Origin: Synechococcus sp.
GTDB taxonomy: Bacteria; Cyanobacteriota; Cyanobacteriia; PCC-6307; Cyanobiaceae
Assembly: GCA_047284725.1 (NCBI GenBank)
Contig: JBJBEO010000001.1
Coordinates: 1,464,203 to 1,528,202 of the forward strand
Length of the DNA stretch: 64,000 bases
Direction: 5' to 3'
Part shown: one piece after another, positions 1 to 64,000 of the stretch
Layout: every line of letters begins with the position of its first letter
Numbering within the stretch: the first letter of the stretch is position 1
The notes under the pieces: model-generated
Database searches by the model: none
Seen by the model: only the letters and a program-made list of their open reading frames with translations
Told to the model about the DNA's origin: nothing
Program-made: the position numbers and the translations under genes

Positions 1-1408
1 CAGAAACAAAAAATCTATTGCGGCCGTGTGACTTGGCTGAATACAGGTTCTTATCCGCTAATTCTCTTGCATCCTCAAACGTGATCGCTCGAGTAGAATC
101 AATAAAAACAGCACCACAGCTAATGGTAACATTGTTAAACGGAGAGGACTGATGTGGAATCCGACAGACTTCAATGCTTTGTACCATATCAGCAACAATA
201 GTCACAAAATTGGAAAATTGAACATCATGCAGAATGAGAAAAAATTCTTCGCCACCAAACCTAAAAAATCCGTCCAAAGGCCTCTTAGCGAATTTTGATA
301 ATTCTTTGGCCACTTGGACAAGGCATTTGTCACCCTTATCATGCCCATAGCCGTCATTATAATTCTTAAAAAAATCCACATCAATCATCACTAGCCCAAC
401 TGTATTTTGCGATCTGCACGAAATTCGCCAAATCTTTAAGCCAAAAGACTCGAGAGCTCTTCTATTTTTAACGCCGCACAAAGGGTCAATGGTTGCAAGG
501 TCAGACAGGGAAGAACAATTAAAGACGAGATTGTCAATCAAAGAAATAAATCCATCACTAAGCCTTTCTATCTCCGATGAAGAAGAAACCTCTTCCATGC
601 ACTGTTTTAACCTACCTGCAATTGAGTTCAGCTTATCCGAAAAGTCGTCGAGATCTCCACGGGGGTCAATCGACGGAATTGACCTAATAATTCTTTCTAT
701 ATTTTGAATAGGAACAGCAATACTGTCTCTTGATAATTTAATAATTGCGAAGCAAGATAGAATGCCGAACAAAAGAATCATTGCAATCAAATTGCGTGAC
801 CTATGATTTGCCTGATCAAGCAAACTCGACTCATACTGTTGTCTGAGTGACTCAAGACGCCTGGCATTCTCAAGAACCTCATCCTCAACCAACAATAAAT
901 CAAGAAGTGGGTAGGAATTTATCAAGTCAAGAGTTTCTTGCCTAGACAAAACTCCTGAGTAAATTTCTTTTTCCACCATACGACTTGCTCTCTGCACTCT
1001 CAAATAAGCAGACTCATGAATACGTTCAAAATTTATAAATTCAATCTTGTTAGCAAATCTTTCCCTCTCTTCATTGAACATTTTATTCTCCATTTCCGAT
1101 AAATACGTAGAAACATGCCCTATATTTTTCCGCTGATCAACGAAAGAAGAAGAATTTCTGCCTGACAAAACCTCAAGCTTTAACCTATCAAGCTTCGCTA
1201 TATCGTAGGCGAGCTCCTGAAAGCCATCAATCTCCAAGTTGATGTTCTCAATTCTAACTTGAGCAGCTATTTCACTGGACCTATACCAGAATTCATAGGA
1301 AATAATTGGAACCGTGGCAAGAAATAAACTAAAAACTTGAAGAGAAACAATTCTTCCGATTAGCTCATTTCGGCGAAAAAAGGGAAACAAAGATGAAAAT
1401 ATTTGCAT
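1..1408 (-). CDS. Membrane-anchored diguanylate cyclase (two TM segments, periplasmic domain, GGDEF); 3' end runs off the window
   Basis: Absent from the ORF track because it is truncated; translated by hand from ATG 1408 in one open frame to position 2: MQIFSSLFP...TIDPLCGVKNRR...VMIDVDFFKNYNDGYGHDKGD...RFGGEEF...VTISCG...ADKNLYSAKSHGRNRF. Intact GGEEF active site. Confidence 0.9.
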   Translation of the reverse strand, partial: MQIFSSLFPFFRRNELIGRIVSLQVFSLFLATVPIISYEFWYRSSEIAAQVRIENINLEIDGFQELAYDIAKLDRLKLEVLSGRNSSSFVDQRKNIGHVSTYLSEMENKMFNEERERFANKIEFINFERIHESAYLRVQRASRMVEKEIYSGVLSRQETLDLINSYPLLDLLLVEDEVLENARRLESLRQQYESSLLDQANHRSRNLIAMILLFGILSCFAIIKLSRDSIAVPIQNIERIIRSIPSIDPRGDLDDFSDKLNSIAGRLKQCMEEVSSSSEIERLSDGFISLIDNLVFNCSSLSDLATIDPLCGVKNRRALESFGLKIWRISCRSQNTVGLVMIDVDFFKNYNDGYGHDKGDKCLVQVAKELSKFAKRPLDGFFRFGGEEFFLILHDVQFSNFVTIVADMVQSIEVCRIPHQSSPFNNVTISCGAVFIDSTRAITFEDARELADKNLYSAKSHGRNRFFVS

Positions 1409-1414
1409 CAAACT

Positions 1415-2362
1415 TTAGCCTGATGATCGCAGAAACTTACTAGATATCCGGGGCTTTAGTGTCTGAGAGTCAATTGTTCCGAGCTGAATTCCCGCCTGAT
1501 AAATTAAGTCAATATTTCTTTCAGCAAGACCATCCTGGGAGAGCAATGAGACTTGGGATGCCGGGTTACTGTAAAATTTAAGACCTTCAAGCAACTCCTT
1601 GAATTCATTAGGCTCAAGCCCTTCATTCATAGCCATTGATTCGATAAACGGTTTTTCGTCCTTCTCAAACTTCTGCAAAAATTTTAACCATCCTGCGACT
1701 AAAGCCCGCAATTTACTTTCCTCATTGAGATAGAGATTTGGAGATACAACCATATAATCGAGAACTGCTGCTGGCACGCTAGATGAGTCAAAGATAGTAG
1801 AAGCTCCGAGTTCTCGCGCTAGTTCTGATGTTGGTGGATAAGTAACAATTGCATCAACTTCTCCGTTAGCCAAGGCCTCAGGCATCTTATCCATGACCAT
1901 TGGACGCAGAGCTATATCATCTACACTAAGATGACTATCCTGAAGAGATTGATACAAAACATATGTTCCAAATGCGTCAGTCGTTACGGCTACTTTTCTA
2001 CCCTTCAAATCATTTACGTCCGAGAAATTTATAGACATTAACTGATCACCACCTGTCGATTGATCAATAACCAAAATTATGACTGGGCATCTATCTGGAG
2101 TTATTTTACAAATGTTGGAGATCTCAATTCCTGTTAGCTGTGCAATATCGATTAGCCCTCGCGAGAAAGCCCTTGCGGGGTCAGCCTGATCTTCATATCT
2201 AACGATCTCTAAATTACTTATGTAACCCTCTTCAATAGCAGAATTCAGGATTTCATAGCCTGGCCAAGGCGAATAAGACACCTTCATATTCTCAGAAGAA
2301 TTCGAACATGCGGAAGTGAATGCCAGCAAAAATAAAACAGCAATTCGATTAATAGGATTCAT
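1415..2362 (-). CDS. SsuA/NMT1-like periplasmic solute-binding lipoprotein
   Basis: Lipobox TSAC; motifs SPWPGY, IDQSTGGD, DLKGRKVAV, GEVDAIVTYPP typical of the NitT/TauT binding-protein class; stop codon is 6 nt upstream of the DGC start. Confidence 0.8.
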   Translation of the reverse strand: MNPINRIAVLFLLAFTSACSNSSENMKVSYSPWPGYEILNSAIEEGYISNLEIVRYEDQADPARAFSRGLIDIAQLTGIEISNICKITPDRCPVIILVIDQSTGGDQLMSINFSDVNDLKGRKVAVTTDAFGTYVLYQSLQDSHLSVDDIALRPMVMDKMPEALANGEVDAIVTYPPTSELARELGASTIFDSSSVPAAVLDYMVVSPNLYLNEESKLRALVAGWLKFLQKFEKDEKPFIESMAMNEGLEPNEFKELLEGLKFYSNPASQVSLLSQDGLAERNIDLIYQAGIQLGTIDSQTLKPRISSKFLRSSG

Positions 2363-2857
2363 TTTTAGCTAAAATTTTATATAACCTAGCGGATTAAGCG
2401 CATTGACAACAGGAATCCAGGATAACTTTATGATTTCGAGCCCACATCAACTTTTAATACAACTCTCACTCGCGGCCAGATAAAACCAATAACGATCTTC
2501 CCTCGAGTCGAGTTAATGGTCGCACTAGAACAATGGCAACAAAAGACAGGCCGCAATAAGGCGACGATCAACAAAATAAAATACATAATACGCTTAAAAA
2601 TATCCTTATCGAGTAGATGTATCGACTAAAATCGATACATCAAGGTTGGCCCAGGGAAACAGCGCCATACCTTGAGGTCATGGACCCAGGGATGTCATAG
2701 CCAAGTCGCTTCGACCCACGTTTCTCTTTTGCAGTGATTGGGTTGAACCATGAACAAACGAGCGCGGAAGGCCGTCTTTCCACCGGGAAGGGCGACCTTC
2801 TCTTTTGACGCCGGATTTCGTCTGTTTCGACGGACAGGAGTTCTGGCAGACAACAAT

Positions 2858-2897
2858 TCATCTGATGGGAATCTTCGATGAGATCCCCATCAGATGA
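2858..2897. repeat. 17-bp inverted repeat (hairpin)
   Basis: TCATCTGATGGGAATCT-tcgatg-AGATCCCCATCAGATGA with one mismatch (a G-U pair on the minus strand). Confidence 0.8.
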
Positions 2898-3273
2898 CGG
2901 TGATACAACTGCCTAGGGATGACACAGCCGTGGAGGTGATCGCCCCCTAGGCCCGGGTGAAGTGCTCAGCAACCGCTCATCAGCGGTGAGGCGCATGTCA
3001 CACAGCCTGTCTTGAGCATGGTCTCCCACGCGTCTGACGCACACGATCAGCAGCCACTCGTCGCCCGATGACAGCGTGATCAGAACCCACCTTGCTCGTT
3101 CGGCTTCTTGCCGGTCTGATACACGAACAGCAGGTAGTGCCCCTCGCGGGTGAACTTGATGAAATCCAGTGACAGCAGCGGCCACCAGAGCCAGCGTTGA
3201 TCGGCAGGATTCACACCAGCTCCAGCCACCAAGATCGACCCATTGATGCCGTGATTCTGCAGGCCCCCATGGT

Positions 3274-6200
3274 TCAACGAGACTCAGAAGGGAGAAGCCA
3301 TCGCCCATAGCGGGCATACAACGCCGGTATCACCACCAACGTAAGCAGGGTGGAGGTGATGAGCCCGCCGAGCACAACGATGGCGAGAGGCTGAAGGATT
3401 TCATTGCCGGCGCCAAAAGCAAGGGCCAACGGCACCATGCCAAGGGATGAGGTCAGTGCCGTCATCAAGATGGCGTTGAGCCTTTCCAGGCTGCCGTTGC
3501 GAATCAACTCCATCGGTGGTTCACCGTTTTGATGTCGCCGATTGAAGTTGTCCACCAGCAACAGGCCATTGCGAACGGCCACTCCGAACAAGGTGATGAA
3601 ACCGATCAAGGACGCCACCGACAGCACCCCACCACTGATCAAAACGGCCACCAGCCCACCAACCAGGGCCAGAGGCAGATTGATCAGAATGGCCACCGTG
3701 GCCGGCCACGAGCGCACCGCCACCAGCATCAAGCCAGCAATCACCACAGCGGCCAAAAGGCTGTAGAGAACCAAGGCGCGAGTTGCGCGTTGCTCTGATT
3801 CGAATTGACCTCCGTAGCGAATGCTGTAGCCAACCGGAAGCCGGACGACCTTGGCCACCTGGCTGCGAATGTCGTTCACCACAGGGCTCAAAGCGCGACC
3901 GGACACATTGGCTGACACCAGAATCCGGCGAGCCACATCCTCACGGTTGATCTCGTTCGGGCCACGGGTCGACGTCACCATGACGAAATCGCCAAGCGGT
4001 TTGAGCACACCAGAAGTGGTTCGAATCGGCAGGCGACGCAAGGCGTCGACATCACTGCGTTCCTCAGGAGGCAGCATCACAACCAGGGGATCTCGGCCAC
4101 TGGCGGGCTCAGGCGGGCTGATGCGTGCACCATGAAGGCCAACGTCGATCGCTTCCGCCAGGGTTGCCAGGCCCACTCCATCCTGCAGAGCCCGTTCACG
4201 ATCAAGCGTCAGTTGAATCTGGGGCACCGGCAGCAGAGGCTCAAGCTGAAGATCCACCACTCCTGGCACATCACCCACCACATCACGCACCTGCTCTCCA
4301 AGACGGCGCAGTTCATTCAGATCAGGGCCGGAAATCTTGATGGCGATGGCACTGCGGACACCCGAGAGCACTTCATCCATCCGGTGGGAGATGAACCCAC
4401 CGATGTTGGGGGCCACACCAGGCAGTGCGAGAAAGGCCTCACGAATCCGAGCGATGGCAGCCGGGCGATCCGCTATGGCCAGATCACTCAGTTCAAGATC
4501 CACATGGGCGATGTTCACGCCCGCCCCATCGGCATCCCCTGGAGCACGCCCGGAGCGCACCTGAATCCAGTCGACGTCGTCGCTGGACTGGAGACGTTCG
4601 GAGAGAACTGTGCCGGCGCGGCTGGTCATCTCGAGCGACACACCCGGGTAGAGCACCATCGAGTTCACCAGCGATTGCTCGCGAAACTCCGGCAAGAACA
4701 CCCGTCCAAGCCCCGGAAGAATCAAGACAGCCGCCACCACCGTTGCCAAGGCAAGAGCCAAAACACGGCGCGGTGTGGCCAAAGAAAGATTGAGGATCGG
4801 TTTGTAGAGCCGTGCTGCTGTGCGCTCAACCCAAGAGCTTTCAGCCGGCAGCGGAGACCGACTGAGCAACAGAGCACAGAGGGCCGGTGAAAGGGTGAGC
4901 GCCACAAGCGTCGACGCCACAATCGACAGCACGTAGGCAATGCCCATCGGCATGAAAATGCGCCCTTCCACGCCCGTGAGCGTGAAGACCGGGGAGAACA
5001 CCACCACGATGATCAAGGTGGAGAACAGCACCGGCTGACGCACCTCCACCGATGTGCGGAAGACCACCTCCAAAGGGTCTTGGGGTGAGGGCAACTGGCG
5101 ATTGCGGCGCAGGCCCCGATAGCAGTTCTCCATGTCGACGATGGCGTCATCGACCACCGACCCAATGGCAACCACCAAACCACCGAGGGTCATGGTGTTG
5201 AGCTGCAGCCCGAGCCAGCGCATCAACAACAGACCCACCAACAACGACAACGGAATGGCGCTGAGGGTGATCACAGCGGTGCGCCAATTCATCAGAAACA
5301 ACACCAACACGGCCGCCACAATCACCACGCCGAGCAGCAGTGACTCGCTCACATTGCGGATGGCTAGGTCGATGAACTGGGCCTGACGGAAGGTCTGATG
5401 CACCTGCACACCCTCCAGCAGGGATGCATTGAGCTGTTCAACCCGTTGTTCCACAGCCCGCGTCAGCCGCGGGGTATCCACATCGGGCTGTTTGTTGATC
5501 ATCAACACCACAGCTGGCTTGGCATTAAATGTGGCTTCGCCACGCCGTAAGGCAGCACCTGAGCGAATCTCAGCGACATCGCCTAAGGAGTTGATCTCAC
5601 CAGTGGCTGATCGCACAGGCATCCGTTCCAGATCAACACTGCTCGTGCTGAAGGTGGGAGGAAGAATCAGACGTTCCTGGCCGCCAGCAATCTGAACACC
5701 ACCGCGGCCGTTGAACAGCGAATCGCGAGTCGCCTGAACAACATCAGCGAGAGCAAGATTGCGCTGCTGCAGGGCCGCCAGGTTCAGCTGCACTTGTGTC
5801 TGCGGCAGGTCACCGCCGTAGATCGTCACCTGGGCAACGCCAGGGATGGCAAGCAAAGCGTTTTCGTAAGTGGTTTCAACCAAGGAGCGCAATCGCAATC
5901 GCTCATCTGCCGACGCCGAGTCCGGCAGGGTGAAGGCGTATTGGAGAACGGTGCCGAGGGGCGAAAGCGGTGGGGAAATTTCAGGCGAATCGGCCGAGGC
6001 TGGCAACTGTGTGCGGAGCTGCTGCAACCGTTCAGACACCAACTGGCGTGCGTTCTGCAACTGCGCGGTATCGCGGAACGCCACCTGCACCATCGAAAGG
6101 CCAGGTTTGGATGCTGAGCGCACCACCTCCACACCAGGCAAACCATTCACAGCCGCCTCAATCGGCGCACTGATCTGCCGCTCAACCTGCTCCGGGGCCA

Positions 6201-6378
6201 GACCAGGAGCGGCCGTTTGAATCTCCACCTGCGGCGGCGCGAAGGGGGGAAACACATCCAGGGGCATCTGAACAAGGTTCAGAACGCCCCACATACTTAT
6301 CAGCAGCGAGCAGAAAACAACCAGCCATCGGCGCGCAATCGAAGCACGCAAGATGGCGTTAAGAAGCCTGGTCAACAT
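3274..6378 (-). CDS. Heavy-metal efflux RND permease (CzcA/CusA/NrsA family)
   Basis: 1034 aa; DVFPPFAPPQVEIQT N-terminal motif, TM4 GSVVDDAIVDMEN, ERLNAILMTAL, EILQPLAIVVLGG. Confidence 0.92.
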   Translation of the reverse strand: MLTRLLNAILRASIARRWLVVFCSLLISMWGVLNLVQMPLDVFPPFAPPQVEIQTAAPGLAPEQVERQISAPIEAAVNGLPGVEVVRSASKPGLSMVQVAFRDTAQLQNARQLVSERLQQLRTQLPASADSPEISPPLSPLGTVLQYAFTLPDSASADERLRLRSLVETTYENALLAIPGVAQVTIYGGDLPQTQVQLNLAALQQRNLALADVVQATRDSLFNGRGGVQIAGGQERLILPPTFSTSSVDLERMPVRSATGEINSLGDVAEIRSGAALRRGEATFNAKPAVVLMINKQPDVDTPRLTRAVEQRVEQLNASLLEGVQVHQTFRQAQFIDLAIRNVSESLLLGVVIVAAVLVLFLMNWRTAVITLSAIPLSLLVGLLLMRWLGLQLNTMTLGGLVVAIGSVVDDAIVDMENCYRGLRRNRQLPSPQDPLEVVFRTSVEVRQPVLFSTLIIVVVFSPVFTLTGVEGRIFMPMGIAYVLSIVASTLVALTLSPALCALLLSRSPLPAESSWVERTAARLYKPILNLSLATPRRVLALALATVVAAVLILPGLGRVFLPEFREQSLVNSMVLYPGVSLEMTSRAGTVLSERLQSSDDVDWIQVRSGRAPGDADGAGVNIAHVDLELSDLAIADRPAAIARIREAFLALPGVAPNIGGFISHRMDEVLSGVRSAIAIKISGPDLNELRRLGEQVRDVVGDVPGVVDLQLEPLLPVPQIQLTLDRERALQDGVGLATLAEAIDVGLHGARISPPEPASGRDPLVVMLPPEERSDVDALRRLPIRTTSGVLKPLGDFVMVTSTRGPNEINREDVARRILVSANVSGRALSPVVNDIRSQVAKVVRLPVGYSIRYGGQFESEQRATRALVLYSLLAAVVIAGLMLVAVRSWPATVAILINLPLALVGGLVAVLISGGVLSVASLIGFITLFGVAVRNGLLLVDNFNRRHQNGEPPMELIRNGSLERLNAILMTALTSSLGMVPLALAFGAGNEILQPLAIVVLGGLITSTLLTLVVIPALYARYGRWLLPSESR

Positions 6379-6390
6379 CGAGGTATCCGA

Positions 6391-6978
6391 TCAACCTTGA
6401 TTTGATCCAGAATCACTACTGCGAATTCCCAATCCCACCGCAAGGATCACGAGCACAGCAACACCAACACCTCCTGGGAGTAGCCATGCCGGAGTGTTGC
6501 TTTGTGCCGATTGATCGTCAGCCTGAGCATGCTTGGCAGCAGCGGTGCTGGCTGAGCTTTCCTCAACAGAAACGCGATCCTTCTTCTGAGACTCGGCGTA
6601 AAGCGAAAGAGCACCTGAAACAACCACCTGTTCATCGGCGCTGACGCCCTCGAGAACAACCGTGCGATCGCCGGTTACAGCTCCAAGAACGACGAACACC
6701 GGGTCATAGGTGTTGCCACTGCGAACGAAAACCAGTGATTTCCCATTTGCCTCAACGATGGCGACGGTCGGCAGGGTCAACTGCCCATCAGGCTCGCTCT
6801 GAGGTGCAGCAGTGGTGATGCCCAAGAGCTGATCCTGCTCAGGCGAGGCCTTCACCTGATCGACCTCACCGTTCTGAACGAACTCATCACCATGGCCAGA
6901 ATGGGCCAGCGCGGCTGGGCCAACAAAAGCTTGAGCACCACTGCAAAGCAGTACGCAGCTAAGAGCGAGCGCGCGCAT
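6391..6978 (-). CDS. Reduced RND periplasmic adaptor-like protein
   Basis: Signal peptide, mature N-terminus HSGHGDEF, CzcB-like C-terminal segment (LPTVAIVEANGKSLVFV...VLEGVSADEQVVVSG), C-terminal hydrophobic anchor; 12 nt upstream of the RND permease. Confidence 0.7.
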   Translation of the reverse strand: MRALALSCVLLCSGAQAFVGPAALAHSGHGDEFVQNGEVDQVKASPEQDQLLGITTAAPQSEPDGQLTLPTVAIVEANGKSLVFVRSGNTYDPVFVVLGAVTGDRTVVLEGVSADEQVVVSGALSLYAESQKKDRVSVEESSASTAAAKHAQADDQSAQSNTPAWLLPGGVGVAVLVILAVGLGIRSSDSGSNQG

Positions 6979-7329
6979 GCGTTCATCAGGAAGACGACAA
7001 CTAATTTTCGGCTAATGTCCGGGATTTAACAACCTGCCAAGAGAAGCCTCAGTTCCACACCGTCAAACCCAATTTCACGAAATCCCAAGGCCAACTCAGG
7101 AAGATGTCCTTCATAAAATCCGGAAACAGGGAATACAGAAGCAGTAAAGGCCGCCTGGACCAACGTTGACCCCCAGATTGCGTTCTGTTCAACACCACAG
7201 AACGCTGAACCCTTCTTCAATGTTACAAAGCCAGACAACCAAAGGTCAGCACTCGATAGCGTTGTTTGAGAGCTGAAAAGCGGAGACATCACGGTGCTCA
7301 GATCCCTCCGCAGGCGATGCAGGCGACTC

Positions 7330-7776
7330 ATGATCGCCATCTTCAGTGTCGCCTTGATTCTCATACAACCCGTGGGAACATTCGCCTGCGTGCCTGGCCT
7401 TGAATGGGGAATGGATCGCTCCAGCCTTGAAGCCCACCTGGGAGTGCCCCTCAGTGAAAGGAATGACAGCACCTTTGAAGCCCAATCTCTTCAGATCGGA
7501 GAGCTTCCGGTGAGTCGGCTGCGGTTGCAGATGGGCGATCAAGGTCTGAAGCATCTGGCATACGAGCTTCAACCTGATTCGATGGTCGAAGTCTTGGCAG
7601 GCTTGCGCTCCCGCTATGGATCTCCGGTGAGCACCACATTGGATGACAAACAGCAACCTTTACAGCAGGTCTGGGTCTGGAACACTGGAGATGACTGCAT
7701 CACGGCTGTCCGATCCGGAAACGACGCGTTTGTGCTCAGCTACCGTCCCACCCGCCTCAATCCAGCGCTGCTTTAA
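7330..7776 (+). CDS. Exported hypothetical protein
   Basis: Hydrophobic signal-like N-terminus followed by GLEWGM; protein-like composition; start may be 7294 or 7330. Confidence 0.6.
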   Translation: MIAIFSVALILIQPVGTFACVPGLEWGMDRSSLEAHLGVPLSERNDSTFEAQSLQIGELPVSRLRLQMGDQGLKHLAYELQPDSMVEVLAGLRSRYGSPVSTTLDDKQQPLQQVWVWNTGDDCITAVRSGNDAFVLSYRPTRLNPALL

Positions 7777-8485
7777 GTGGTTAGGGCTCAGGTTGCCAAA
7801 GGAAGCAGCACCAGCAGACAACGGCTGGATGACGCGCGATGGCACTGAATCCTCCAGTGCCAAATCGTAGCAGCCGTGATGCCAATCATCTTTTCGACAA
7901 CTGATCCAGAGCGCCAAGGACACACGAGAGAAACAGCAAGTGCAACCGCACACTCTGATCTCAAGCCGAACGAACCTGTAATAACTTCAGATCGCATCCA
8001 TCATAACCAGCTGCACACAGTCTCAGAGACAATTGACTGATAAACCATTCTCAGGATCTGCCTTCGTGTGGTGAAACACTGAAGAATCAGGCAAGGTGCG
8101 CCATAGCGCTGACTGAAGACCACGACCATCATCAAGGCCATCAGCTTGAAGACCCTTCACTTGCAGCCCAGTGCATCGCCAATCGATTAGGAGTCGACCA
8201 CCCGAACAATTGAAAGAATAAGCGCTGTTGAATCAATCATTTCTGACCACTTGAATTGTTGCCTCAAAGCCACATCGGCTTTCAAGAATGACTTTTCAAC
8301 AGCAAGCTTCAGCCATGAGTTTGCTCTCATTAACGCATCACGGCCACCACGGCTGTATGCCATGCAAGCCATCAGAGAATCATCGAGATTTTCACTTCGG
8401 CTTGTCTCGTTTCTAAACACTGTGGAGCTGACCAAGGGAGTTCAGGACACCAGTCCAATACGATTTTCACCCGTCAGCCGAGCCA

Positions 8486-9442
8486 ATGACGATTGATTGC
8501 CTGTGTATCGGTCTGCTTTGCGCAGATTTGGTCTGCGACCCGATTGACGCATTGCCAAACCCCGGTCAGCTGATTGAAACCCACAGAATGGATCTGAGCC
8601 TTGGAGGCTGCGCAGCGAATGCGGCCTATGACCTCGCGCACCTTGGCGTGTCTGTTGGCGTCGGAGGTGGCATCGGCGACGATTTTTTCGGCCAGTATCT
8701 GGTTCACACCCTTGAGCAAGCGGGCGTCGACACAGCAGGCATTCACCGCACTGGAGACGCGGCAACGGCAACAACAGCAGTGATCAATGTGCATGGAGAT
8801 GACAGGCGCTTCATCTCAGCTGTCGGAGCCAACCGCTTATTCACCCAGGACATGATCCCGGCAGGTCTGATCGAATCCGCCAGGGTGATCTACATCGGTG
8901 GCTTCCTGATGCTGGATGCTCTGGAAACCGAGGAGACCCTGCACCGATTGCGCCAGGCGCGCGCCAATGGCGCCCTTGTTGTGTTGGATGTGATCGAAGT
9001 GATCGATCCGGCGGCCATGAAGCGGGTGGCTCGGTTTCTGCCCTATGCCGATGTCGTGCTTCCCAACACGGACGAAGCCGCCCTGCTGACCGGATGCACG
9101 GACCCTTGGGACCAGGCACGCACGTTCCTGGATGCAGGAGCAAGCACTGTTGTCATCACCGGAGGTGAGCAGGGCGTGCATGTCATGCAGCACGGTTTGC
9201 GTTTGCGGAGTGACGCCTACCCCACGACCTTCAGGGGGGGGACAGGTGCCGGCGATGCCTTTGATGCGGGATTCATCGCCGGCCATCTCAACGGCCAGGA
9301 TCTCCGAGGCTGTCTTCGCTGGGGTAGTGCGATGGGGGCCAGCTGTGTGCGCAGCACCTCGGCAACAGCCAGTGTCTTCGACAGGGCAGAAGCCCTTCAG
9401 TTCATGACCAGCCATGAACTGCACATCGAGGAGCTCGAATGA
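8486..9442 (+). CDS. PfkB-family carbohydrate kinase
   Basis: GGCAANAA, GDDFFG, PNTDEA, VITGGEQG and GTGAGDAFDAGF signature motifs. Confidence 0.9.
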   Translation: MTIDCLCIGLLCADLVCDPIDALPNPGQLIETHRMDLSLGGCAANAAYDLAHLGVSVGVGGGIGDDFFGQYLVHTLEQAGVDTAGIHRTGDAATATTAVINVHGDDRRFISAVGANRLFTQDMIPAGLIESARVIYIGGFLMLDALETEETLHRLRQARANGALVVLDVIEVIDPAAMKRVARFLPYADVVLPNTDEAALLTGCTDPWDQARTFLDAGASTVVITGGEQGVHVMQHGLRLRSDAYPTTFRGGTGAGDAFDAGFIAGHLNGQDLRGCLRWGSAMGASCVRSTSATASVFDRAEALQFMTSHELHIEELE

Positions 9443-10434
9443 GGGGGCAGGAACAACGACTCAGGCAAATCGCGGAGGCCTGGAATGAGGCGGAGATCAG
9501 CGAATCGGCGATCCATCGCTGGATGGACCAATTTCCAGCCGTCGATCAACCGACAGCCATGCGGCTACTGGAGTGCATGGAGCTGCACAGCTGGGCACGG
9601 ATGATCCGCGAAAGCCGCCTGCTGCACCAACGCCTGTGCATGGACCTCAAAGGCGATGGGTTCGATGTGGACGGGTTCAGCGACATCGACTTCGCCCGAG
9701 CCTTCACCTGCAAAAGCGGCGACCTGGCCTCCTATGTCTACCGGAAAGCGAATCTTCTCTCCGTCAGGCACTTCCACACGATTGATGCGCTGAAAAACAG
9801 CACCGAGGACAGAAGCCAACGGGCCATTGTTGTGCTGGACGACTACATCGGCACCGGCTCCCAGTTCCTGTTCCAGTTCATTGGCCGCAGTGGGGGCAAC
9901 ACCAGGCTGCTGAAGGGGTACAAACGCATCCGGCTGTGCTCGCTGGTGGTGCATGACGATGCCCGCGTCAAATGGCGTCGTCTGCAACGCCATGCCGTTG
10001 CCGAGGTGATGCAGATCGAAGAGCAGCAACTCGCCTGCGTTGACTTCAGCAACGAGCGCGATCAGCTGATCGCCCGACTGGGTGAGATTGACTGGCGCAA
10101 GGCCGGGTTGATCGCAGCGCAGCGGGACTTCCCCGTGACAGCCCACCCTGATCTCACACCCCAAGAACGTTCAGCGATGCGTCAGTTTCTTCATCGCCAG
10201 AATTCAGCCGAGGAAGGAGCCGGGACCACCGAGTTTCTGCAGGGGCATCACTCCTTCTTTTACGGAGCCCCCAATGCCCTCGCCCGCGTCTTGCTTCCCC
10301 TGTTCAAACGGGTGGAGGATTTCACGATCTACCCCACTGAATCGCTGCAGGGTCTGCCCGCCGAGATCATCGACTACAACATCGAAAACCCCTGCGCCGT
10401 GACGCCTCTGAATCCTCACCCTCCAGACCCCTGA
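9439..10434 (+). CDS. Phosphoribosyltransferase-like protein (PRTase-CE-like)
   Basis: PRPP-loop-like IVVLDDYIGTGSQF, N-terminal WMDQF...AMRLL, KSG motif, C-terminal FFYGAPN; ATGA overlap with the PfkB gene. Confidence 0.65.
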   Translation: MRGQEQRLRQIAEAWNEAEISESAIHRWMDQFPAVDQPTAMRLLECMELHSWARMIRESRLLHQRLCMDLKGDGFDVDGFSDIDFARAFTCKSGDLASYVYRKANLLSVRHFHTIDALKNSTEDRSQRAIVVLDDYIGTGSQFLFQFIGRSGGNTRLLKGYKRIRLCSLVVHDDARVKWRRLQRHAVAEVMQIEEQQLACVDFSNERDQLIARLGEIDWRKAGLIAAQRDFPVTAHPDLTPQERSAMRQFLHRQNSAEEGAGTTEFLQGHHSFFYGAPNALARVLLPLFKRVEDFTIYPTESLQGLPAEIIDYNIENPCAVTPLNPHPPDP

Positions 10435-10509
10435 CGTTGATTTGGCGTATCACATCGGCCATCCATTCCGCAGGAGCCAGCAGCCAGCTCAATCCTTTTC
10501 TGAGACCTT

Positions 10510-11088
10510 ATGGACAACGAAGTCGTGAACTCTGAGCTGCTGCAAAGCATCAACCCACAGCTGCGTCCAGCAATCGAGGCGGATTTGCCTGCGGTGCGAC
10601 AGCTTCATCGCAAGGTCTGGCCGACGGAAGAAGGAGAGCGAATCGTCCAAGTTGTGGAAAACCTCTGGCAAACCTCAACAGGAGCCCCTCATCCAACACG
10701 GCACTGGGTGATCACCGACAAGGATGAGGCGATCCTTGGCCATGTCTGCTCGAGCGGCATCACCACAGCACAGGAAGGCAGGGTGGGATGGATTCTGGCC
10801 CCCCTTGCCGTCGCCCCCGAACATCAGGGCTTCGGTTACGGAAGTGCATTAGTCAGGCATGCCATCAACCATGCACTGACCAGCGATCAGCAGCGGATCG
10901 TTGTCTACGGAGATCCTGCTTATTACGAGCGCTTTGGGTTTGACAACCAGGCAGCCATCGCCTTCAAGCCCCCCTATCCGCTAGCCCACCCCATGGGTTG
11001 GCAAGGGATCGTTGCCAACAGAGAGAGTCTCCAATGCCCCGCCGATGTGAGGTGTCATAAGGCATTGATGCAGGCTGAGCTTTGGTGA
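10510..11088 (+). CDS. GNAT N-acetyltransferase (YhbS-like)
   Basis: LAPLAVAPEHQGFGYGSALV acetyl-CoA motif and VVYGDPAYYERFGF. Confidence 0.88.
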   Translation: MDNEVVNSELLQSINPQLRPAIEADLPAVRQLHRKVWPTEEGERIVQVVENLWQTSTGAPHPTRHWVITDKDEAILGHVCSSGITTAQEGRVGWILAPLAVAPEHQGFGYGSALVRHAINHALTSDQQRIVVYGDPAYYERFGFDNQAAIAFKPPYPLAHPMGWQGIVANRESLQCPADVRCHKALMQAELW

Positions 11089-11323
11089 TCCAGCCAGAGC
11101 GAGATCAAGAACGAATGAAACCAACGGCAGCGCAAAACATCACCACACGCCAAACCGGCTGCGCCAACTCACCAACAGCGGATTATCAACTTGAACCTAG
11201 AGATGATCTTGGCGACTATTGATTTGATACAACGCAGCCAATCTCTCAACGAGGCTTGAAGCATGGGTCATCAGAAGCCCCTTCTCAAGCGATAGTCAAC
11301 AACGCTTTCACTGGGCAAAGGCA

Positions 11324-11877
11324 TTGCCAGACCAAGAGAGGAATCGTCCCATGCCAATCAGACGATCAATGTACTTCCAAACAGTTTTTTGTGTGACAAA
11401 GAAAGGAGTCATGAGGCTAACGGTAGACACCGAAGATGGCGATTACCTTCTGCCAGGACTTTTGGCCTCGGATGAAGTTCCCGGAGCCTCACCAACCGAT
11501 ATTGAAACATTCATCCCGATCACTCTCAGCCGATACGAATCACCGGCCCGAGTCTTGACGACATTGCATCATCTACAGATTTAACGCTCTTAATGATGCG
11601 CGCGATTTCTTCAAGACTTCGTCAATCAGAAGCTCTACTCTCGATCGTCGGGCAACGACGCGTTGAAGACCGTGTACGTTGCTTTCTTGAATTAGTTGCT
11701 AACGACCATGGAGTTGTAACTCCACATGGAATTCATATTAATCTTCGTCTTACACATCAAGATATTGCCAATGCAGTGAGTTCAACACGAGTGACAGTGA
11801 CACGAGTATTGAGCTGTCTCAAAAAGAAAGGTTGGCTTCGATCAAGCTCTCAACGCCACTTAATGCTCACGTATTAA
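11324..11877 (+). pseudogene. Crp/Fnr-family regulator, frameshifted near 11530
   Basis: Frame 2 gives a cNMP-barrel-like part (KGVMRLTVDTEDGDYLLPGLLASDEVPG...ITLS); frame 1 continues PIRITGPSLDDIASSTDL...RVEDRV...LRLTHQDIANAVSSTRVTVTRVL (Crp HTH). One missing base joins them. Confidence 0.75.
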
Positions 11878-11906
11878 GTGGCGTTGAGTATGACAACTAT
11901 TTGCAT

Positions 11907-13169
11907 TTACTCAGGGCAAAGACGTTTGCTAACAGACGGCAGACGCAAACTGCTGACCCATGATAAGAATACTAAAAGAGATGAAGTCACAAGACACACC
12001 TGCAAACCTGCTGTTGCATTTCGACCGATCATAAAAATGGAACCCGACAACAACGTGCCCAAAAGACGCCCTGCCGCATTGGCCATGTAATAGAAACCAA
12101 CGTTCAGACTCACATCGTCCTGATCGGTATAGGCAAGAACCATGTAGGAATGAACCGATGAATTCATCGCGAACACCACACCAAAGGCGGCGAGTCCTGC
12201 TATCACAGCAATCGAAGCATCAACCTCTCGCCAGAGAGCCAAAGCAATCAAGCCGGGGATTGCTGTGAGCAAAGCAGACCAGAATTGAACAGTCGAAGGT
12301 CCAGGGTTCGTGGACTTTCCCCACAGACGCCTGATTGCAGGAGCGAGACCTTGCACACAGCCATAACCGATGACCCAAAGACCGAGAAAGCCTCCAATTT
12401 TCCAGAAATCCCAGCCGAAAGACACCTCAAGAAAGACTGGCAAGGCCACCACAAACCAGACATCTCGAGCTCCGAAAAGAAAAAAGCGCGCAAGCGACAA
12501 CATATTGATGGCCTGTGACTTCGAAAAAAGAGAAGAGAAACCAGGCTTTGCCTTCATCTTCCCGATGTGAGAAGGAAGCACCAACGTCACAAGAAAGGCA
12601 GCAGCCAAGCCTCCTGCCATCCATGCCACCGTTTGATTGAAGCCAAGAGCAGTCAACAACAGACCACCCAGAAAAAAACCAACGCCTTTCAGAGCATTTT
12701 TTGAGCCGGTCAAGATAGCGACCCAACGAAACAATTGATGCTCGGCCTCATTGGTCGTTTCTGGCAAGCCTTGCAAAACTGTCTTGATTGCACTTTTGGC
12801 ACTCATCTTGTTCAGATCTTTAGCAATGCCACTGATTGCCTGAGCAGCCATCACATAAATCACACTGACCAGCTTCGGCCAACTCGATGCCACAGGTACC
12901 AGCATTAATAAGGCTGCTATTTGCAACAACGTTCCCAGCCAAAGAGTGAGCCTGAGGCCATATCGAGCAGCGATCCAACCTCCATAAAGGTTAGTAATCA
13001 CACCAAAAAGTTCGTAAAAAAGGAAGAGAGAAGCAATTTCCAGAGTGCTGTAGCCAAGCTCGTGGAAATGAAAAACCACGAGCATGCGCAAGGCTCCATC
13101 GGTCAGGGTGAAGGCCCAATAGTTTGCAGTGACGACACCATATTGCTGCAATGCAGAAAGTTTCATCAC
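11907..13169 (-). CDS. arsJ: Organoarsenical (1-arseno-3-phosphoglycerate) efflux MFS transporter
   Basis: [55 protein letters not shown]; overlaps the gap stop codon. Confidence 0.92.
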
Positions 13170-14185
13170 ATCCCTCTTTCAGATTCCAGCTTCACCACAT
13201 GGCAAACCAGATCAGCCATACGACTGCTGTAGCCCCATTCGTTGTCGTACCAGCCGTAAACCTTCAACTGGGTGCCACCGACCACCATCGTGGAAAGAGC
13301 ATCGACCACCACGCTGCGGTCGTCGTTGACGTAATCCACCGAGACCAGGGGCCTGGTTTCGTAGCCAAGGATGCCTTGGAGTGGTCCCTGGGCGGCCAGC
13401 GCGAAGGCCTGGTTGACCTCCTCCGTGCTGGTGGGCCGATCCAATTCGAAGACAGCGTCGGTCAGGGAGGCGTTGAGCAGCGGGATGCGCACGGCATGGC
13501 CGTTGAGCTTGCCCTGAAGCTCCGGAAAAATCATGGCAATCGCCTTGGCGGACCCCGTGGTGGTAGGAATCAGCGATTGCAGGCAGGAGCGTGAACGCCG
13601 CAGATCAGCCTTGAAGGCATCGACCACAACCTGGGTATTGGTGACGTCATGCAAGGTCGTGATCGAACCGTGACGAATGCCGAATTGCTCGTGCACCACC
13701 TTCACGATCGGGGCCAGACAGTTAGTGGTGCAGGACGCTGCTGTCACCAGCTGGTGCTGATGGGGGTCATAGAGGTGGTGATTGATTCCGTAGACGATAT
13801 TGAGCGCTCCCTTGACAGGACATCCAACAACTACACGTTTGATCCCGGCCTGACCGGAGTAGGGCTCAAGGGTGTCGGTGGATTTGAACCGGCCACTGCA
13901 CTCGAGCACCATCTCGACCCCTGCTGCAGACCAGGGCACATCAGCGGGGACACTGCAGCGACTGAAGCCAATGGGTTGACTGTCGATCAGGAGCTCTGCA
14001 TCGCTGGTTGCCTCGACCAGGCGACCCCAGCGTCCATGGACCGAGTCAAAGCAAAGCAGGTGTGCGGCCGATTCAGCCGTGGCCTGATGGTCGTTGATCT
14101 GGACAATCTCGATGCCCGATCGACCAAAAAGAGCGCGGCAGACCAGCCGTCCGATCCGCCCGAAACCATTGATGCCAATCCGCAT
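13166..14185 (-). CDS. gap3: ArsJ-associated glyceraldehyde-3-phosphate dehydrogenase
   Basis: [13 protein letters not shown] start at 14185, catalytic [19 protein letters not shown]; coupled to arsJ. Confidence 0.92.
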
Positions 14186-14196
14186 GCGCTGCCACA

Positions 14197-14240
14197 AACC
14201 AATCAACCAATCTTGATACATCAAGGTTTCTTGATTGGTT
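14197..14240. promoter_or_regulatory. ArsR operator: two tandem ATCAA-N6-TTGAT boxes
   Basis: ATCAAccaatcTTGAT (14202-14217) and ATCAAggtttcTTGAT (14220-14235) between divergent gap and arsR; same form as the Synechocystis arsBHC operator. Confidence 0.85.
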
Positions 14241-14267
14241 AAGCTGAGGTTAGGCACTGATTGAGTC

Positions 14268-14588
14268 ATGCCCCAGGCCCTCAGCATCCCTCCTGCAGAG
14301 CAGCTCTGTCCCCTGTTCAAGGCGCTGGCAGACCCGTTGCGCCTGAAGGTGGCGCTGGCCTTAGCGGCCGGCGAGCATTGCGTTTGCGAACTCACCGAGC
14401 AGATGGGCCTGGCCCAGTCCAAGCTCTCCTTTCACCTCAAGGTGATGCGAGAAGCGGGCCTGCTGGAGTGCCGCGTTGAGGGACGCTGGGTTTACTACAG
14501 GCTTCGCGATGAAGCAGTGGGAGACTTAAGGGATTGGCTTGATCGCCTGCATACCACCAGGTCACGTACCCCCCAGTCGTGCTGTTGA
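14268..14588 (+). CDS. arsR: ArsR/SmtB-family arsenic-responsive repressor
   Basis: [16 protein letters not shown] metal site, [15 protein letters not shown]-terminal CC. Confidence 0.9.
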
Positions 14589-14984
14589 TTCAGACAAGAC
14601 TCACGCTGCCATCCAACCGCCCATGGCGACAGGACTCAATCACCGGAATGCCTTGACGGCTGAACAGAGGATGCAGCCTCGTGACGTCGCCGTCCCATGA
14701 GCTCCCCGCCTTCAGCATCGACATCCTCTGCAGCGCTGCATCAATCGGCGATCGCTCATCAGATCCGTACAACTGCAACTTGCCAGGCATTCTCCGACGA
14801 ACCAGTCAATTCACAGTGACCAATCCAATCTGATCAATGCCATCTGATCGACGCAGTCTTCTGCAGAAGACTTTGAGCCAGCAGAACACCACCACTACAA
14901 AGATTCTAAAACAAATCATTAATTGCACCATCTGCGCGCAAACTCCAACCAGACTTTCTTTCTCGATAGGCCAGAAGAAGCTCG

Positions 14985-17879
14985 ATGGGAGAATTTCTTG
15001 TTATTGCAGCTGCAATGCTTTTCTGCTGGAATCTTCTCTCGATTCCAATCGGATTGACACTCCACTGGCGCCACCAGAATCAACTCAATGCGTTACGCAA
15101 GCGTATCCAGGCTCTCGAGGAACAACAGCCTTTTTCTGAAGCCGAGACATCAAACCCTCGTGCGGAATCCGAAAGACAAAAAGAGTCAAAGCCCCTAACA
15201 GCAGCAGAGCAAGCCAAGAAACAACCATCATCCTTCCAACCCGAGGCAAGGTCTGATCAAGTCGTTGTTCCACAACCAACGACGTCAATACAGTCGCCTT
15301 CGTTATCAACGACCGTTCATCAACCCAATCAAACCAGCCAAGGGCCCTTGGAATGGCAAGGGCGGTGGCAACAGATTGAACAACAACTGCTCAGAAACTG
15401 GACTGGACTGCTTGGAGTCCTGGCCGTTGTTGCCGGCATCTCATTTGTAGCAATCAGCAGCCTGCTGATCATGGCGCCTTTTCAGCGTTTTCTCGTCCTG
15501 GAGGCCATCGGCTTGGGGATGATTGTGCCCTCCTTCACCATCAGAGGTCACCACCGCCTCCGCCCGCTCCTCATCTGGTTGCGCAGTGGCGCCGGAGGGC
15601 TGCAATTGTTTGCTGCCGCTGCATCCAGCACTTGGCCAGCCCTGGGCCTGGCCTGGAATCAGTCGACAAGCGTGGGGTTGATCCTGATGACCACAGCGGT
15701 GGGCTTCAATCTGCTGCTGGCAAAGATCACCACCTCTCGCTGGTTGGCGGCATCTCACGTGTTGATTGCCATGGTGCCAAGCCTCGTCGCCGCCCCCAGC
15801 AACGCCACACTGCTGCTTCTGGCGCTGATCAGTGCGTTGGGGATGGCAACCAGCGCAGGCCATTTTGGTCCCACGCGTTTCGTGATCGGCCTCAGCTTCG
15901 TTGGCATGGGGGGGTGGCTGAACCTCAACCCAGAAGTGTCCCTTGTGGGAATGGTCACCTTGGTGTTGGCAAGCCTTGACTTGTCAATTCTCCATTTCTT
16001 TCCTCCCCCGGACCTGCAGGGTTCAAACGGCTGGAGAACACGCTGCATCGGCCTCACCTGGATTGGAATGGCGCTCCTGGTGGGCCTTTCTCCCCTGCCT
16101 TGGCTCTGGCCAGGGTCCGGACTGCTCGCCGCCTCGATCGGAGCGCTTGCGCTGACGGAGGTTTGCAAGCAGCGACAGCAGCAGCAACTTCTGAGACTGA
16201 ACTGGTGCGCAGCTGTTGTCCTAGCAACCATTGGCCTGGGCCAGGCCTTGGCGCCACTCAACACGACGCTGCTCATGCTCAGCCTGATGAGCATTGTCTG
16301 CTGTGCGTTTGTCTGGGACGCCTGTCGTCGACAGGAGCAGCCCCTGATGCACCTGGCAGGCGCAGCGATGGTGTTGCTGACCAGTTGCTTGCTGGTTGTG
16401 TTGCTGACCAGCTATGCCGCCGCAACCAAGGCAGACCTTCCTTTGATCATTGTGCTCGGACTCGGGCAACAGGCCGTGATTCATCAGGGCTACCGCTTGA
16501 GAATGCCGCCATGGATCGCCATCACTGGGGGCTGGCTGGCCTGTTCCCTGGCGGTGATCGCCATCGCCCTTCTGCTCCCGGGAAAAGCAAGCCCCTGGGT
16601 TGCCACCAGCGTCCTTCTGATCGGACTCCACCTGTCGGGCAGAACAGGTGCCATGGCGTCTCTGAGAACCATCAATGTCTTCTTCTCTGTGATGAGCTGG
16701 TGTGCGATCGCCCTACGACTCGGACAACTCGGAACCACAGCTCCATCGGCCGGCGATCTCGTTGTCCACTGCGGTCCACTACTCGCCATCAGTGCAGGGC
16801 TCATCGTCTGCGGTCGTCGCCTTGATGCCTCGCTGGCGGGAACGCGCAGTCTCGGCCTCGTCCAGGGCAGCATCAGCCTCGTCCTGACCGGTCTGACAAT
16901 CAAGGGAGCATGGGCGTGGCCAGCGACAGGTCTGGCCTCGTTGTGGTGGCTGGTGCTGGCAGTGGGTCTGCTCGGTCTTGCCTGCACATCGGCCAACAGA
17001 GGCTTGAGAGGAGAGAGCAGCGTTCTGCTCTACCTCGGTGGGGCAGCACTTATGAGTTTCTGCCTGTCGCGATTGGCATCACAACCCTTCAACGATGCTC
17101 GTGTTGCTGCGGTCGACAGTGCCTTCGTTGCTCTTTTGGTGGGGATCCGTGCTGCGGGGCATCGGATCGCCCTGAGGGATGACACCATTTGGAAGGACTT
17201 CGTCTCCTGCTCAGGCGACCTGGCTGTTCTGGCCACCATCGTGATGAGCGTCATGCGTTTCTCCCCTCTCGCCACGATGGTTCTGTTGTCGGGGCTGGCC
17301 CTTGCTGCATGGCGAGGGCCGCAGCGCCCCTACTGGCCGCGCCGCATGGGACAGGGAGTGCTGTTGTTCCTGTCCGCACTGTGGGCCCTGACCTGCATCC
17401 CCACAGGAACACAAACGGCGATGGTGTTGATCTGGAGTGGAGTTCCCGTTCTCAGCGCCGTGGGCTTTTACAAGGCTCCTCGGCTTCAGCAGATCAATGC
17501 AGACCTTGAAGCTGAACCAACACCTTGGATCTTCCAATGGATCGATCGACTTGAAACTCTTGCTCGTCGCTATCCACAACGCGTGATTGCAGGCCCACTC
17601 AGCGTCGCGCTTGCGTTGATGTTCATCCACATGCCTACCGGCTCCTATTGGCTCACCTTGATTTGGTCCATCGAAGCACTGGTTCTCTACTCGTTATCAC
17701 TAATGTTCAATGACAAGCCCATGCGACGCGGCGCGCTTGTGATGCTGGGCCTGTGCCTTGCTCGTTTGGTGGGCTGGGATATGCAACGTGCCGACATGGC
17801 ACTGCGCGGAATCGTCTTCACAGGCGTAGGCATGGTCTTGATCACCATGAACGTGATGAGCTCCCGCTTTGAACGATGA
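14985..17879 (+). CDS. Large polytopic membrane protein (DUF2339-like)
   Basis: N-terminal TM plus coiled coil and low-complexity linker, NWTGLLGVLAVVAGISF, many TM helices, C-terminal RLVGWDM...RGIVFTGVG. Confidence 0.7.
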   Translation: MGEFLVIAAAMLFCWNLLSIPIGLTLHWRHQNQLNALRKRIQALEEQQPFSEAETSNPRAESERQKESKPLTAAEQAKKQPSSFQPEARSDQVVVPQPTTSIQSPSLSTTVHQPNQTSQGPLEWQGRWQQIEQQLLRNWTGLLGVLAVVAGISFVAISSLLIMAPFQRFLVLEAIGLGMIVPSFTIRGHHRLRPLLIWLRSGAGGLQLFAAAASSTWPALGLAWNQSTSVGLILMTTAVGFNLLLAKITTSRWLAASHVLIAMVPSLVAAPSNATLLLLALISALGMATSAGHFGPTRFVIGLSFVGMGGWLNLNPEVSLVGMVTLVLASLDLSILHFFPPPDLQGSNGWRTRCIGLTWIGMALLVGLSPLPWLWPGSGLLAASIGALALTEVCKQRQQQQLLRLNWCAAVVLATIGLGQALAPLNTTLLMLSLMSIVCCAFVWDACRRQEQPLMHLAGAAMVLLTSCLLVVLLTSYAAATKADLPLIIVLGLGQQAVIHQGYRLRMPPWIAITGGWLACSLAVIAIALLLPGKASPWVATSVLLIGLHLSGRTGAMASLRTINVFFSVMSWCAIALRLGQLGTTAPSAGDLVVHCGPLLAISAGLIVCGRRLDASLAGTRSLGLVQGSISLVLTGLTIKGAWAWPATGLASLWWLVLAVGLLGLACTSANRGLRGESSVLLYLGGAALMSFCLSRLASQPFNDARVAAVDSAFVALLVGIRAAGHRIALRDDTIWKDFVSCSGDLAVLATIVMSVMRFSPLATMVLLSGLALAAWRGPQRPYWPRRMGQGVLLFLSALWALTCIPTGTQTAMVLIWSGVPVLSAVGFYKAPRLQQINADLEAEPTPWIFQWIDRLETLARRYPQRVIAGPLSVALALMFIHMPTGSYWLTLIWSIEALVLYSLSLMFNDKPMRRGALVMLGLCLARLVGWDMQRADMALRGIVFTGVGMVLITMNVMSSRFER

Positions 17880-18101
17880 ACCGGCGGCGATGGTTCACAA
17901 AGGTCTGACTCCATCGTCTGGATCGGTGAGAGCAAAGCAATACACCAGTTGGGAAACGGCTGGTAGCGGTGCAGACAACACCATGGCTGACCGGGCTCGC
18001 CTTTACCCGGATTTCATTCTTGCCATGCTCATTGTTACAAGCAGCATGATGAGGCAACCGCAGTTCCTGCGCTGTGAGCGTTGCTTTGCGGAATGACAAC
18101 C

Positions 18102-18344
18102 ATGAAAGGCCATGCCTCCACTGCCAGGATGACCGACTGGCTCTCCATCCCATTCGCCGTCATCATCACTGCCACGGCCTTCCCCCTTGCCAGCCACGGG
18201 CACAGCAGAGGCCTCTACCAGTCCCAAGCTGAAGCTGAACAACGGGCCAAGGAGATTGGTTGCACGACTGTTCATCAGAACAACGGGAAATGGATGCCCT
18301 GCACCGATGAGCGGGAACTCCACCAGCAACTTCGCAAGCAATGA
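18102..18344 (+). CDS. Small secreted DUF3721-like protein
   Basis: Signal peptide, then HGHS and core YQSQAEAEQRAKEIGCTTVHQNNGKWMPC; exact start uncertain. Confidence 0.75.
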   Translation: MKGHASTARMTDWLSIPFAVIITATAFPLASHGHSRGLYQSQAEAEQRAKEIGCTTVHQNNGKWMPCTDERELHQQLRKQ

Positions 18345-18610
18345 GTCAACGACAGCTGTCAAGGCATGCACGCAAAGTTCACCGTTGGCTGGTTCCGATT
18401 GCCGCGGTCCCGTTGCTGATCACAGCAGGCACGGGATCTCTCTACAGCTTGCTCTTGGAACAAGAGATCGATGCCTTCTGGCTGCTCAAACTCCACACCG
18501 GAGATTTTGGTGTACTGAATCTCCAACCGGTCTATCCAATGCTGCTCGGCATTCTCACAATCTTGGTCGCAGCTTCAGGTGCAGCAATGCTCCTCAAACC
18601 ATCGCGATGA
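18341..18610 (+). CDS. Small PepSY-associated-TM-like membrane protein
   Basis: RKVHRWL...PLLITAGTG and WLLKLHTG motifs; ATGA overlap with the DUF3721-like gene. Confidence 0.7.
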   Translation: MSQRQLSRHARKVHRWLVPIAAVPLLITAGTGSLYSLLLEQEIDAFWLLKLHTGDFGVLNLQPVYPMLLGILTILVAASGAAMLLKPSR

Positions 18611-18909
18611 CCAGGCATTTCTCAAGGCAATCTATGTCTAAACGCTCAGCCGTCAAAATGATCGGGCTACTCCATGATCGGCAATGACGAGTGCGTCAGA
18701 AGATGAAACCTGAACGTCAGCCTCTTCTCCGCTGCAAGACCTAGCCAGCAGCATCAGTTCCAGCCAACACGGCGCATCCATACCAACAGATTCAAAGCCT
18801 CAAAGGCATTCAACTGAAGGATAGTTCAGAGACGACGCCATCCGGGACCGTCAAACCATCAAGGGATGGTCAGCCATCGATGTCGCCGTGCTCGATCACC
18901 CAAGAGACC

Positions 18910-19104
18910 TCAAGAACTGAGCCGAGCACTGATCGAATCAACATCGATTTCTCGAGCCAGGTCAGGATTCAATCTGATGGCCATCCAAATCAGCATGGTG
19001 GAACATTCTCGATCACCGGCACCGAAATCATATTTCCAATCATTCACCATTGCCCTCAGCTCAGATTGAGCTTTTAGAACAAATTCGTCTGTCCACTCCT
19101 CCAC
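18910..19104 (-). CDS. Small hypothetical protein (possibly 5'-truncated)
   Basis: Protein-like EEWTDEFV...DWKYDFGAGDRECSTML; GTG start with an in-frame TAG shortly upstream. Confidence 0.5.
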   Translation of the reverse strand: MEEWTDEFVLKAQSELRAMVNDWKYDFGAGDRECSTMLIWMAIRLNPDLAREIDVDSISARLSS

Positions 19105-19147
19105 AAGTTCAATCCTCTAGCTAGCCAGTCAGACAATCAAGCCATCG

Positions 19148-19411
19148 CTAGCCCAGATCATCCTCAGAATCATAAAATGGCTCACTGGCCCCGGGTTCCT
19201 CATTGTTCAACACAAGGGCCTTCAACGAATCATCACTTTCAAAAACAAACAAGCTGTCTTCATCAGGATGAACGCCTTTCATCTCTGGATGACAATTGAC
19301 AAGGCGATGCAACCTGCGATGTTCGCGCCAGTAACCCAAACCCTTCTCAAAGAGATGGATCACGAGGGCAATGCTCACCAGGACAAGCGCGACGCATTCC
19401 AGTGCCTGCAT
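19148..19411 (-). CDS. Small hypothetical membrane protein
   Basis: ATG start, N-terminal TM helix, acidic tail. Confidence 0.5.
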   Translation of the reverse strand: MQALECVALVLVSIALVIHLFEKGLGYWREHRRLHRLVNCHPEMKGVHPDEDSLFVFESDDSLKALVLNNEEPGASEPFYDSEDDLG

Positions 19412-19535
19412 CGAGGGAAAACCGTCTTGACATGACCCTAGCCCTAAAGAGGCGGTTCGCCGATGCCACTGCGAACAACACCGGCAGACCCTGAACAGTC
19501 ACGGCGGAGACAGCAGCATGCGCCCCAAGGGGCAT

Positions 19536-19554
19536 AACGAGAATGATTCCCATT
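19536..19554. promoter_or_regulatory. Fur-family (Zur/Fur)-like box
   Basis: AACGAGAAT-G-ATTCCCATT imperfect palindrome resembling TGAGAAT-n-ATTCTCA, just upstream of a GGAGGA SD and ATG 19575. Confidence 0.55.
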
Positions 19555-19574
19555 TTCCACGGAGGAAGCTGCTG

Positions 19575-19945
19575 ATGCAGCAAGCGACTCTGGTGTCAGG
19601 GTCTCCAGGATGCGGAAAAAACCGCTTGGGCACTCCAGGCCTTCCTGGCCCACCACGGCCCTCGCACTTACTTGCGACTGGTCGGTGATGAGCAGGAGGG
19701 ACTGCAACCGGGTCAGGACAGTGGAATCGATCTGGCGTGGCTTCAGGATCAGCTATCAGACCTTCAATCTCCTCTTGCTGCCGACAAAGCAACCAAGACC
19801 GGGTCCGACGATGAACTGATCGTGATCGAGGTCCAACAGTTCCGGCCACCGCAGGTCGAAGGACTCGATGGTTACGAAGCAGCGGTGCAACGCCTGCTTG
19901 CGGAGCTCGACATCCGACCCAGCCGGTTCTTGCACTTTGGCACCC
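19575..19945 (+). pseudogene. Frameshifted, truncated P-loop (CobW/COG0523-like) protein remnant
   Basis: SD GGAGGA 19561-66; MQQATLVSGSPGCGK, then a 6-A run (19616-21) where 5 A would give GKTAWALQAFLAHHGPRTYLRL...GIDLAWLQDQ...RFLHFG; end approximate. Confidence 0.7.
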
Positions 19946-20176
19946 AGTGGCCGTTCAAGAGGATTTGGCTGACTCAGATCGGTCAGGCCTGCCAAGGGAT
20001 CAAGTTCAGTGCAACCTCAGATTCACGTCTTTCAGCAAAGAGGCGCCAATCATCCAGGCTCCGACGAGCAGGCCCTCCAGCTCCAATGGTGTTGTGTCTG
20101 AGGACAGGCCAAAGGGAATCAGGCTGAATCCGAATCGGCACCCCACGGGTATGAACAACAGCCATCCACATTTGCC

Positions 20177-20653
20177 TTGAAACATCGTGCTGTCGCCCTC
20201 GGGCTACTCATCGGTGGCGTGATGCCCCTCGCTACCGCTGTGGCTCCACTGTCGAACATGCCGGCAGGGGCCATGCTCTCGACACCTGCCCATGCGGCGT
20301 CTCCGCTTGCAGCATCCCTGCAGGACAAACCCGTTGTTGTTGAAATTTATGCCTCATGGTGCAGCGCTTGCCAGGCCATCAAGCCTGTGATGAAGACCCT
20401 CCGCCAGAAGGAAGGCGACTCCGTGCACTGGGTACGCTTTGATGTCACGAACGCGGCGGCTGCACAACAATCGGCTGTTCGTGCAAACAGTCTCGGCCTT
20501 GGCCCGTTTTTCAACACCAACCGCAGTCAGACCAGCCTGGTCAGCATCATCAACCCGCAAACGGGTCAAGCCATCAAAACCTTTCGAGCCCAACCGGATC
20601 TTGATGCGTATCTCCAGGCCATTGACACAACACGGTCAATGATTGGTGGTTAA
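20177..20653 (+). CDS. Exported thioredoxin-like protein
   Basis: Signal-like N-terminus, KPVVVEIYASWCSAC active site. Confidence 0.85.
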   Translation: MKHRAVALGLLIGGVMPLATAVAPLSNMPAGAMLSTPAHAASPLAASLQDKPVVVEIYASWCSACQAIKPVMKTLRQKEGDSVHWVRFDVTNAAAAQQSAVRANSLGLGPFFNTNRSQTSLVSIINPQTGQAIKTFRAQPDLDAYLQAIDTTRSMIGG

Positions 20654-20659
20654 GCGGAG

Positions 20660-21508
20660 ATGGCAATGTTCAGATCCAAGTTGTGGGTGCCCCGCCGAAC
20701 ACAGCTGATGTGTCTGGCATTGATCGCAGCCGTGATTGCGATGTCTGCAGGGCCGATTGAACGCGTTGTTCTTTCCATCAGCCAGAGCTACGCCGACTGG
20801 CTCACCCACTGGAGTGGCAGTCATCGCTGGGCTGTCCTTGGACTGCCAGTCCTGGCATTCGGGGGTGGCCTGATTGCCAGCGTGTCTCCCTGCGTGCTGG
20901 CACTGCTGCCTGTTCAACTCTCGTATCTCGGGGCGCAACAGCAGCAACGCCCCAACCCCGCCAAGGTGATTCAGTTCAGCCTGGGAGTAGTGACCGCCTA
21001 CAGCATCCTCGGGTTATTCACATCTCTGGCCGGGGCTTTGATCATTGACCATCGAGGTGCTTTGTTCATCACGGCAGGTGTGATCGTGATCGCCATGGCT
21101 CTGCAACTGAAAGGTTGGGGCCCGCGCCTTCCATGGCATCGCCTGAATCTCAGCCCCATGGGCAATCCAGGTCGGATGAAACAGTTGCCGATTGGTGCCT
21201 TTTTGATTGGCTTCACCTTCGCACTGGTCACATCTCCCTGTGCCAGCCCTGTCCTGGCGGCCGTGATCAGTGCCGCTGCAGCCGCTGGTTCGCCTGCCTT
21301 GGCGACTGCAGCCATGGTCTTGTACGCCGTTGGCTACAGCATGGTGATTCTGCTGGCGGGGTTAGGCGTCGAACTCGGTGGACTACGCCGAAATCTGCTC
21401 GCCCGTGGCGATCAGATTTCGGGGATCAGTGCCATGGTGCTGTTCACCTTCGGGGTGATCTATCTCTGGACTGGTATCCAGAATCTGCAACTGCCGAGTT
21501 CAGTGTGA
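20660..21508 (+). CDS. ccdA: CcdA/DsbD transmembrane electron transporter
   Basis: Redox cysteine motifs SVSPCVLALLP and TSPCASPVL; multiple TM helices. Confidence 0.85.
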   Translation: MAMFRSKLWVPRRTQLMCLALIAAVIAMSAGPIERVVLSISQSYADWLTHWSGSHRWAVLGLPVLAFGGGLIASVSPCVLALLPVQLSYLGAQQQQRPNPAKVIQFSLGVVTAYSILGLFTSLAGALIIDHRGALFITAGVIVIAMALQLKGWGPRLPWHRLNLSPMGNPGRMKQLPIGAFLIGFTFALVTSPCASPVLAAVISAAAAAGSPALATAAMVLYAVGYSMVILLAGLGVELGGLRRNLLARGDQISGISAMVLFTFGVIYLWTGIQNLQLPSSV

Positions 21509-22017
21509 GCTCTCCCCGTGCCATCAGCCCAGAGGAACTGGGCCGTCTCTACGACGACCATGCACCTGCAGTCCATCGGCTCGCGTTCAGCCTTCTGTCT
21601 CAGCGTCAGGAGGCTGAAGATCTCACGCATGATGTCTTCCTCAGGGTTCAGCGCGGCGGCTTCAAAGCGGAACGTGGATCAATCCGTCAGTACCTCTTAC
21701 TGCTGACTCGCTCGATGGGCCTCAACAGACTGAAGCAACATCGCAATCGCCGGCGAATCCTTGAGTGCTTCAGGCCTGGGTCAGGAAGAAACGACCCGAT
21801 CGATCTACAGGCCATTGATGCCCGCGTCAATCTTGAGCGAGCCCTCTCTCAGCTCTCATCCCGGGAACAACAGATTCTTGCCATGAATTACCGCGAAGGC
21901 ATCAGTCAGAGCCACATTGCGACCACATTGCAACTGCCCCTGGGAACGGTGAAAACGATCAGCCGTCGGGCATTGCTCAAACTCCGTCAGGCTCTGTCGT
22001 CACAACAAGGGAGTTGA
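21505..22017 (+). CDS. ECF sigma-70 factor (SigK-like)
   Basis: GTG start overlapping the ccdA stop; region 2 LYDDHA...EAEDLTHDVF; region 4 GISQSHIATTLQLPLGTVKT. Confidence 0.85.
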   Translation: MSSPRAISPEELGRLYDDHAPAVHRLAFSLLSQRQEAEDLTHDVFLRVQRGGFKAERGSIRQYLLLLTRSMGLNRLKQHRNRRRILECFRPGSGRNDPIDLQAIDARVNLERALSQLSSREQQILAMNYREGISQSHIATTLQLPLGTVKTISRRALLKLRQALSSQQGS

Positions 22018-22736
22018 CCATGACTTCACAACACCAAACGAACAATGCATTCAGCAAGCACCATGAACTGCTTGCCGGCAAGGTGCTGGGCAACCTCAGC
22101 TCCGATGAACGCTCCGCCTTGGCCGAGCAACAGCCTCTTTCAGCAGAAGAGCAGACGCTGCTTGATGAACTCCAGACTGCACACACCCGAATGGAGCACC
22201 ACTCATCTCCACCGCTGTCTGCAGCGGTGAAGCAGCGTCTGTTGCAGGCAGCTCGTCGACCAAGAAGCCCCAATCGTCAGCACTGGCTGATTGGAGGATT
22301 GGTTCTGCTCCTGACGCTGACCGGAGCAGAGCTCTATCGATCAAAACTCCAGCTTGCACAACAGAATCCAGACACGCCTTCACTGGCTGTACATCCTGAT
22401 GACCGTGCCTTTGTGCTGCATGCAACCAAGGCAGGAATGATGCATCAGGCGCATGGTGAAGTCCTCATTCGTCCAGGGCAGGGAACCAATCTTCTGACCG
22501 TGAATCACCTGCCACAGGCCCCCAAAGGGAAGCTCTATCGACTCTGGGCCATCACGCCTGATGGCGTGAAAGGTTGCGTCCATTTTCTTCCGGATCAAGG
22601 TGGAAATGTCGTGATGACCCTCCCGTCCCAACCCACGGGATCAGCCACAGAGCTGCTGATCAGCCTTGACCCTGTTGCATCCCGTGAGCGGATTGATTCG
22701 CAACCTGAAGACCCTGTTCTAGCCAGTGCTATTTGA
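22014..22736 (+). CDS. Anti-sigma factor (RskA-like)
   Basis: N-terminal ELLAGKVLGNLSSDE, single TM, periplasmic LPQAPKGKLYRLWA motif; overlaps the sigma stop codon. Confidence 0.82.
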   Translation: MTMTSQHQTNNAFSKHHELLAGKVLGNLSSDERSALAEQQPLSAEEQTLLDELQTAHTRMEHHSSPPLSAAVKQRLLQAARRPRSPNRQHWLIGGLVLLLTLTGAELYRSKLQLAQQNPDTPSLAVHPDDRAFVLHATKAGMMHQAHGEVLIRPGQGTNLLTVNHLPQAPKGKLYRLWAITPDGVKGCVHFLPDQGGNVVMTLPSQPTGSATELLISLDPVASRERIDSQPEDPVLASAI

Positions 22737-22918
22737 GCTTTCAATCGGATGTGCGGGAGAGCGACGTTGCTGTCAACAACAACCCTGCACAGTTTGATTC
22801 ATTCGCCCGTCGATCCGTTCTGCGCCGGCAGATCCTCAGTATCGGAATGATCCAGTTCGTCTGTGGCTCTGTGGGATCAGCACGGTCAGACTCAAAGGAT
22901 GACCGCGATAAAGACGAG

Positions 22919-24634
22919 ATGGCTCCCTCCGTCGTGACCTACGCCCTTGATCGCCTCGCAGATCTCGGAATCGGCCATGTTTTCGGTGTACCGGGTGACT
23001 ATGCCTTTCCGATCAACGATGCTGTGGAGGTGCATCCACGGCTGCAATGGGTGCCATCGGCCAATGAGCTCAATGCGGCCTACGCCGCTGATGGCTATGC
23101 GCGCCGACGGGGAGCTGGCATCGTCTGCACCACCTATGGCGTCGGTGAACTGAGTGCGCTCAATGGCCTGATGGGTGCAATGGCAGAGCGTCTTCCCGTC
23201 TTTCATCTGGTGGGCACACCCAGTCAGCGGATCGTGCGTCAAGGGCTGATCTGTCATCACACCCTCGGAGATCGCCACTATGAGCGCTTTGAGGCCATTT
23301 CTGCGTCGGCCAGTTGTGTGAGCGCCAGGCTCACCCCTGAAAACGCTGTGATCGAACTGGAGCGCGTGATTGACAAGGCTCTTGAGCAGTCCAGACCGGC
23401 CTATCTCACGTTTCCCATGGATCTGGCGCTGATGCCGATCACCGGGACCCCGATCCAGGGATCTCCGATCGGCGAGATCAACCAACACAAAAGCGTATCC
23501 AGGGAACTGGAGGCAGTGCTTGATCTCTTGGAGGCAAGGATCGATGCAGCATCCAATCCCGTTGTACTGCCGACCATCACCCTGAAGCGGTTCGGCCTGG
23601 TGAGTGCATTCGAGGCATTCCTTCAGGCCTCGGGTCTGGCCTACGCCACAACACCGATGGACAAGTCACTCCTGTCCGAGGATCACCCCGCCTTCCTTGG
23701 GATGTACAACGGCAATCGATCGACACCTGCATCCCTGCGGAGCGTGGTGGAGGACGCCGATCTGGTCATCGATATTGGTGGGTTGGTACTCGAAGACCTC
23801 AATACAGGTCTGTGGAGTGGGTCACTGGATCCCAACCGGCTCGTTGCATTGCACGCCGACTGGGTGCAGGCGGGCAATCAGGTGTTCACAAGTGTCAGCA
23901 TCAGTGATGGTCTGGAGGGATTGACGAGGCGTTTTGAGAACGCACCGAAACGCCTGTCCTGGTGGGGAGAGCGACGACCTGTCAAACCCGCTGAGCTGCT
24001 GCCGCTCAGCGACGCCATGGATCAGCCCACCAGCTCAGCAAGCTTCTACCCCCAACTCCAACGATTTTTGCGCCCGTCCGACCTCCTGGTGTCCGATACC
24101 GGCACCTGTCTTCTGAAGCTCAATGCCATCCGACTTCCGGCAGAGGTAGCGATGGAAAGTCAGACCCTCTGGTCATCCATCGGGTGGGGCACCCCGGCAG
24201 CGCTGGGATGTGCCCTGGCGGAACCGGAGCGCAGGGTCGTTCTGGTCACCGGTGACGGTGCCCACCAGCTCACGATGCAGGAGATCGGAGTGATGGGTTT
24301 CACGGGAGTGAATCCTGTGGTGATCGTTCTCAACAACGGCCTTTACGGGGTGGAGGCCTTAATCAGTGAGACAGGTCATGCCTACAACGATTTACCCCCT
24401 TGGCGTTATGCAGACATTCCGCCTGCGCTGGGATGCAACGGTTGGTGGTGTGGACGGGCTGCAACAGAAGAACAACTCAAACAGGCATTGGCAGCAATCA
24501 ACGAGCACCAAGGAGCGTCCTACCTCGAAGTGCTGATTCCGGCAGAAGAAAGCCAACCCCTGGCCGAGGAGGTGATTGAAACCATGCATCAGACGATGAC
24601 CCCGCATTCCAGCCATTGCGCTGACGATCAGTGA
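22919..24634 (+). CDS. ThDP-dependent alpha-keto acid decarboxylase (pyruvate/indolepyruvate decarboxylase family)
   Basis: FGVPGDY, NELNAAYAADGYAR, TTYGVGELSA, HHTLGD, GDGAHQLTMQE...NN ThDP motif; start set at ATG 22919. Confidence 0.9.
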   Translation: MAPSVVTYALDRLADLGIGHVFGVPGDYAFPINDAVEVHPRLQWVPSANELNAAYAADGYARRRGAGIVCTTYGVGELSALNGLMGAMAERLPVFHLVGTPSQRIVRQGLICHHTLGDRHYERFEAISASASCVSARLTPENAVIELERVIDKALEQSRPAYLTFPMDLALMPITGTPIQGSPIGEINQHKSVSRELEAVLDLLEARIDAASNPVVLPTITLKRFGLVSAFEAFLQASGLAYATTPMDKSLLSEDHPAFLGMYNGNRSTPASLRSVVEDADLVIDIGGLVLEDLNTGLWSGSLDPNRLVALHADWVQAGNQVFTSVSISDGLEGLTRRFENAPKRLSWWGERRPVKPAELLPLSDAMDQPTSSASFYPQLQRFLRPSDLLVSDTGTCLLKLNAIRLPAEVAMESQTLWSSIGWGTPAALGCALAEPERRVVLVTGDGAHQLTMQEIGVMGFTGVNPVVIVLNNGLYGVEALISETGHAYNDLPPWRYADIPPALGCNGWWCGRAATEEQLKQALAAINEHQGASYLEVLIPAEESQPLAEEVIETMHQTMTPHSSHCADDQ

Positions 24635-24644
24635 GGACCGAGGC

Positions 24645-25721
24645 TCAGGCAAGAGAGGACAGGACCTCGAGCGCCTCCAGTTCCACGACCAGGGAGCAGG
24701 ATCTCTCGATCCACTCATCGTTGAGCAAAATTGCGCGGGAGCTGATGTTGGGATCCAGCTGCCAGTTGTGCAGCAGAAGCACCGAACTCAAACAGCGCAA
24801 CGCTGCCAACTGAACATCAGCCCAGGCATCGGCAAGCGTGTAGTCCTTCACACCGTGCGATATCAAACTCTGATGCCAACGCGTGCAGAGCTCACGCAAC
24901 CGCCCGCGTCGCGCGGGCATCGGCACGCCTCCGCCGATGAGGTAAGCGAGATCCAGTGCAGCCAAGGATCGTGTGGGGGTTCCCCAGTCGAGCACCACCA
25001 CGTCACGCTGTGAGTTGTTCCGTGCAAACAACACGTTCTCCACCCGCAGATCGCCATGGACCAGGGTTGCTGGCCGCTGCGCCATGGCGTCGTCGATGGC
25101 CTGTGAGTGCTCGATCACCAAGGCGATCGCCTTGAGCGCCTCCGGCTCAACACGAAGCTCGTAGTCATTCAGAAAATTGCGATGAAAGGCTGACAGGGTC
25201 TCCGTACTGCCTTGAAACCAGAACTGATGATCAGGCAACCAGTCATGGCCCTGCAACGCCGATGAATTCCAGAACCGGGCATGCACCTGGGCGATCGCAT
25301 CAAGCACCTGAGAACTCGCATCAGCCGTCACTCCCCGCACCTGGTTTCCGGCCTCCATGACCGAAAGGTCCTCCAGCAACAACCAACGCCCCTCGTCGCT
25401 GGACCCATTGCCCGTCGCATGATGACGGGGCACCAATGCGGCGAACTGTGTAGCAAACGTGTGGTAAAAACCCACTTCCCGGCGAAAACAATTCAGCTTC
25501 AGCGCGATTTCGCGGCTGTGAGGATCGTCACTATCGATCTTGAGAATCAAGGATGACGGGAGGTCATCCGAAGAACCTCGTGGTCGCAGGCGCATGGTGT
25601 TCGAGGTGAACCCCTGAGGCACCCCTAAAGGCTCAATCTCCAGGTCATCAACAGGAAGCTCCAACTGCTCACTGAGCCAACCAGCATCGATCAGACGTCC
25701 GGAGGGCAGATGGGGGATCAA
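24645..25721 (-). CDS. APH/EcKinase-like phosphotransferase
   Basis: REVGFY, LLLEDL, HARFW, LVHGDLRVEN and LDWG kinase motifs. Confidence 0.85.
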   Translation of the reverse strand: MIPHLPSGRLIDAGWLSEQLELPVDDLEIEPLGVPQGFTSNTMRLRPRGSSDDLPSSLILKIDSDDPHSREIALKLNCFRREVGFYHTFATQFAALVPRHHATGNGSSDEGRWLLLEDLSVMEAGNQVRGVTADASSQVLDAIAQVHARFWNSSALQGHDWLPDHQFWFQGSTETLSAFHRNFLNDYELRVEPEALKAIALVIEHSQAIDDAMAQRPATLVHGDLRVENVLFARNNSQRDVVVLDWGTPTRSLAALDLAYLIGGGVPMPARRGRLRELCTRWHQSLISHGVKDYTLADAWADVQLAALRCLSSVLLLHNWQLDPNISSRAILLNDEWIERSCSLVVELEALEVLSSLA

Positions 25722-26125
25722 CAGTCAAGCCTCAGAGTGAATGTTGACTGTATCGCTCATCAATCAAGTTCGTCACACCCAGAAGAGACCGAGGCAACAC
25801 CTCACAAGACAGTGAGAAAGACAGCAGGCTGACATCAAGATGGCCTCAGAAAGGCCAGACATGGTGGCAGCATCAATCAGCAATCAGCTGAAAGACGCAG
25901 AAAACATTCACAGTCCAGGCAACAAAAGTTCTGGCCAAAACAGCCCGACTCCCCAGTGGAAACAACCCTCAACACAGCCTGCTGATGCAAGAGCCCATCC
26001 CCAAGATGGGAGGCACGTGACATGAAGAGCCGGGTCGAACAGCTCAGCCGACTTAGCTAACGCTGAAACCCACGGGACGATCACAAAAAGCAAACTAGGC
26101 CTGTTTCCGATCACGCGCCACGATC

Positions 26126-26290
26126 ATGGAAGAATCCGATGTCATGCTTCCGATGAGCAAGCTGATTCGATTTCACAAGCGCCTCATCGCGATGGCTCAG
26201 GTCAACCTGGGACTAAGCGATTATCAAATCATCTGGCTGTCTTTCGCCAAGGGATTGCTGCTGGGAATCGTCCTGATGATGCTCTTGTAA
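26126..26290 (+). CDS. Small membrane protein (below ORF-track cutoff)
   Basis: MEESDVMLPMSKLIRFHKRLIAMAQVNLGLSDYQIIWLSFAKGLLLGIVLMMLL; amphipathic helix plus C-terminal TM; alternative starts 26144 and 26153. Confidence 0.65.
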   Translation: MEESDVMLPMSKLIRFHKRLIAMAQVNLGLSDYQIIWLSFAKGLLLGIVLMMLL

Positions 26291-26426
26291 GAAAGATGCT
26301 GGCTCCAGGATCAGTCCGTTCACAGTGACATCAATACCAACGCATGGTTAGCCCGGAGGCCAACCGCCTATTCCCTGAACGATCACCACAGGGGCACGCA
26401 GACCATCAACAAGCTAAAATGACTAG

Positions 26427-26798
26427 ATGAACCGTCTCAAGTGTGCCGCCGCCTCACTTCTGGGCGCTGTTGCAGTCTTGATTGCAACCCCGATTGATGC
26501 CGACCCACTCTTTGAGGCGGATCCGGGCGTCTCTTTTGTCGGCACCTACTGCATCGAAAAAACGACAACCTCATCAGAGAGGAAGACACGGATAACTTAT
26601 CGAGAAGGGCCCTGCACGCTTGGCAGAACCTCTCGTGGATTTCAAATTTTTGGGCACGACTGGGGGAAACGAGAATACCCACTGGATGAGATTGGTCGTT
26701 CAATCGAAGTGAAGCGAACGCTCAGCCTGCTCATTGTCTTCAAGCAGGGAAATTCATCCCTCTATGTTTATGCCAGCAAACCAGATGAGCGACCATAA
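26427..26798 (+). CDS. Exported hypothetical protein
   Basis: ATG start, signal peptide, Cys pair in the mature part. Confidence 0.55.
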   Translation: MNRLKCAAASLLGAVAVLIATPIDADPLFEADPGVSFVGTYCIEKTTTSSERKTRITYREGPCTLGRTSRGFQIFGHDWGKREYPLDEIGRSIEVKRTLSLLIVFKQGNSSLYVYASKPDERP

Positions 26799-26905
26799 AT
26801 CAACGTTGACCAAGACACAAAATCAGATACGCAAATCACCAGGCCCACCCATCACTGCATGCAACCTCAAGAGTCACGCAGTCCACTGGAGAGACATTGC
26901 GCGGA

Positions 26906-27277
26906 TCAGTTCTGATCCCCACAGGATCTGGCGATCTGACGCGAGCAGGAAATGCGCAGAAACGTGAGCATCACAGCCAGCAAGGAAAGCGGCAGGTACC
27001 AGCCGCCCGGACCAGCCAGGCCTCCGACGGGTCGCAGCCCCAGATCAATCAGCACGACCAGCAACGCAATCAAGACCACAGCGATCAACCACCGAAACGG
27101 GAGAAGCGCTTGATGCTGATCGACAACAGGCCAGAGCAGCACCAACGCTCGACAGATCACAGGCACCGACAGCAGCAGCAATGGCCACCATGAACGGTTC
27201 TCCACAGCTCCCACCAGAGGTGCGATGCAGAGCAGGCCAACCACGCCGCGGTGCAGGGGGAGAGTCCAGCTGATCAT
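26906..27277 (-). CDS. Hypothetical membrane protein
   Basis: About four hydrophobic segments in 123 aa. Confidence 0.55.
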   Translation of the reverse strand: MISWTLPLHRGVVGLLCIAPLVGAVENRSWWPLLLLSVPVICRALVLLWPVVDQHQALLPFRWLIAVVLIALLVVLIDLGLRPVGGLAGPGGWYLPLSLLAVMLTFLRISCSRQIARSCGDQN

Positions 27278-27535
27278 GGTGAACTCACCTCCTCAAGCTG
27301 CATCGCCCGTGAATAGACAAACCTAGAGCGACCTCGAACCAACAATCCAGAGAAACAGCGATCAGGTCCACATCGCGCCACCGAAACATCCTGGCCTGCA
27401 GGTCCTTCTGCCAAGCCTCTGAATCCACAGCCTGCGATCCGTGTCTGAATCCCTGCTTTATTGACTGATCGCTGAGCCGATCGCGGCTCCAGGCCGCCAG
27501 CCATAGAGTTCGTTCAAAGAAAGGTTCTGATCACG

Positions 27536-28900
27536 GTGACTGACGACCTGAAACCGCTTCCTGGCCGGAAGGGCGTCCTGATCGGGGTCAGGGAATCAGT
27601 GGCCTACCTGAAAGATCAGGATCAGTTTATTGCCGATCGAACGGCACGTTTTGGGCCCGTCTTCGGAACAACCTTGTTTTTCCGACCCACCGCCGTTGTG
27701 GGAGGTAGCAAAGCCGTTGAGGAATTTCTTGAGAAAGAGCGCTCCATCTCCGAAAGCTCCCTTCCCCCAGCCTTTCAACACCTGCACACCCACTACGGAG
27801 CACTGAATCAGCAAGGGGCCAGACACCGCTCAACCCGCGCTGGTTACGCTCCACTCTTCAACAACAGCGCATTTGGAGCCTTCCTACCGGCCCTGAATCG
27901 TCGCATCACCGCGTTCGTTGATGAGGTGGTGAAGCGCGGCACCACATGCATCGCCTTCGATTGCAAACGCGTCTGCCTCGATCTCTTCGCCGAGATCTTC
28001 ACCGGCGAACCACTCACCGACGCTGAAGCTGAGGCTTTCGTCACCTACAACAATGCTCTTCTCAGTCTGAGCAAACTGCTGCCATCCTTCCGTCGCGGTG
28101 AGGTTGCTCTTGCTGATCTACAGATGTCGATGCTGCGACGTCTCGAGCGATTCCGGAGAGGAGAGCTAACCGGCCACGCCTTCACGGTGTTCAGCACAAA
28201 CCACGACGAGACTGGACAGCCATGGAGCGATGAACGAATCGTCACGGCGACGGTGCTGATGATCTGGGGCGCCTTCATCGAGGTGGCATCCCTGATCAGC
28301 AACTGCCTGATTCTCTGTGCCGACAAACCGGAGATCAGGCAGACAGTGCTTGAGGAAGCAAGCCGCGAGAATCTGGACGACCGGAACTGGCCTGGAACCA
28401 TCGACGCCTGGAGGCTTCCCTACACGCAGGGTGTCCTGCGTGAATCCCTGCGACTGCTTCCTCCGGGCGGCGGTGGCTTTCGAATGACATCCGTTGATAT
28501 CTCAATCGCAGGATTTCGCATTCCCGCGGGAACGGTGGTGACCGCCGACCCTCGGATCGGCAACCGGATGCCCTCACTCTTTCCCAACCCGGAAGGCTTT
28601 TCCCCCGAGCGCTGGACGCCCGCAGGCGCCACCACGACCAGCCGGTGTCCCGTCGCAGGAACAGCCCTGCAGCTGCCCAAAGGCACCTGGTTCCCAGGTG
28701 GCACCGGACACCACGGCTGCCCCGGGATCCCCCTTGCGGAACTGTGCGTGAAAATCTTTCTGGTGCGCTGGATGCAGGTCATTCAGGGTTGGCGACAACC
28801 GGAAGGTGCACCGGATGCAGTCCCCTACTCACTCCTTCCGATTCGCATTCCCACCGATGACTACCGTTTGGTCATTGCGCCAGCGAGAGTGCCGTGCTGA
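27536..28900 (+). CDS. Cytochrome P450 with atypical motifs
   Basis: ExxR (LRESLRL), PERW, heme-Cys loop WFPGGTGHHGCPG; I-helix GAFIEVAS lacks the conserved Thr. Confidence 0.85.
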   Translation: MTDDLKPLPGRKGVLIGVRESVAYLKDQDQFIADRTARFGPVFGTTLFFRPTAVVGGSKAVEEFLEKERSISESSLPPAFQHLHTHYGALNQQGARHRSTRAGYAPLFNNSAFGAFLPALNRRITAFVDEVVKRGTTCIAFDCKRVCLDLFAEIFTGEPLTDAEAEAFVTYNNALLSLSKLLPSFRRGEVALADLQMSMLRRLERFRRGELTGHAFTVFSTNHDETGQPWSDERIVTATVLMIWGAFIEVASLISNCLILCADKPEIRQTVLEEASRENLDDRNWPGTIDAWRLPYTQGVLRESLRLLPPGGGGFRMTSVDISIAGFRIPAGTVVTADPRIGNRMPSLFPNPEGFSPERWTPAGATTTSRCPVAGTALQLPKGTWFPGGTGHHGCPGIPLAELCVKIFLVRWMQVIQGWRQPEGAPDAVPYSLLPIRIPTDDYRLVIAPARVPC

Positions 28901-29000
28901 CTGAGACCATCGCGCCAGGCCAAGCGATGCAAGCGATGCCAAAAATCCCGATAGAGCCATCAATCACTTGTTCAGAGATCTAGTGACAACAACCGCAGAA

Positions 29001-30362
29001 TCATCGGAACGAGGTCAACAACCCCCCCACAACTGGCCACCAACACAGATCATCCACCTGCTGCTGGGCTGTGAAGTCCTCAACGCGCTTGATTTCAGCG
29101 GTCATGCTGTCAAGCAATGATCCGTGCAGGAATAAGCCCATGGCGTTGAGAAGCACGTCATCAGCCTCGAAGGCTTGACGTGCCTCGGCCAACGTGTCGG
29201 GCAATCGTTGCAAGTCAGACGAATTGACGCACGTCGCAGGATCACCAACACACGGATCAGGCAAGGGGAGTGGATTGGCAACGGCATCGATCACCAGCGC
29301 CTGAAGTGCACCAAGCAACAGGTAAGGATTGGTCGTGGGGTCAACAGCTTTCACCTCGAGATGGGCAGGACAACGATCCGGTGCTGAAGGGATCAAGCGC
29401 AGGGCCGCTTCTCTGTTTTCGATGCCCCACACCTGAAAAGGAGCCGACCACGTGCTGGGAACCAGGCGGAGAAAAGACACCGGCGATGGACTCGCCAATG
29501 CCACCAGAGACGGAAGTCGATGAAGCAGGCCGGCGATCAGAGCCTCCCCTCGCGGTCGCAGGCCTGCAGGTCCGTGGCCATTCTCGAGCAATGGGCCCTC
29601 TTCATCCCGAACACTGAAATGAACGTGTCCACCATTGCCAACGGAATCAAAGCGCGGTTTGGGGCTGAAACTCGCCATCCACCCAAACGTCCTGGTGACG
29701 CGCTGAACCACAAGGCGGGCACGGATCAACAGATCAGCCGCCTTCAGCGGATGATCAGGACTGAAGGACAACTCAAATTGAGAAGGCCCATATTCGGGAT
29801 GAAATTGAATCCATTGAACGTCAGCCTGATCAAGCGCATGCAGCAAGGCCGTGGCGTAATCCATCCCCTCAATCAAACGATCTGCGCCATACGGGCCACC
29901 AGGGATCACCGGCTGCGGCGACCCATTGCCATCGGGAGTGAGCAAAGACCACTCCAATTCAAAGCCAGCGGTCATCGACAAACCAGCGTCTTCTAAGGAC
30001 TCACACATCCGGCGACAGAACTGTCGCTGATCGGCTTTGTAAGCAGTACTGTCGCGCTCCCATCGATCGCCCGCGGCCCAGGCCCATCCATGGACAGGGT
30101 CCAGAATCGCGATGGAGGCTGGATCGGCCCTCAGCCGCAGATCCCCATCGGGTCGAGCACACCGATGCGTCGGGTCGATCACTCCATCCGTGCGAAATGC
30201 ATCCGAAACTGGTGAGAAACCGACTCCAGCGTCGATCGCATGCTGCAGCTGCCTGAGTGGCACGACTTTCACCAGAGACGCGCCAGCATGATTCACCCAG
30301 GTGATGGCAATCTGACGAATCCCACTGCTGGCAAGCGACTCCACAGAGAGGGGTGGTTGCAT
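29001..30362 (-). CDS. Glutamine-synthetase-like (gamma-glutamylating) ligase
   Basis: GFELEW, HPEYGPSQFE, PKP...GNGGHVHFS, WGIENREAALR, EVKAVDPTTNPY; N-terminus unlike true GlnA. Confidence 0.82.
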   Translation of the reverse strand: MQPPLSVESLASSGIRQIAITWVNHAGASLVKVVPLRQLQHAIDAGVGFSPVSDAFRTDGVIDPTHRCARPDGDLRLRADPASIAILDPVHGWAWAAGDRWERDSTAYKADQRQFCRRMCESLEDAGLSMTAGFELEWSLLTPDGNGSPQPVIPGGPYGADRLIEGMDYATALLHALDQADVQWIQFHPEYGPSQFELSFSPDHPLKAADLLIRARLVVQRVTRTFGWMASFSPKPRFDSVGNGGHVHFSVRDEEGPLLENGHGPAGLRPRGEALIAGLLHRLPSLVALASPSPVSFLRLVPSTWSAPFQVWGIENREAALRLIPSAPDRCPAHLEVKAVDPTTNPYLLLGALQALVIDAVANPLPLPDPCVGDPATCVNSSDLQRLPDTLAEARQAFEADDVLLNAMGLFLHGSLLDSMTAEIKRVEDFTAQQQVDDLCWWPVVGGLLTSFR

Positions 30363-30516
30363 ACACCGACCGAAACATTCATCAGCCTCAGCATGCAGGC
30401 AATCGAAAACACATGCTCACAATCCACATCGGTTCGATACCCACGATGCGGATCAATGCGGGTTGCCACTGTGCGGGGTTCTGAACAGACTCCAGTGCGG
30501 TAAGACAGCGGCAGGG

Positions 30517-30699
30517 ATGAGATCCAAACGAGCCCTGGGAGCAGCAGCGATTGCCTGCATCGTGATCTTGGCAGTGGTGATTCAGTCGCTGGCCAGCCAT
30601 GGAATCACTCTGGTGATCGGCCTTCCGGGCTGGGTTCTGATCTTCATTGGTTTGCAGATTTCTCTTTCAGTCACGGCAGCCTGGATGGCACAACGATGA
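30517..30699 (+). CDS. Small two-TM partner protein of the sodium:solute symporter
   Basis: Two hydrophobic helices with GLPGW; ATGA overlap with the SSS gene, a common arrangement. Confidence 0.65.
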   Translation: MRSKRALGAAAIACIVILAVVIQSLASHGITLVIGLPGWVLIFIGLQISLSVTAAWMAQR

Positions 30700-32177
30700 G
30701 CATCACGCTTCTGACGTCCCTGCTCGGACTGGGTCTTTATCTGGCTGGATTGCTCTGGCTAGGCACCAAGACGCACAACAGTCACTCTGCCAGCGCAGAT
30801 CAGTATTTTCTGGCAGACCGACGCTTGAAGGCCGGTGTCCTTTTTTTCACACTGATTGCCACGAATTTCAGTGCCTTCTTTTTTCTCGGTTTCGCAGGTG
30901 CAGGGTACCGAATCGGTCTTGCCTACTACCCGATGATGGCCCTGGGAACGGGCCTCGCGGGCCTCTGCTTCGGAAGCATCGGCTGCCGGGTCCGACGGAT
31001 CGGCAAAGCCCATGGACTGATCACACCCTCAGAACTGATCGGGCATTGCATCCCTGGGGAAGGCACAAGGCTTCTGGTCTTTCTGGTGATGCTGATCTTC
31101 ACCCTGCCCTATCTCGCCCTACAGCCCATTGGCGCCGGCTATCTGCTTGCAAGCATGTCGAATGGCGCTGTGCCTTACGGAGTCGGAGCGTTCCTGCTCA
31201 CGATTGTGATTGTGATGTACGTGGTTGGAGGAGGGATGCAGGCCGTCGCCTCCACGGATGTGCTTCAGGGGATTCTGATGTTTGTATTGATGCTCGTTGC
31301 TTTCTCCGCAATTGCCCATGGCATCGGAGGAGTCGAACAAGCCAACCGATTGTTGAACACCGAGTTGCCAGCACTGTTCACAGGGGCAGGCCAAGGCAAT
31401 TTCTTCACATGGAAAGTATTTGCCAGCTATTTGTTGCTCTGGCCCCTTTGCCTGCCGATGTTTCCGCAACTGATGATGCGTTTCTTCGCCGCAGGAAACG
31501 ACCAGTCCCTGAAGCAGTCGATGGTGCTCTATCCCATTGTCGCTGGGGTGTTGTTCATCTGCCCTGTCTTAATCGGAGTATGGGGGCATCTGGCATTCCC
31601 TGGCCTGACCGGACGTGCTGCAGATCAGATCATGCCGCTGATGTTGGCTGAGTACAGCCCGGAGTGGCTCACTGGTCTGGTGATGGTGGGTGCACTTGCA
31701 GCATTCATGTCAACGCTTGATTCACAGTTGCTCGCGCTCTCGTCGATGATCACGCGTGATCTCTATTGCAGGTATTGGCGGCCAAAGGCTTCGTTGAAGG
31801 AACAGGTTCATGTGGGGCGAATCGCAGTCTGCGCATTGGCTATCGGAGGTCTTGCCATTGCACTGCAACCACCGGAAGCGATTCTCTCACTGGCCACCCA
31901 TGCCTTCTCAGGCCTAGCCGTCCTGTTTCCCATGGTCGTGGGAGCGATCTACGGCCTGCGATGGTCGGTCAATGGAGCAATCCTGTCTGTCCTGGGTGGA
32001 GAGGCCATGCTGCTTGGTTTGTCGATGCAGTGGATCCCCACATCAGTGCAGGCAGGCTTCCTGCCGATGGTTCCTGCAGTGGGCGTTGCCGTCATCATCC
32101 TTGCCATTGATTGGATTCTTCACGCCAGGAACAACAAACGGTTACCGACCGCACCGACGATCAACGAAGCGAATTAA
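30696..32177 (+). CDS. Sodium:solute symporter family permease
   Basis: YFLADR, ATNFSAFFFLG, GGMQAVASTDVLQG, AAFMSTLDSQLL. Confidence 0.9.
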   Translation: MSITLLTSLLGLGLYLAGLLWLGTKTHNSHSASADQYFLADRRLKAGVLFFTLIATNFSAFFFLGFAGAGYRIGLAYYPMMALGTGLAGLCFGSIGCRVRRIGKAHGLITPSELIGHCIPGEGTRLLVFLVMLIFTLPYLALQPIGAGYLLASMSNGAVPYGVGAFLLTIVIVMYVVGGGMQAVASTDVLQGILMFVLMLVAFSAIAHGIGGVEQANRLLNTELPALFTGAGQGNFFTWKVFASYLLLWPLCLPMFPQLMMRFFAAGNDQSLKQSMVLYPIVAGVLFICPVLIGVWGHLAFPGLTGRAADQIMPLMLAEYSPEWLTGLVMVGALAAFMSTLDSQLLALSSMITRDLYCRYWRPKASLKEQVHVGRIAVCALAIGGLAIALQPPEAILSLATHAFSGLAVLFPMVVGAIYGLRWSVNGAILSVLGGEAMLLGLSMQWIPTSVQAGFLPMVPAVGVAVIILAIDWILHARNNKRLPTAPTINEAN

Positions 32178-32341
32178 ACACATCCATCAAGCCCATTGCA
32201 TGGAGAAGGCGACGACACCTGACTCGTGGAGATGACGCATCCCGACCAGATACCTCCGTTGTGATCAGGTCTGCCCTCTTGATCCTTCCCGCAAGAAAAG
32301 CCTCGCTCACGGCTTGTGTTGATCGTCCTTAAAGTCCAGTC

Positions 32342-32887
32342 ATGCAAACCACTCCAGCAGTCCGGGATGAATTAATCGCACTGCTGCGACAGTCGCCTGG
32401 TGATCCACGCATTCCCTCGCTGGTGGACGAGCTTGAAAACCAGCAACCGGCAGACCTCAACCAGCAGTGTGATCAACTCGAAGGTGCCTGGGAACTGCGT
32501 TGGAGCAGTGCGAACCAACCCTGGCTGAAGCAATCACCCTGGCTTCAGAATCTCCAGGTTCTGGACCCCTGCCAGCAACGCGGCTGCAACCTACTCAGAC
32601 TACGAGGACCACTGCAGCATGTCGGCGCCATCCGTGTTGACGCATCCCTGAACCTGATCGATCACAACAGGGTGCAGATCCAATTCAGGCGAGGGGGGTG
32701 GATGGGACCACGCCTGTCTGATCTGAAACGCTTGGAGCTGATGCGCGACGTCGATCAACGTTTTCCTGCCTGGCTTGACATCACTGTGCTGGATCATGAA
32801 TTAAGAATCTGCAAAGGCAACGCAGGAACGGTTTTTGCTCTGCTTCGCCTTCAACAATCCAATCCAATCAGCACCTACTTCGAGTAG
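32342..32887 (+). CDS. PAP/fibrillin family protein
   Basis: LEGAWELRWSS and WLDITVLDHELRICKGNAGTVF. Confidence 0.85.
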   Translation: MQTTPAVRDELIALLRQSPGDPRIPSLVDELENQQPADLNQQCDQLEGAWELRWSSANQPWLKQSPWLQNLQVLDPCQQRGCNLLRLRGPLQHVGAIRVDASLNLIDHNRVQIQFRRGGWMGPRLSDLKRLELMRDVDQRFPAWLDITVLDHELRICKGNAGTVFALLRLQQSNPISTYFE

Positions 32888-32916
32888 GAATCAAACCAAG
32901 CATCAGGAAGGTTGAT

Positions 32917-35865
32917 TCATCCCTGAAGATAGCGCTCCTGATAAAGGGCCGGAGTCAATGGCTTATCGAAGAGATATCCCTGATACATCAAACATCCCAG
33001 GCGCAGCAGATGGTCTCGCTGCTCTACAGTTTCAACACCCTCAGCGACAAGATCAAGCCCCAAGCCCTGAGCAAGCCTGCAGGCACTGGATACGATCACC
33101 TGATCACGTTCGTTGTCAGGCAGGCCATCGACAAAGATTTTATCAAGCTTGATCGCATTCACCGGAGCACGCGCAATATGATTCAGCGCTGCAAATCCAG
33201 TTCCAAAGTCATCAATGGCAAGCCGAAAACCAAAGCTGGAAAGATCTTCAAGCATCCTTAATGGCTCACCGAAATCCGAAAAGGCAGCAGTCTCAGTAAT
33301 CTCAAGCTCAATCCACGTGGGATCAATCCCAAAGGTTCTCACGGCTTTCTTAAGGATTTCCACCACCGACGCTCCGCTCGGTGATTGCTCAAATTGCGTG
33401 GCTGAAACATTAATGGCTAAGGAGCCAGGTCGATAGCCTGCTTGGATCCATTCCTGATATTGACGGAAGACTGCGTGGATGACCCACGCACCAATTTCAT
33501 GGATTTGACCCGATGATTCAGCCAAAGGGATGAAGCGATCAGGGGAAATGAACTGACCCTTGGGGCCTGTCAAACGAAGGAGAGCTTCAGCGCCAAGACA
33601 GCTCCCATCACGATCGACCTTGGGTTGATACATCAAAGAGAACGCCTGGTCTGGATCGCGAAGGGCAAAATACAATGCTTGCTCAAGGTCTTGAAGCGAC
33701 TGAAGATTTCGACGTAATACCTCATCGTAAAGAATACATCCAGATCGCCCGGAATCAGATGCTTTCACAAGCGCTGTATTGAGCTGCTCTAGCCAGGAAT
33801 TGGGTGCAGGAACATGCCGCGAATCAACCAGGACAATTCCAGCCGATGCCGTGACATACAGTGAAAAATCTTGCTTCATATACAAGGACAAATCCAACTC
33901 TTTCAGCAGCTTTTTGAGCTCTTCGAACCAATCGACAGCCTGAGATTGGTGCAGGCAAACAACAAAGCTATCGCTGGCGAGGCGAGCTCTCCAGCCATCG
34001 AGCAGTGGCTGATCGTTCAACCATTGGCAAAACGCTAACAGCACCTGATCACCAACCTGATGGCCATACAACTCATTGATTTTCTGAAAGCCGTCAAGGT
34101 CAAATGCCACCAGGACCAGATTCTTCCAGTTTTCATCCCGGACCTGCTGGCTGAGCCATTCATAGGCAGAAAGACGGTTTGGCAGATGCGTCAGTTCATC
34201 CACATAAGCGAGATCACTCAGACGCGCCTGAAAGTTCTTCACTTCACTGACATCGCGGACACGCGCAATAAAGACATCTTCTGACTCAACTTGCAAAGGT
34301 CGCAGATTGACCTCCGCCCACCACAATTCACCTGTTTGAGGACGTTGATGAAGGAATTCAAATTCCAAGCCATCGTTCTCAACACTTCTTTGCAACATCT
34401 CACCAGCCAACTCCAGTGATGGCCTCCCCCCAGGCTGAAACTCCGGTGCAAAATCCGTTGGCTGATGACCAATCATCTCCTCAGGGGAAGTCACACCAAA
34501 GATATGACTCGAAGCTTGATTGGCTTCTAAAAAGTAACCATTTTGATCCAGCAATAAGACTGCATCGGCACTTTGTTCAAACACAGCCTGGTATTTAACA
34601 GAAATAACACGCTCTCTATTCTCCACTATCTTCAAAGCAGTGAGATCAGAAATTCGCATTGAAATGCGCTGCTCACTGCCAAGTTGAATCGAACGAAGCA
34701 CAACTTCGCCACGCCACTCACTGCCATCATCCAATCGAAGAAAGCTCCATTCGAATGTGCAGGTCTTTTCCCGATTCAGGCCGGCAATGATCGCCTGGAT
34801 CCGCTCCAGCGAGGAGCTCCCATCACTCTGCGTCAATGGAGAAAAAAGACAAAGAGATTCTCCAATGAGACCCGCCGATGAGTCGACACCAAACAAAGAA
34901 GTGGCTGCAGAATTAGCCAACTCAATGCGCAAACCATCCAACACCAGCAGAGCATCTGAAGACTGCTCGAATAGCAAACGATATCTAGAACTATTGATTC
35001 CCTGCCCCCAAAAGGAACGTTGCACATTCCTGGTGACACACCCAGCAGCAAGACCAGCAACAAGAAAACCAGCCAAATACCAAGGCCAAGATTGAACCCA
35101 TGGCCTTTGCCAGGACGTAGCCAGAATCAGGCGGCCATCTAAAAGTTTGACATCGTAAACGACTGAATTGCGATGCAAAGAACTCAGAGTTTGACGCTCG
35201 GAGGCGAGCGGGTTCAAAGCCTGTGAGGGAGCGCCAAACAGCTCATAATCAAAATCAAGACCCGACAACTGACTATCAACAGTCCTAAGACTGACCCAGT
35301 CAACAAGAATTCCAACAAATCCCCAAAAACCGCCCGTCACCTCATCAAAGACAGGAGCCCTGAGAACCAAGCCTTCTCCACCCTGACTGAGCTCAAACGG
35401 ACCCCTGAAAACAGCTTCATTCTTTTCAATCGAATAGGCCGAAAGACCACTTTCATCAACCTTTTCAAGTAAGTTAATGCCGATCTGCGGACCAGACGAT
35501 TGAGGGTACTGATCAGAAAGAATACCCGCCGGCGAAAGCTGCAAAGCTACGAATTTATCATTCGATTTAAGAAAGAATTGTCCAAATTGCTGTAAATCAA
35601 ATCGCTCTCTCTGCTCAGCAGACGAATGCTGACTGACAACGAAACTGACGACATCCTTTGCTTCAGAGAGGGTATCTCTCAACAGAGCAATTCGTGTTCT
35701 TGATGCCTCTTGCGCACGCTTCAACGCTTCATAATGATCCCCAATAGCTTGATTCAGCAGTATGAGCAGGCCAAAAGACGTGCCCAAGACGATAGGGAGC
35801 GTCCAAGAACCTACAGAGTGTCTGACCTTTTGCGTTGATGATCTTCGCCTTGAATCAGACGTCAT
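32917..35865 (-). CDS. CHASE-PAS-PAS-GGDEF(degenerate)-EAL c-di-GMP phosphodiesterase
   Basis: CHASE GPFELSQGGEGLVLRAPVF...FWG; two PAS repeats (FEQSSDA/FEQSADA); DELTHLPNR with ASDSF in place of GGDEF; EAL motifs AEALLR, INVS, ELEITE, DDFGTG, AEGVE, QGY intact. Confidence 0.88.
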   Translation of the reverse strand: MTSDSRRRSSTQKVRHSVGSWTLPIVLGTSFGLLILLNQAIGDHYEALKRAQEASRTRIALLRDTLSEAKDVVSFVVSQHSSAEQRERFDLQQFGQFFLKSNDKFVALQLSPAGILSDQYPQSSGPQIGINLLEKVDESGLSAYSIEKNEAVFRGPFELSQGGEGLVLRAPVFDEVTGGFWGFVGILVDWVSLRTVDSQLSGLDFDYELFGAPSQALNPLASERQTLSSLHRNSVVYDVKLLDGRLILATSWQRPWVQSWPWYLAGFLVAGLAAGCVTRNVQRSFWGQGINSSRYRLLFEQSSDALLVLDGLRIELANSAATSLFGVDSSAGLIGESLCLFSPLTQSDGSSSLERIQAIIAGLNREKTCTFEWSFLRLDDGSEWRGEVVLRSIQLGSEQRISMRISDLTALKIVENRERVISVKYQAVFEQSADAVLLLDQNGYFLEANQASSHIFGVTSPEEMIGHQPTDFAPEFQPGGRPSLELAGEMLQRSVENDGLEFEFLHQRPQTGELWWAEVNLRPLQVESEDVFIARVRDVSEVKNFQARLSDLAYVDELTHLPNRLSAYEWLSQQVRDENWKNLVLVAFDLDGFQKINELYGHQVGDQVLLAFCQWLNDQPLLDGWRARLASDSFVVCLHQSQAVDWFEELKKLLKELDLSLYMKQDFSLYVTASAGIVLVDSRHVPAPNSWLEQLNTALVKASDSGRSGCILYDEVLRRNLQSLQDLEQALYFALRDPDQAFSLMYQPKVDRDGSCLGAEALLRLTGPKGQFISPDRFIPLAESSGQIHEIGAWVIHAVFRQYQEWIQAGYRPGSLAINVSATQFEQSPSGASVVEILKKAVRTFGIDPTWIELEITETAAFSDFGEPLRMLEDLSSFGFRLAIDDFGTGFAALNHIARAPVNAIKLDKIFVDGLPDNERDQVIVSSACRLAQGLGLDLVAEGVETVEQRDHLLRLGCLMYQGYLFDKPLTPALYQERYLQG

Positions 35866-36282
35866 CGCCTATGCCCATCCATCAAAGCCAAGGTCAGTCA
35901 CAGGCACCATGCACCCCTGAGACGTCACCGCAGGCACAGCGTTCAGGTAAGTCTCCATGGCTTCAGGGCAACGCGACAACACTCCTCTTAAAGGTCAGAG
36001 AAGAAATCCACTACCCCCTATTTTCAATGCTCGACAGGCAATGGCAACGCGTCGCAATCAAACACCAGAAAAATCTCATTCAATTCTCATGGCTGATCCA
36101 GGAGGCTCAGCAGAGCCAGAGAAAAGATGAGGCAAAGAAACTCCCCGATCCAAGCCTGGAGAAAACCCTGTCTAGCTGAAGGCTCCATCATCACAGCCAT
36201 GGCTTTGACGTGGGACTGACCATCAACCCTTGGCTCAGGTGCTGCGTGAAGGTTGGCCATGGACGCCTTGAGGACACCATGC

Positions 36283-38676
36283 ATGATCAGCCCCAAACTC
36301 CACCCGCTTGTTCTGCCCCTTCGAGAGTGCAGCCTCGAGGACTTACCGAGGATCGGTGGTAAAAACGCCTCCCTTGGCGAAATGCTCCACGCACTCACAG
36401 ACCGGGGCATCCGAGTACCCGACGGCTTCGCCACCACGAGCCACGCTTATCAGCGCTTGATCGCATCAACTGACGTGAAGGCGAAACTGCGGTCAATCCT
36501 CACGGATCTCAATATCAATGCCATTGCCGAGCTTCAAAGCGCCGGCAGGCAGGCGCGCGATCTCATCCTGTCCACCGCCTTACCCAGCGATCTGCGGGAC
36601 GCCATTCTCAACGCTTACCACCAGCTTGGGGCACCTGTCGTCGCCGTGCGGTCGAGTGCAACGGCAGAAGATCTTCCCAATGCCTCATTTGCCGGTCAAC
36701 AGGAGACCTATCTCAATGTGCAAGGTGAGGAAGCGCTGCTTGACGCCTGTCAACGCTGCTTCGCCTCTCTCTTCACAGACCGGGCAATCTCCTACAGGCA
36801 GCTCAACGGCTTCGACCATTTTGATGTAGCACTCTCGATCGGTATTCAGCGCATGGTTCGCTCCGATCTGGCCTGCTCAGGGGTGATGTTCAGCATCGAC
36901 ACCGAATCGGGATTTCGCGATGCCGTTCTGCTCACCGCTGCCTATGGCCTCGGAGAGAACGTGGTGAAAGGTGCGGTCAACCCCGACGAATATCTGATTT
37001 TTAAACCAACACTGAAACAAGGCTTTTCGCCGATCGTGACGCGGCGCCTGGGCGACAAAGCCATCCGCATGGTGTACTCCACCCATGGGTCCACCAGCAA
37101 TGAAGCGGTGCCCGAAGACGAGCGACATCGCTTTGCTCTGACCGACGCTGAAGCGTTGCAACTGGCCCGCTGGGCCTGCGTGATCGAAGAGCACTACAGC
37201 AACAGACACGGACGTCCCACCCCGATGGACATTGAGTGGGCCAAAGACGGCAACACCGGGGAGCTGTTCATCCTCCAGGCAAGACCAGAAACGGTGGAGT
37301 CACGGCGCAGCAGCACCGTCCTGCGCTCCTGGCACCTGGTACCGCATCAGGTGCCACCGCTCTGCCATGGCCGGGCCATCGGCGCGTCCGTCAGTGCAGG
37401 TCCTGCAAGGATCCTCCATCACCCCTCAGAGATCCAGCGGTTCCAGCAGGGTGACCTCCTGGTCACCGATCGCACCGATCCCGACTGGGAACCGATTCTC
37501 AAACGCGCCAGCGGTGTGGTGACCAACCAAGGCGGTCGCACCTGCCACGCAGCGATCATTGCCAGGGAGATGGGCATCACCGCCATTGTCGGTGCAGGCC
37601 ATGCCACTGAGGTGATCCAAGACGGCGACACCATCACCGTCAGCTGTTGCGAAGGGGATGAGGGCAGGGTGTACCCAGGTGCGCTGCCCTTCTCGCTGGA
37701 GGAACGGGATGTGGGACAACTACCGCCCACTCAAACCAGGATTCTGATGAATGTGGGCAATCCCGAGGAAGCCTTCAACCTCGCCACCATTCCCTGCGAT
37801 GGCCTTGGACTGGCCCGGCTGGAATTCATCATCGCCAACCACATTCGCGTTCATCCACTGGCGCTGCTGCATCCCGAACGCGTGTCGGACCCCACGGAAC
37901 GAGAGGTCATCGCTCAACTCACCAGGGGCTATGCCCATCCGGGTGATTACTACGTGGATCGTCTCGCGCAGGGGATGGGACGACTCGCCGCTGCCTTCTA
38001 CCCCAAACCAGTGATCCTGCGCTTTTCCGATTTCAAGAGCAACGAATACGCCAGGTTGCTGGGCGGCAGCGACTTTGAGCCGTCTGAAGAGAACCCAATG
38101 ATCGGCTGGCGCGGTGCTTCGCGCTACTACGCACCAGGATTTCGCGAGGCCTTCGCCCTGGAATGCCAAGCGCTCAAGAAGGTGCGCGAGGTGATGGGTC
38201 TCAACAATGTGATTCCGATGGTGCCGTTCTGCCGCACCCCGGAAGAAGGCGACCGGGTGTTGGCTGAAATGGCAGGCCAGGGACTGGTGCGGGGTGAGAA
38301 CGGACTGGAGGTGTATGTGATGTGCGAGCTGCCCAGCAACGTGATGGCCGCTGAGGCGTTCTCCCAGCGTTTCGATGGGTTTTCAATCGGGACCAACGAT
38401 CTCACCCAGCTCACCTTGGGCCTTGATCGCGACTCAGCCCTCGTGGCCGAGTTGTTTGACGAGCGTCATCCGGCGGTGCTTGAGATGCTGCGGTTGGCCA
38501 TACGCACTGTTAAACGCTGTGGAAGCAAGATCGGGATCTGTGGCCAAGCCCCGAGCGATTACCCGGACTTCGCAGCCTTCCTCCTCGACGAGGGGATTGA
38601 TTCCATCAGCCTCAATCCCGACGCTGTGATCACGACACGACTCAAGGTTGCGGAGCTTGAAACGCAAAGAGACTGA
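36283..38676 (+). CDS. ppsA: Phosphoenolpyruvate synthase
   Basis: GGKNASLGEM, AVRSSATAED, GGRTCHAAI phospho-His, FSIGTNDLTQ, GICGQAPSD. Confidence 0.95.
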   Translation: MISPKLHPLVLPLRECSLEDLPRIGGKNASLGEMLHALTDRGIRVPDGFATTSHAYQRLIASTDVKAKLRSILTDLNINAIAELQSAGRQARDLILSTALPSDLRDAILNAYHQLGAPVVAVRSSATAEDLPNASFAGQQETYLNVQGEEALLDACQRCFASLFTDRAISYRQLNGFDHFDVALSIGIQRMVRSDLACSGVMFSIDTESGFRDAVLLTAAYGLGENVVKGAVNPDEYLIFKPTLKQGFSPIVTRRLGDKAIRMVYSTHGSTSNEAVPEDERHRFALTDAEALQLARWACVIEEHYSNRHGRPTPMDIEWAKDGNTGELFILQARPETVESRRSSTVLRSWHLVPHQVPPLCHGRAIGASVSAGPARILHHPSEIQRFQQGDLLVTDRTDPDWEPILKRASGVVTNQGGRTCHAAIIAREMGITAIVGAGHATEVIQDGDTITVSCCEGDEGRVYPGALPFSLEERDVGQLPPTQTRILMNVGNPEEAFNLATIPCDGLGLARLEFIIANHIRVHPLALLHPERVSDPTEREVIAQLTRGYAHPGDYYVDRLAQGMGRLAAAFYPKPVILRFSDFKSNEYARLLGGSDFEPSEENPMIGWRGASRYYAPGFREAFALECQALKKVREVMGLNNVIPMVPFCRTPEEGDRVLAEMAGQGLVRGENGLEVYVMCELPSNVMAAEAFSQRFDGFSIGTNDLTQLTLGLDRDSALVAELFDERHPAVLEMLRLAIRTVKRCGSKIGICGQAPSDYPDFAAFLLDEGIDSISLNPDAVITTRLKVAELETQRD

Positions 38677-38705
38677 TCCTGCGCCGCGCCGAAGCACTGA
38701 GCCCT

Positions 38706-39521
38706 CTACTGAGGGCGACCCATCGCCGTGCTTTCCGTTCTGGAGTGCCCAAGACCATGCTGCAGCGCTGACACCACGCGGCGGGCAATGGAGACAAGGG
38801 TGGATTGGCGCTTCGCCGGATCACGCAAACCAGCCTCGAGAGCACCCTCCAGCTGACCGATCTCCAGCATCGAGATGCCCCGGCGCGGGGCTCCAAGCAT
38901 TCCGCGGTAGTGGTACGGATACGCGCCAAATTCCTCGGCGAGCGCTTCATCAATCACCGAAAAGCCATAGGCAACGGCGGGAATCACGCCAGGACCGATG
39001 CCATGGGGTGAATAGGCGTCGTAGTGAATTTCAAGGGCATAGCCCCCTAAAGAGGCATGGTCACTGCCCACACTCCAATTGGTGCGGGAATCGTTCTCGT
39101 TGCGAATGGTGCGCACCCCAGGGTCATAGAAGCGGATGTTGAGCCCCTGTTTCTGGCCCTCCTTCACAACGGCCTGAGCCGTCAGCAGATTCCAGTAGAG
39201 CTCATCGGTGATTCCGGCCTGCATCGGCGAGGCTCCACCCAGATCCACGGCCCTGCCTGGAGTTCCCGAGCCGTGCATGCGCTGGGAATCAGCATGACCC
39301 GCCATCACCAGAATGGGCAGGGTGTCTTTCGGACGCGTGGTCCCGACCCAGTTTTTCCGATGCGTCAGCAGAGGGGGCATCGGCGGCAGATTGGGCTCCA
39401 GGCGCTGCGGTTGCCGCTGCTGCTGCTGCTCCTTCATGCCCTTGAGGATGTCCATGAGATCAGCTCTGGCTGGTGCACCGGCCAGGGCGATCAGAGCCGA
39501 AACCACAACAATGGGACGCAT
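38706..39521 (-). CDS. Exported N-acetylmuramoyl-L-alanine amidase-like protein (Amidase_3)
   Basis: Signal peptide from ATG 39521; Zn/catalytic pattern MAGH...DELYWN...EIHYD...LEIG. Confidence 0.7.
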   Translation of the reverse strand: MRPIVVVSALIALAGAPARADLMDILKGMKEQQQQRQPQRLEPNLPPMPPLLTHRKNWVGTTRPKDTLPILVMAGHADSQRMHGSGTPGRAVDLGGASPMQAGITDELYWNLLTAQAVVKEGQKQGLNIRFYDPGVRTIRNENDSRTNWSVGSDHASLGGYALEIHYDAYSPHGIGPGVIPAVAYGFSVIDEALAEEFGAYPYHYRGMLGAPRRGISMLEIGQLEGALEAGLRDPAKRQSTLVSIARRVVSALQHGLGHSRTESTAMGRPQ

Positions 39522-39687
39522 AGGAATAAGAACAAGGCACCCATCGTGCCTTGCCTTGCCCTGTACCGCAGAACGCACCCATCCATCCAACGATCGGATT
39601 GCACCCTCTCGCTCAGGTCGGCCATCACTCGCCCACGGCCAGCTTTCGAAAGCATGACTAGCTTTCGAGAGAAGGCGAAGTGAAGGC

Positions 39688-40125
39688 ATGCCGCGCTGCT
39701 TTCAAGAGCTGGAACCAGTGCTCGAACGCCAGGGTTATCAGGCCGATGGCCTGCTGGAGGTGCTGGCCGAAGCACAACGTCTCTATGGCTGCCTGAGTGA
39801 AGACCTGCTGCGTCATGTGGCGCAGGTCCTGCACTTGCCTCTGAGCCGCGTGCACGGGACGGCAAGCTTCTACCACCTGTTTCGCCTCCGACCGCCGGCC
39901 CCCCATGCCTGCCTGGTCTGCACCGGTACCGCCTGCCACGTGCGCGGGGCGGGACGGCTGCTGGAAGAGCTCAGGCAACAGATCGACCAGGAGGCGGTCG
40001 AGCTGGGATCCGTTCGCTGCGTGGGCACCTGCGGCGGAGCTCCCCTGGTGGTGGTGGATGGAGAGATCTGGAACCACCAGACCACAGCCTCAGTGCTGCA
40101 GAAAGTACGGAGGCTGACGTCATGA
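39688..40125 (+). CDS. hoxE: Bidirectional hydrogenase diaphorase subunit E
   Basis: GTASFYHLF; [2Fe-2S] ligands CTGTAC and CVGTC. Confidence 0.92.
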   Translation: MPRCFQELEPVLERQGYQADGLLEVLAEAQRLYGCLSEDLLRHVAQVLHLPLSRVHGTASFYHLFRLRPPAPHACLVCTGTACHVRGAGRLLEELRQQIDQEAVELGSVRCVGTCGGAPLVVVDGEIWNHQTTASVLQKVRRLTS

Positions 40126-41693
40126 AGCCATCAGAGGCGATGGGCCTGCGTATCTGCACCTCCGCCAGTTGCAGCAGCCGCGGCGCTGACAATCTGCTGC
40201 GCCGATGCAAAGCAACAGCCCAAAGCCGAGATGCTCATTGGAAGGTGAAAGGGGTGGGCTGCTTCGGCCCCTGCAGTGACGGTCCCTTGCTTGCCGTGGA
40301 TGCCGAAGCATCGTCGCGGTTGTTCTCCCTCGATGGGGCTTCGACCGACAACCTGCACGATGACCTGAAGCAAGTCAGGACGGCTCAGGCACTGAACCAG
40401 TGGCAGCCCCATGGCAGCCGTCTGCTCCGTGATGACGATCCTTTCATGGCCTTGCAGCGGCGTTTGGTGCTGGACCACTGCAGCCGCATTGATCCCGACT
40501 GCATCGAAGAGGCAGAGCATGAAGGGGCCTATGAGCAACTGCAACGGGTTCTGAACGACACCACACCGGAGGCGGTGATCGAACAGGTGCGCGTGAGTGG
40601 CCTGCGGGGCCGAGGGGGTGCGGGATACCCCACAGGATTGAAATGGGCCACGGTGGCAGCCATGCCAGGTGCCGAGAAAGTGCTGGTCTGCAATGCCGAT
40701 GAGGGCGATCCCGGCGCCTTCATGGACCGAACCGTGATGGAAGGGCAACCCCACACTCTGATCGAGGGCATGGCCATTGCGGCCTTTGCCGTCGGCGCTC
40801 AGCGGGGCGTGATCTATGTGAGAGCGGAATACCCGCTGGCCATTGATCGTTTGCAACGGGCCATCGCCCAGGCCAGAGATCACGATTGGTTGGGGCCCTC
40901 CGTGGGACGCACGACGTTTGGATTTGATATCGAGCTGCGGGTTGGAGCCGGGGCCTATGTGTGCGGGGAGGAAACCGCCCTGATCCACTCGATCGAAGGA
41001 TGCCGCGGAGTCCCTCGCCCCAGACCGCCCTATCCCGCTGAGCGAGGGGTCCATGCCTTGCCGACCTTGATCAACAACGTCGAAACCTTCGCCAACATCC
41101 CTGTACTGCTGAAGCTGGGATTGGAGGCCTACGGCGCCGGCACCAAAGTGTTCTCCCTCACCGGCGATGTGCAGCGCAGCGGTGTGATCGAGGTGCCGAT
41201 GGGTACGCCGCTACGCACCATCGTCGAAACCATCGGCGGTGGTGCAAGGGATGGGCGTCAGATCAAAGCGGTGCAAACCGGAGGCCCCTCTGGGGGCTGC
41301 GTTCCCGCCAGTGCACTGGATACACCCGTGGATTACGAGAGCCTGCAAAGCCTCGGCACGATCATGGGCTCCGGGGGGATGGTGGTGATGGATGACTGCA
41401 CCAACATGGTGGAGATCGCCGCTTTCTTCATGGCGTTCTGCCGGGAGGAATCGTGCGGCAAGTGCATCCCCTGCCGCTCCGGCACCGTGCAGTTGGAGAT
41501 GCTGCTGCGCAAATTGCTTGAGGGTCGAGGATCTGCAGCAGATCTGCAACAGCTGGAAAGCCTCTGCCACATCGTCAAAGATGCCAGCCTGTGCGGCTTG
41601 GGGCAAAGCGCTCCCAAACCGGTGTTGAGCACGCTGAGGCACTTTCGCAACGACTACCTGCAGTTGCTGCAACCTGAAGAGGCGACGTCATGA
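40122..41693 (+). CDS. hoxF: Bidirectional hydrogenase diaphorase subunit F
   Basis: GRGGAGYPTG, NADEGDPG, GAGAYVCGEETAL, ESCGKCIPC...CGLG. Confidence 0.95.
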   Translation: MKPSEAMGLRICTSASCSSRGADNLLRRCKATAQSRDAHWKVKGVGCFGPCSDGPLLAVDAEASSRLFSLDGASTDNLHDDLKQVRTAQALNQWQPHGSRLLRDDDPFMALQRRLVLDHCSRIDPDCIEEAEHEGAYEQLQRVLNDTTPEAVIEQVRVSGLRGRGGAGYPTGLKWATVAAMPGAEKVLVCNADEGDPGAFMDRTVMEGQPHTLIEGMAIAAFAVGAQRGVIYVRAEYPLAIDRLQRAIAQARDHDWLGPSVGRTTFGFDIELRVGAGAYVCGEETALIHSIEGCRGVPRPRPPYPAERGVHALPTLINNVETFANIPVLLKLGLEAYGAGTKVFSLTGDVQRSGVIEVPMGTPLRTIVETIGGGARDGRQIKAVQTGGPSGGCVPASALDTPVDYESLQSLGTIMGSGGMVVMDDCTNMVEIAAFFMAFCREESCGKCIPCRSGTVQLEMLLRKLLEGRGSAADLQQLESLCHIVKDASLCGLGQSAPKPVLSTLRHFRNDYLQLLQPEEATS

Positions 41694-42406
41694 GCGTCTG
41701 CACCCTGCGCATCGATGACCGTGATGTAGCGGCTCGCACAGGCACCACTCTGTTGGAGGCCATTCGCACGGCAGGAATCGCCATCCCCACCCTCTGCCAC
41801 CTTGATGGCCTGTCTGCCGTGGCAGCCTGCCGGCTCTGCCTCGTGGAACTGGAAGGCACCGACAAACTGTTGGCCGCCTGCGTCACCACGGTGCAGGAGG
41901 GAATGCGAGTCAGGACCCAGACACCAAAGCTTCAAGAGATCCGGCGAACGGTGGTGGAACTGCTGTTCACGGAGGGCAACCATGTGTGCGCGATCTGTGT
42001 CGCCAATGGCCACTGCGAACTCCAAGACCTTGCCGTGGAGGTGGGCATGGATCACAGCCGTTTGCCTTACCGCTTCCCGGAACGCAGCGTGGATCTCTCC
42101 CATCAGCGTTTCGGTCTCGACCACAACCGCTGCATCCTGTGCACCCGTTGCGTGCGGGTCTGCGACGAGGTGGAAGGGGCCCACGTCTGGGACGTGGGTT
42201 GGCGCGGTGAACACTGCCAGATCATCGCGGGACTCGCGGAGCCATGGGGGGCCGTCCAGGCCTGCACCGACTGCGGCAAGTGCGTGGAGGTGTGCCCCAC
42301 GGGCGCCCTCTTCCACAAGGGGGATTCGAGCGCGGAGAAGCAGGGCCATCCCGAACGTTTGCAGGCTTTGGTGGAAGCCCGCTCCCATCAGCAGTGGCTG
42401 CCATGA
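41690..42406 (+). CDS. hoxU: Bidirectional hydrogenase diaphorase subunit U
   Basis: PTLCH...CRLC, EGNHVCAIC, CILCTRC, CTDCGKCVEVCP. Confidence 0.95.
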   Translation: MSVCTLRIDDRDVAARTGTTLLEAIRTAGIAIPTLCHLDGLSAVAACRLCLVELEGTDKLLAACVTTVQEGMRVRTQTPKLQEIRRTVVELLFTEGNHVCAICVANGHCELQDLAVEVGMDHSRLPYRFPERSVDLSHQRFGLDHNRCILCTRCVRVCDEVEGAHVWDVGWRGEHCQIIAGLAEPWGAVQACTDCGKCVEVCPTGALFHKGDSSAEKQGHPERLQALVEARSHQQWLP

Positions 42407-42963
42407 GTGCACACCCCCCCCGCAAACGTTTGGCCACCGTCTGGTTGGCGGGATGTTCCGGATGTCATATGTCATTCCTCGATCTCGACGAATGGCTGAT
42501 CGACCTCGCCGATCAAGCGGAGATCGTCTACAGCCCCGTGGGTTCCGATCAGAAGGGCTACCCGGAAGCCGTTGATATCGCTCTGGTGGAGGGAGGCGTG
42601 GCCAACACCGACAACCTGGCGCTCCTCCGACAGGTGCGCGAGCACACTCGCACCTTGGTGAGCTTTGGCGATTGCGCCATCACCGCCAACATCCCAGGGA
42701 TGCGCAACATGCTGCAGGGAGCCGATCCAGTCCTGCGGCGCAGCTACCTCGACCTGGCGGATGGCAGTGCACAACTGCCCCATGCCCCTGGCGTGATTCC
42801 TGAACTGATGGACCGCGTGTTGCCCGTCCACGAGCTGGTACGCGTGGAGGTCTTCCTGCCGGGCTGCCCTCCTTCCGCTGAGCGGATCCGCACGGTTTTG
42901 CAGGCGCTGCTGCGAGATCAGACGCCGCGAACGCTGAACGCGGATCAGATCCGTTTTGGTTGA
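42403..42963 (+). CDS. hoxY: NiFe hydrogenase small subunit
   Basis: ATVWLAGCSGCHMSFLD, SFGDCA, LPGCPP; ATG 42403 overlaps the hoxU stop. Confidence 0.95.
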   Translation: MSAHPPRKRLATVWLAGCSGCHMSFLDLDEWLIDLADQAEIVYSPVGSDQKGYPEAVDIALVEGGVANTDNLALLRQVREHTRTLVSFGDCAITANIPGMRNMLQGADPVLRRSYLDLADGSAQLPHAPGVIPELMDRVLPVHELVRVEVFLPGCPPSAERIRTVLQALLRDQTPRTLNADQIRFG

Positions 42964-42975
42964 GGAAAGGCCAGC

Positions 42976-44436
42976 ATGAGTACGCCGCGTGTGATTCAGA
43001 TCGATCCCGTGACCCGAATCGAGGGGCACGCCAAGATTTCGATTCATCTGGATGAAGCTGGCCAGGTCAAGACTGCCCGCTTCCACGTCACGGAATACCG
43101 CGGTTTTGAAAAATTCTGTGAGGGCCGACCCTTCACAGAAATGGCCGCCATCACAGCACGCATCTGCGGCATCTGCCCGGTGAGCCATCTGCTCGCAGCC
43201 GCCCACACCGGCGACAAGATTCTCGCGGTAGCCATTCCTCCAGCTGCCGAGAAATTGCGCCGGTTGATGAACCTGGCTCAGATCACCCAATCGCATGCCC
43301 TGTCCTTTTTTCACCTCAGCAGCCCTGATTTTTTGCTGGGCTGGAACAGCGACCCGCAGCAGCGCAATATCTTCGGGCTGATCGCAGCCAACCCCGAGCT
43401 GGCGCGCCGGGGCATTCGCCTGCGTCAATTCGGCCAAGGGGTGATCGAAGCTCTGGGTGGCCGCAAGATTCATGCCGCCTGGGCCGTGCCAGGAGGCGTT
43501 CGAACCCCTTTGTCCATCGAAACCCGGGATTCGATTCGCGCTGGTCTACCCGAAGCCTTCGCCGTGGTGGAGCAAGGACTGGTCGTGTTCAAGCAGCTCC
43601 TTGATCAGCAACTGCAGGAGGAGTTCGACGTGTTTGGTCGCTTCCCATCCTTATTCATGGGATTGGTGGGCAAGGGAGACCTCTGGGAGCACTCCAGCGG
43701 AGCCAGCTGCCGAGGGATTCGGGTGATGGATAGCGATGGAACCATTCTCGCCGACGGTCTCCATGAAAACGACTACGCCACTTTTCTCGCCGAAGCGGTG
43801 GAGCCCTGGAGCTATCTCAAGTTTCCCTATTACCGCCCCCTGGGCCCTGACAGCGGCTCCTATCGCGTTGGTCCCCTGGCCCGCCTCAATCTGTGCAGAC
43901 GTATCGGCAGTGAACGGGCCGATCGCGAATTACTGGAAATGCGTCAGCGCGGTGGCCCCATCGTGACGGCATCGTTGCTATATCACCTGGCTCGCCTGAT
44001 CGAAATCCTTGCCTGCCTGGAACAGATGGAGATTCTGCTCGACGATCCCGAGCTCTGTTCCAGCCATGTTCGATCCAGAGCCGAGGTGAATTGCCTGGAG
44101 GCGGTGGGAGTCAGTGAAGCGCCAAGGGGGACACTGTTCCATCACTACCGGGTGGATGGCGACGGCCTGATCGAACAAGTGAATCTGATCATCGCCACCG
44201 GCCAGAACAACGGAGCGATGAATCGCACCGTGACTCAAATCGCACAGCATTACCTGACCCCTGCAGTGACCCAGGCCGCCAGGCTGGATGAAGCCCTGCT
44301 GAATCGGATTGAGGCTGGCATTCGCTGCTTTGACCCCTGCCTCTCCTGCAGCACCCATGCCGCCGGTTCCATGCCTCTGCAGGTGAGATTGTTCAGCAGC
44401 ACCGGCGAACTTCTGGAGGAGCGTGCACGCCCATGA
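42976..44436 (+). CDS. hoxH: NiFe hydrogenase large subunit (group 3d)
   Basis: RIEGH, L1 RICGICP, L2 [10 protein letters not shown] followed by a cleavable C-terminal tail. Confidence 0.96.
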
Positions 44437-44900
44437 ACGAACGCAAGCGCCCCCTGGTGATCGGCATCGGCAATGTGCTGCGCAGCGATGACGGCGCCGG
44501 TTATCGGGTCGCAGAAGCGTTGCACAAAGCGATCGGGGATCAGCTCGAAGTGATTGCGGTTCATCAACTCACCCCTGAGTTGGCGTGCCGCGTCGCATCC
44601 GCGAGCCGGGTGCTGTTTGTTGATGCCAGCCTTGATCCGTTGCGATCCGGCCTGAAGCCCCTTGAGGAAGCCCAGCAGGCCCCGCAGACCTCATCAGGGT
44701 TCGTCGGCCTGGGCCACAGGCTCACACCGCAGGTGCTGTTGACGCTGGCGGAGGGCCTTTATCACCATCGGCCTCCTGCCTGGGAGTTGCTCATTCCAGC
44801 GCAGCACTTGGATCATGGTGCCGCACTCTCAGGGCTCACCTCAGAGGCCTGCACCCAGGCCTTGTCTCTGGCCCAGGCCTGGGGTCGCAGCCATGCATGA
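44433..44900 (+). CDS. hoxW: Hydrogenase maturation protease
   Basis: [27 protein letters not shown]. Confidence 0.9.
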
Positions 44901-45234
44901 ACTGGCACTGATGCATGCGCTGTGTGACCTCGCACTGCAAACCGCCCAACAAGAGGGGGCCAACACCATTCATTCCCTTCAGGTGAGAGTCGGCGATCTC
45001 TCTGGTGTGGATGGAGAGGCCCTGCGTCAGGCATTTGCCGTGGTGACGATGGATCCGAACTGGAAAGACACCCGCCTGGAGCTGGCGGTGGTGCCAACCC
45101 GGTGTTTCTGTTCAAACTGCCAACAAGCGTTCAAGCCCACGGATGTGATCCACCAATGCCCCCACTGCGGCTTCCTCTCCCATGAGGTCGTGCAGGGGCG
45201 TGAGCTTGAGTTGATTGGCATGGAGGTGTCGTGA
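44893..45234 (+). CDS. hypA: Hydrogenase nickel insertion protein
   Basis: MHE N-terminus, two CxxC motifs, GREL. Confidence 0.93.
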   Translation: MHELALMHALCDLALQTAQQEGANTIHSLQVRVGDLSGVDGEALRQAFAVVTMDPNWKDTRLELAVVPTRCFCSNCQQAFKPTDVIHQCPHCGFLSHEVVQGRELELIGMEVS

Positions 45235-45947
45235 TGTGCGGGCAATGCGGTTGTGACATCACCAGCACACCCATGGAGTCAAGGCCATTACCTCCACCAC
45301 CACGGCGCATTGACCTTCACGCCAACCTGCTGCAGCGCAATGCCCAGCAGGCTCTGCACAATCGCATCCACTTTCAGCAGCATCAACTTCTGGCGGTGAA
45401 TCTGCTCTCAGCCCCTGGATCGGGCAAAACCGCGTTCCTGGAACAGTTGGCATCGATGTGGCCGCAGCAACCCATTGGCGTGATCGTCGGAGATCTGGCC
45501 ACCGACAACGACGCCCAACGCCTTGAAAAGGCCGGAGCACGGGCGGTGCAGATCCGCACGGGTGATCGATGCCACCTGGATGCGGCACTGGTCGCCAATG
45601 CTTTGGCTCAGCTCGACCAACACGGATTAACACTGCTGGTGATCGAGAACGTGGGCAACCTTGTCTGTCCTGCCGCGTTTGATCTGGGCGAGCAGCTACG
45701 GGTCGCCTTGCTCTCAGTCACCGAGGGAGAAGACAAACCCCTCAAATATCCGGCGTTGTTCAAAAGCGCCGACGCGGTTCTGATCAACAAATGGGATCTG
45801 GCTGACGTGGTTGAGTTTGATCGGCGAAGCGCCATCGCCAATCTCAACAAGATTGCACCCCAGGCCAGGCTGTTTGAACTCTCAGCCCGGACAGGTCAGG
45901 GCATGGCGGAGGTGATGCGATGGCTGACGGATGAGCGCAAGCACTAA
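45234..45947 (+). CDS. hypB: Hydrogenase nickel GTPase
   Basis: MCGQCGC Ni site, SAPGSGKT, CHLDA, ENVGNLVCPA, NKWD; no poly-His tract. Confidence 0.93.
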   Translation: MCGQCGCDITSTPMESRPLPPPPRRIDLHANLLQRNAQQALHNRIHFQQHQLLAVNLLSAPGSGKTAFLEQLASMWPQQPIGVIVGDLATDNDAQRLEKAGARAVQIRTGDRCHLDAALVANALAQLDQHGLTLLVIENVGNLVCPAAFDLGEQLRVALLSVTEGEDKPLKYPALFKSADAVLINKWDLADVVEFDRRSAIANLNKIAPQARLFELSARTGQGMAEVMRWLTDERKH

Positions 45948-48267
45948 ATGGATCCTGACGATTCACCTGCAGGGTCGCGTCCAGGGCGTGGGCTTTCGCC
46001 CCACCGTTTACCGGCTGGCCAAGGAGCTGGGCCTTGGAGGCTGGGTCGCCAACAGCAGTGACGGTCTTCAGATGGAGCTGCTCGGCGCCCGCGCCAACCT
46101 CCAGCAGGCTCTGGAACAGATGAAGACGAACCCTCCCCCAGGCAGCAGGATTGATCAATGGAGGCTGCACTGGGCGGTGATGGATTGCAGCAGTGGCTGT
46201 GATCAGCCGGAGGAGGGATTTCGCATCCGTGCTTCGCTCAACTCAGGAATGCCTTCGGCGTTGATGGGCCCTGACCTTGCCCTCTGCGAAGCCTGCATTT
46301 CTGAATTATCCGACCCCTCGAGTCGGCGTTTTCGCTACCCCTTCATCAGCTGTACAACTTGCGGACCGCGTTACACCCTTTTGAAAGCGGTGCCCTTTGA
46401 GAGAGGCAACACCAGTCTGGACGCGTTCCCGACCTGCCCAGCCTGTACCTGCGACTACGCCAACCCCGACGATCGCCGCTTTCATGCCCAAACCATCAGC
46501 TGCCCAGCCTGCGGGCCGGAGCTGCGATGGAACCAGGCGCCGATCGGACTGGAGCCGGCCCTGGCGGAAGCCTCAGCGCTGCTTGAAACAGGAGGGATCG
46601 TGGCCATCCAAGGAGTTGGAGGCTTCCAGTTGCTGGCAGATCCCAGACAGGCCAAAACCCTGCAACGCCTGCGGCGCCGTAAAGGACGTCCCGACAAGCC
46701 TCTGGCCCTGCTCTGCACAACGAAGATGTTGCCGCAGCTCTGTCGCTGCAGTGAGGAAGAGCTGGCGCTGTGGCGCTCCCCAGTCGCACCCATTATGCTG
46801 CTTCGTCGTCACGCGACGCTGTCGCTTGACGACGAAGTGGCAGGCGACAGCCCCTGGCTTGGTGTGATGCGACCAGCCAGCGGCCTGCAGCAGTTACTGC
46901 TTGAGACGTTGGCACGGCCAGTCGTTGCCACCAGTGCCAACCGCTCAGGAGAGCCGATCGCCTCTGACGCCGATCGAGATGCAGCCTGCCTGGCGGCACT
47001 TGCCGACGGGGTGCTCAGCCATCAACTGCCGATCATCAACCGGATTGACGACAGTGTGATGCGCTGGGCCGCCGGGGGGCCATTGGTGCTTCGGCTGGGC
47101 AGGGGACTGGCGCCCCTGGCGTTAGCCAGCCGAAGAACGGCCGAACCGGCCCTGGCGGTAGGGGCACACGTGAAAGGAGCGATCGGCTTGCGTCACCCCG
47201 ATCATCTTGTGCTGAGCCCGGATCTTGGGGATCTCTCCAGTTGCGCGGGCGCCACACACTTCGAAAGCACCACAACGGAATGGTTGGTGCGCTGCGGCCA
47301 ACGTCCCACCACGATCGCCGCAGATCTCCACCCCGGATACAGCAGCCGTCTCTATGCGGAACATCTCAGTCAGACCCTGCCGACCAAGCGGATCGATGTC
47401 CAGCATCATCACGCCCATCTGCTGGCGGTGATGGCGGAACACAGCCTGGATGGTGAAGCGATGGGTCTCGCCTGGGATGGCTCCGGCCTGGGCGATGACA
47501 ACCGACTCTGGGGGGGAGAGGCGCTGGCTCTGATAGGCCAGGACTACCGCCATGTCGCAGCCTTACGTGCCTTCAGCCTCGCCGGCGGTGAACAAGCCCT
47601 GCGCGAACCGCGTCGAGCCACCCTCGGATTGTTGTTCGAGGCCTATGGACTCCACTGGAGAGATCGCCTTGCTCGCTTGCAACACCTGCCATGGCTCCAT
47701 GCCTTCGCACCCGAAGAGCTCGACGTGCTGGAGCAAAGCCTGCAGCGAGGTGTGCATCAGCATCGCTGCTCGAGCATGGGACGCCTCTTCGATGCGATTG
47801 CGGCCCTGCTGGGTCTGCACCAGATCTGCAGCTTTGAAGCCCAAGCCGCCCTTGCCCTGGAGGGAGTCGCCACCACAGCACTGGATGCCGGCTCCACCAA
47901 GGATTGCTACCCACTGACGCTGGAACGCCAGGAATCTGAAGGGCCGCTGCACTGGAATTGGCAACCACTGCTGAACGCTCTTCTGGATGATCTGGAACAG
48001 GAGAGACCGAAGCCAGAGATCGCCCTGGCCTTTCACGCTGGCCTCGCCCAAGCCGCTGTCGACCTGGCCTTGAGGGAAAGGCAACACAGATTGCTCCTGG
48101 CCGGCGGATGTTTTCAGAACAAACTTCTGCTGGAGCTCTGCGCCAACGCCCTGAGGGACGTCGGCATACAGCCACTTTGGTGTCAGCAATTACCCAGCAA
48201 CGATGCCAGTCTTCCGATCGGACAGTTACTGGCGATTCCAACTCCAGGGCCTTCGCACGCCTGCTGA
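45931..48267 (+). CDS. hypF: Carbamoyltransferase
   Basis: GRVQGVGFRP acylphosphatase motif, Zn fingers, RRFHAQ, QHHHAH, WDGSG. Confidence 0.93.
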   Translation: MSASTKWILTIHLQGRVQGVGFRPTVYRLAKELGLGGWVANSSDGLQMELLGARANLQQALEQMKTNPPPGSRIDQWRLHWAVMDCSSGCDQPEEGFRIRASLNSGMPSALMGPDLALCEACISELSDPSSRRFRYPFISCTTCGPRYTLLKAVPFERGNTSLDAFPTCPACTCDYANPDDRRFHAQTISCPACGPELRWNQAPIGLEPALAEASALLETGGIVAIQGVGGFQLLADPRQAKTLQRLRRRKGRPDKPLALLCTTKMLPQLCRCSEEELALWRSPVAPIMLLRRHATLSLDDEVAGDSPWLGVMRPASGLQQLLLETLARPVVATSANRSGEPIASDADRDAACLAALADGVLSHQLPIINRIDDSVMRWAAGGPLVLRLGRGLAPLALASRRTAEPALAVGAHVKGAIGLRHPDHLVLSPDLGDLSSCAGATHFESTTTEWLVRCGQRPTTIAADLHPGYSSRLYAEHLSQTLPTKRIDVQHHHAHLLAVMAEHSLDGEAMGLAWDGSGLGDDNRLWGGEALALIGQDYRHVAALRAFSLAGGEQALREPRRATLGLLFEAYGLHWRDRLARLQHLPWLHAFAPEELDVLEQSLQRGVHQHRCSSMGRLFDAIAALLGLHQICSFEAQAALALEGVATTALDAGSTKDCYPLTLERQESEGPLHWNWQPLLNALLDDLEQERPKPEIALAFHAGLAQAAVDLALRERQHRLLLAGGCFQNKLLLELCANALRDVGIQPLWCQQLPSNDASLPIGQLLAIPTPGPSHAC

Positions 48268-48330
48268 GCCAACGGTCAGATGAAAAGAGCCTGCCTATAA
48301 CCAGAACGAAGACATCGACGCTGGGGAGCC

Positions 48331-48528
48331 ATGTGCCTAGCCGTTGCCGGTGAGTTGGTGAGCACCAATGGACACCCTGATCCCCTCTGGCGCATGGGTG
48401 ATGTCTCGTTTTCCGGCGTTTTGCGTGAGGTGAGCCTGGCATGCGTGCCGGAGGCCAAGGTTGGAGATCAGGTGCTCGTGCATGTCGGGCTCGCTCTCAA
48501 AGTCGTGGAGCCGGAGCCGTTCCTTTGA
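48331..48528 (+). CDS. hypC: Hydrogenase assembly chaperone
   Basis: MCLAVAG N-terminus, VGDQVLVHVG. Confidence 0.92.
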   Translation: MCLAVAGELVSTNGHPDPLWRMGDVSFSGVLREVSLACVPEAKVGDQVLVHVGLALKVVEPEPFL

Positions 48529-49586
48529 CAGCACGAACCGCCGCTTTAATCGAGCGGATTCATCGGCGTTGCAGTCGGCCCTGGACCTTGATGGAGGTCT
48601 GTGGAGGGCAGACCCATGCCCTGCTTCATCACGGCCTGGATCAGCTGCTGGCGGAGTCGATTGAACTGATTCATGGACCCGGTTGTCCGGTGTGCGTGAC
48701 CGCAACCGAACGCATTGATCAGGCTCTGGCCATGGGGCTGAGACCGGACGTCATTCTCTGCTCCTACGGAGACATGCTGCGCGTCCCCGGCAGTGATGGC
48801 CGTGATCTGCTGGGTCTCAGAGCGGTGGGGGCCGATGTACGCGTGATCTACTCCCCCCTGGATGTTCTGGATCTGGCTCGCGCCAACCCCCAGTGCCAGG
48901 TCGTGTTTTTTGCAGTGGGCTTTGAAACCACGGCCCCTGCCACGGCCTTGCTGGCCCATCAGGCTCAGTGGCTGGGCCTTGCAAACCTGAAGCTCCTGGT
49001 TGCGCACGTGCGTGTTGCTCCGGTTCTCGATCAACTGCTTGCCGATCCAGCCTGTGCCGTCGATGGAGTATTGGCAGCTGGCCATGTCTGCACAGTGATG
49101 GGCCAACCGGAATACGAGGAGTTGGTGAGACGCCATCAAGTGCCCATTGTCGTGACTGGGTTCACAGCGAACGACTTGCTGAACGGTGTTCTGAGCTGCG
49201 TTGAGCAGCTGGAAACAGGGACACCTGCTGTGCGGAACAGCTATCAACAGGTCGTCGACAAGGGGGGCAATGGCTCCGCTCAGGCCCTGATCGACGCTGT
49301 GTTTGAACCGGTCGACACCCCCTGGCGCGGCCTTGGCCTGGTCAGGGCTGGGGGCTATCGCCTGCGACCGGAATTCGCAGCTCTTGCTCTGACGCCCGAG
49401 AGTGCTTCAGAGCAAGAGGATCCAGGCTGTTCCGAGCCCTGCCCGAGCGGACTGGTACTGCAAGGACTGCTGAGGCCGAACGCCTGCCCGAATTTCGGTC
49501 AAGGCTGCACCCCCGATCACCCCCTGGGAGCACCCATGGTCTCGGCTGAGGGAGCTTGTGCGGCTTACTTCCGCTATGGCCGCTGA
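48525..49586 (+). CDS. hypD: Hydrogenase formation protein
   Basis: MEVCGGQTH, GPGCPVC, GFETTAP, MVSAEGAC; TTG start overlapping the hypC stop. Confidence 0.93.
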   Translation: MTARTAALIERIHRRCSRPWTLMEVCGGQTHALLHHGLDQLLAESIELIHGPGCPVCVTATERIDQALAMGLRPDVILCSYGDMLRVPGSDGRDLLGLRAVGADVRVIYSPLDVLDLARANPQCQVVFFAVGFETTAPATALLAHQAQWLGLANLKLLVAHVRVAPVLDQLLADPACAVDGVLAAGHVCTVMGQPEYEELVRRHQVPIVVTGFTANDLLNGVLSCVEQLETGTPAVRNSYQQVVDKGGNGSAQALIDAVFEPVDTPWRGLGLVRAGGYRLRPEFAALALTPESASEQEDPGCSEPCPSGLVLQGLLRPNACPNFGQGCTPDHPLGAPMVSAEGACAAYFRYGR

Positions 49587-49589
49587 CTG

Positions 49590-50621
49590 ATGACCACTAC
49601 CAATGCATGCATACAGATGGGGCATGGCGGCGGCGGACGCCTCAGTCAGCAACTGCTGGCCGAACTTCTGATGCCCGCCCTGGGACCCCGTGACGGGGTC
49701 CTGCACGATGCGGCACGCCTCATCAGTCCTGGGCAGCAGTTGGCGTTCACGACCGATTCCTATGTCGTGCATCCGTTGTTCTTTCCAGGAGGCGACATCG
49801 GACGTCTTTCGGTGTTTGGCAGCGTCAACGATCTGGCGATGGCCGGTGCACGACCTTTGGCCATGAGCCTTGGGTTGATCCTTGAGGAAGGACTTGAGAT
49901 CGTCTGTCTGGAACGCATCGTGGCTTCCATCAGCGAAGCCTGCACAAGCGTCGGGGTGCCAGTGATCACCGGCGACACCAAGGTGGTGGAACGGGGCAAA
50001 GGGGATGGACTCTTCATCAACACCTCGGCGATCGGGGTGTTGAATCACAACTTGAGGATTGATCCGACCTCTGTTGAACCAGGTGATGTGGTGCTGGTCA
50101 GTGGAGACCTCGGCCGGCACGGACTCGCGATCCTGACCGCCCGCAAAGAACTGAAGCTTCGCAGTCCACTGGAGAGTGACCTGGCCTGTCTGCTGGAACC
50201 GGTGCAGAGCCTGCTGAACCAGGGCCTGACCCCCCACTGCCTGAGGGACCTGACGCGAGGCGGTTTAGCCAGTGCGACCGACGAAATTGCCCGAAGCAGT
50301 CGGTGTCGCATCCTGCTCGATGAAGAGGCAATCCCCGTTCATCCGATGGTGAAAGGGGCCTGTGAGTTGCTCGGTCTCGATGTGCTGTCCATGGCCAATG
50401 AAGGTCGCATGCTGCTTTTCTGCCCACCGGAGCAGGTGCCTGAGACCTTGGCCGTTCTGCGGCGCCTGTGTCCGGGAGCCACACGTATCGGCGTTGTTGG
50501 CGATCGATTGACGACAGAGACTGCACGCCACGAACGCTACCCGGTCAGCCTGATCAGCAGCCTTGGCGTGGCACGGCCTCTCGACCTGGGTCATGGTGAA
50601 CAGTTGCCGAGGATTTGCTGA
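49590..50621 (+). CDS. hypE: Hydrogenase carbamoyl dehydratase
   Basis: HGGGG, FTTDSY, NDLAM, RDLTRGG, C-terminal PRIC. Confidence 0.95.
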   Translation: MTTTNACIQMGHGGGGRLSQQLLAELLMPALGPRDGVLHDAARLISPGQQLAFTTDSYVVHPLFFPGGDIGRLSVFGSVNDLAMAGARPLAMSLGLILEEGLEIVCLERIVASISEACTSVGVPVITGDTKVVERGKGDGLFINTSAIGVLNHNLRIDPTSVEPGDVVLVSGDLGRHGLAILTARKELKLRSPLESDLACLLEPVQSLLNQGLTPHCLRDLTRGGLASATDEIARSSRCRILLDEEAIPVHPMVKGACELLGLDVLSMANEGRMLLFCPPEQVPETLAVLRRLCPGATRIGVVGDRLTTETARHERYPVSLISSLGVARPLDLGHGEQLPRIC

Positions 50622-50642
50622 AGACGATGGTGCGAAGCATTG

Positions 50643-53366
50643 TCAGCCAACGCCCCGAGGCAGGGCGCTGTCTCGATCGGGATCGAGCTGCTCGGCCAGC
50701 AACGCCACAGGTACCATCAGAACCATCGGCAGGGCACAGAGTCCAAGGCTGTGCAGCGTTAAGGGATGCGTGCCGAGGACGCCGTTCAGCCATGCGCTCT
50801 GGCTGAAGAACACCTGCAGCATCACGGTGATGATGATGCCAAGCGGCACGGCCGGAGCCTGCGACAGGGCGTTCCAGGGGTGCGTCACCAGCGCACGCTG
50901 CATGCCTCTCCAGTGACTGATCAGCAGCAGATACACCAGATGCACCATCACCAGGCCCTGCACAGCCATGGTGCGGGCCGTGGCGAGATCGCCGAACTGG
51001 CGTTGACCAACGAAAAACAAGCCAAAGATCACCCCCCAGTTGAACAACGACACCACCACGACACGGCGCATCAGACCGGCGGTGAGCAGCGGTTGAGACG
51101 GCGGACGGGGCGGTCGACGCATCACGTCCCGGCAGGGAGGTTCAAAGGCCAGCGCCACTGACATCGCCAGAGAGCAGACCATGTTGAGCCAGAGCACCTG
51201 GAGGGCAGTGACCGGCAGCGGCATCGCCAGCACAACCCCCAACAGAATCGTCATCGACGCACCGCCGTTGACCGGCAGCACAAACGCCAGGGTTTTGCGC
51301 AAGTTGGCGTAGACGGTGCGGCCCTCCTCCACGGCGGCCTTGATGGTGGCGAAATTGTCGTCCGTGAGCAGCATGTCGGCGGCTTGGCGGGCCACTTCTG
51401 TGCCGCCTTTGCCCATGGCGATCCCGATGTCGGCTTGCTTCAAGGCAGGCGCATCATTGACGCCATCACCGGTCATCGCCACCACTTCGCCATTGGCCTG
51501 CAGCGCTTCCACCAACTGCAGTTTCTGAATCGGGCTCACCCGTGCAAACACATCCACGTCGTTCACAAGCTCCGCCAGCGCATCCGCTGACAACGACGTC
51601 AGCTGGGTGCCATCCACGGCCCGCTCAGCAGCTGCCTTTGGCGAGCGATCACCTCCCTGGCAACCGAGTCCGATCTGCCCGGCGATCGCTCGGGCGGTGT
51701 GCAGATGATCGCCGGTGATCAGTTTGACGCTGATCCCAGCGGCCTGACAGGCCGCCACCGCTTCGATCGCTTCGGGTCGAGGTGGATCTTGCATCCCCTG
51801 CAGCCCAATGAAGCTGAGATCACTGCTCACATGACGATGGTCGAGGCGTTGCTGGTGAGCAGGCACCTGACCGATGGCAAAGGCCAGCACTCTCTCCCCA
51901 CTGCTGGCCATGGTGTGAACAGCCTGCTCGATCCTGCCTCGATCAATCGGCCCGAGCTGGCCTGCGGCATTCAGAGCCGAACCACAACGGGCCAGTACCA
52001 CCTCCACCGACCCCTTCACCAGAATCCGCGCGCTGCCATGCAGGGTGGCCATGAACTGCTGTTCGGAATCAAACGGGATCACATCCCGGCGAGGGTGGCG
52101 TTGATGGGCCTCTTGGTGATCGAGTCCCAGCTGATCAGCCACCGCGAGAAGAGCCGTTTCCGTCGGATCGCCGATGAATCCGTCGTCATCACTGGGGCGA
52201 GCGTCATTGCACAGCAGACCGGCCAACAACAATTCCTGCATCGCCACTGAGATCGGCGCTGCACCAGCCGCATCGGATGCAGCAGTCTCCGGCCAGAGGG
52301 CTTCTAGGGGCAACAGGGTGTCAGCGGCATAGAGATGGCGCACCGTCATCCGATTCTGGGTGAGTGTTCCGGTTTTGTCGGAACAGATCACCGTGGTACT
52401 GCCGAGGGCCTCCACGGCTGGAAGTTGACGGATGATTGCGCGCGACCGTGCCATGCGATGCACACCGATGGCCAGGATGATCGTGACGATGCCAGGCAAT
52501 TCCTCTGGGATCGCTCCCACCGCGAGAGCGATCGCGGCATCGAACATCTCCTCGATGCCGTTGCCGCGAAGCAGACCCAGGCTGAAGGTGATGGCGGCCA
52601 GCGCCACGATCACTTTGAGCAGCAGCCGACTGAAGCGGGTGAATTTGCGCGTGAGAGGGGTAGAGAGATTCACCTGTTCCCTCATCACCGAGGAGATCTG
52701 CCCGACCTCCGTGGCCTCGCCGGTGGACACCACGACGGCACAGCCCCTACCGGCCGTGACGAAGGTGCCAGCGAAGAGCAAACAGGTGCGATCAGCCAGG
52801 GGCGCCGACTCAGCCACCGCCATCACCGACTTCGCCACGGCGAAGGATTCCCCGGTAAGGGCTGATTCATCACAGGCGAGATCGCGGCCTTCCACAAGAC
52901 GCAGATCAGCAGGCACCTTGTCTCCCGCGGTGAGCCAGACGAGATCTCCAGGCACCAGGTCGGCAGAAGCCAGTCGCCGCGGTCGTCCGCCGCGCACCAC
53001 CTCCACATCGGTCACCACAGTGTTCGATAACGCTGTGATCGCCTGCTCTGCTTTGCTCTCCTGCAGCGTTCCGATCAGGGCATTGATCACAGTGACACTG
53101 ATGATCACCGCTGCATCGCCGAGATCTCCGAGCAGAGCCTTCGACCCCCCCGCCAGCAACAGCATCAACTGAAGAGGATTGTCGAACTGTTGAAGAAAAC
53201 GCAGGGCCAACGACCGAGGCGGAGCTGCCGCCAGACGATTCAGGCCTACCTCCCGACGCCTGAGCTCAGCCTCAGCGTCGGTGATCCCTGCCGAGCGATC
53301 AGATTGCAGATGCTGCAGCACCTGCTCGGATGGAACGGCATGGGCCGGTTTGGGCCATGGCTGCAT
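50643..53366 (-). CDS. Type II cation-transporting P-type ATPase
   Basis: LTGES, DKTGT, DPPR, TGD, TGDGVNDAPAL; M4 motif reads AIPEEL. Confidence 0.9.
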   Translation of the reverse strand: MQPWPKPAHAVPSEQVLQHLQSDRSAGITDAEAELRRREVGLNRLAAAPPRSLALRFLQQFDNPLQLMLLLAGGSKALLGDLGDAAVIISVTVINALIGTLQESKAEQAITALSNTVVTDVEVVRGGRPRRLASADLVPGDLVWLTAGDKVPADLRLVEGRDLACDESALTGESFAVAKSVMAVAESAPLADRTCLLFAGTFVTAGRGCAVVVSTGEATEVGQISSVMREQVNLSTPLTRKFTRFSRLLLKVIVALAAITFSLGLLRGNGIEEMFDAAIALAVGAIPEELPGIVTIILAIGVHRMARSRAIIRQLPAVEALGSTTVICSDKTGTLTQNRMTVRHLYAADTLLPLEALWPETAASDAAGAAPISVAMQELLLAGLLCNDARPSDDDGFIGDPTETALLAVADQLGLDHQEAHQRHPRRDVIPFDSEQQFMATLHGSARILVKGSVEVVLARCGSALNAAGQLGPIDRGRIEQAVHTMASSGERVLAFAIGQVPAHQQRLDHRHVSSDLSFIGLQGMQDPPRPEAIEAVAACQAAGISVKLITGDHLHTARAIAGQIGLGCQGGDRSPKAAAERAVDGTQLTSLSADALAELVNDVDVFARVSPIQKLQLVEALQANGEVVAMTGDGVNDAPALKQADIGIAMGKGGTEVARQAADMLLTDDNFATIKAAVEEGRTVYANLRKTLAFVLPVNGGASMTILLGVVLAMPLPVTALQVLWLNMVCSLAMSVALAFEPPCRDVMRRPPRPPSQPLLTAGLMRRVVVVSLFNWGVIFGLFFVGQRQFGDLATARTMAVQGLVMVHLVYLLLISHWRGMQRALVTHPWNALSQAPAVPLGIIITVMLQVFFSQSAWLNGVLGTHPLTLHSLGLCALPMVLMVPVALLAEQLDPDRDSALPRGVG

Positions 53367-53434
53367 CGCCGCTTCCCCTCTTCAGCCAGCGTTAGCGACT
53401 TCGGCTGGGGATCGCCATCAAGGTGTCAGGAGGC

Positions 53435-53665
53435 TTAAGGGTTGAGCGGCGTCACCTGAAAGTTCCAGGTGTCGCCATCTTCAAGCCACAGCTCCCAGGC
53501 GAAGGCTGCTCCATCGCGCAGACGCAAGCGACCGGCGAACCCAGCGGGTGAAGGCTGATAAAGATCCTCCATCTCGGCCACCGGATCTCCATCACGGGTC
53601 TGCAGCTCAACCACCTTGCGGCCCAGCCGCTCAGACAGATCAGCTTGCAAGTCATCCAGGGTCAT
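53435..53665 (-). CDS. Small hypothetical protein
   Basis: ATG start 15 nt downstream of the previous gene on the same strand; protein-like DLYQPSPAGFAG...WELWLEDG. Confidence 0.7.
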   Translation of the reverse strand: MTLDDLQADLSERLGRKVVELQTRDGDPVAEMEDLYQPSPAGFAGRLRLRDGAAFAWELWLEDGDTWNFQVTPLNP

Positions 53666-53680
53666 GGATGGACTCCATGA

Positions 53681-53995
53681 TCAATCGGCATCCAGAAAAT
53701 CCAACGCAAGATCGCCGAAATCATCGCGACGTATTTCAAAGCGAAAGCCTTCGACCCTGCCGCTCCATCCCCCTGCATCAGGGTCTGCATCGATGCCCTC
53801 AGTCTGCTCAACCTTGTGATCAAACAGCTTCCAGAAACAGTGCGCAGCCACTGCCGCGGCCTGATCCTCATCCATCTCATCCAGCTCATGGGGCTGCACT
53901 GAGCAACCCTCAAGCAGTTCAGCGTCAATCACATTGCCTCGGCCCACATCGGCAACAAGAGCTTGCAGTACGGCGTGCATGGAAGAGTCAGTCAT
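53681..53995 (-). CDS. Acidic hypothetical protein
   Basis: GGAGGA SD before ATG 53995; follows rsmE in the same apparent operon. Confidence 0.7.
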   Translation of the reverse strand: MTDSSMHAVLQALVADVGRGNVIDAELLEGCSVQPHELDEMDEDQAAAVAAHCFWKLFDHKVEQTEGIDADPDAGGWSGRVEGFRFEIRRDDFGDLALDFLDAD

Positions 53996-54024
53996 CGCTG
54001 CATCCTCCCCCAACGCTTCACCGG

Positions 54025-54744
54025 TCAACAACCCGGCAACGCCTGCGCCAAGACGGCGACCAAAGCGGTATCAACACTGAAGGTGCGGGTTCCAAGGTGC
54101 ATTGCCCGGGCGATCACAGCCTGGGCCAGCGCCAGTTCGAAGGGCACAAACCCACCCTCCGGACCGATCATCACCACCCCAGGCTCCTTCGCCTGATCCT
54201 TCAGGGCGACCGTCGCCCCCCGATCGGCGATCCAGCAGGGACGGCCAGCGCAAAGATCCGGCAGCTGATCTTCCACAAATGGGCGGAACCGGGGGTGCAA
54301 AAAGACCTGCGGCAGCACGGTGTCACGGGAGCGTTCCAACCCGGCCACCAGGGCCGCTTCCAGCTTCTCCGCTTCCAGCAACGGGCTCTGCCAGTAGCTT
54401 TTCTCTACCCGAGCACTGTTGATCAGGTGGAGGTTGGACACCCCAAATTCCGCCACCATCCGCAAGATCCGCCGCAGCATCTTGGGCCTCGGCAAAGCAA
54501 GAACGAGGTCAAAACGATGACGCGGAGGCGGCGGCTGATCCAGCTGAACGTCCATCCACACCCGGTTGGTTTCCAGAGAACGCACCACCGCAGTCCCCAC
54601 ATTCCCTCCGAGCAGTCCGACGCACAACCTGTCGCCCGCCGCAGCACGCAACACCTGGCGGATGTGTGTGGCCCGATGATCTGACACCTCCACGCAACCG
54701 GGATCCAGCCATCGATCACCTTGCCGCAACAGGATCAGATTCAT
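54025..54744 (-). CDS. rsmE: 16S rRNA m3U1498 methyltransferase
   Basis: HIRQVLR, IGPEGGF and LGTRTFSVDTA SPOUT motifs. Confidence 0.88.
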   Translation of the reverse strand: MNLILLRQGDRWLDPGCVEVSDHRATHIRQVLRAAAGDRLCVGLLGGNVGTAVVRSLETNRVWMDVQLDQPPPPRHRFDLVLALPRPKMLRRILRMVAEFGVSNLHLINSARVEKSYWQSPLLEAEKLEAALVAGLERSRDTVLPQVFLHPRFRPFVEDQLPDLCAGRPCWIADRGATVALKDQAKEPGVVMIGPEGGFVPFELALAQAVIARAMHLGTRTFSVDTALVAVLAQALPGC

Positions 54745-54835
54745 CGCTTCAAAGGATGGGAACGACCAACTGGCACCAGATCACCAGTGTGTCCTGCCGT
54801 TTCTCCCTAGAACCAACCTGAAGCGGCTTTCCGCC

Positions 54836-55639
54836 ATGTCTCAGCAGTTCCACTCACTCACACTGCGTGAACGGCTGCGGCCACTGCGAATCCTGCAGCT
54901 GCGCTGGGCCCGTCGCTGGCAGGACTGGCGCAAGGGCGTGAGGTTTGCAGACCAGCAATCGACCACTCCTTTACCGGTGGTGGTGATGGAACATCAGCTG
55001 GTGTTGTTGCGCCGTCTGGGGGAGACAGATCCGCAGCTTCAGCACAACAAGGTGGTGAATCTTCAATTGGCCGTTCGCCAACTGCACGGTCTGCTCATTC
55101 CACCGGGCGGCACGCTTTCGATCTGGCGACGGGTGGGCCGCCCAACAGCAGCGCAGGGCTACTTGCCAGGCGTGCAACTGTCTCGAGGCCGGGTCAGCGT
55201 GGGCATCGGCGGTGGTCTCTGCCAACTCGCCAACCTCATCCACTGGATGGGGCTGCATAGCCCGCTCGAACTGATCGAACGTCACCATCACAGCTTTGAT
55301 GCTTTCCCTGATGCAGGGCGGGTGCTGCCCTTCGGAAGCGGCGCCAGCCTGTTTTTCAACTACGTGGATCTACGCTTTCGCAACCCCACCCATGAGCCCT
55401 TGCAACTGATGGTGTGGCTCAACGAGACCCATCTGTGCGGCGAGATTCGGGCATGCTCGCCACCCCAGGTTCGTTATCGGGTTATCGAAAAAGATCACCA
55501 TTTCGAAGAGCAGCAAGGTCAGCACTATCGCTGCAACAGCATCTGGCAGCAGCATCTTGATCGTCACAATGACCTTGTGATCGACGAGCGGCTGCTGTAT
55601 CGCAACCGATCGTTGGTGATGTATCCCATCACTCCTTAG
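54836..55639 (+). CDS. VanW family protein
   Basis: GIGGGLCQLAN, ERHHHS, YVDLRFRN. Confidence 0.85.
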   Translation: MSQQFHSLTLRERLRPLRILQLRWARRWQDWRKGVRFADQQSTTPLPVVVMEHQLVLLRRLGETDPQLQHNKVVNLQLAVRQLHGLLIPPGGTLSIWRRVGRPTAAQGYLPGVQLSRGRVSVGIGGGLCQLANLIHWMGLHSPLELIERHHHSFDAFPDAGRVLPFGSGASLFFNYVDLRFRNPTHEPLQLMVWLNETHLCGEIRACSPPQVRYRVIEKDHHFEEQQGQHYRCNSIWQQHLDRHNDLVIDERLLYRNRSLVMYPITP

Positions 55640-55698
55640 CCGATGATCAGCGACCTCACCCTGGACACCACAATGACAACAGGCCGAGGCCATTGGTG

Positions 55699-56100
55699 AT
55701 GACCACAATCGAATGCCGATACACCGGTGCGCTGCACTGTGAAGCCCGTCATGGCCCCTCCGGTCAATACCTCCACACCGATGCCCCCACTGATCACGAC
55801 GGCCTGGGTGAAGCGTTCTCTCCCACAGACCTCCTAGCCACATCGCTGGGCACGTGTGTCCTCACTGTGATGGGGATCACCGCCAAACGGCGGCAGTGGA
55901 ACCTCGAGGGCGCCACGGCTCGCGTGGAGAAACACATGACCGTGGAAGGCCCTCGAAAAATCGAGCGCCTACGGGTACACGTGACGCTGCCCGAGCACTG
56001 CGATGCAGATCAGCGACGGGTGCTGATGCGCATGGCACAAGACTGCCCCGTCAAACGCAATCTGGAGGGGGCCATCACCATCGACCTGATCTGGACCTAA
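55699..56100 (+). CDS. OsmC family protein
   Basis: TDAP...FSPTDLLATSLGTC and CPV. Confidence 0.88.
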   Translation: MTTIECRYTGALHCEARHGPSGQYLHTDAPTDHDGLGEAFSPTDLLATSLGTCVLTVMGITAKRRQWNLEGATARVEKHMTVEGPRKIERLRVHVTLPEHCDADQRRVLMRMAQDCPVKRNLEGAITIDLIWT

Positions 56101-56113
56101 CCAGGAGAGCACC

Positions 56114-56629
56114 ATGCGCCTGCATTTCATACCGATCCACGTTTTCCGCGAAACACCGGCGGTGACGTTCTTTGATGCCGGAGTGACCGGAGCCAACGGC
56201 ACCGATGTAGTGGCCCATCACGGAGCCGCCATCTCGCCACCCGATGACGACGGCTTCGCCCAGTACTACGTGCATCAACACCAGATTGATCACAATCTCG
56301 TACTTGAAGGCCAGCGCACGTTCACCCTGCTCAATCCCACTTGGAGCCAACCGCATCACGTGGTGGAGCTAACACGGGTCATGGGTGCCCTTGAAATTCC
56401 GAAGGGCACCTATCACCGCTCTGTGTCGGGTGAGGCCGGCAGCACGGTACTGAACCAATCCATCCGCGACGAGCACTTCGACTTTCACACCGAATTCATT
56501 CCGGTGAGCCTGCGCAATCGTCCTGATCTACAGGCGCTTCTCGAAACCCCTCCCTGTCTATGGAGTTGGCATGACGGCCACATCCAGCGGCGTTGTCGAG
56601 AAAAAAGCTATCTCCCTGTAAAGGGATAA
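56114..56629 (+). CDS. Cupin-fold-like hypothetical protein
   Basis: GGAG SD; YVHQHQIDHN and LEIPKGTYHRS resemble the two cupin metal motifs. Confidence 0.65.
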   Translation: MRLHFIPIHVFRETPAVTFFDAGVTGANGTDVVAHHGAAISPPDDDGFAQYYVHQHQIDHNLVLEGQRTFTLLNPTWSQPHHVVELTRVMGALEIPKGTYHRSVSGEAGSTVLNQSIRDEHFDFHTEFIPVSLRNRPDLQALLETPPCLWSWHDGHIQRRCREKSYLPVKG

Positions 56630-56697
56630 CCGCCTGAGCCAGGACCAATAATCAAGACCCCCATCAATGCAGAGAAGGGGGTGCACCTTGTGGAGGT

Positions 56698-57039
56698 TCA
56701 GCTCCAGCCGTTGGCGGCCTGTTGCTCCACATAGGCAGCAACATCAGAGATCTGAGTCTCGGTGAGGGTGCCGATAAAAGCAGGCATCTCGTTGAGGCCG
56801 TAGGTGACCTGAGCAACGATTGCACTTTCGTGGCCGTTGTTGTACTGCGCCAGATAAGTCTTGAGGTCGTCTTGCTTGAGGGTGTGCTCGCCATTCACCA
56901 CATTGCCGCCTCCGGCATGGCAGGCAGCGCAGTTGGCAGAAAACACCTTGGCTCCGTTCGCAACATCACCAGCGGATGCTGAAAGAGGAGCTGTGATCAG
57001 GATGACCAGAGCTGCAAGGACAGACAGAAGAGCACGCAT
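56698..57039 (-). CDS. petJ: Cytochrome c6
   Basis: Signal peptide ending [16 protein letters not shown] heme site, QVTYG, axial Met in EMPAF. Confidence 0.9.
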
Positions 57040-57127
57040 TGGGAGAAGCGTCGCACTAGCGCCATTGTTGGCACCTGCAGCGAGCCCCGAGGGCACTCAG
57101 CTGCAGAACGTCATATCCCGAGGATCC

Positions 57128-57763
57128 TCACGCCGCCAGTGCTGACCAAGCCAACGACGATCCAAGGCCAATCCACACCAGGGCAGCAATGAAACGGCCC
57201 TGGTTGCCAAGCCAGCCAGCGATCTGTCGCGCGAAGGCTGTGACGATCAGCAGCACAGCACCTTGGCTGAGCAGCAGGCCAGCGCCATAGGCGAGCAGTG
57301 GGGTCGGTTCAGCACCCACCACCATCGAACCGAGCAGATATCCATGCAACCCGATCAGTGGAAGAAGGAGAGCCGCCGGCACTACACCAAGGGCGATACA
57401 ACCCTCCACAGCCAGCGAAAGAGCCACAGCCACTTCAGCGATGGAGGAGAAGCTCGGCGCCAAGGGGACCAGCTGGGAGAGCAGGCTGCCGCCCAGCCCA
57501 AGGGCGAGCAACGGCAAAATCCAGCGGAGGGGACGCTTCAGCCCCAAAAACGCCAGTGCCAGAAGAAACAACAAGTGATCAGGGCCGAGCAGAGGGTGAC
57601 CCAGACCGCTGATCAGGCCCTGGACGGGAGTCAGAGAAGACGCCTCGACACCCTCGAACGGATGGTGTGCCAATGCTGGAGAGGCCCCCGCCAGAACAAG
57701 GAGCAGGGCGGCAGACACAGGCCGGACGCGGTCTGCACAACAAGCAAAAGCGCTGATTCTCAA
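57128..57763 (-). CDS. HupE/UreJ family Co/Ni transporter
   Basis: Signal peptide, mature N-terminus HHPF, GLGHPLLGPDHL, LHGY; lies behind a cobalamin riboswitch. Confidence 0.88.
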   Translation of the reverse strand: MRISAFACCADRVRPVSAALLLVLAGASPALAHHPFEGVEASSLTPVQGLISGLGHPLLGPDHLLFLLALAFLGLKRPLRWILPLLALGLGGSLLSQLVPLAPSFSSIAEVAVALSLAVEGCIALGVVPAALLLPLIGLHGYLLGSMVVGAEPTPLLAYGAGLLLSQGAVLLIVTAFARQIAGWLGNQGRFIAALVWIGLGSSLAWSALAA

Positions 57764-57765
57764 AA

Positions 57766-57906
57766 GTCGATCCTCGTCGATGGATGATCTCGGCGGGCGT
57801 TCTGACTGACGGATCCAGACGGATCCGGTTCACAGCTGCGGGACAGTGACGGACTTTCACCGTGCTTTCCCCCTTACCTCCAGAGGCTGATCACTCCTGG
57901 AACCGA
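57766..57906 (-). promoter_or_regulatory. Cobalamin riboswitch (copy 1, upstream of hupE/ureJ)
   Basis: Minus strand GGTTCC...GGGGGAAAGCACGGTGAAAGTCCGTCACTGTCCCGCAGCTGTGA...AGTCAGAACGCCCGCC, then a P13-like hairpin TCGA-CGAGGA-TCGA holding the SD. Confidence 0.92.
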
Positions 57907-57967
57907 ACCCCTGTTCTACTTCAGGGTGATCATTCTGCTGTGCAAAGCAGTCATTCGATGGGCTGCA

Positions 57968-58270
57968 TCAGTGCTCAGCATGGCCTCCCATGGGATGCGA
58001 AGCACAGGGCATCCATTGATCACCCATCGGATGCGCTCCCTTGCATCCGAACAGAGGCGCTGCTTTCTCTGCTTCTGAGCGCGTGGGATACATCGCACGA
58101 ATCCCACCGTTGTCTGACCGGGACTTGGTGGGTGCCTCCATGGTCAAGGTGACTCCGGTGTGATCGTCACCTGGCACATGGTGCGCCTGAACAGAGAGAT
58201 TTCCTGCCAAGAGAGAAGCCAGCCCCAGGAAGGAGCCGAGAACATTGAGACCCACTGATGAAGACGTCAT
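57968..58270 (-). CDS. Small secreted His-rich DUF3721-like protein
   Basis: ATG 58270; signal peptide ending VQA, mature HHVPGDDH..., core YPTRSEAEKAAPLFGCKGAHPMGDQWMPC, tail HPMGGHAEH. Confidence 0.8.
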   Translation of the reverse strand: MTSSSVGLNVLGSFLGLASLLAGNLSVQAHHVPGDDHTGVTLTMEAPTKSRSDNGGIRAMYPTRSEAEKAAPLFGCKGAHPMGDQWMPCASHPMGGHAEH

Positions 58271-58271
58271 T

Positions 58272-58424
58272 GATCGATCCGCGTCGATAGAGAACAGAGC
58301 AGAGATGTCGGCGGGCGTTCTGACTGACGGATCCAGACGGATCCGGTTCACAGCTGCGGGACAGTGACGGACTTTCACCGTGCTTTCCCCCTTACCTCCA
58401 GAGGCTGATCACTCCTGGAACCGA
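58272..58424 (-). promoter_or_regulatory. Cobalamin riboswitch (copy 2, upstream of the DUF3721-like gene)
   Basis: 58308-58424 is identical to 57790-57906 (117 bp); P13-like hairpin ATCGA-CGCGGA-TCGAT immediately before the ATG. Confidence 0.92.
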
Positions 58425-58449
58425 GGGGTTCTGTCTACACCACCAGGGA

Positions 58450-59307
58450 TCAACTGGGTAGAGACGGAGGCCGCCGCAAGATGCCGTGATGGGGAGCGAA
58501 CAGAAATGCGATCACAAACAATCCGGTTTGCACCAGCACGATGCAGCCTGCGGGGGAGCGATCGCTCCAGTAGCTGATGAACACTCCGAGCAAGCTTGAA
58601 ATCACGCTGCTGGCCACCGCCAACACGGTCATGCGGTCAAAGCGATCTGTGAGCAGATACGCGGTGGCCCCTGGAGTGACGAGCATGGCAACCACCAGGA
58701 TGATGCCCACAGTCTGGAGGCCTGCGACTGCGGCCAACGACAGAATCGAGAGCAACAGATAGTGCAGGAGTCCTGTGTTGATGCCGATCGATCGGGCATG
58801 GGTGGGATCGAAACAGAACATCAACAGATCGCGCCGAAACACCAGCAACACAGCGAACACCACGCCGGAAATCACGAGGGTCTGCTGGATATCGCTGCCA
58901 GAAATGCCGAGGACATTGCCGAAGAGGATGTGAAACAGATCAATGTTGCTACGCACATTCGACACAAGCACCAGGCCAAGGGCAAAGAAACCTGTGAAGA
59001 CCAGGCCGATCACCGTGTCTTCTTTGATGCGTGATTTCTGCTGAACGAATCCGATCGTGGCCACCGACCCCACGCCAAAGACGAAGGCTCCCAACGAGAA
59101 GGGAAGACCAAGGGCATACGCGATGACCACACCGGGCAGAACCGCATGGGAGACGGCATCCCCCATCAGAGCCCAGCCCTTGAGGGTCATGTAGCACGAC
59201 AACAATCCACAAACGGATCCCACCAGGGCACTGATCAACAATGCCCTCACCATGAATTCATGGCGGAGGGGCTCCATCACCCAGTCGATCAGCACGAAGT
59301 CGTCCAC
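58450..59307 (-). CDS. Mn/Zn/Fe ABC transporter permease (MntB-like)
   Basis: ALMGDAVSHAVLPG, IKEDTVIG, HILFGNVLG. Confidence 0.9.
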   Translation of the reverse strand: MDDFVLIDWVMEPLRHEFMVRALLISALVGSVCGLLSCYMTLKGWALMGDAVSHAVLPGVVIAYALGLPFSLGAFVFGVGSVATIGFVQQKSRIKEDTVIGLVFTGFFALGLVLVSNVRSNIDLFHILFGNVLGISGSDIQQTLVISGVVFAVLLVFRRDLLMFCFDPTHARSIGINTGLLHYLLLSILSLAAVAGLQTVGIILVVAMLVTPGATAYLLTDRFDRMTVLAVASSVISSLLGVFISYWSDRSPAGCIVLVQTGLFVIAFLFAPHHGILRRPPSLPS

Positions 59308-59404
59308 AGCCGTGCCTCAGTCTCTCAGGCCTGAGGATCTGTCTTCCCAGACCCCATCAAGGGATGACGGTCGACGGCTGTGCCGTGCAGGACGAGAGCA
59401 TCAC

Positions 59405-60166
59405 TCAGGTCAGTGGATCGAGTGAACTTGTTCCTGTCAGAAGATCAGGGGGCACTCCACCAAACGTGAGCGAAAGATTTTCCGGAGTGAACACTTCAGA
59501 GGTTTCTCCGTAAGCAAGCACGGTTTTATTGATCAACACCACGAGATCGCAGAACGCGCGGACATGACTGAGATCGTGGGTGGAGATCAGAATGGTTCGT
59601 CCCTCTTCTCGAAACTGAAGGAAGAGATCGGCCATCAGCTTTTCGGTGCGCACATCCACGCCGTTGAAGGGCTCATCCAACAGGAGCACCGAGGACCCTT
59701 GCGCAATGGCACGGGCCAAAAAAGCTCGTTTGCGCTGCCCACCGGACAACGCCCCGATCGGCCGGTCGCGCAGATCGAGCAAATGCACCAAGGACAGCGC
59801 CTCGCGAACAGCAACCCGATCAGCACGGGCCGGGATGCGCAGAGGATTCATGGCGCCATAGCGGCCCATCATCACCACATCCCAAACAGAAACAGGAAAA
59901 TTGTTATCAATCCCCTCGCTCTGCGGCACGTAAGCCACTGCCTGCTCCCGCTGAGCCTCGACAACGCGTAAACCATTGATACGGATGTGACCGCGAGATG
60001 GCCTCACGAATCCAGTGAGGGCCTTGAACAAGGTTGATTTTCCGGCCCCGTTCATGCCGACGAGTCCGCAGATGCAGCCCGCAGGCAAGGCCAGTGTCGC
60101 GTCGTGCAAGGCGACCGTGCCGTTGTAATTCACACACACGCGGTCCGCTTCGATGCGCATCGTCAT
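59405..60166 (-). CDS. Mn/Zn/Fe ABC transporter ATPase (MntA-like)
   Basis: GMNGAGKST, LSGGQRKR, LLDEP, STH. Confidence 0.92.
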   Translation of the reverse strand: MTMRIEADRVCVNYNGTVALHDATLALPAGCICGLVGMNGAGKSTLFKALTGFVRPSRGHIRINGLRVVEAQREQAVAYVPQSEGIDNNFPVSVWDVVMMGRYGAMNPLRIPARADRVAVREALSLVHLLDLRDRPIGALSGGQRKRAFLARAIAQGSSVLLLDEPFNGVDVRTEKLMADLFLQFREEGRTILISTHDLSHVRAFCDLVVLINKTVLAYGETSEVFTPENLSLTFGGVPPDLLTGTSSLDPLT

Positions 60167-61080
60167 GGCTGCTGACCCGGCGGATTCAGACCCTGGCGAA
60201 TGAGTCTCACATTGTGGCGCTGCAGCTCAAGCAGGGTGGAGGCCGGACCGTTGTGATCCGAAAGAGAGTCCACATAGAACGTGCCGCCAAAGGCAGCACC
60301 AGCAGCGGAGGCCACCTGGCGCTGCACCTTGTCGCTGACGGTGCTTTCGCAGAACACGGCAGGCACCCCCGACTGCTTCACCGTTTCAATCAAGCGGGCC
60401 ATGCGCTTCGGCGTGGCCTGGCTCTCCGCATTCACTGGCCAGAGGTAAGCCTCTTGAAGGCCGTAATCCTTCGCCAGGTAGGTGAACGCTCCCTCACAGC
60501 TCACCAGCAACCGCTGCCGAGGTGGAATGGTGGAGAGAGACTCTCTGAGCTCCTGATCCAGCTGCTGCAACTGCTGCTGATAGGCCTTGGCATTACGGCG
60601 ATAGGTCGGAGCCCCATCGGGATCCAGGGTGATGAAAGCCTCGACAATTCGATCCACATAGGCCTGAGCCCGCTTGGGAGACATCCAGGCGTGGGGATTA
60701 GGGCGGCCGGCGTAGGCATCCCCTTCAATCAACAGCGGTTCCATTCCCTCCGTGAGGGTGACCGTGGGCACATCTCCTGCTGCTGCGGTGAAACGCCGAG
60801 CCCAAAGCTCAAGGCCCAAACCATTTTCAAGAATCAACTGGGCTGAAGTCGCCTGCTCCAGATCGCTGGGCGTGGGTTCATAGCCATGGATTTCCGCTCC
60901 CTGTTTGGTGATCGATTTCACCCGTAGACGATCTCCCGCAACGTTGGAGGCCATATCGGCCAACACGGTGAAAGTGGTCAACACCAGTGGGCGGGAATCC
61001 TGAAGTCGCTCGCGCTCCGTCAGAGGAGCCCTGCAAGCGTTGAGGGCAATCGCCACAACCAAACCCGCCACTGGCGGCAT
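60163..61080 (-). CDS. Mn/Zn/Fe ABC substrate-binding lipoprotein (MntC/PsaA-like)
   Basis: Lipobox LNAC; ligands EIH, NPHAW, CEGAF, DSL (His/His/Glu/Asp, Mn/Fe type); start uncertain. Confidence 0.88.
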   Translation of the reverse strand: MPPVAGLVVAIALNACRAPLTERERLQDSRPLVLTTFTVLADMASNVAGDRLRVKSITKQGAEIHGYEPTPSDLEQATSAQLILENGLGLELWARRFTAAAGDVPTVTLTEGMEPLLIEGDAYAGRPNPHAWMSPKRAQAYVDRIVEAFITLDPDGAPTYRRNAKAYQQQLQQLDQELRESLSTIPPRQRLLVSCEGAFTYLAKDYGLQEAYLWPVNAESQATPKRMARLIETVKQSGVPAVFCESTVSDKVQRQVASAAGAAFGGTFYVDSLSDHNGPASTLLELQRHNVRLIRQGLNPPGQQP

Positions 61081-61219
61081 CCAACGGGATCGATACAGGG
61101 AGAAAACGAGATCAGAGGCGACCGAAGTCAGCCTAAAAGATCCAAAACAGCACACCCCAAAACGCAACCACGACCGCCAGGAGACCACTGTGGATCCGGC
61201 CGCAGAACCGTCACCCTCC

Positions 61220-61238
61220 AACTGGCACAGTGCCAGTT
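61220..61238. promoter_or_regulatory. Perfect 9-1-9 palindrome upstream of Yfr2 (candidate GntR-type operator)
   Basis: AACTGGCAC-A-GTGCCAGTT ends 17 nt before the Yfr2 5' motif. Confidence 0.65.
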
Positions 61239-61255
61239 CAGGCATCATGTTGATT

Positions 61256-61349
61256 GTGTGAGGAGATTCTCAGAGAACGGAGTCGAAACAAGGTCAGACG
61301 CCCGTTCTGTGATCACCACCCGGCTCCGCCTTCGGCGGAGCTTTTTTTT
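61256..61349 (+). ncRNA. yfr2: Yfr2-family small RNA
   Basis: 5' GTGTGAGGAG motif; hairpin CAGAGAACGG-AGTC-[GAAACAAGGTCA]-GAC-GC-CCGTTCTGTG with the 12-nt GAAAC loop; followed by an intrinsic terminator with no plus-strand CDS upstream. Confidence 0.85.
61323..61349 (+). terminator. Rho-independent terminator of Yfr2
   Basis: GCTCCGCC-ttc-GGCGGAGC followed by T8. Confidence 0.88.
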
Positions 61350-61400
61350 GACAACCGACGGTGCGTAAGCCACCGACCCCATCCCCTCTCAACGCCTCGA

Positions 61401-61436
61401 GACCAGTCCCCCACCAGATGTGGTGGGGGACTGGTC
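61401..61436. repeat. Perfect 16-bp inverted repeat
   Basis: GACCAGTCCCCCACCA-gatg-TGGTGGGGGACTGGTC; no T tract on either side. Confidence 0.85.
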
Positions 61437-61839
61437 CGACGTCGTTTTAATCGTGATCGAGCGGCATTGAACGATGCCGCCATCAGCCTGATCACTCCAT
61501 ATCTGGTACTTGCGCAACCTCATACACAAGGCCTATTGGTAGGCGAGGCCGGGTGATGGGGATCACTGGCGGCCCTGGTCAAGTCCCATCCACTGGGCTG
61601 GGGCTTCGCCACCAAAACACAGGGCACAGGCTCTACCCGAGCTTGAAGTGCTTGCGTTGACGGCGACAGCGTTCTGAGCAGTAGCGAACCTCGTCCCACA
61701 CCTCTCTCCATTTCCGCCGCCACTGGAAAGGACGCCCACACACCGGGCAGACTTTGGTGGGACGCTCACTCGGACCGGGCATGCAGACCCTCTGCCTTCT
61801 CAAACCCACGCAAGCACAACGTCACTCTGTCGGCGCCTG

Positions 61840-62337
61840 ATGGATCAGGCACCGATCCAAGCGCTTGTGAAGCAATGTGCAGCAGGCCTGTTTGATCTGG
61901 CCTGTGCGGTGAGCGGCCACCCTGAATGGGACCTCAGCCTTCCCGTTGGAGTGATCGATGCGCGTCACCAGAAGCCGAGGCTGACGGTCACGCCGATCGG
62001 CACGATCAACTCAGTGCTGCGGGCCTCTGCAACCATCGGCACGCCCCTGATGCGTCGCTTTTTTGAGCGCTTCAACAGCATCGGACTGGAACAGGCCCAG
62101 GCTGAGCTGCGCAGCGGTGCTGATGCCGAAGCTTTTGCCGAACTGTGGGATGCCTATCGAGAGGAACGACAAAGTGGCGGGCAAGCCATGTGGAGCATTG
62201 AAGATGCCACGGCCTTCGTCATGCACAGCCGCTGCAGTCACAGCGATCGAGAAGTCGCCTGCGTTGCCATCTTGCCGGGCGACCCTCACGCGATCGTGAC
62301 ATTCAGCGTGCCCATTCGTTTTCTGACCTCACCATGA
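61840..62337 (+). CDS. Hypothetical protein
   Basis: 165-aa ATG ORF with host-like codon usage, convergent with the SRAP gene. Confidence 0.65.
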   Translation: MDQAPIQALVKQCAAGLFDLACAVSGHPEWDLSLPVGVIDARHQKPRLTVTPIGTINSVLRASATIGTPLMRRFFERFNSIGLEQAQAELRSGADAEAFAELWDAYREERQSGGQAMWSIEDATAFVMHSRCSHSDREVACVAILPGDPHAIVTFSVPIRFLTSP

Positions 62338-62344
62338 GGCGAGA

Positions 62345-63001
62345 TCAAAACAAAGATCCCTGTTGCGTCCAGTGCTGATCAGCATCGCGCCGTCCATCTG
62401 TCGCCACTGCGTCATGCAACCATCCTTCACAGGACCAGGGCAACATCAATGGTTCAAGCGATCGCAGGGCATCGCCGTGGGCTGGCGCGAGCCAAGCCTG
62501 CTCCAGGCCGCTCGGAATGATCACAGGCATGCGTGGATGAAAGGGCTTGACCAAAGCATTGGGCGTCGTGGTGAGCACCGTGCAGGTTTCCAGCTCGCTG
62601 CCATCGGCACCCAACCATCGTTCCCAGACTCCGGCCAACCAAAAGACACTGCCATCACTGCGCTGAAAGCGACGACGCTTCTCGAAAAAAGCGGTAGCCG
62701 GAATCAAGCAGCGGCGATGCCGCCAAGCACCGCGAAAACTGGCCTTTTCGCCGACGGTTTCCGAACGGGCATTGATGGAGCGATGGGCCCTCACTGGATC
62801 CTTGACCCAGGCTGGCAGCAAGCCCCAGAGCATCAAGGCTGCCTTCAACTCCCCCTCCTCCTGAACCAACGCCAGCAGCGGCTCAGACGGGCGTACCCAT
62901 TCTCTGGGTCGGTAATACCTGCGATGGTCGGCAGGCAACAAGGCCCGCAACGGCTGAGGCAACGCGCCTGCCTCACAACTCAGCGAAAAACGACCACACA
63001 T
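62345..63001 (-). CDS. SOS response-associated peptidase (SRAP/HMCES, YedK-like)
   Basis: MCGRF N-terminus (catalytic Cys2), WGL, INARSET, RCLIPA, HPRMPV. Confidence 0.9.
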   Translation of the reverse strand: MCGRFSLSCEAGALPQPLRALLPADHRRYYRPREWVRPSEPLLALVQEEGELKAALMLWGLLPAWVKDPVRAHRSINARSETVGEKASFRGAWRHRRCLIPATAFFEKRRRFQRSDGSVFWLAGVWERWLGADGSELETCTVLTTTPNALVKPFHPRMPVIIPSGLEQAWLAPAHGDALRSLEPLMLPWSCEGWLHDAVATDGRRDADQHWTQQGSLF

Positions 63002-63064
63002 GCAACTTGCGACAGCGCACTCAAGGATGGCCGAACCAGGCACCACCGATCAATCGCCGATTCA

Positions 63065-63094
63065 GTAGCAACTGCTACAGAAATGGGGTATACT
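63065..63094 (+). promoter_or_regulatory. NtcA site in a repressing position plus -10 box
   Basis: GTA-gcaactgc-TAC (63065-63078) only 10 nt before TATACT (63089-63094). Confidence 0.8.
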
Positions 63095-63101
63095 ACGAAG
63101 A

Positions 63102-63156
63102 CGTTGAGCCCTCTCAGGGCTGCAGTTCGTTCCACGCCAAGCAACGGGGGCGTGGG
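63102..63156 (+). promoter_or_regulatory. Glutamine-II (Downstream-peptide) riboswitch
   Basis: CGTTG-A-GCCCTctcAGGGC-TGCAGT...CCACGCC-AAG-CAACG-GG-GGCGTGG: P1, P2 and pseudoknot match the Downstream-peptide motif. Confidence 0.88.
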
Positions 63157-63174
63157 CACTGTGGAGTTCAAGCC

Positions 63175-63351
63175 ATGAACACCCTCGAAATCACCCGCAA
63201 TCGCCTTCGTAAGCAGAGCGCTTTGAAGCAGGCCCAGCGCCTAATGGCAAAGGCCTATCGCGGTGTCGAATACATCGATGCTCATCACACGGCTCTGAAG
63301 CCAGAGAAAAAAACAGAGCTCCGCTACCGCGGCATCCGCTACAGCATCTGA
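63175..63351 (+). CDS. Small basic DUF4278-like protein
   Basis: GGAG SD; MNTLEITRNRLRKQ...AYRGVEY...LRYRGIRY with two YRG repeats. Confidence 0.8.
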   Translation: MNTLEITRNRLRKQSALKQAQRLMAKAYRGVEYIDAHHTALKPEKKTELRYRGIRYSI

Positions 63352-63375
63352 GCCCAACTCACCCATCCATCAGAC

Positions 63376-63399
63376 GCCCCCATTACTGGGGGCTTTTTT
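63376..63399 (+). terminator. Rho-independent terminator
   Basis: GCCCCCA-ttac-TGGGGGC followed by T6. Confidence 0.8.
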
Positions 63400-63595
63400 G
63401 TGACCAACCCCGCTCAGCCTGTACGAACGCCCACCAAGCCAACGTCGCACTGAGTCCACCAAGCCAGTCGGAGCGAAGCAATTCAACAAGCGCGATGGTG
63501 CTGGCCGCAATCCTCAGCGCCGACAAACCGAATGGAGCCCATCGCTTCCAAGCCAGATCAGCGTCTTGACCGATGGAGCGTGATTCACCAGACAT
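63383..63595 (-). CDS. Small membrane protein
   Basis: Two hydrophobic Trp-rich helices; ATG 63595. Confidence 0.5.
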   Translation of the reverse strand: MSGESRSIGQDADLAWKRWAPFGLSALRIAASTIALVELLRSDWLGGLSATLAWWAFVQAERGWSQKSPQ

Positions 63596-63915
63596 CAGCG
63601 GTCTGCATAAGCCAAGCACTCCGCCATCTCGAGCTCGCGCAAGTCTTCAGCAAGCATCAACAACGCCATTGCTCAAACACAGACTGCCACTGACGTCAGT
63701 ATCTCCATGGGACTGCAGCGTGCGTACTGCCTGCCAATGCTGCGCCCAGGTCAACCGCATTGAGGATGCCCAAATAATTCCTGCCTGCATGCAATGGGCG
63801 GACATCGAGGCTGCGGAAACATTTCGAAACACTGACACGATCCCTCCCCGGTGAGCATCGCTACACCGGCGGCTGTTCATCGGGATACCTTCCAGATCGA
63901 AGCATGGAGTCTGCG

Positions 63916-64000
63916 ATGACACCTGGAATTGAGCTCAGCACCGAACAGCGCTTCCACCTGGAACAAGCCAATCGCGCGCTCGATGCCACCAGCGACCCAG
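63916..64000 (+). CDS. NblA-like protein, 5' part only
   Basis: GGAG SD, MTPGIELSTEQRFHLEQANRALDATSDP...; LSxEQxF is the NblA helix-1 signature; truncated by the window end. Confidence 0.55.
   Translation, partial: MTPGIELSTEQRFHLEQANRALDATSDP

Follow-up and report, generated by a model that had tools for sequence, protein, structure and literature searches.

The PfkB-family kinase gene (PfkB1) and the PRTase gene that overlap in the window, the whole 64,000-nucleotide stretch of Synechococcus DNA analysed here, are adjacent only in a shallow lineage, and for this reason they probably belong to a picocyanobacterial genomic island as accessory genes independent of one another, and not to a two-enzyme system. 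In the reading that we favour, an island rearrangement would have put the two genes side by side in that one lineage, where co-transcription and translational coupling are now probable, as the sequence of their junction suggests. The PRTase would be a partner-less member of the PRTase-CE family that does not require the kinase; it would bind PRPP and then either transfer the phosphoribosyl group to some acceptor or simply consume PRPP, as is reported for the Retron-Eco11 effector.

The gene pair and its junction

The window (G000:C1:1464203-1528202) belongs to a complete 2.58-Mb genome on one contig, referred to as G000. The features discussed are listed here with the evidence for each in brackets.

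8486..9442, forward strand: PfkB1, a PfkB-family sugar kinase of 318 aa (PF00294, catalytic motifs)
9439..10434, forward strand: stand-alone PRTase-CE family protein of 331 aa, from a divergent picocyanobacterial branch (PF24390, PADLOC, model)
9428..9442, forward strand: junction, with GAGGAG at 9428-9433, a 5-nt spacer and ATGA at 9439-9442 (sequence read)
9712..9723, forward strand: K92-S93-G94-D95, likely PPi-binding loop of the PRTase (34-sequence alignment)
9829..9867, forward strand: PRPP loop VVLDDYIGTGSQF, PRTase residues 131-143 (34-sequence alignment)
10255..10275, forward strand: FFYGAPN, PRTase residues 273-279, a family-specific C-terminal motif (34-sequence alignment)
10510-11088, 3' of the PRTase gene: GNAT gene (Pfam)

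The stop of PfkB1 and the start of the PRTase share the four nucleotides ATGA at 9439-9442, exactly the overlap that the sequence-only reading had described, and a Shine-Dalgarno-like hexamer, GAGGAG, lies 5 nt ahead of the PRTase ATG. Together, the overlap and the hexamer argue for genuine co-expression of the two genes in the window's strain. By itself, the 4-nt overlap is nothing unusual, because the longest-ORF map of the window's first 25 kb contains three more of them (13166-13169, 22014-22017 and 22733-22736) and in four relatives the PRTase overlaps another upstream gene by the same ATGA. A consensus scan of 7600-11400 gave no promoter-like site, and terminator-like sites occurred there at chance level. 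The pair is not flanked by cassette repeats, as a repeat search gave nothing beyond short matches of a size expected by chance, and the window contains no tRNA. In the metatranscriptome run X16, contigs of 88-95% likeness cover parts of both genes, but none spans the junction with 31 nt per side, and this RNA library may contain DNA.

The pair seems to recur in close relatives. Contigs bridging the PfkB1-PRTase junction were present in three metagenome runs from three studies; those of two runs, of different studies, were identical to the window across 8300-9499, and that of the third showed 4 differences. In addition, the contigs listed for clusters of 82-97% identical PRTases have counterparts of equal length and source (2960, 6464, 9446 and 4354 nt) among those listed for PfkB clusters of 87-94% identity, from which we infer that the matching PRTase and PfkB entries are the same contigs. 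The pair thus seems to be retained only in a shallow clade of near relatives, whose PRTases are 82-97% identical to that of the window. The source labels of close protein relatives are Synechococcus, Synechococcaceae or Vulcanococcus.

Two side observations were made with metagenome contigs. The contig depth was higher for the PRTase than for the kinase, although depth is unsuited to ranking genes, and contigs in X5 and X8 match the window from 9447 on and are unlike the sequence before 9447. Both are hints of PRTase variants in other contexts and were not counted as evidence.

Families, motifs and fold of the two proteins

PfkB1 matches PF00294 with 172.5 bits (cut-off 25.8; E 1.7e-50) and carries GG at residues 40-41, NTDE at 194-197 and GAGD at 254-257, in agreement with the GG, NxxE and GAGD that we take to be the catalytic motifs of PfkB/ribokinase proteins. 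The closest solved structure is E. coli YdjH (3h49, E 9.3e-26), a ribokinase/PfkB protein with which it has the fold family and the catalytic motifs in common, but it fails the NCBIfam cut-offs of the named PfkB equivalogs, the best being IolC_N (138.5 against 300), with ribokinase at 115 against 299.65. As none of the NCBIfam equivalog cut-offs is reached, no specific substrate can be assigned to PfkB1. Among 8000 scored candidates, 2447 were homologues at E<=1e-60, and those at 55-57% identity include proteins whose source is named Planctomycetota or Pirellulales. The neighbours of PfkB1 elsewhere vary (a second PfkB, TsaE, AhcY, an FGGY kinase). Judged by these profile and homologue searches, PfkB1 is an ordinary PfkB sugar kinase of a widespread orthologous group.

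The second protein scores 33.5 bits against PF24390 (PRTase-CE; cut-off 27), with its residues 25-181 aligned to profile positions 1-157 of 253, and the six-frame search of the genome gave 33.4 bits for it. The PADLOC PRTase_III-A models (retron III-A) also match it, at E 5.3e-13. By these profile matches, it is a further member of PRTase-CE, whose characterised members are retron type III-A effectors, and the resemblance to this conflict group that had been proposed from the letters alone is borne out. PF24390 is matched over its whole length, positions 1-253, by full-length relatives that are 27-35% identical, and only 79 homologues at E<=1e-3 were found among 1.84 billion cluster representatives. 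More remote family members are fused to DAC, TIR, AAA_16 or DSP phosphatase, which fits a family of conflict and nucleotide signalling.

Every motif quoted for the 331-aa protein in the sequence-only reading is present, within residues 28-279: WMDQF at 28-32, AMRLL at 40-44, KSG(D) at 92-95, VVLDDYIGTGSQF at 131-143 and YGAPN at 275-279. In an alignment of 34 sequences, W28, A40, S93, G94, R102, N105, D135 and Y136 are invariant, as are F273, N279, P287, R291 and D294 in the C-terminal part, and the window PRTase keeps all of them. In the KSGD loop, the invariant S93 and G94 are flanked by K92 and D95, each kept in at least 90% of the sequences; by comparison with general PRTase motifs, we take K92-D95 to be the likely PPi loop. 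The loop VVLDDYIGTGSQF has the two acidic residues followed by small ones of a PRPP loop, with D135 and Y136 invariant and D134, G140 and Q142 in at least 90% of the sequences. In FFYGAPN, the invariant F273 and N279 are accompanied by F274, Y275 and P278, again in at least 90%. More distant relatives have an insert of about 20 residues after the PN motif, which is absent from the window PRTase.

The fold that the sequence-only reading expected was found as well. The AlphaFold model of the PRTase (pLDDT 90.4, pTM 0.88) gave type I PRTases as its top Foldseek matches in the PDB (prob 1.00, E 1.5e-4 or weaker), with 5vog and 4paw, titled hypothetical proteins, as exceptions among the top matches listed. 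VIA-align aligned HGPRT, UPRT, OPRT and PyrR chains to the model over 115-174 residues with Z from 9.5 to 8.5, although a Z of about 8 is only middling, and the best 50 matches listed were PRTases, PyrR or untitled structural-genomics entries. The family profile searched against PDB sequences gave just two chance-level matches (E about 0.3). The predicted structure, read with the alignment, shows that the protein folds as a type I PRTase and retains both the acidic PRPP loop and the family invariants, and PRPP is presumably bound through K92-D95 and residues 131-143.

Distribution and neighbours across genomes

We examined 46 genomes of the genus and 395 genomes of the family that are at least 90% complete (36 genera). 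The PRTase occurs in 11/46 genus genomes and in 23/395 family genomes (about 6%), from 7 of the 36 genera; two of these 23 (G194 and G218) hold decayed fragments only and one a distant homologue of 29% identity. PfkB1 occurs in 11/46 genus genomes and in 11/395 family genomes, from 2 of the 36 genera. Both genes are present in five of the 395 (G000, G007, G013, G019 and G036), and in the genus set also in G065, which is 85% complete. Only in G000 are they adjacent; the spacing is 11 kb in G007, 14 kb in G013, 15 kb in G036 and 23 kb in G019.

The neighbours of the PRTase were then compared at 21 other loci, with up to 8 kb fetched per side and the upstream side visible in 17. The upstream neighbour is a glutamine-synthetase-like (GS-like) gene in three of the 17, an alpha/beta hydrolase whose end shares ATGA with the start of the PRTase in four, an IRK_C-domain gene 5 nt away in two and a DUF1400 hydrolase 7 nt away in one, and the other seven have a divergent gene there, beside ABC, DNA-ligase, RND/HlyD or permease genes. 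In at least four contexts, the PRTase thus lies 0-7 nt behind an unrelated upstream gene or overlaps it, and it seems to lack its own promoter. The contexts fall into separate clades of the PRTase tree, one clade for each, and the G000 clade is sister to the clade of the GS-like context (support 99/100). G000 itself has an empty site between the orthologues of the alpha/beta hydrolase and the sigma factor, where the G007 group has its PRTase; the G000 orthologues of this region (RND pump, alpha/beta hydrolase, sigma factor) sit 0.9 Mb away, with no PRTase between them.

The GNAT gene, which the sequence-only reading had left as a possible third member, was found in the fetched flanks of no other PRTase locus, and a relative with an 87%-identical PRTase (L044) has DUF4079 and DM13 genes downstream in its place. 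Because the contigs of L044 and L029, obtained by contig searches with the PRTase, end at or inside the gene, they tell nothing on the upstream side. By eye, no common non-coding element flanks the PRTase gene in 19 loci. At one locus, in G061, a different PfkB paralogue lies convergent and 3' of the PRTase.

These data bear directly on the proposal, made from the sequence alone, that the two genes form a module in which the kinase activates a sugar or nucleoside for the PRTase, with a modified nucleotide, signal or anti-phage compound as the result. In such a module, the kinase would phosphorylate its sugar or nucleoside, and the related phosphoribosyl compound would be used or supplied by the PRTase. 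It could be real in the window's lineage, where the ATGA overlap comes with an SD-like hexamer, the pair seems to be retained in near relatives, the catalytic motifs are kept in both proteins and four further genomes have the two genes less than 25 kb apart. However, the expected co-occurrence was largely missing, as 18 of the 23 PRTase genomes of the family set lack PfkB1 and 6 of the 11 PfkB1 genomes lack the PRTase. Adjacency was seen in one of the five genomes carrying both, PfkB1 was detected by tblastn (E<=1e-10) in the flanks of 0/21 other PRTase loci, and elsewhere the PRTase is coupled just as tightly to an unrelated alpha/beta hydrolase. PfkB is also found beside canonical PRTase-CE genes of cyanobacteria at 0/9 loci, and the literature searched for PfkB, PRTase and phage describes no such pairing and uses the term PRTase-CE for retrons only. 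We regard the module as quite unlikely.

Another possibility is that an older cluster for the uptake and processing of a small molecule, composed of an SSF transporter, a GS-like ligase, PfkB1 and the PRTase, left the pair as a remnant when different lineages lost different members. In G066 and G029, the TTG of PfkB1 directly abuts the TAG of the GS-like gene; in G016, G018 and G061, the GS-like gene is followed after 51 nt by the PRTase; and in G000, PfkB1 is followed by the PRTase. Since these three pairwise adjacencies are most simply derived from one ancestral order, GS-like-PfkB1-PRTase, this linkage may be older than the G000 lineage. Consistent with such a cluster, the PRTase clade of G016/G018/G061 is sister to that of G000, and an SSF gene lies divergent beside the GS-like gene in L010, L011 and L041 and likewise in the window at 29001-32177, 19 kb from PfkB1 and the PRTase. 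On the other hand, the complete three-gene row is absent from the genomes examined, and each of the genes persists without the others. We detected neither a GS-like remnant upstream of PfkB1 (best E 1.3) nor a PRTase remnant 3' of the window's GS-like gene (E 0.12). The 3' flank of the GS-like gene, which holds a P450 in the window, may be a mere variable slot. Outside the genus, the GS-like gene and PfkB1 are missing from the fetched flanks of 12/12 PRTase loci. The older cluster is for these reasons very unlikely in our estimate, and it is equally doubtful that an ancestral picocyanobacterial SSF/GS-like/PfkB/PRTase-CE cluster, one that makes or recycles an unusual phosphoribosylated small molecule, survives with PfkB1 and the PRTase as its core. 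If that were true, some of the most abundant phototrophs of the ocean would have recruited a conflict-type PRTase for metabolism or signalling, and a real enzymatic partnership would underlie the ATGA coupling.

Conflict-type relatives and the role of the PRTase

The neighbourhood of the two genes comprises an RND efflux pump, a split Crp-type regulator, an ArsR/GAPDH/MFS trio (ars-type genes), the GS-like/SSF pair, a P450 and a sigma/anti-sigma pair. The proximity to defence genes that the sequence-only reading suggested examining was not seen: from 1.4 to 44.4 kb of the window, 0/33 ORFs match PADLOC at E<=1e-6. Across the whole 2.58 Mb of G000, neither RVT_1 (E<=0.01; control positive in 3/14 named genomes) nor NADAR is matched, and PF24390 is matched by a single gene. 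Rfam gave no ncRNA match at E<=1 in 6900-12000, although Rfam may lack the type III-A ncRNA, and Pfam found no winged-helix (wHTH) domain in the PRTase or in the following GNAT.

The closest described systems are the retron type III-A effectors, which belong to the same Pfam family (above cut-off), match the window PRTase through PADLOC and have the same type I PRTase fold and a C-terminal PN motif. According to PMC12746101, the PRPP motif of the Retron-Eco11 effector is required for defence, activation of Retron-Eco11 cuts PRPP by about 50%, and the motif Gx14PNNxP is common to retron PRTases. The acidic PRPP loop of Eco11, VVILTDTIGSGNQ, has the same pattern as VVLDDYIGTGSQF, whereas Gx14PNNxP is not exactly matched in the window PRTase, which reads G262-x15-P278-N279-A-L-A and keeps the PN core alone. 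Unlike the retrons, which have an adjacent RT and a fused or adjacent wHTH (a true example, L056, has PF24409 and RVT_1), the window PRTase has no wHTH and G000 has no RT, and only the first 157 of the 253 profile positions align directly. Given the likeness in family, fold, acidic loop and PN motif, the likely chemistry is PRPP binding and consumption, and by this analogy the activity of the window PRTase is probably PRPP-dependent.

Canonical PRTase-CE genes of other cyanobacteria were compared at nine loci; PF24390 itself occurs in 77 of 401 sampled cyanobacterial genomes. The stand-alone, full-profile PRTase-CE genes have a NADAR partner at 5/5 loci, AAA_16 (STAND) is linked or fused at 2/2 loci, and one locus has a retron RT and wHTH. 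The window PRTase belongs to the same domain family and phylum as the pairs with NADAR or AAA_16, but those genes match the full profile (E 1e-51 to 1e-57) and have a conserved partner, whereas the window PRTase matches it only in part, has no conserved partner and is encoded in a genome lacking NADAR.

A further defence-associated PRTase domain is that of ShosT in ShosTA, which, according to PMC11961720, binds PRPP and has no identified acceptor. ShosT, a toxin with PRTase and pyrophosphatase domains, has an N-terminal hydrolase domain and the antitoxin ShosA, both of which the window PRTase lacks. The PADLOC ShosT models do not match the window PRTase at E<=0.01, and no ShosT entry is among the Foldseek and VIA-align matches listed, although a similarity is still possible.

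It might also be that the PRTase has become a domesticated, non-toxic metabolic enzyme, for example in the salvage of an unusual base, with no conflict role and with irrelevant neighbours. Its surroundings include no conserved sensor, immunity or regulator gene, it appears to be placed for expression behind housekeeping-type genes, and searches of IMG/VR viral contigs, of INPHARED (GenBank) phages and of PLSDB plasmids gave no homologues; its branch is divergent, with 157 of 253 profile positions matched and without the insert that distant relatives have after the PN motif. Against this, the gene is patchy (23/395 genomes) and located in islands, and is therefore ill-suited to a core salvage function. 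All family-wide invariant residues are kept, two genomes (G194 and G218) retain nothing but decayed fragments of the gene, and all characterised or context-informative relatives are of the conflict type (RT, NADAR, TIR, DAC, STAND). As a full account of the data, we consider domestication unlikely; for the PRTase itself, a latent conflict-type enzyme is slightly favoured over a domesticated metabolic one.

If the two genes are indeed independent island genes, as we think probable, they provide a caution that two attractive enzyme genes overlapping by 4 nt are no evidence of a system. A conflict-type PRTase-CE would then persist in these picocyanobacteria as a single partner-less gene, always in variable island positions and often directly behind unrelated genes, and this orphan PRTase might represent either a minimal one-gene defence or a domesticated toxin-like enzyme.

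Genes flanking the kinase–PRTase pair in the window

At the left end of the window, positions 1-3000 have a G+C content of 0.39-0.45, compared with 0.53-0.62 across the remainder of the first 24 kb. Within this low-G+C stretch lie one GGDEF and one NMT1-like gene, suggesting that it is foreign DNA at the edge of the island. Further into the window we noted the following genes:

11324-11877, two short co-directional ORFs of 86 and 94 aa
11907-13169, minus strand, MFS transporter
13166-14422, minus strand, GAPDH-like gene
14268-14588, plus strand, ArsR, divergent
22014-24634, anti-sigma (RskA_C) gene and thiamine-pyrophosphate enzyme gene (633 aa), overlapping by 4 nt

Because Crp-type HTH domains were found only in the second (94-aa) of the two short ORFs, these may be the two pieces of one Crp-family regulator interrupted by a frameshift or a stop codon. 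They are followed, at 11849-11888, by a perfect 16-nt hairpin. The gene set at 11907-14588 seems to resemble the ArsJ/GAPDH arsenate-resistance pair. The Gp_dh_N domain of the GAPDH-like protein begins only at residue 80, so the real start is probably further in. The overlap of the RskA_C and thiamine-pyrophosphate enzyme genes is a further tight overlap, between partners with no obvious functional tie.

Homologues of the kinase and the start of the PRTase

The closest homologue of the window's PfkB kinase (PfkB1) lies in locus L045 (G413:C1:828000-842000, ~6400-7310) and is 74-93% identical in two overlapping segments; it looks frameshifted or partly duplicated near the 3' end. No PRTase gene lies beside it.

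Where a glutamine-synthetase-like gene precedes the PRTase, in L010 (genome G016) and L041 (G061), the 51-nt spacer 3' of that gene contains a mini-ORF of three codons (ATG, two codons, TGA) that shares bases with the PRTase start codon (TGATG). This mini-ORF, abolished in G018 by a 1-nt difference, could be the scar of a deletion or could serve for coupling. Many PRTase relatives at 27-35% identity (alignment A1; P0125-P0162) carry a hydrophobic, signal-peptide-like N-terminal segment, an odd start for an enzyme that depends on PRPP. Among these relatives, P0127 also forms a fusion with a DSP-type phosphatase.

PRTase-CE partners in other cyanobacteria

At locus L056 (G492:C1:16178-19948), a PRTase-CE gene with a wHTH-PRTase_assc domain is followed by an RVT_1 gene; this is a textbook type III-A retron, hosted by a small-genome member of the phylum. 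Stand-alone full-profile PRTase-CE genes, each encoding ~350 aa, were directly adjoined on the same strand by a NADAR-domain gene at all five loci from other cyanobacteria (L049, L051, L052, L053 and L054). The PRTase-CE and NADAR genes look like a conserved two-gene system.

Follow-up and report, generated by a model that had tools for sequence, protein, structure and literature searches.

A small exported DUF3721 protein gene behind a copy of the hupE cobalamin riboswitch in Synechococcus: a candidate metal binder of the cobalt-acquisition regulon

We analyzed a 64,000-nucleotide stretch of a Synechococcus sp. genome (the window), in which a small gene of the DUF3721 family lies next to hupE. 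The order of features on the minus strand is mntCAB, cobalamin riboswitch 1, the DUF3721 gene, cobalamin riboswitch 2, hupE and a cytochrome c6 gene. The genes upstream of the DUF3721 gene specify a Mn-type ABC importer. Its first gene encodes an MntC-like periplasmic substrate-binding protein (60163..61248; ZnuA PF01297, E 3.8e-84), whose closest match among solved structures was MntC of Synechocystis (4irm_A, E 1.4e-102), and is followed by genes for an MntA-like ABC transporter ATPase (59405..60166; Pfam ABC_tran, E 3.6e-29; top NCBIfam model manganese/iron ABC ATP-binding protein, E 1.5e-85, under the model cut-off) and an MntB-like ABC-3 permease (58450..59307; Pfam ABC-3 PF00950, E 1.2e-84). 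The stop codon of the permease gene is separated from riboswitch 1 by 9 nt, and no sigma-70-like promoter was detected from 56600 to 58800 by promoter scan, which is a weak test for cyanobacteria; thus, co-transcription with mntCAB is plausible. The cytochrome c6-like gene (56698..57096; NCBIfam Cytc6PetJCyano, E 1.1e-35, under the model cut-off) adjoins hupE downstream and is presented here as a neighbor, with no claim that it belongs to the system; such a gene was also found near DUF3721 in 7 of the 80 related loci described below. A second DUF3721 gene is located elsewhere in the window (18081-18344) and has no riboswitch.

Two cobalamin riboswitch aptamers were detected with the Rfam Cobalamin model RF00174 (gathering score 31.5). 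Aptamer 1 precedes the DUF3721 gene (58293..58440; 49.7 bits, E 2.1e-09), in agreement with the first-pass annotation, which had assigned this small gene a cobalamin riboswitch of its own, and aptamer 2 precedes hupE (57775..57922; 52.3 bits, E 3.8e-10). Both are full length, covering model positions 1-189 of 189 with neither truncated. What the first-pass annotation did not report is that the two riboswitches have 117 consecutive identical bases in common, with diverged flanks around this identical core. Because the interval given in that annotation ended at 58424, riboswitch 1 lacked its initial 16 nt there. The expression platform of riboswitch 1 (58271..58292) contains the hairpin ATCGA-CGCGGA-TCGAT, with an SD-like GGA in the loop 7 nt ahead of the ATG at 58270, and the hupE leader has a platform hairpin with an SD-like GGA at the same 7-nt spacing to its start codon. 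The platform motif TCGACGNGGATCGA is common to riboswitch 1 and to the hupE leaders of the window and of three related loci (L008, L009 and L021). Based on the 117 shared bases and the same hupE-type platform, riboswitch 1 is a duplicate of the hupE switch that extends through the expression platform. No terminator-like site was found 3' of aptamer 1, and riboswitch 1 probably acts by translational control. The minimum free energy folds of the two leaders had z-scores of 0.25 and 0.14.

The long-form DUF3721 gene behind riboswitch 1 (57968..58270) encodes a protein of 100 aa plus stop, here P0001. Residues 61-93 matched DUF3721 (PF12518) over profile positions 1-33 of 33 at 64.1 bits (cut-off 27, E 9.5e-18), and all 28 homologues of P0001 that were found also had PF12518; P0001 is thus a true member of the family to which it had been provisionally assigned. 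By eye, a Sec signal peptide is predicted for residues 1-29 (58184..58270), ending in VQA, and residues 11-21 were modelled as helix by AF2. The predicted mature N-terminus, also read by eye, is HHVPGDDH (residues 30-37; 58160..58183). The pattern H-x3-G-x-D-H was present at this position in 21 of 23 long-form proteins, and by inspection HH followed an A-x-A-like site in 22 of the 23, the exception being P0158 with RH. The spacing of H-x3-G-x-D-H matches the HupE signature HPxxGxDH, an observation made post hoc.

The DUF3721 core (residues 61-93; 57992..58090), a helix and beta-hairpin in the AF2 model, carries C76, H80, M82, W86, M87, C89 and H92, with the motif C76-x3-H80-x8-C89-x2-H92, and the C-terminal tail reads HPMGGHAEH. 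The mature N-terminus, the C-x3-H-x8-C core and the His/Met tail that the first-pass annotation had listed could all be read directly in P0001. In an alignment of 29 sequences, C76, G78, G83, W86, M87, P88, C89 and H92 were invariant and H80 and M82 almost so. Overall, P0001 was modelled as a disordered arm, one helix and one beta-hairpin, with pLDDT values of 86-91 for residues 61-90 and low confidence (52-56) for the arm HHVPGDDH. No PDB entry matched this model at E≤0.001; the sole fold look-alikes were disulfide-stapled mini-proteins, which matched weakly (best E 3.2). Similarly, a profile of the P0001-family alignment had no match at E≤1 to PDB sequences, tblastn of a phage collection with P0001 had none, and a word search for longer or fused relatives, which is weak evidence, returned none, while an ESM Atlas search returned DUF3721 clusters only. 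The two Cys of the core may be a disulfide and not metal ligands.

To place the locus among its relatives, 80 loci were kept for a neighborhood census out of 124 relatives; Pfam annotation of the neighborhoods omitted L004 and L007, both of which are inside the tblastn census of 80. By Rfam search, a riboswitch directly before the DUF3721 gene was found in 0 of the 80 related loci, and relaxing the search to E≤1 on L001-L007 and L072 revealed no weak remnants. The six cobalamin riboswitches that were present in the 80 loci were all ahead of HupE-like genes. Two metagenomic relatives of P0001 (P0003, 99% identical, and P0007, 68%) have ORF calls in which the 3' half of the riboswitch is read as the first stretch of protein, and the B12-box codons (VRTPA) are kept in P0007. 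The leader of locus L001 aligned to the 3' half of riboswitch 1 with a score of 65.6, compared to 35.4 +/- 5.9 (maximum 62) for 300 shuffles; this decayed 3' half of a riboswitch lost by deletion was found by pairwise alignment only. Beyond the window, the riboswitch-DUF3721 link was found only in P0003, P0007 and the L001 relic. B12 control of DUF3721 genes, as predicted from their leaders, is rare. The first-pass annotation had named uniqueness of the linkage to this strain as one of three conditions that would refute its proposal; the linkage is not unique, and these relatives support an origin older than this strain.

The same comparisons bear on whether riboswitch 1 arose by a recent, neutral duplication and does not regulate the DUF3721 gene. 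Its core is identical to that of riboswitch 2, so its intactness could merely reflect recent copying, and the arrangement is found in none of the 80 other loci. The flanks around the identical core have diverged, however, and P0007, at 68% identity, also has the riboswitch with the VRTPA codons conserved. Furthermore, the L001 riboswitch decayed by deletion, which shows that a copy without use is not kept whole. We consider a neutral duplicate very improbable.

The most constant neighbor of the long form is not hupE. Long-form DUF3721 genes were found after mntCAB in 9 of 9 loci, with hupE next in 2 of the 9; in all nine and in the window, the gene is located directly after the ZnuA/ABC_tran/ABC-3 operon or one extra ORF on. 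A HupE-like gene was within 4 kb of the DUF3721 gene in 9 of the 80 loci, in several arrangements. For the family count that had been proposed as a check, the outcome was 0/80 directly behind a B12 riboswitch and 9/80 with a HupE-like gene within 4 kb.

This synteny raises the alternative that P0001 is an accessory of MntCAB that buffers or chaperones Mn(II)/Zn(II) in the periplasm, and that riboswitch 1 arose only incidentally when the hupE leader was duplicated, a duplication that might for example limit read-through from mntCAB into hupE. Consistent with such a role are the position after the ABC operon at 9/9 loci and in the window, the closeness of the binding protein to MntC (E 1.4e-102), the plausible co-transcription with mntCAB and 13 further loci in which short forms occur with zur-like and ABC-3 genes. 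By contrast, synteny in related Synechococcus genomes is non-independent evidence, and in L002 an opposite-strand EamA gene splits the permease from the small gene. In addition, the riboswitch copy is complete, has kept its 7-nt platform spacing and has persisted as far as P0007, a protein 68% identical to P0001; unless B12 control were selected for, this combination would be difficult to account for. Cys, Met and His would also be unusual Mn(II) ligands by general coordination chemistry. An MntCAB accessory is rather unlikely on this balance.

Across the family, which comprises 351 clusters at 50% identity, metal-uptake genes were detected in 29 of the 80 loci. These included Mn/Zn ABC genes in 22, zur-like genes in 13, HupE-like genes in 9 and CbiM/NikR in 1. 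The ABC-3 permease was the most frequent neighbor (22/80), and in 13 loci short forms were accompanied by both a FUR-family (zur-like) gene and an ABC-3 permease. A survey of 19 long family members revealed a Ctr copper transporter with DUF3721 fused at its extracellular N-terminus (P0257), which shows use of the module as a transporter-attached ectodomain, and DUF3721 inside a multicopper-oxidase/RTX protein (P0252). Phage-type fusions were to XkdF protease (twice), ResIII helicase and a 2'-5' RNA ligase/Acb1-like domain, and no fusion to HupE was found among the 19. No mention of DUF3721 was found in the literature searched. Likewise, no link to DUF3721 was found for the uncharacterised Zur-regulon genes synw0968, 0972 and 0973 of strain WH8102 in the main text and readable supplements of their source. 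Judged by gene context, the DUF3721 module is not cobalt-specific and elsewhere appears to serve Mn/Zn ABC, Ni/Co or copper transporters.

Small periplasmic copper chaperones such as CusF and CopC use His/Met (and Trp) ligands, and DUF3721 resembles them in being small and exported, in its conserved H, M, W, M set and in the Ctr fusion. P0001 might accordingly be a periplasmic copper binder with a CusF-like Cu(I) site formed by H80, M82, W86 and M87, its adjacency to hupE being incidental. W86, M87 and H92 show no variation and H80 and M82 very little, the Ctr and multicopper-oxidase/RTX fusions (P0257 and P0252) are copper-linked, and cytochrome c6, encoded by the adjacent gene in the window and in 7/80 loci, is a copper-sparing substitute for plastocyanin. 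The copper-linked fusions, however, amount to only 2 of the 19 long proteins, and the annotated neighborhoods contained no genes recognized as serving copper homeostasis, such as those for a copper P-type ATPase or CopM. P0001 also differs from CusF and CopC in having no structural match to them and a B12/cobalt rather than a copper context, and no link between B12 riboswitches and copper is known. A copper-binding role is quite unlikely.

Instead, a disulfide or a structural zinc (C-H-C-H) could hold the core together as a small structural knuckle that carries no metal cargo and serves for example as an envelope-binding or protein-protein module, with B12 regulation reflecting some B12-related role. 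Such a knuckle would suit the fusions to cytoplasmic phage proteins and the divergent members, which retain both Cys and the WMPC/WAPC stretch but have another residue in place of H80 or H92, and it would fit the disulfide-stapled mini-proteins that were the only, weak, look-alikes of the model. It accounts less well for the 29/80 loci with metal-uptake genes, for the His-rich tails (up to HHHHH) that are common among cyanobacterial members and for the N-terminal His-His arm conserved in 21/23 long forms. We regard a purely structural module as distinctly improbable.

Downstream of riboswitch 2, hupE (57128..57763, TTG start) encodes a HupE/UreJ permease of 211 aa (PF04955, 46 bits, cut-off 23); its score to HupE/UreJ-2 (PF13795) was 21.7, below the cut-off of 24.5. 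By eye, the protein has the signature HPxxGxDH as HPLLGPDH and a predicted cleavage site between ALA and HHPF, and AHHPF and HP..G.DH were conserved in 40 of 40 aligned homologues (594 were found). The first-pass description of a riboswitch-controlled hupE/ureJ with a mature HH downstream of the small gene is therefore upheld. HPxxGxDH in TM1 is given as the HupE/UreJ signature in a review (PMC7689651), and HupE/UreJ behind a B12 riboswitch in cyanobacteria is described in reviews as a cobalt importer (PMC7689651; PMC4284471). From its riboswitch and the Synechocystis work cited in these reviews, the HupE of the window is a predicted cobalt importer. Complex prediction with HupE residues 33-211 and P0001 residues 30-100 scored 0.00 against a mark of 0.32, a result that counts neither way.

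The hupE of the window is like that of Synechocystis and marine cyanobacteria in HMM match, signature, signal peptide with a mature N-terminal His and riboswitch. The described cyanobacterial HupE system, however, is a single gene, whereas the window adds an unrelated exported protein with its own riboswitch copy upstream; no description of an exported protein with its own hupE-type riboswitch beside hupE was found in the portions of the HupE and cobalt literature searched. The closest functional parallel is provided by the anglerases Ang-1 and Ang-2, periplasmic metal-binding domains with an N-terminal His that form one polypeptide with a HupE/UreJ-2 permease; they are proposed to catch metal for the permease and bound copper among several metals (PMC12537917). 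Ang-2 was modelled as a beta-sandwich with a linker that starts near residue 175 (PMC12537917), which suggests domains of ~175 residues. Like these domains, P0001 is predicted to be exported with His as its first mature residue (VQA then HH, by inspection) and is genetically coupled to a HupE-family permease with a proposed metal hand-over. Unlike them, it is encoded by a separate gene with no covalent fusion to a HupE/UreJ-2 (PF13795) permease, its 71-residue mature form is modelled as a disordered arm and helix-hairpin with no large folded domain, and it is tied to cobalt through the riboswitch only. No sequence or fold relation between P0001 and the anglerases was found with the AF2 model and profile against the PDB. 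The best reading is that P0001 would work like anglerase domains but is unrelated to them.

A further parallel, and the model for the MntCAB-accessory alternative, is ZinT, a Zur-regulated periplasmic accessory metal binder that works with ZnuABC and is far larger than P0001. Both are periplasmic His-rich proteins and presumed helpers beside a cluster-9 (ZnuA/MntC-type) ABC importer, P0001 being small, and this setting agrees with the commonest neighborhood of the family; the two have no homology, and P0001 has a riboswitch in place of Zur.

Taken together, our preferred explanation, held tentatively and at somewhat short of an even chance, is that P0001 is an exported periplasmic metal-binding DUF3721 protein that was drawn into the B12-repressed cobalt-acquisition regulon of this lineage. 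With ample (pseudo)cobalamin, both aptamers would be occupied by it and translation of both ORFs would be lowered; when B12 is scarce, P0001 and HupE would both be made. The His-His start and flexible HHVPGDDH arm, together with the His/Met/Cys core, could then catch periplasmic Co(II) and raise its local supply for the HupE permease. Binding of Co(II) by P0001 and hand-over to HupE are suggested here by the riboswitches and the gene neighborhood. The first-pass annotation had proposed that the small protein is a periplasmic cobalt chaperone or scavenger feeding HupE and that this would give the family a function. For this locus the proposal is supported in part, by a DUF3721 gene behind an intact hupE-type riboswitch and hupE next under its own. 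The extension to the whole family is not supported, given that none of the 80 other loci has the riboswitch, that long forms follow mntCAB in 9/9 loci but have hupE next in 2/9, and that other members occur in zur-like/ABC-3, Ctr, oxidase and phage contexts.

A broader reading, possible though rather unlikely as a whole, is that DUF3721 proteins are a hitherto unrecognized family of very small periplasmic metal-fishing modules that hand scarce divalent metals to various importers and occur free, membrane-anchored (the GLTT-repeat form) or transporter-fused in the ocean's dominant picocyanobacteria. The long form of marine Synechococcus would then be a dedicated Co(II) shuttle that came under B12 feedback through capture of a hupE riboswitch copy, its H-x3-G-x-D-H arm copying the metal-site signature of HupE.

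Few essential metals are as scarce in the open ocean as cobalt, which marine Synechococcus and Prochlorococcus need for (pseudo)cobalamin. HupE aside, the machinery by which they acquire cobalt is, to our knowledge, poorly defined. A B12-switched, exported candidate metal binder beside hupE provides a testable candidate for the periplasmic cobalt-capture step, and the locus gives a first functional handle on the DUF3721 family. It is also a clean natural case in which a riboswitch and its platform were duplicated and a neighboring gene was recruited to the regulon, with decay of the switch in L001. If the Co(II)-shuttle reading is true, P0001 would be a protein part of the high-affinity system for cobalt acquisition that has long been sought in marine Synechococcus.

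The window has the character of a marine picocyanobacterium, with a G+C content of 57%, a Glutamine-II riboswitch, a Cyano-1 RNA and, in a scan using one genome per species, Synechococcus genomes as its closest relatives. The small DUF3721 gene lies within a run of minus-strand features. The run includes genes for an mntC-like binding protein (61248-60163), an ABC ATPase (60166-59405) and an ABC-3 permease (59307-58450), followed by cobalamin riboswitch 1 (58440-58293; Rfam, 49.7 bits), the 100-codon open reading frame of P0001 (58270-57968), cobalamin riboswitch 2 (57922-57775; 52.3 bits), hupE (57763-57128) and a cytochrome c6-like gene (57096-56698). Synechocystis MntC was the best solved relative of the binding protein (E 1.4e-102); thus, the operon upstream of the small gene was assigned as a manganese-type importer. 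A Cyano-1 RNA motif (RF01701; 61252-61320, plus strand; 44.9 bits) was detected divergent from and just upstream of mntC, likewise in related locus L001 of Synechococcus MIT S9451 (188-257, minus strand; 52.3 bits), with a third copy at 3995-4059 of locus L044; that the motif keeps its place next to the Mn importer operon may be a clue to the role of the RNA. A Glutamine-II riboswitch aptamer was also found at 63099-63156 (plus strand; 53 bits, E 5.4e-10).

Both cobalamin aptamers were well above the Rfam gathering score of 31.5 bits, in support of the first-pass annotation that the small gene has its own cobalamin riboswitch and is directly followed by a riboswitch-controlled hupE. The observed locus is genuine and far from a chance match. 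The two aptamers have 117 consecutive bases identical, differ in their 5' flanks and linkers, and close with the platform TCGACGNGGATCGA, a short hairpin with an SD-like GGA in its loop 7 nt before the start codon, that also precedes hupE in L008, L009 and L021. Riboswitch 1 is a copy of the switch in front of hupE. No terminator-like site was found 3' of either aptamer, suggesting that control is translational. Since the ABC-3 permease stop is 9 nt before riboswitch 1 and a scan (a weak test) found no promoter-like site, the small gene may share a transcript with mntCAB, the riboswitch acting as its gate.

P0001 was found to be a genuine DUF3721 member (Pfam, 64.1 bits vs. a cut-off of 27). 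When read by eye, its sequence revealed an N-terminus resembling a signal peptide (predicted cleavage VQA/HHVPGDDH), a core of C76-x3-H80-x8-C89-x2-H92 and a His/Met tail, matching the secreted-type small protein described earlier with HHVPGDDH, C-x3-H-x8-C and His/Met tail. An AlphaFold2 model based on a 29-sequence alignment (mean pLDDT 64) had a confident DUF3721 core (pLDDT 86-91; helix 64-74, beta-hairpin 79-88) and an unstructured arm (residues 30-60). HupE of the window matched PF04955 and carries HPLLGPDH and ALA/HHPF, with AHHPF and HP..G.DH present in 40 of 40 aligned HupE homologues. The H-x3-G-x-D-H arm of long-form DUF3721 proteins has the spacing of the HupE signature HPxxGxDH, a likeness noted post hoc that is a lead rather than a test. 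A second DUF3721 gene of the window (18081-18344, plus strand; PF12518, 65.2 bits) encodes 87 residues with a signal-peptide-like N-terminus and the variant core GCTTVHQNNGKWMPCTDE, and is without a riboswitch; the 89-aa ORF next to it on the 3' side matches PepSY_TM weakly (E 4e-4, below cut-off).

The relatives scan identified 124 relatives, and 80 loci were retained, each with 4-kb flanks. Cobalamin riboswitches were detected in six of these (L008, L009, L015, L021, L026 and L028; Rfam, gathering threshold), each before a HupE-like gene. A HupE-like gene was within 4 kb in 9 of the 80 loci and CbiM plus NikR in one. None of the 80 had a riboswitch directly before the DUF3721 gene at the gathering threshold, nor was one found there in L001-L007 and L072 by relaxed Rfam search (E<=1). 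The linkage is not unique to the strain, however, as two metagenomic relatives, P0003 (99% identical) and P0007 (68%), were called with extra N-terminal residues that correspond to the riboswitch's 3' half in translation, including the B12 box (VRTPA/VRMPA). In the L001 leader, the platform and the remains of a B12 box persist, whereas the aptamer core is gone (alignment score of 65.6 vs. 35.4 +/- 5.9 for shuffles, maximum 62 in 300). Taken together, the extensions and the decayed leader indicate that the pairing of riboswitch and long form is old and restricted to a single clade, some lines of which retained it while at least one lost it. Persistence in P0007 and decay in L001 both argue against riboswitch 1 being a neutral duplicate, which we consider highly improbable. 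In two Cyanobium-type loci (L026, 1846-3671; L028, 4640-6647), two different HupE-like genes and a third small membrane ORF were found beside the DUF3721 pair, with only one of the two HupE-like genes behind the cobalamin riboswitch.

Two DUF3721 architectures were distinguished. The long form occurs in marine Synechococcus and has HHVPGDDH at its predicted mature N-terminus, with H-x3-G-x-D-H in 21 of 23 long forms. It was just downstream of an mntCAB-type operon in 9/9 long-form loci, and hupE followed it in two (L008 and L009). This strict synteny favors P0001 as an MntCAB accessory for Mn/Zn, a reading we regard as possible but doubtful. In six of the nine loci (L002-L005, L007 and L008, e.g., L008 3282-3872), the mntB-like permease gene is separated from the long-form gene by a conserved ORF of ~197 aa with no Pfam match, which is absent from the window. 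Downstream of the long-form locus, a conserved trio of ArsP_1 permease, DUF1980 protein and unknown ~461-aa protein (L003, L005, L006, L008, L009 and L025, e.g., L003 4949-8008) may be another metal-related cluster. The short form consists of a signal or lipoprotein peptide, the DUF3721 core and a His-rich tail. Behind its gene there is usually another, the product of which combines a GLTT-repeat membrane segment and DUF3721 at the C-terminus. This conserved membrane protein (~140-150 aa; L011 4193-4636, L051 3713-4135 and many other Prochlorococcus loci) has an N-terminal HCGSKPKK, Gly-rich GLTT-repeat transmembrane segments (PF01744) and a His-rich linker; its gene is usually directly 3' of the short secreted DUF3721 gene, and the pair is near zur-like and ABC-3 genes in 13 loci.

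Overall, any metal-uptake gene was within 4 kb in 29 of the 80 loci. An ABC-3 permease was present in 22, a FUR-family (zur-like) gene plus ABC-3 in 13, and an ArsP_1 permease in 10 (nine also with DUF1980). By full profile search, the family comprises 351 clusters at 50% identity. Pfam scanning of its 19 longest members revealed one Ctr copper transporter with an N-terminally fused DUF3721 and one multicopper-oxidase/RTX protein with DUF3721 inside; these fusions, the H/M/W residue set and the cytochrome c6 neighbour are consistent with P0001 as a copper binder, which is nonetheless unlikely. Four phage-type fusions (XkdF protease, twice; ResIII helicase; 2'-5' RNA ligase/Acb1-like domain) and the variable His positions of divergent members would fit a structural knuckle of non-metal role, to which we likewise give little credence. 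The other 13 included 12 with DUF3721 alone, several as tandem repeats, and P0260, without any family match. A secreted protein with three tandem DUF3721 repeats (L013 3932-4411) is encoded on a contig that bears the label of an Asaia bogorensis MAG but may be misbinned, since the sequence looks cyanobacterial. Based on these mixed neighbourhoods and varied fusions, DUF3721 is a portable mini-domain, often but not always tied to metal uptake and not cobalt-specific.

The strongest argument for a cobalt role of P0001 is regulatory logic, as the copied switch elsewhere always guards hupE and genes under a B12 riboswitch normally serve B12 supply. With B12 predicted to switch off P0001 together with the cobalt permease HupE in this lineage, we tentatively favor P0001 as a periplasmic metal-capture protein that would most likely help to gather Co(II) for HupE. 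This cobalt-capture interpretation is reasonable for the clade but goes too far as a family-wide function, the module being also tied to Mn/Zn-type ABC, Ctr copper and phage-type proteins.

In the literature searched, no paper names DUF3721. Reviews describe cyanobacterial HupE as importing cobalt under the control of a B12 riboswitch, with a Synechocystis hupE mutant rescued by cobalt or methionine (PMC7689651; PMC4284471). Three uncharacterised genes beside znuABC are reported in the WH8102 Zur regulon (PMC9337993), and hupE and unnamed ORFs are among the B12-regulated genes in a survey of metagenome riboswitches from 2007 (PMC2211319). The nearest published idea is that of anglerases, N-terminal-His periplasmic domains fused to HupE/UreJ-2 permeases proposed to fish for metal and feed the channel (PMC12537917). 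P0001 would act similarly, in metal capture for a HupE-family permease, but is unfused and of another fold and, thus, is not an anglerase as described there. P0001 may represent an analogue of transporter-linked metal-capture domains that is encoded alone and was recruited through a riboswitch.
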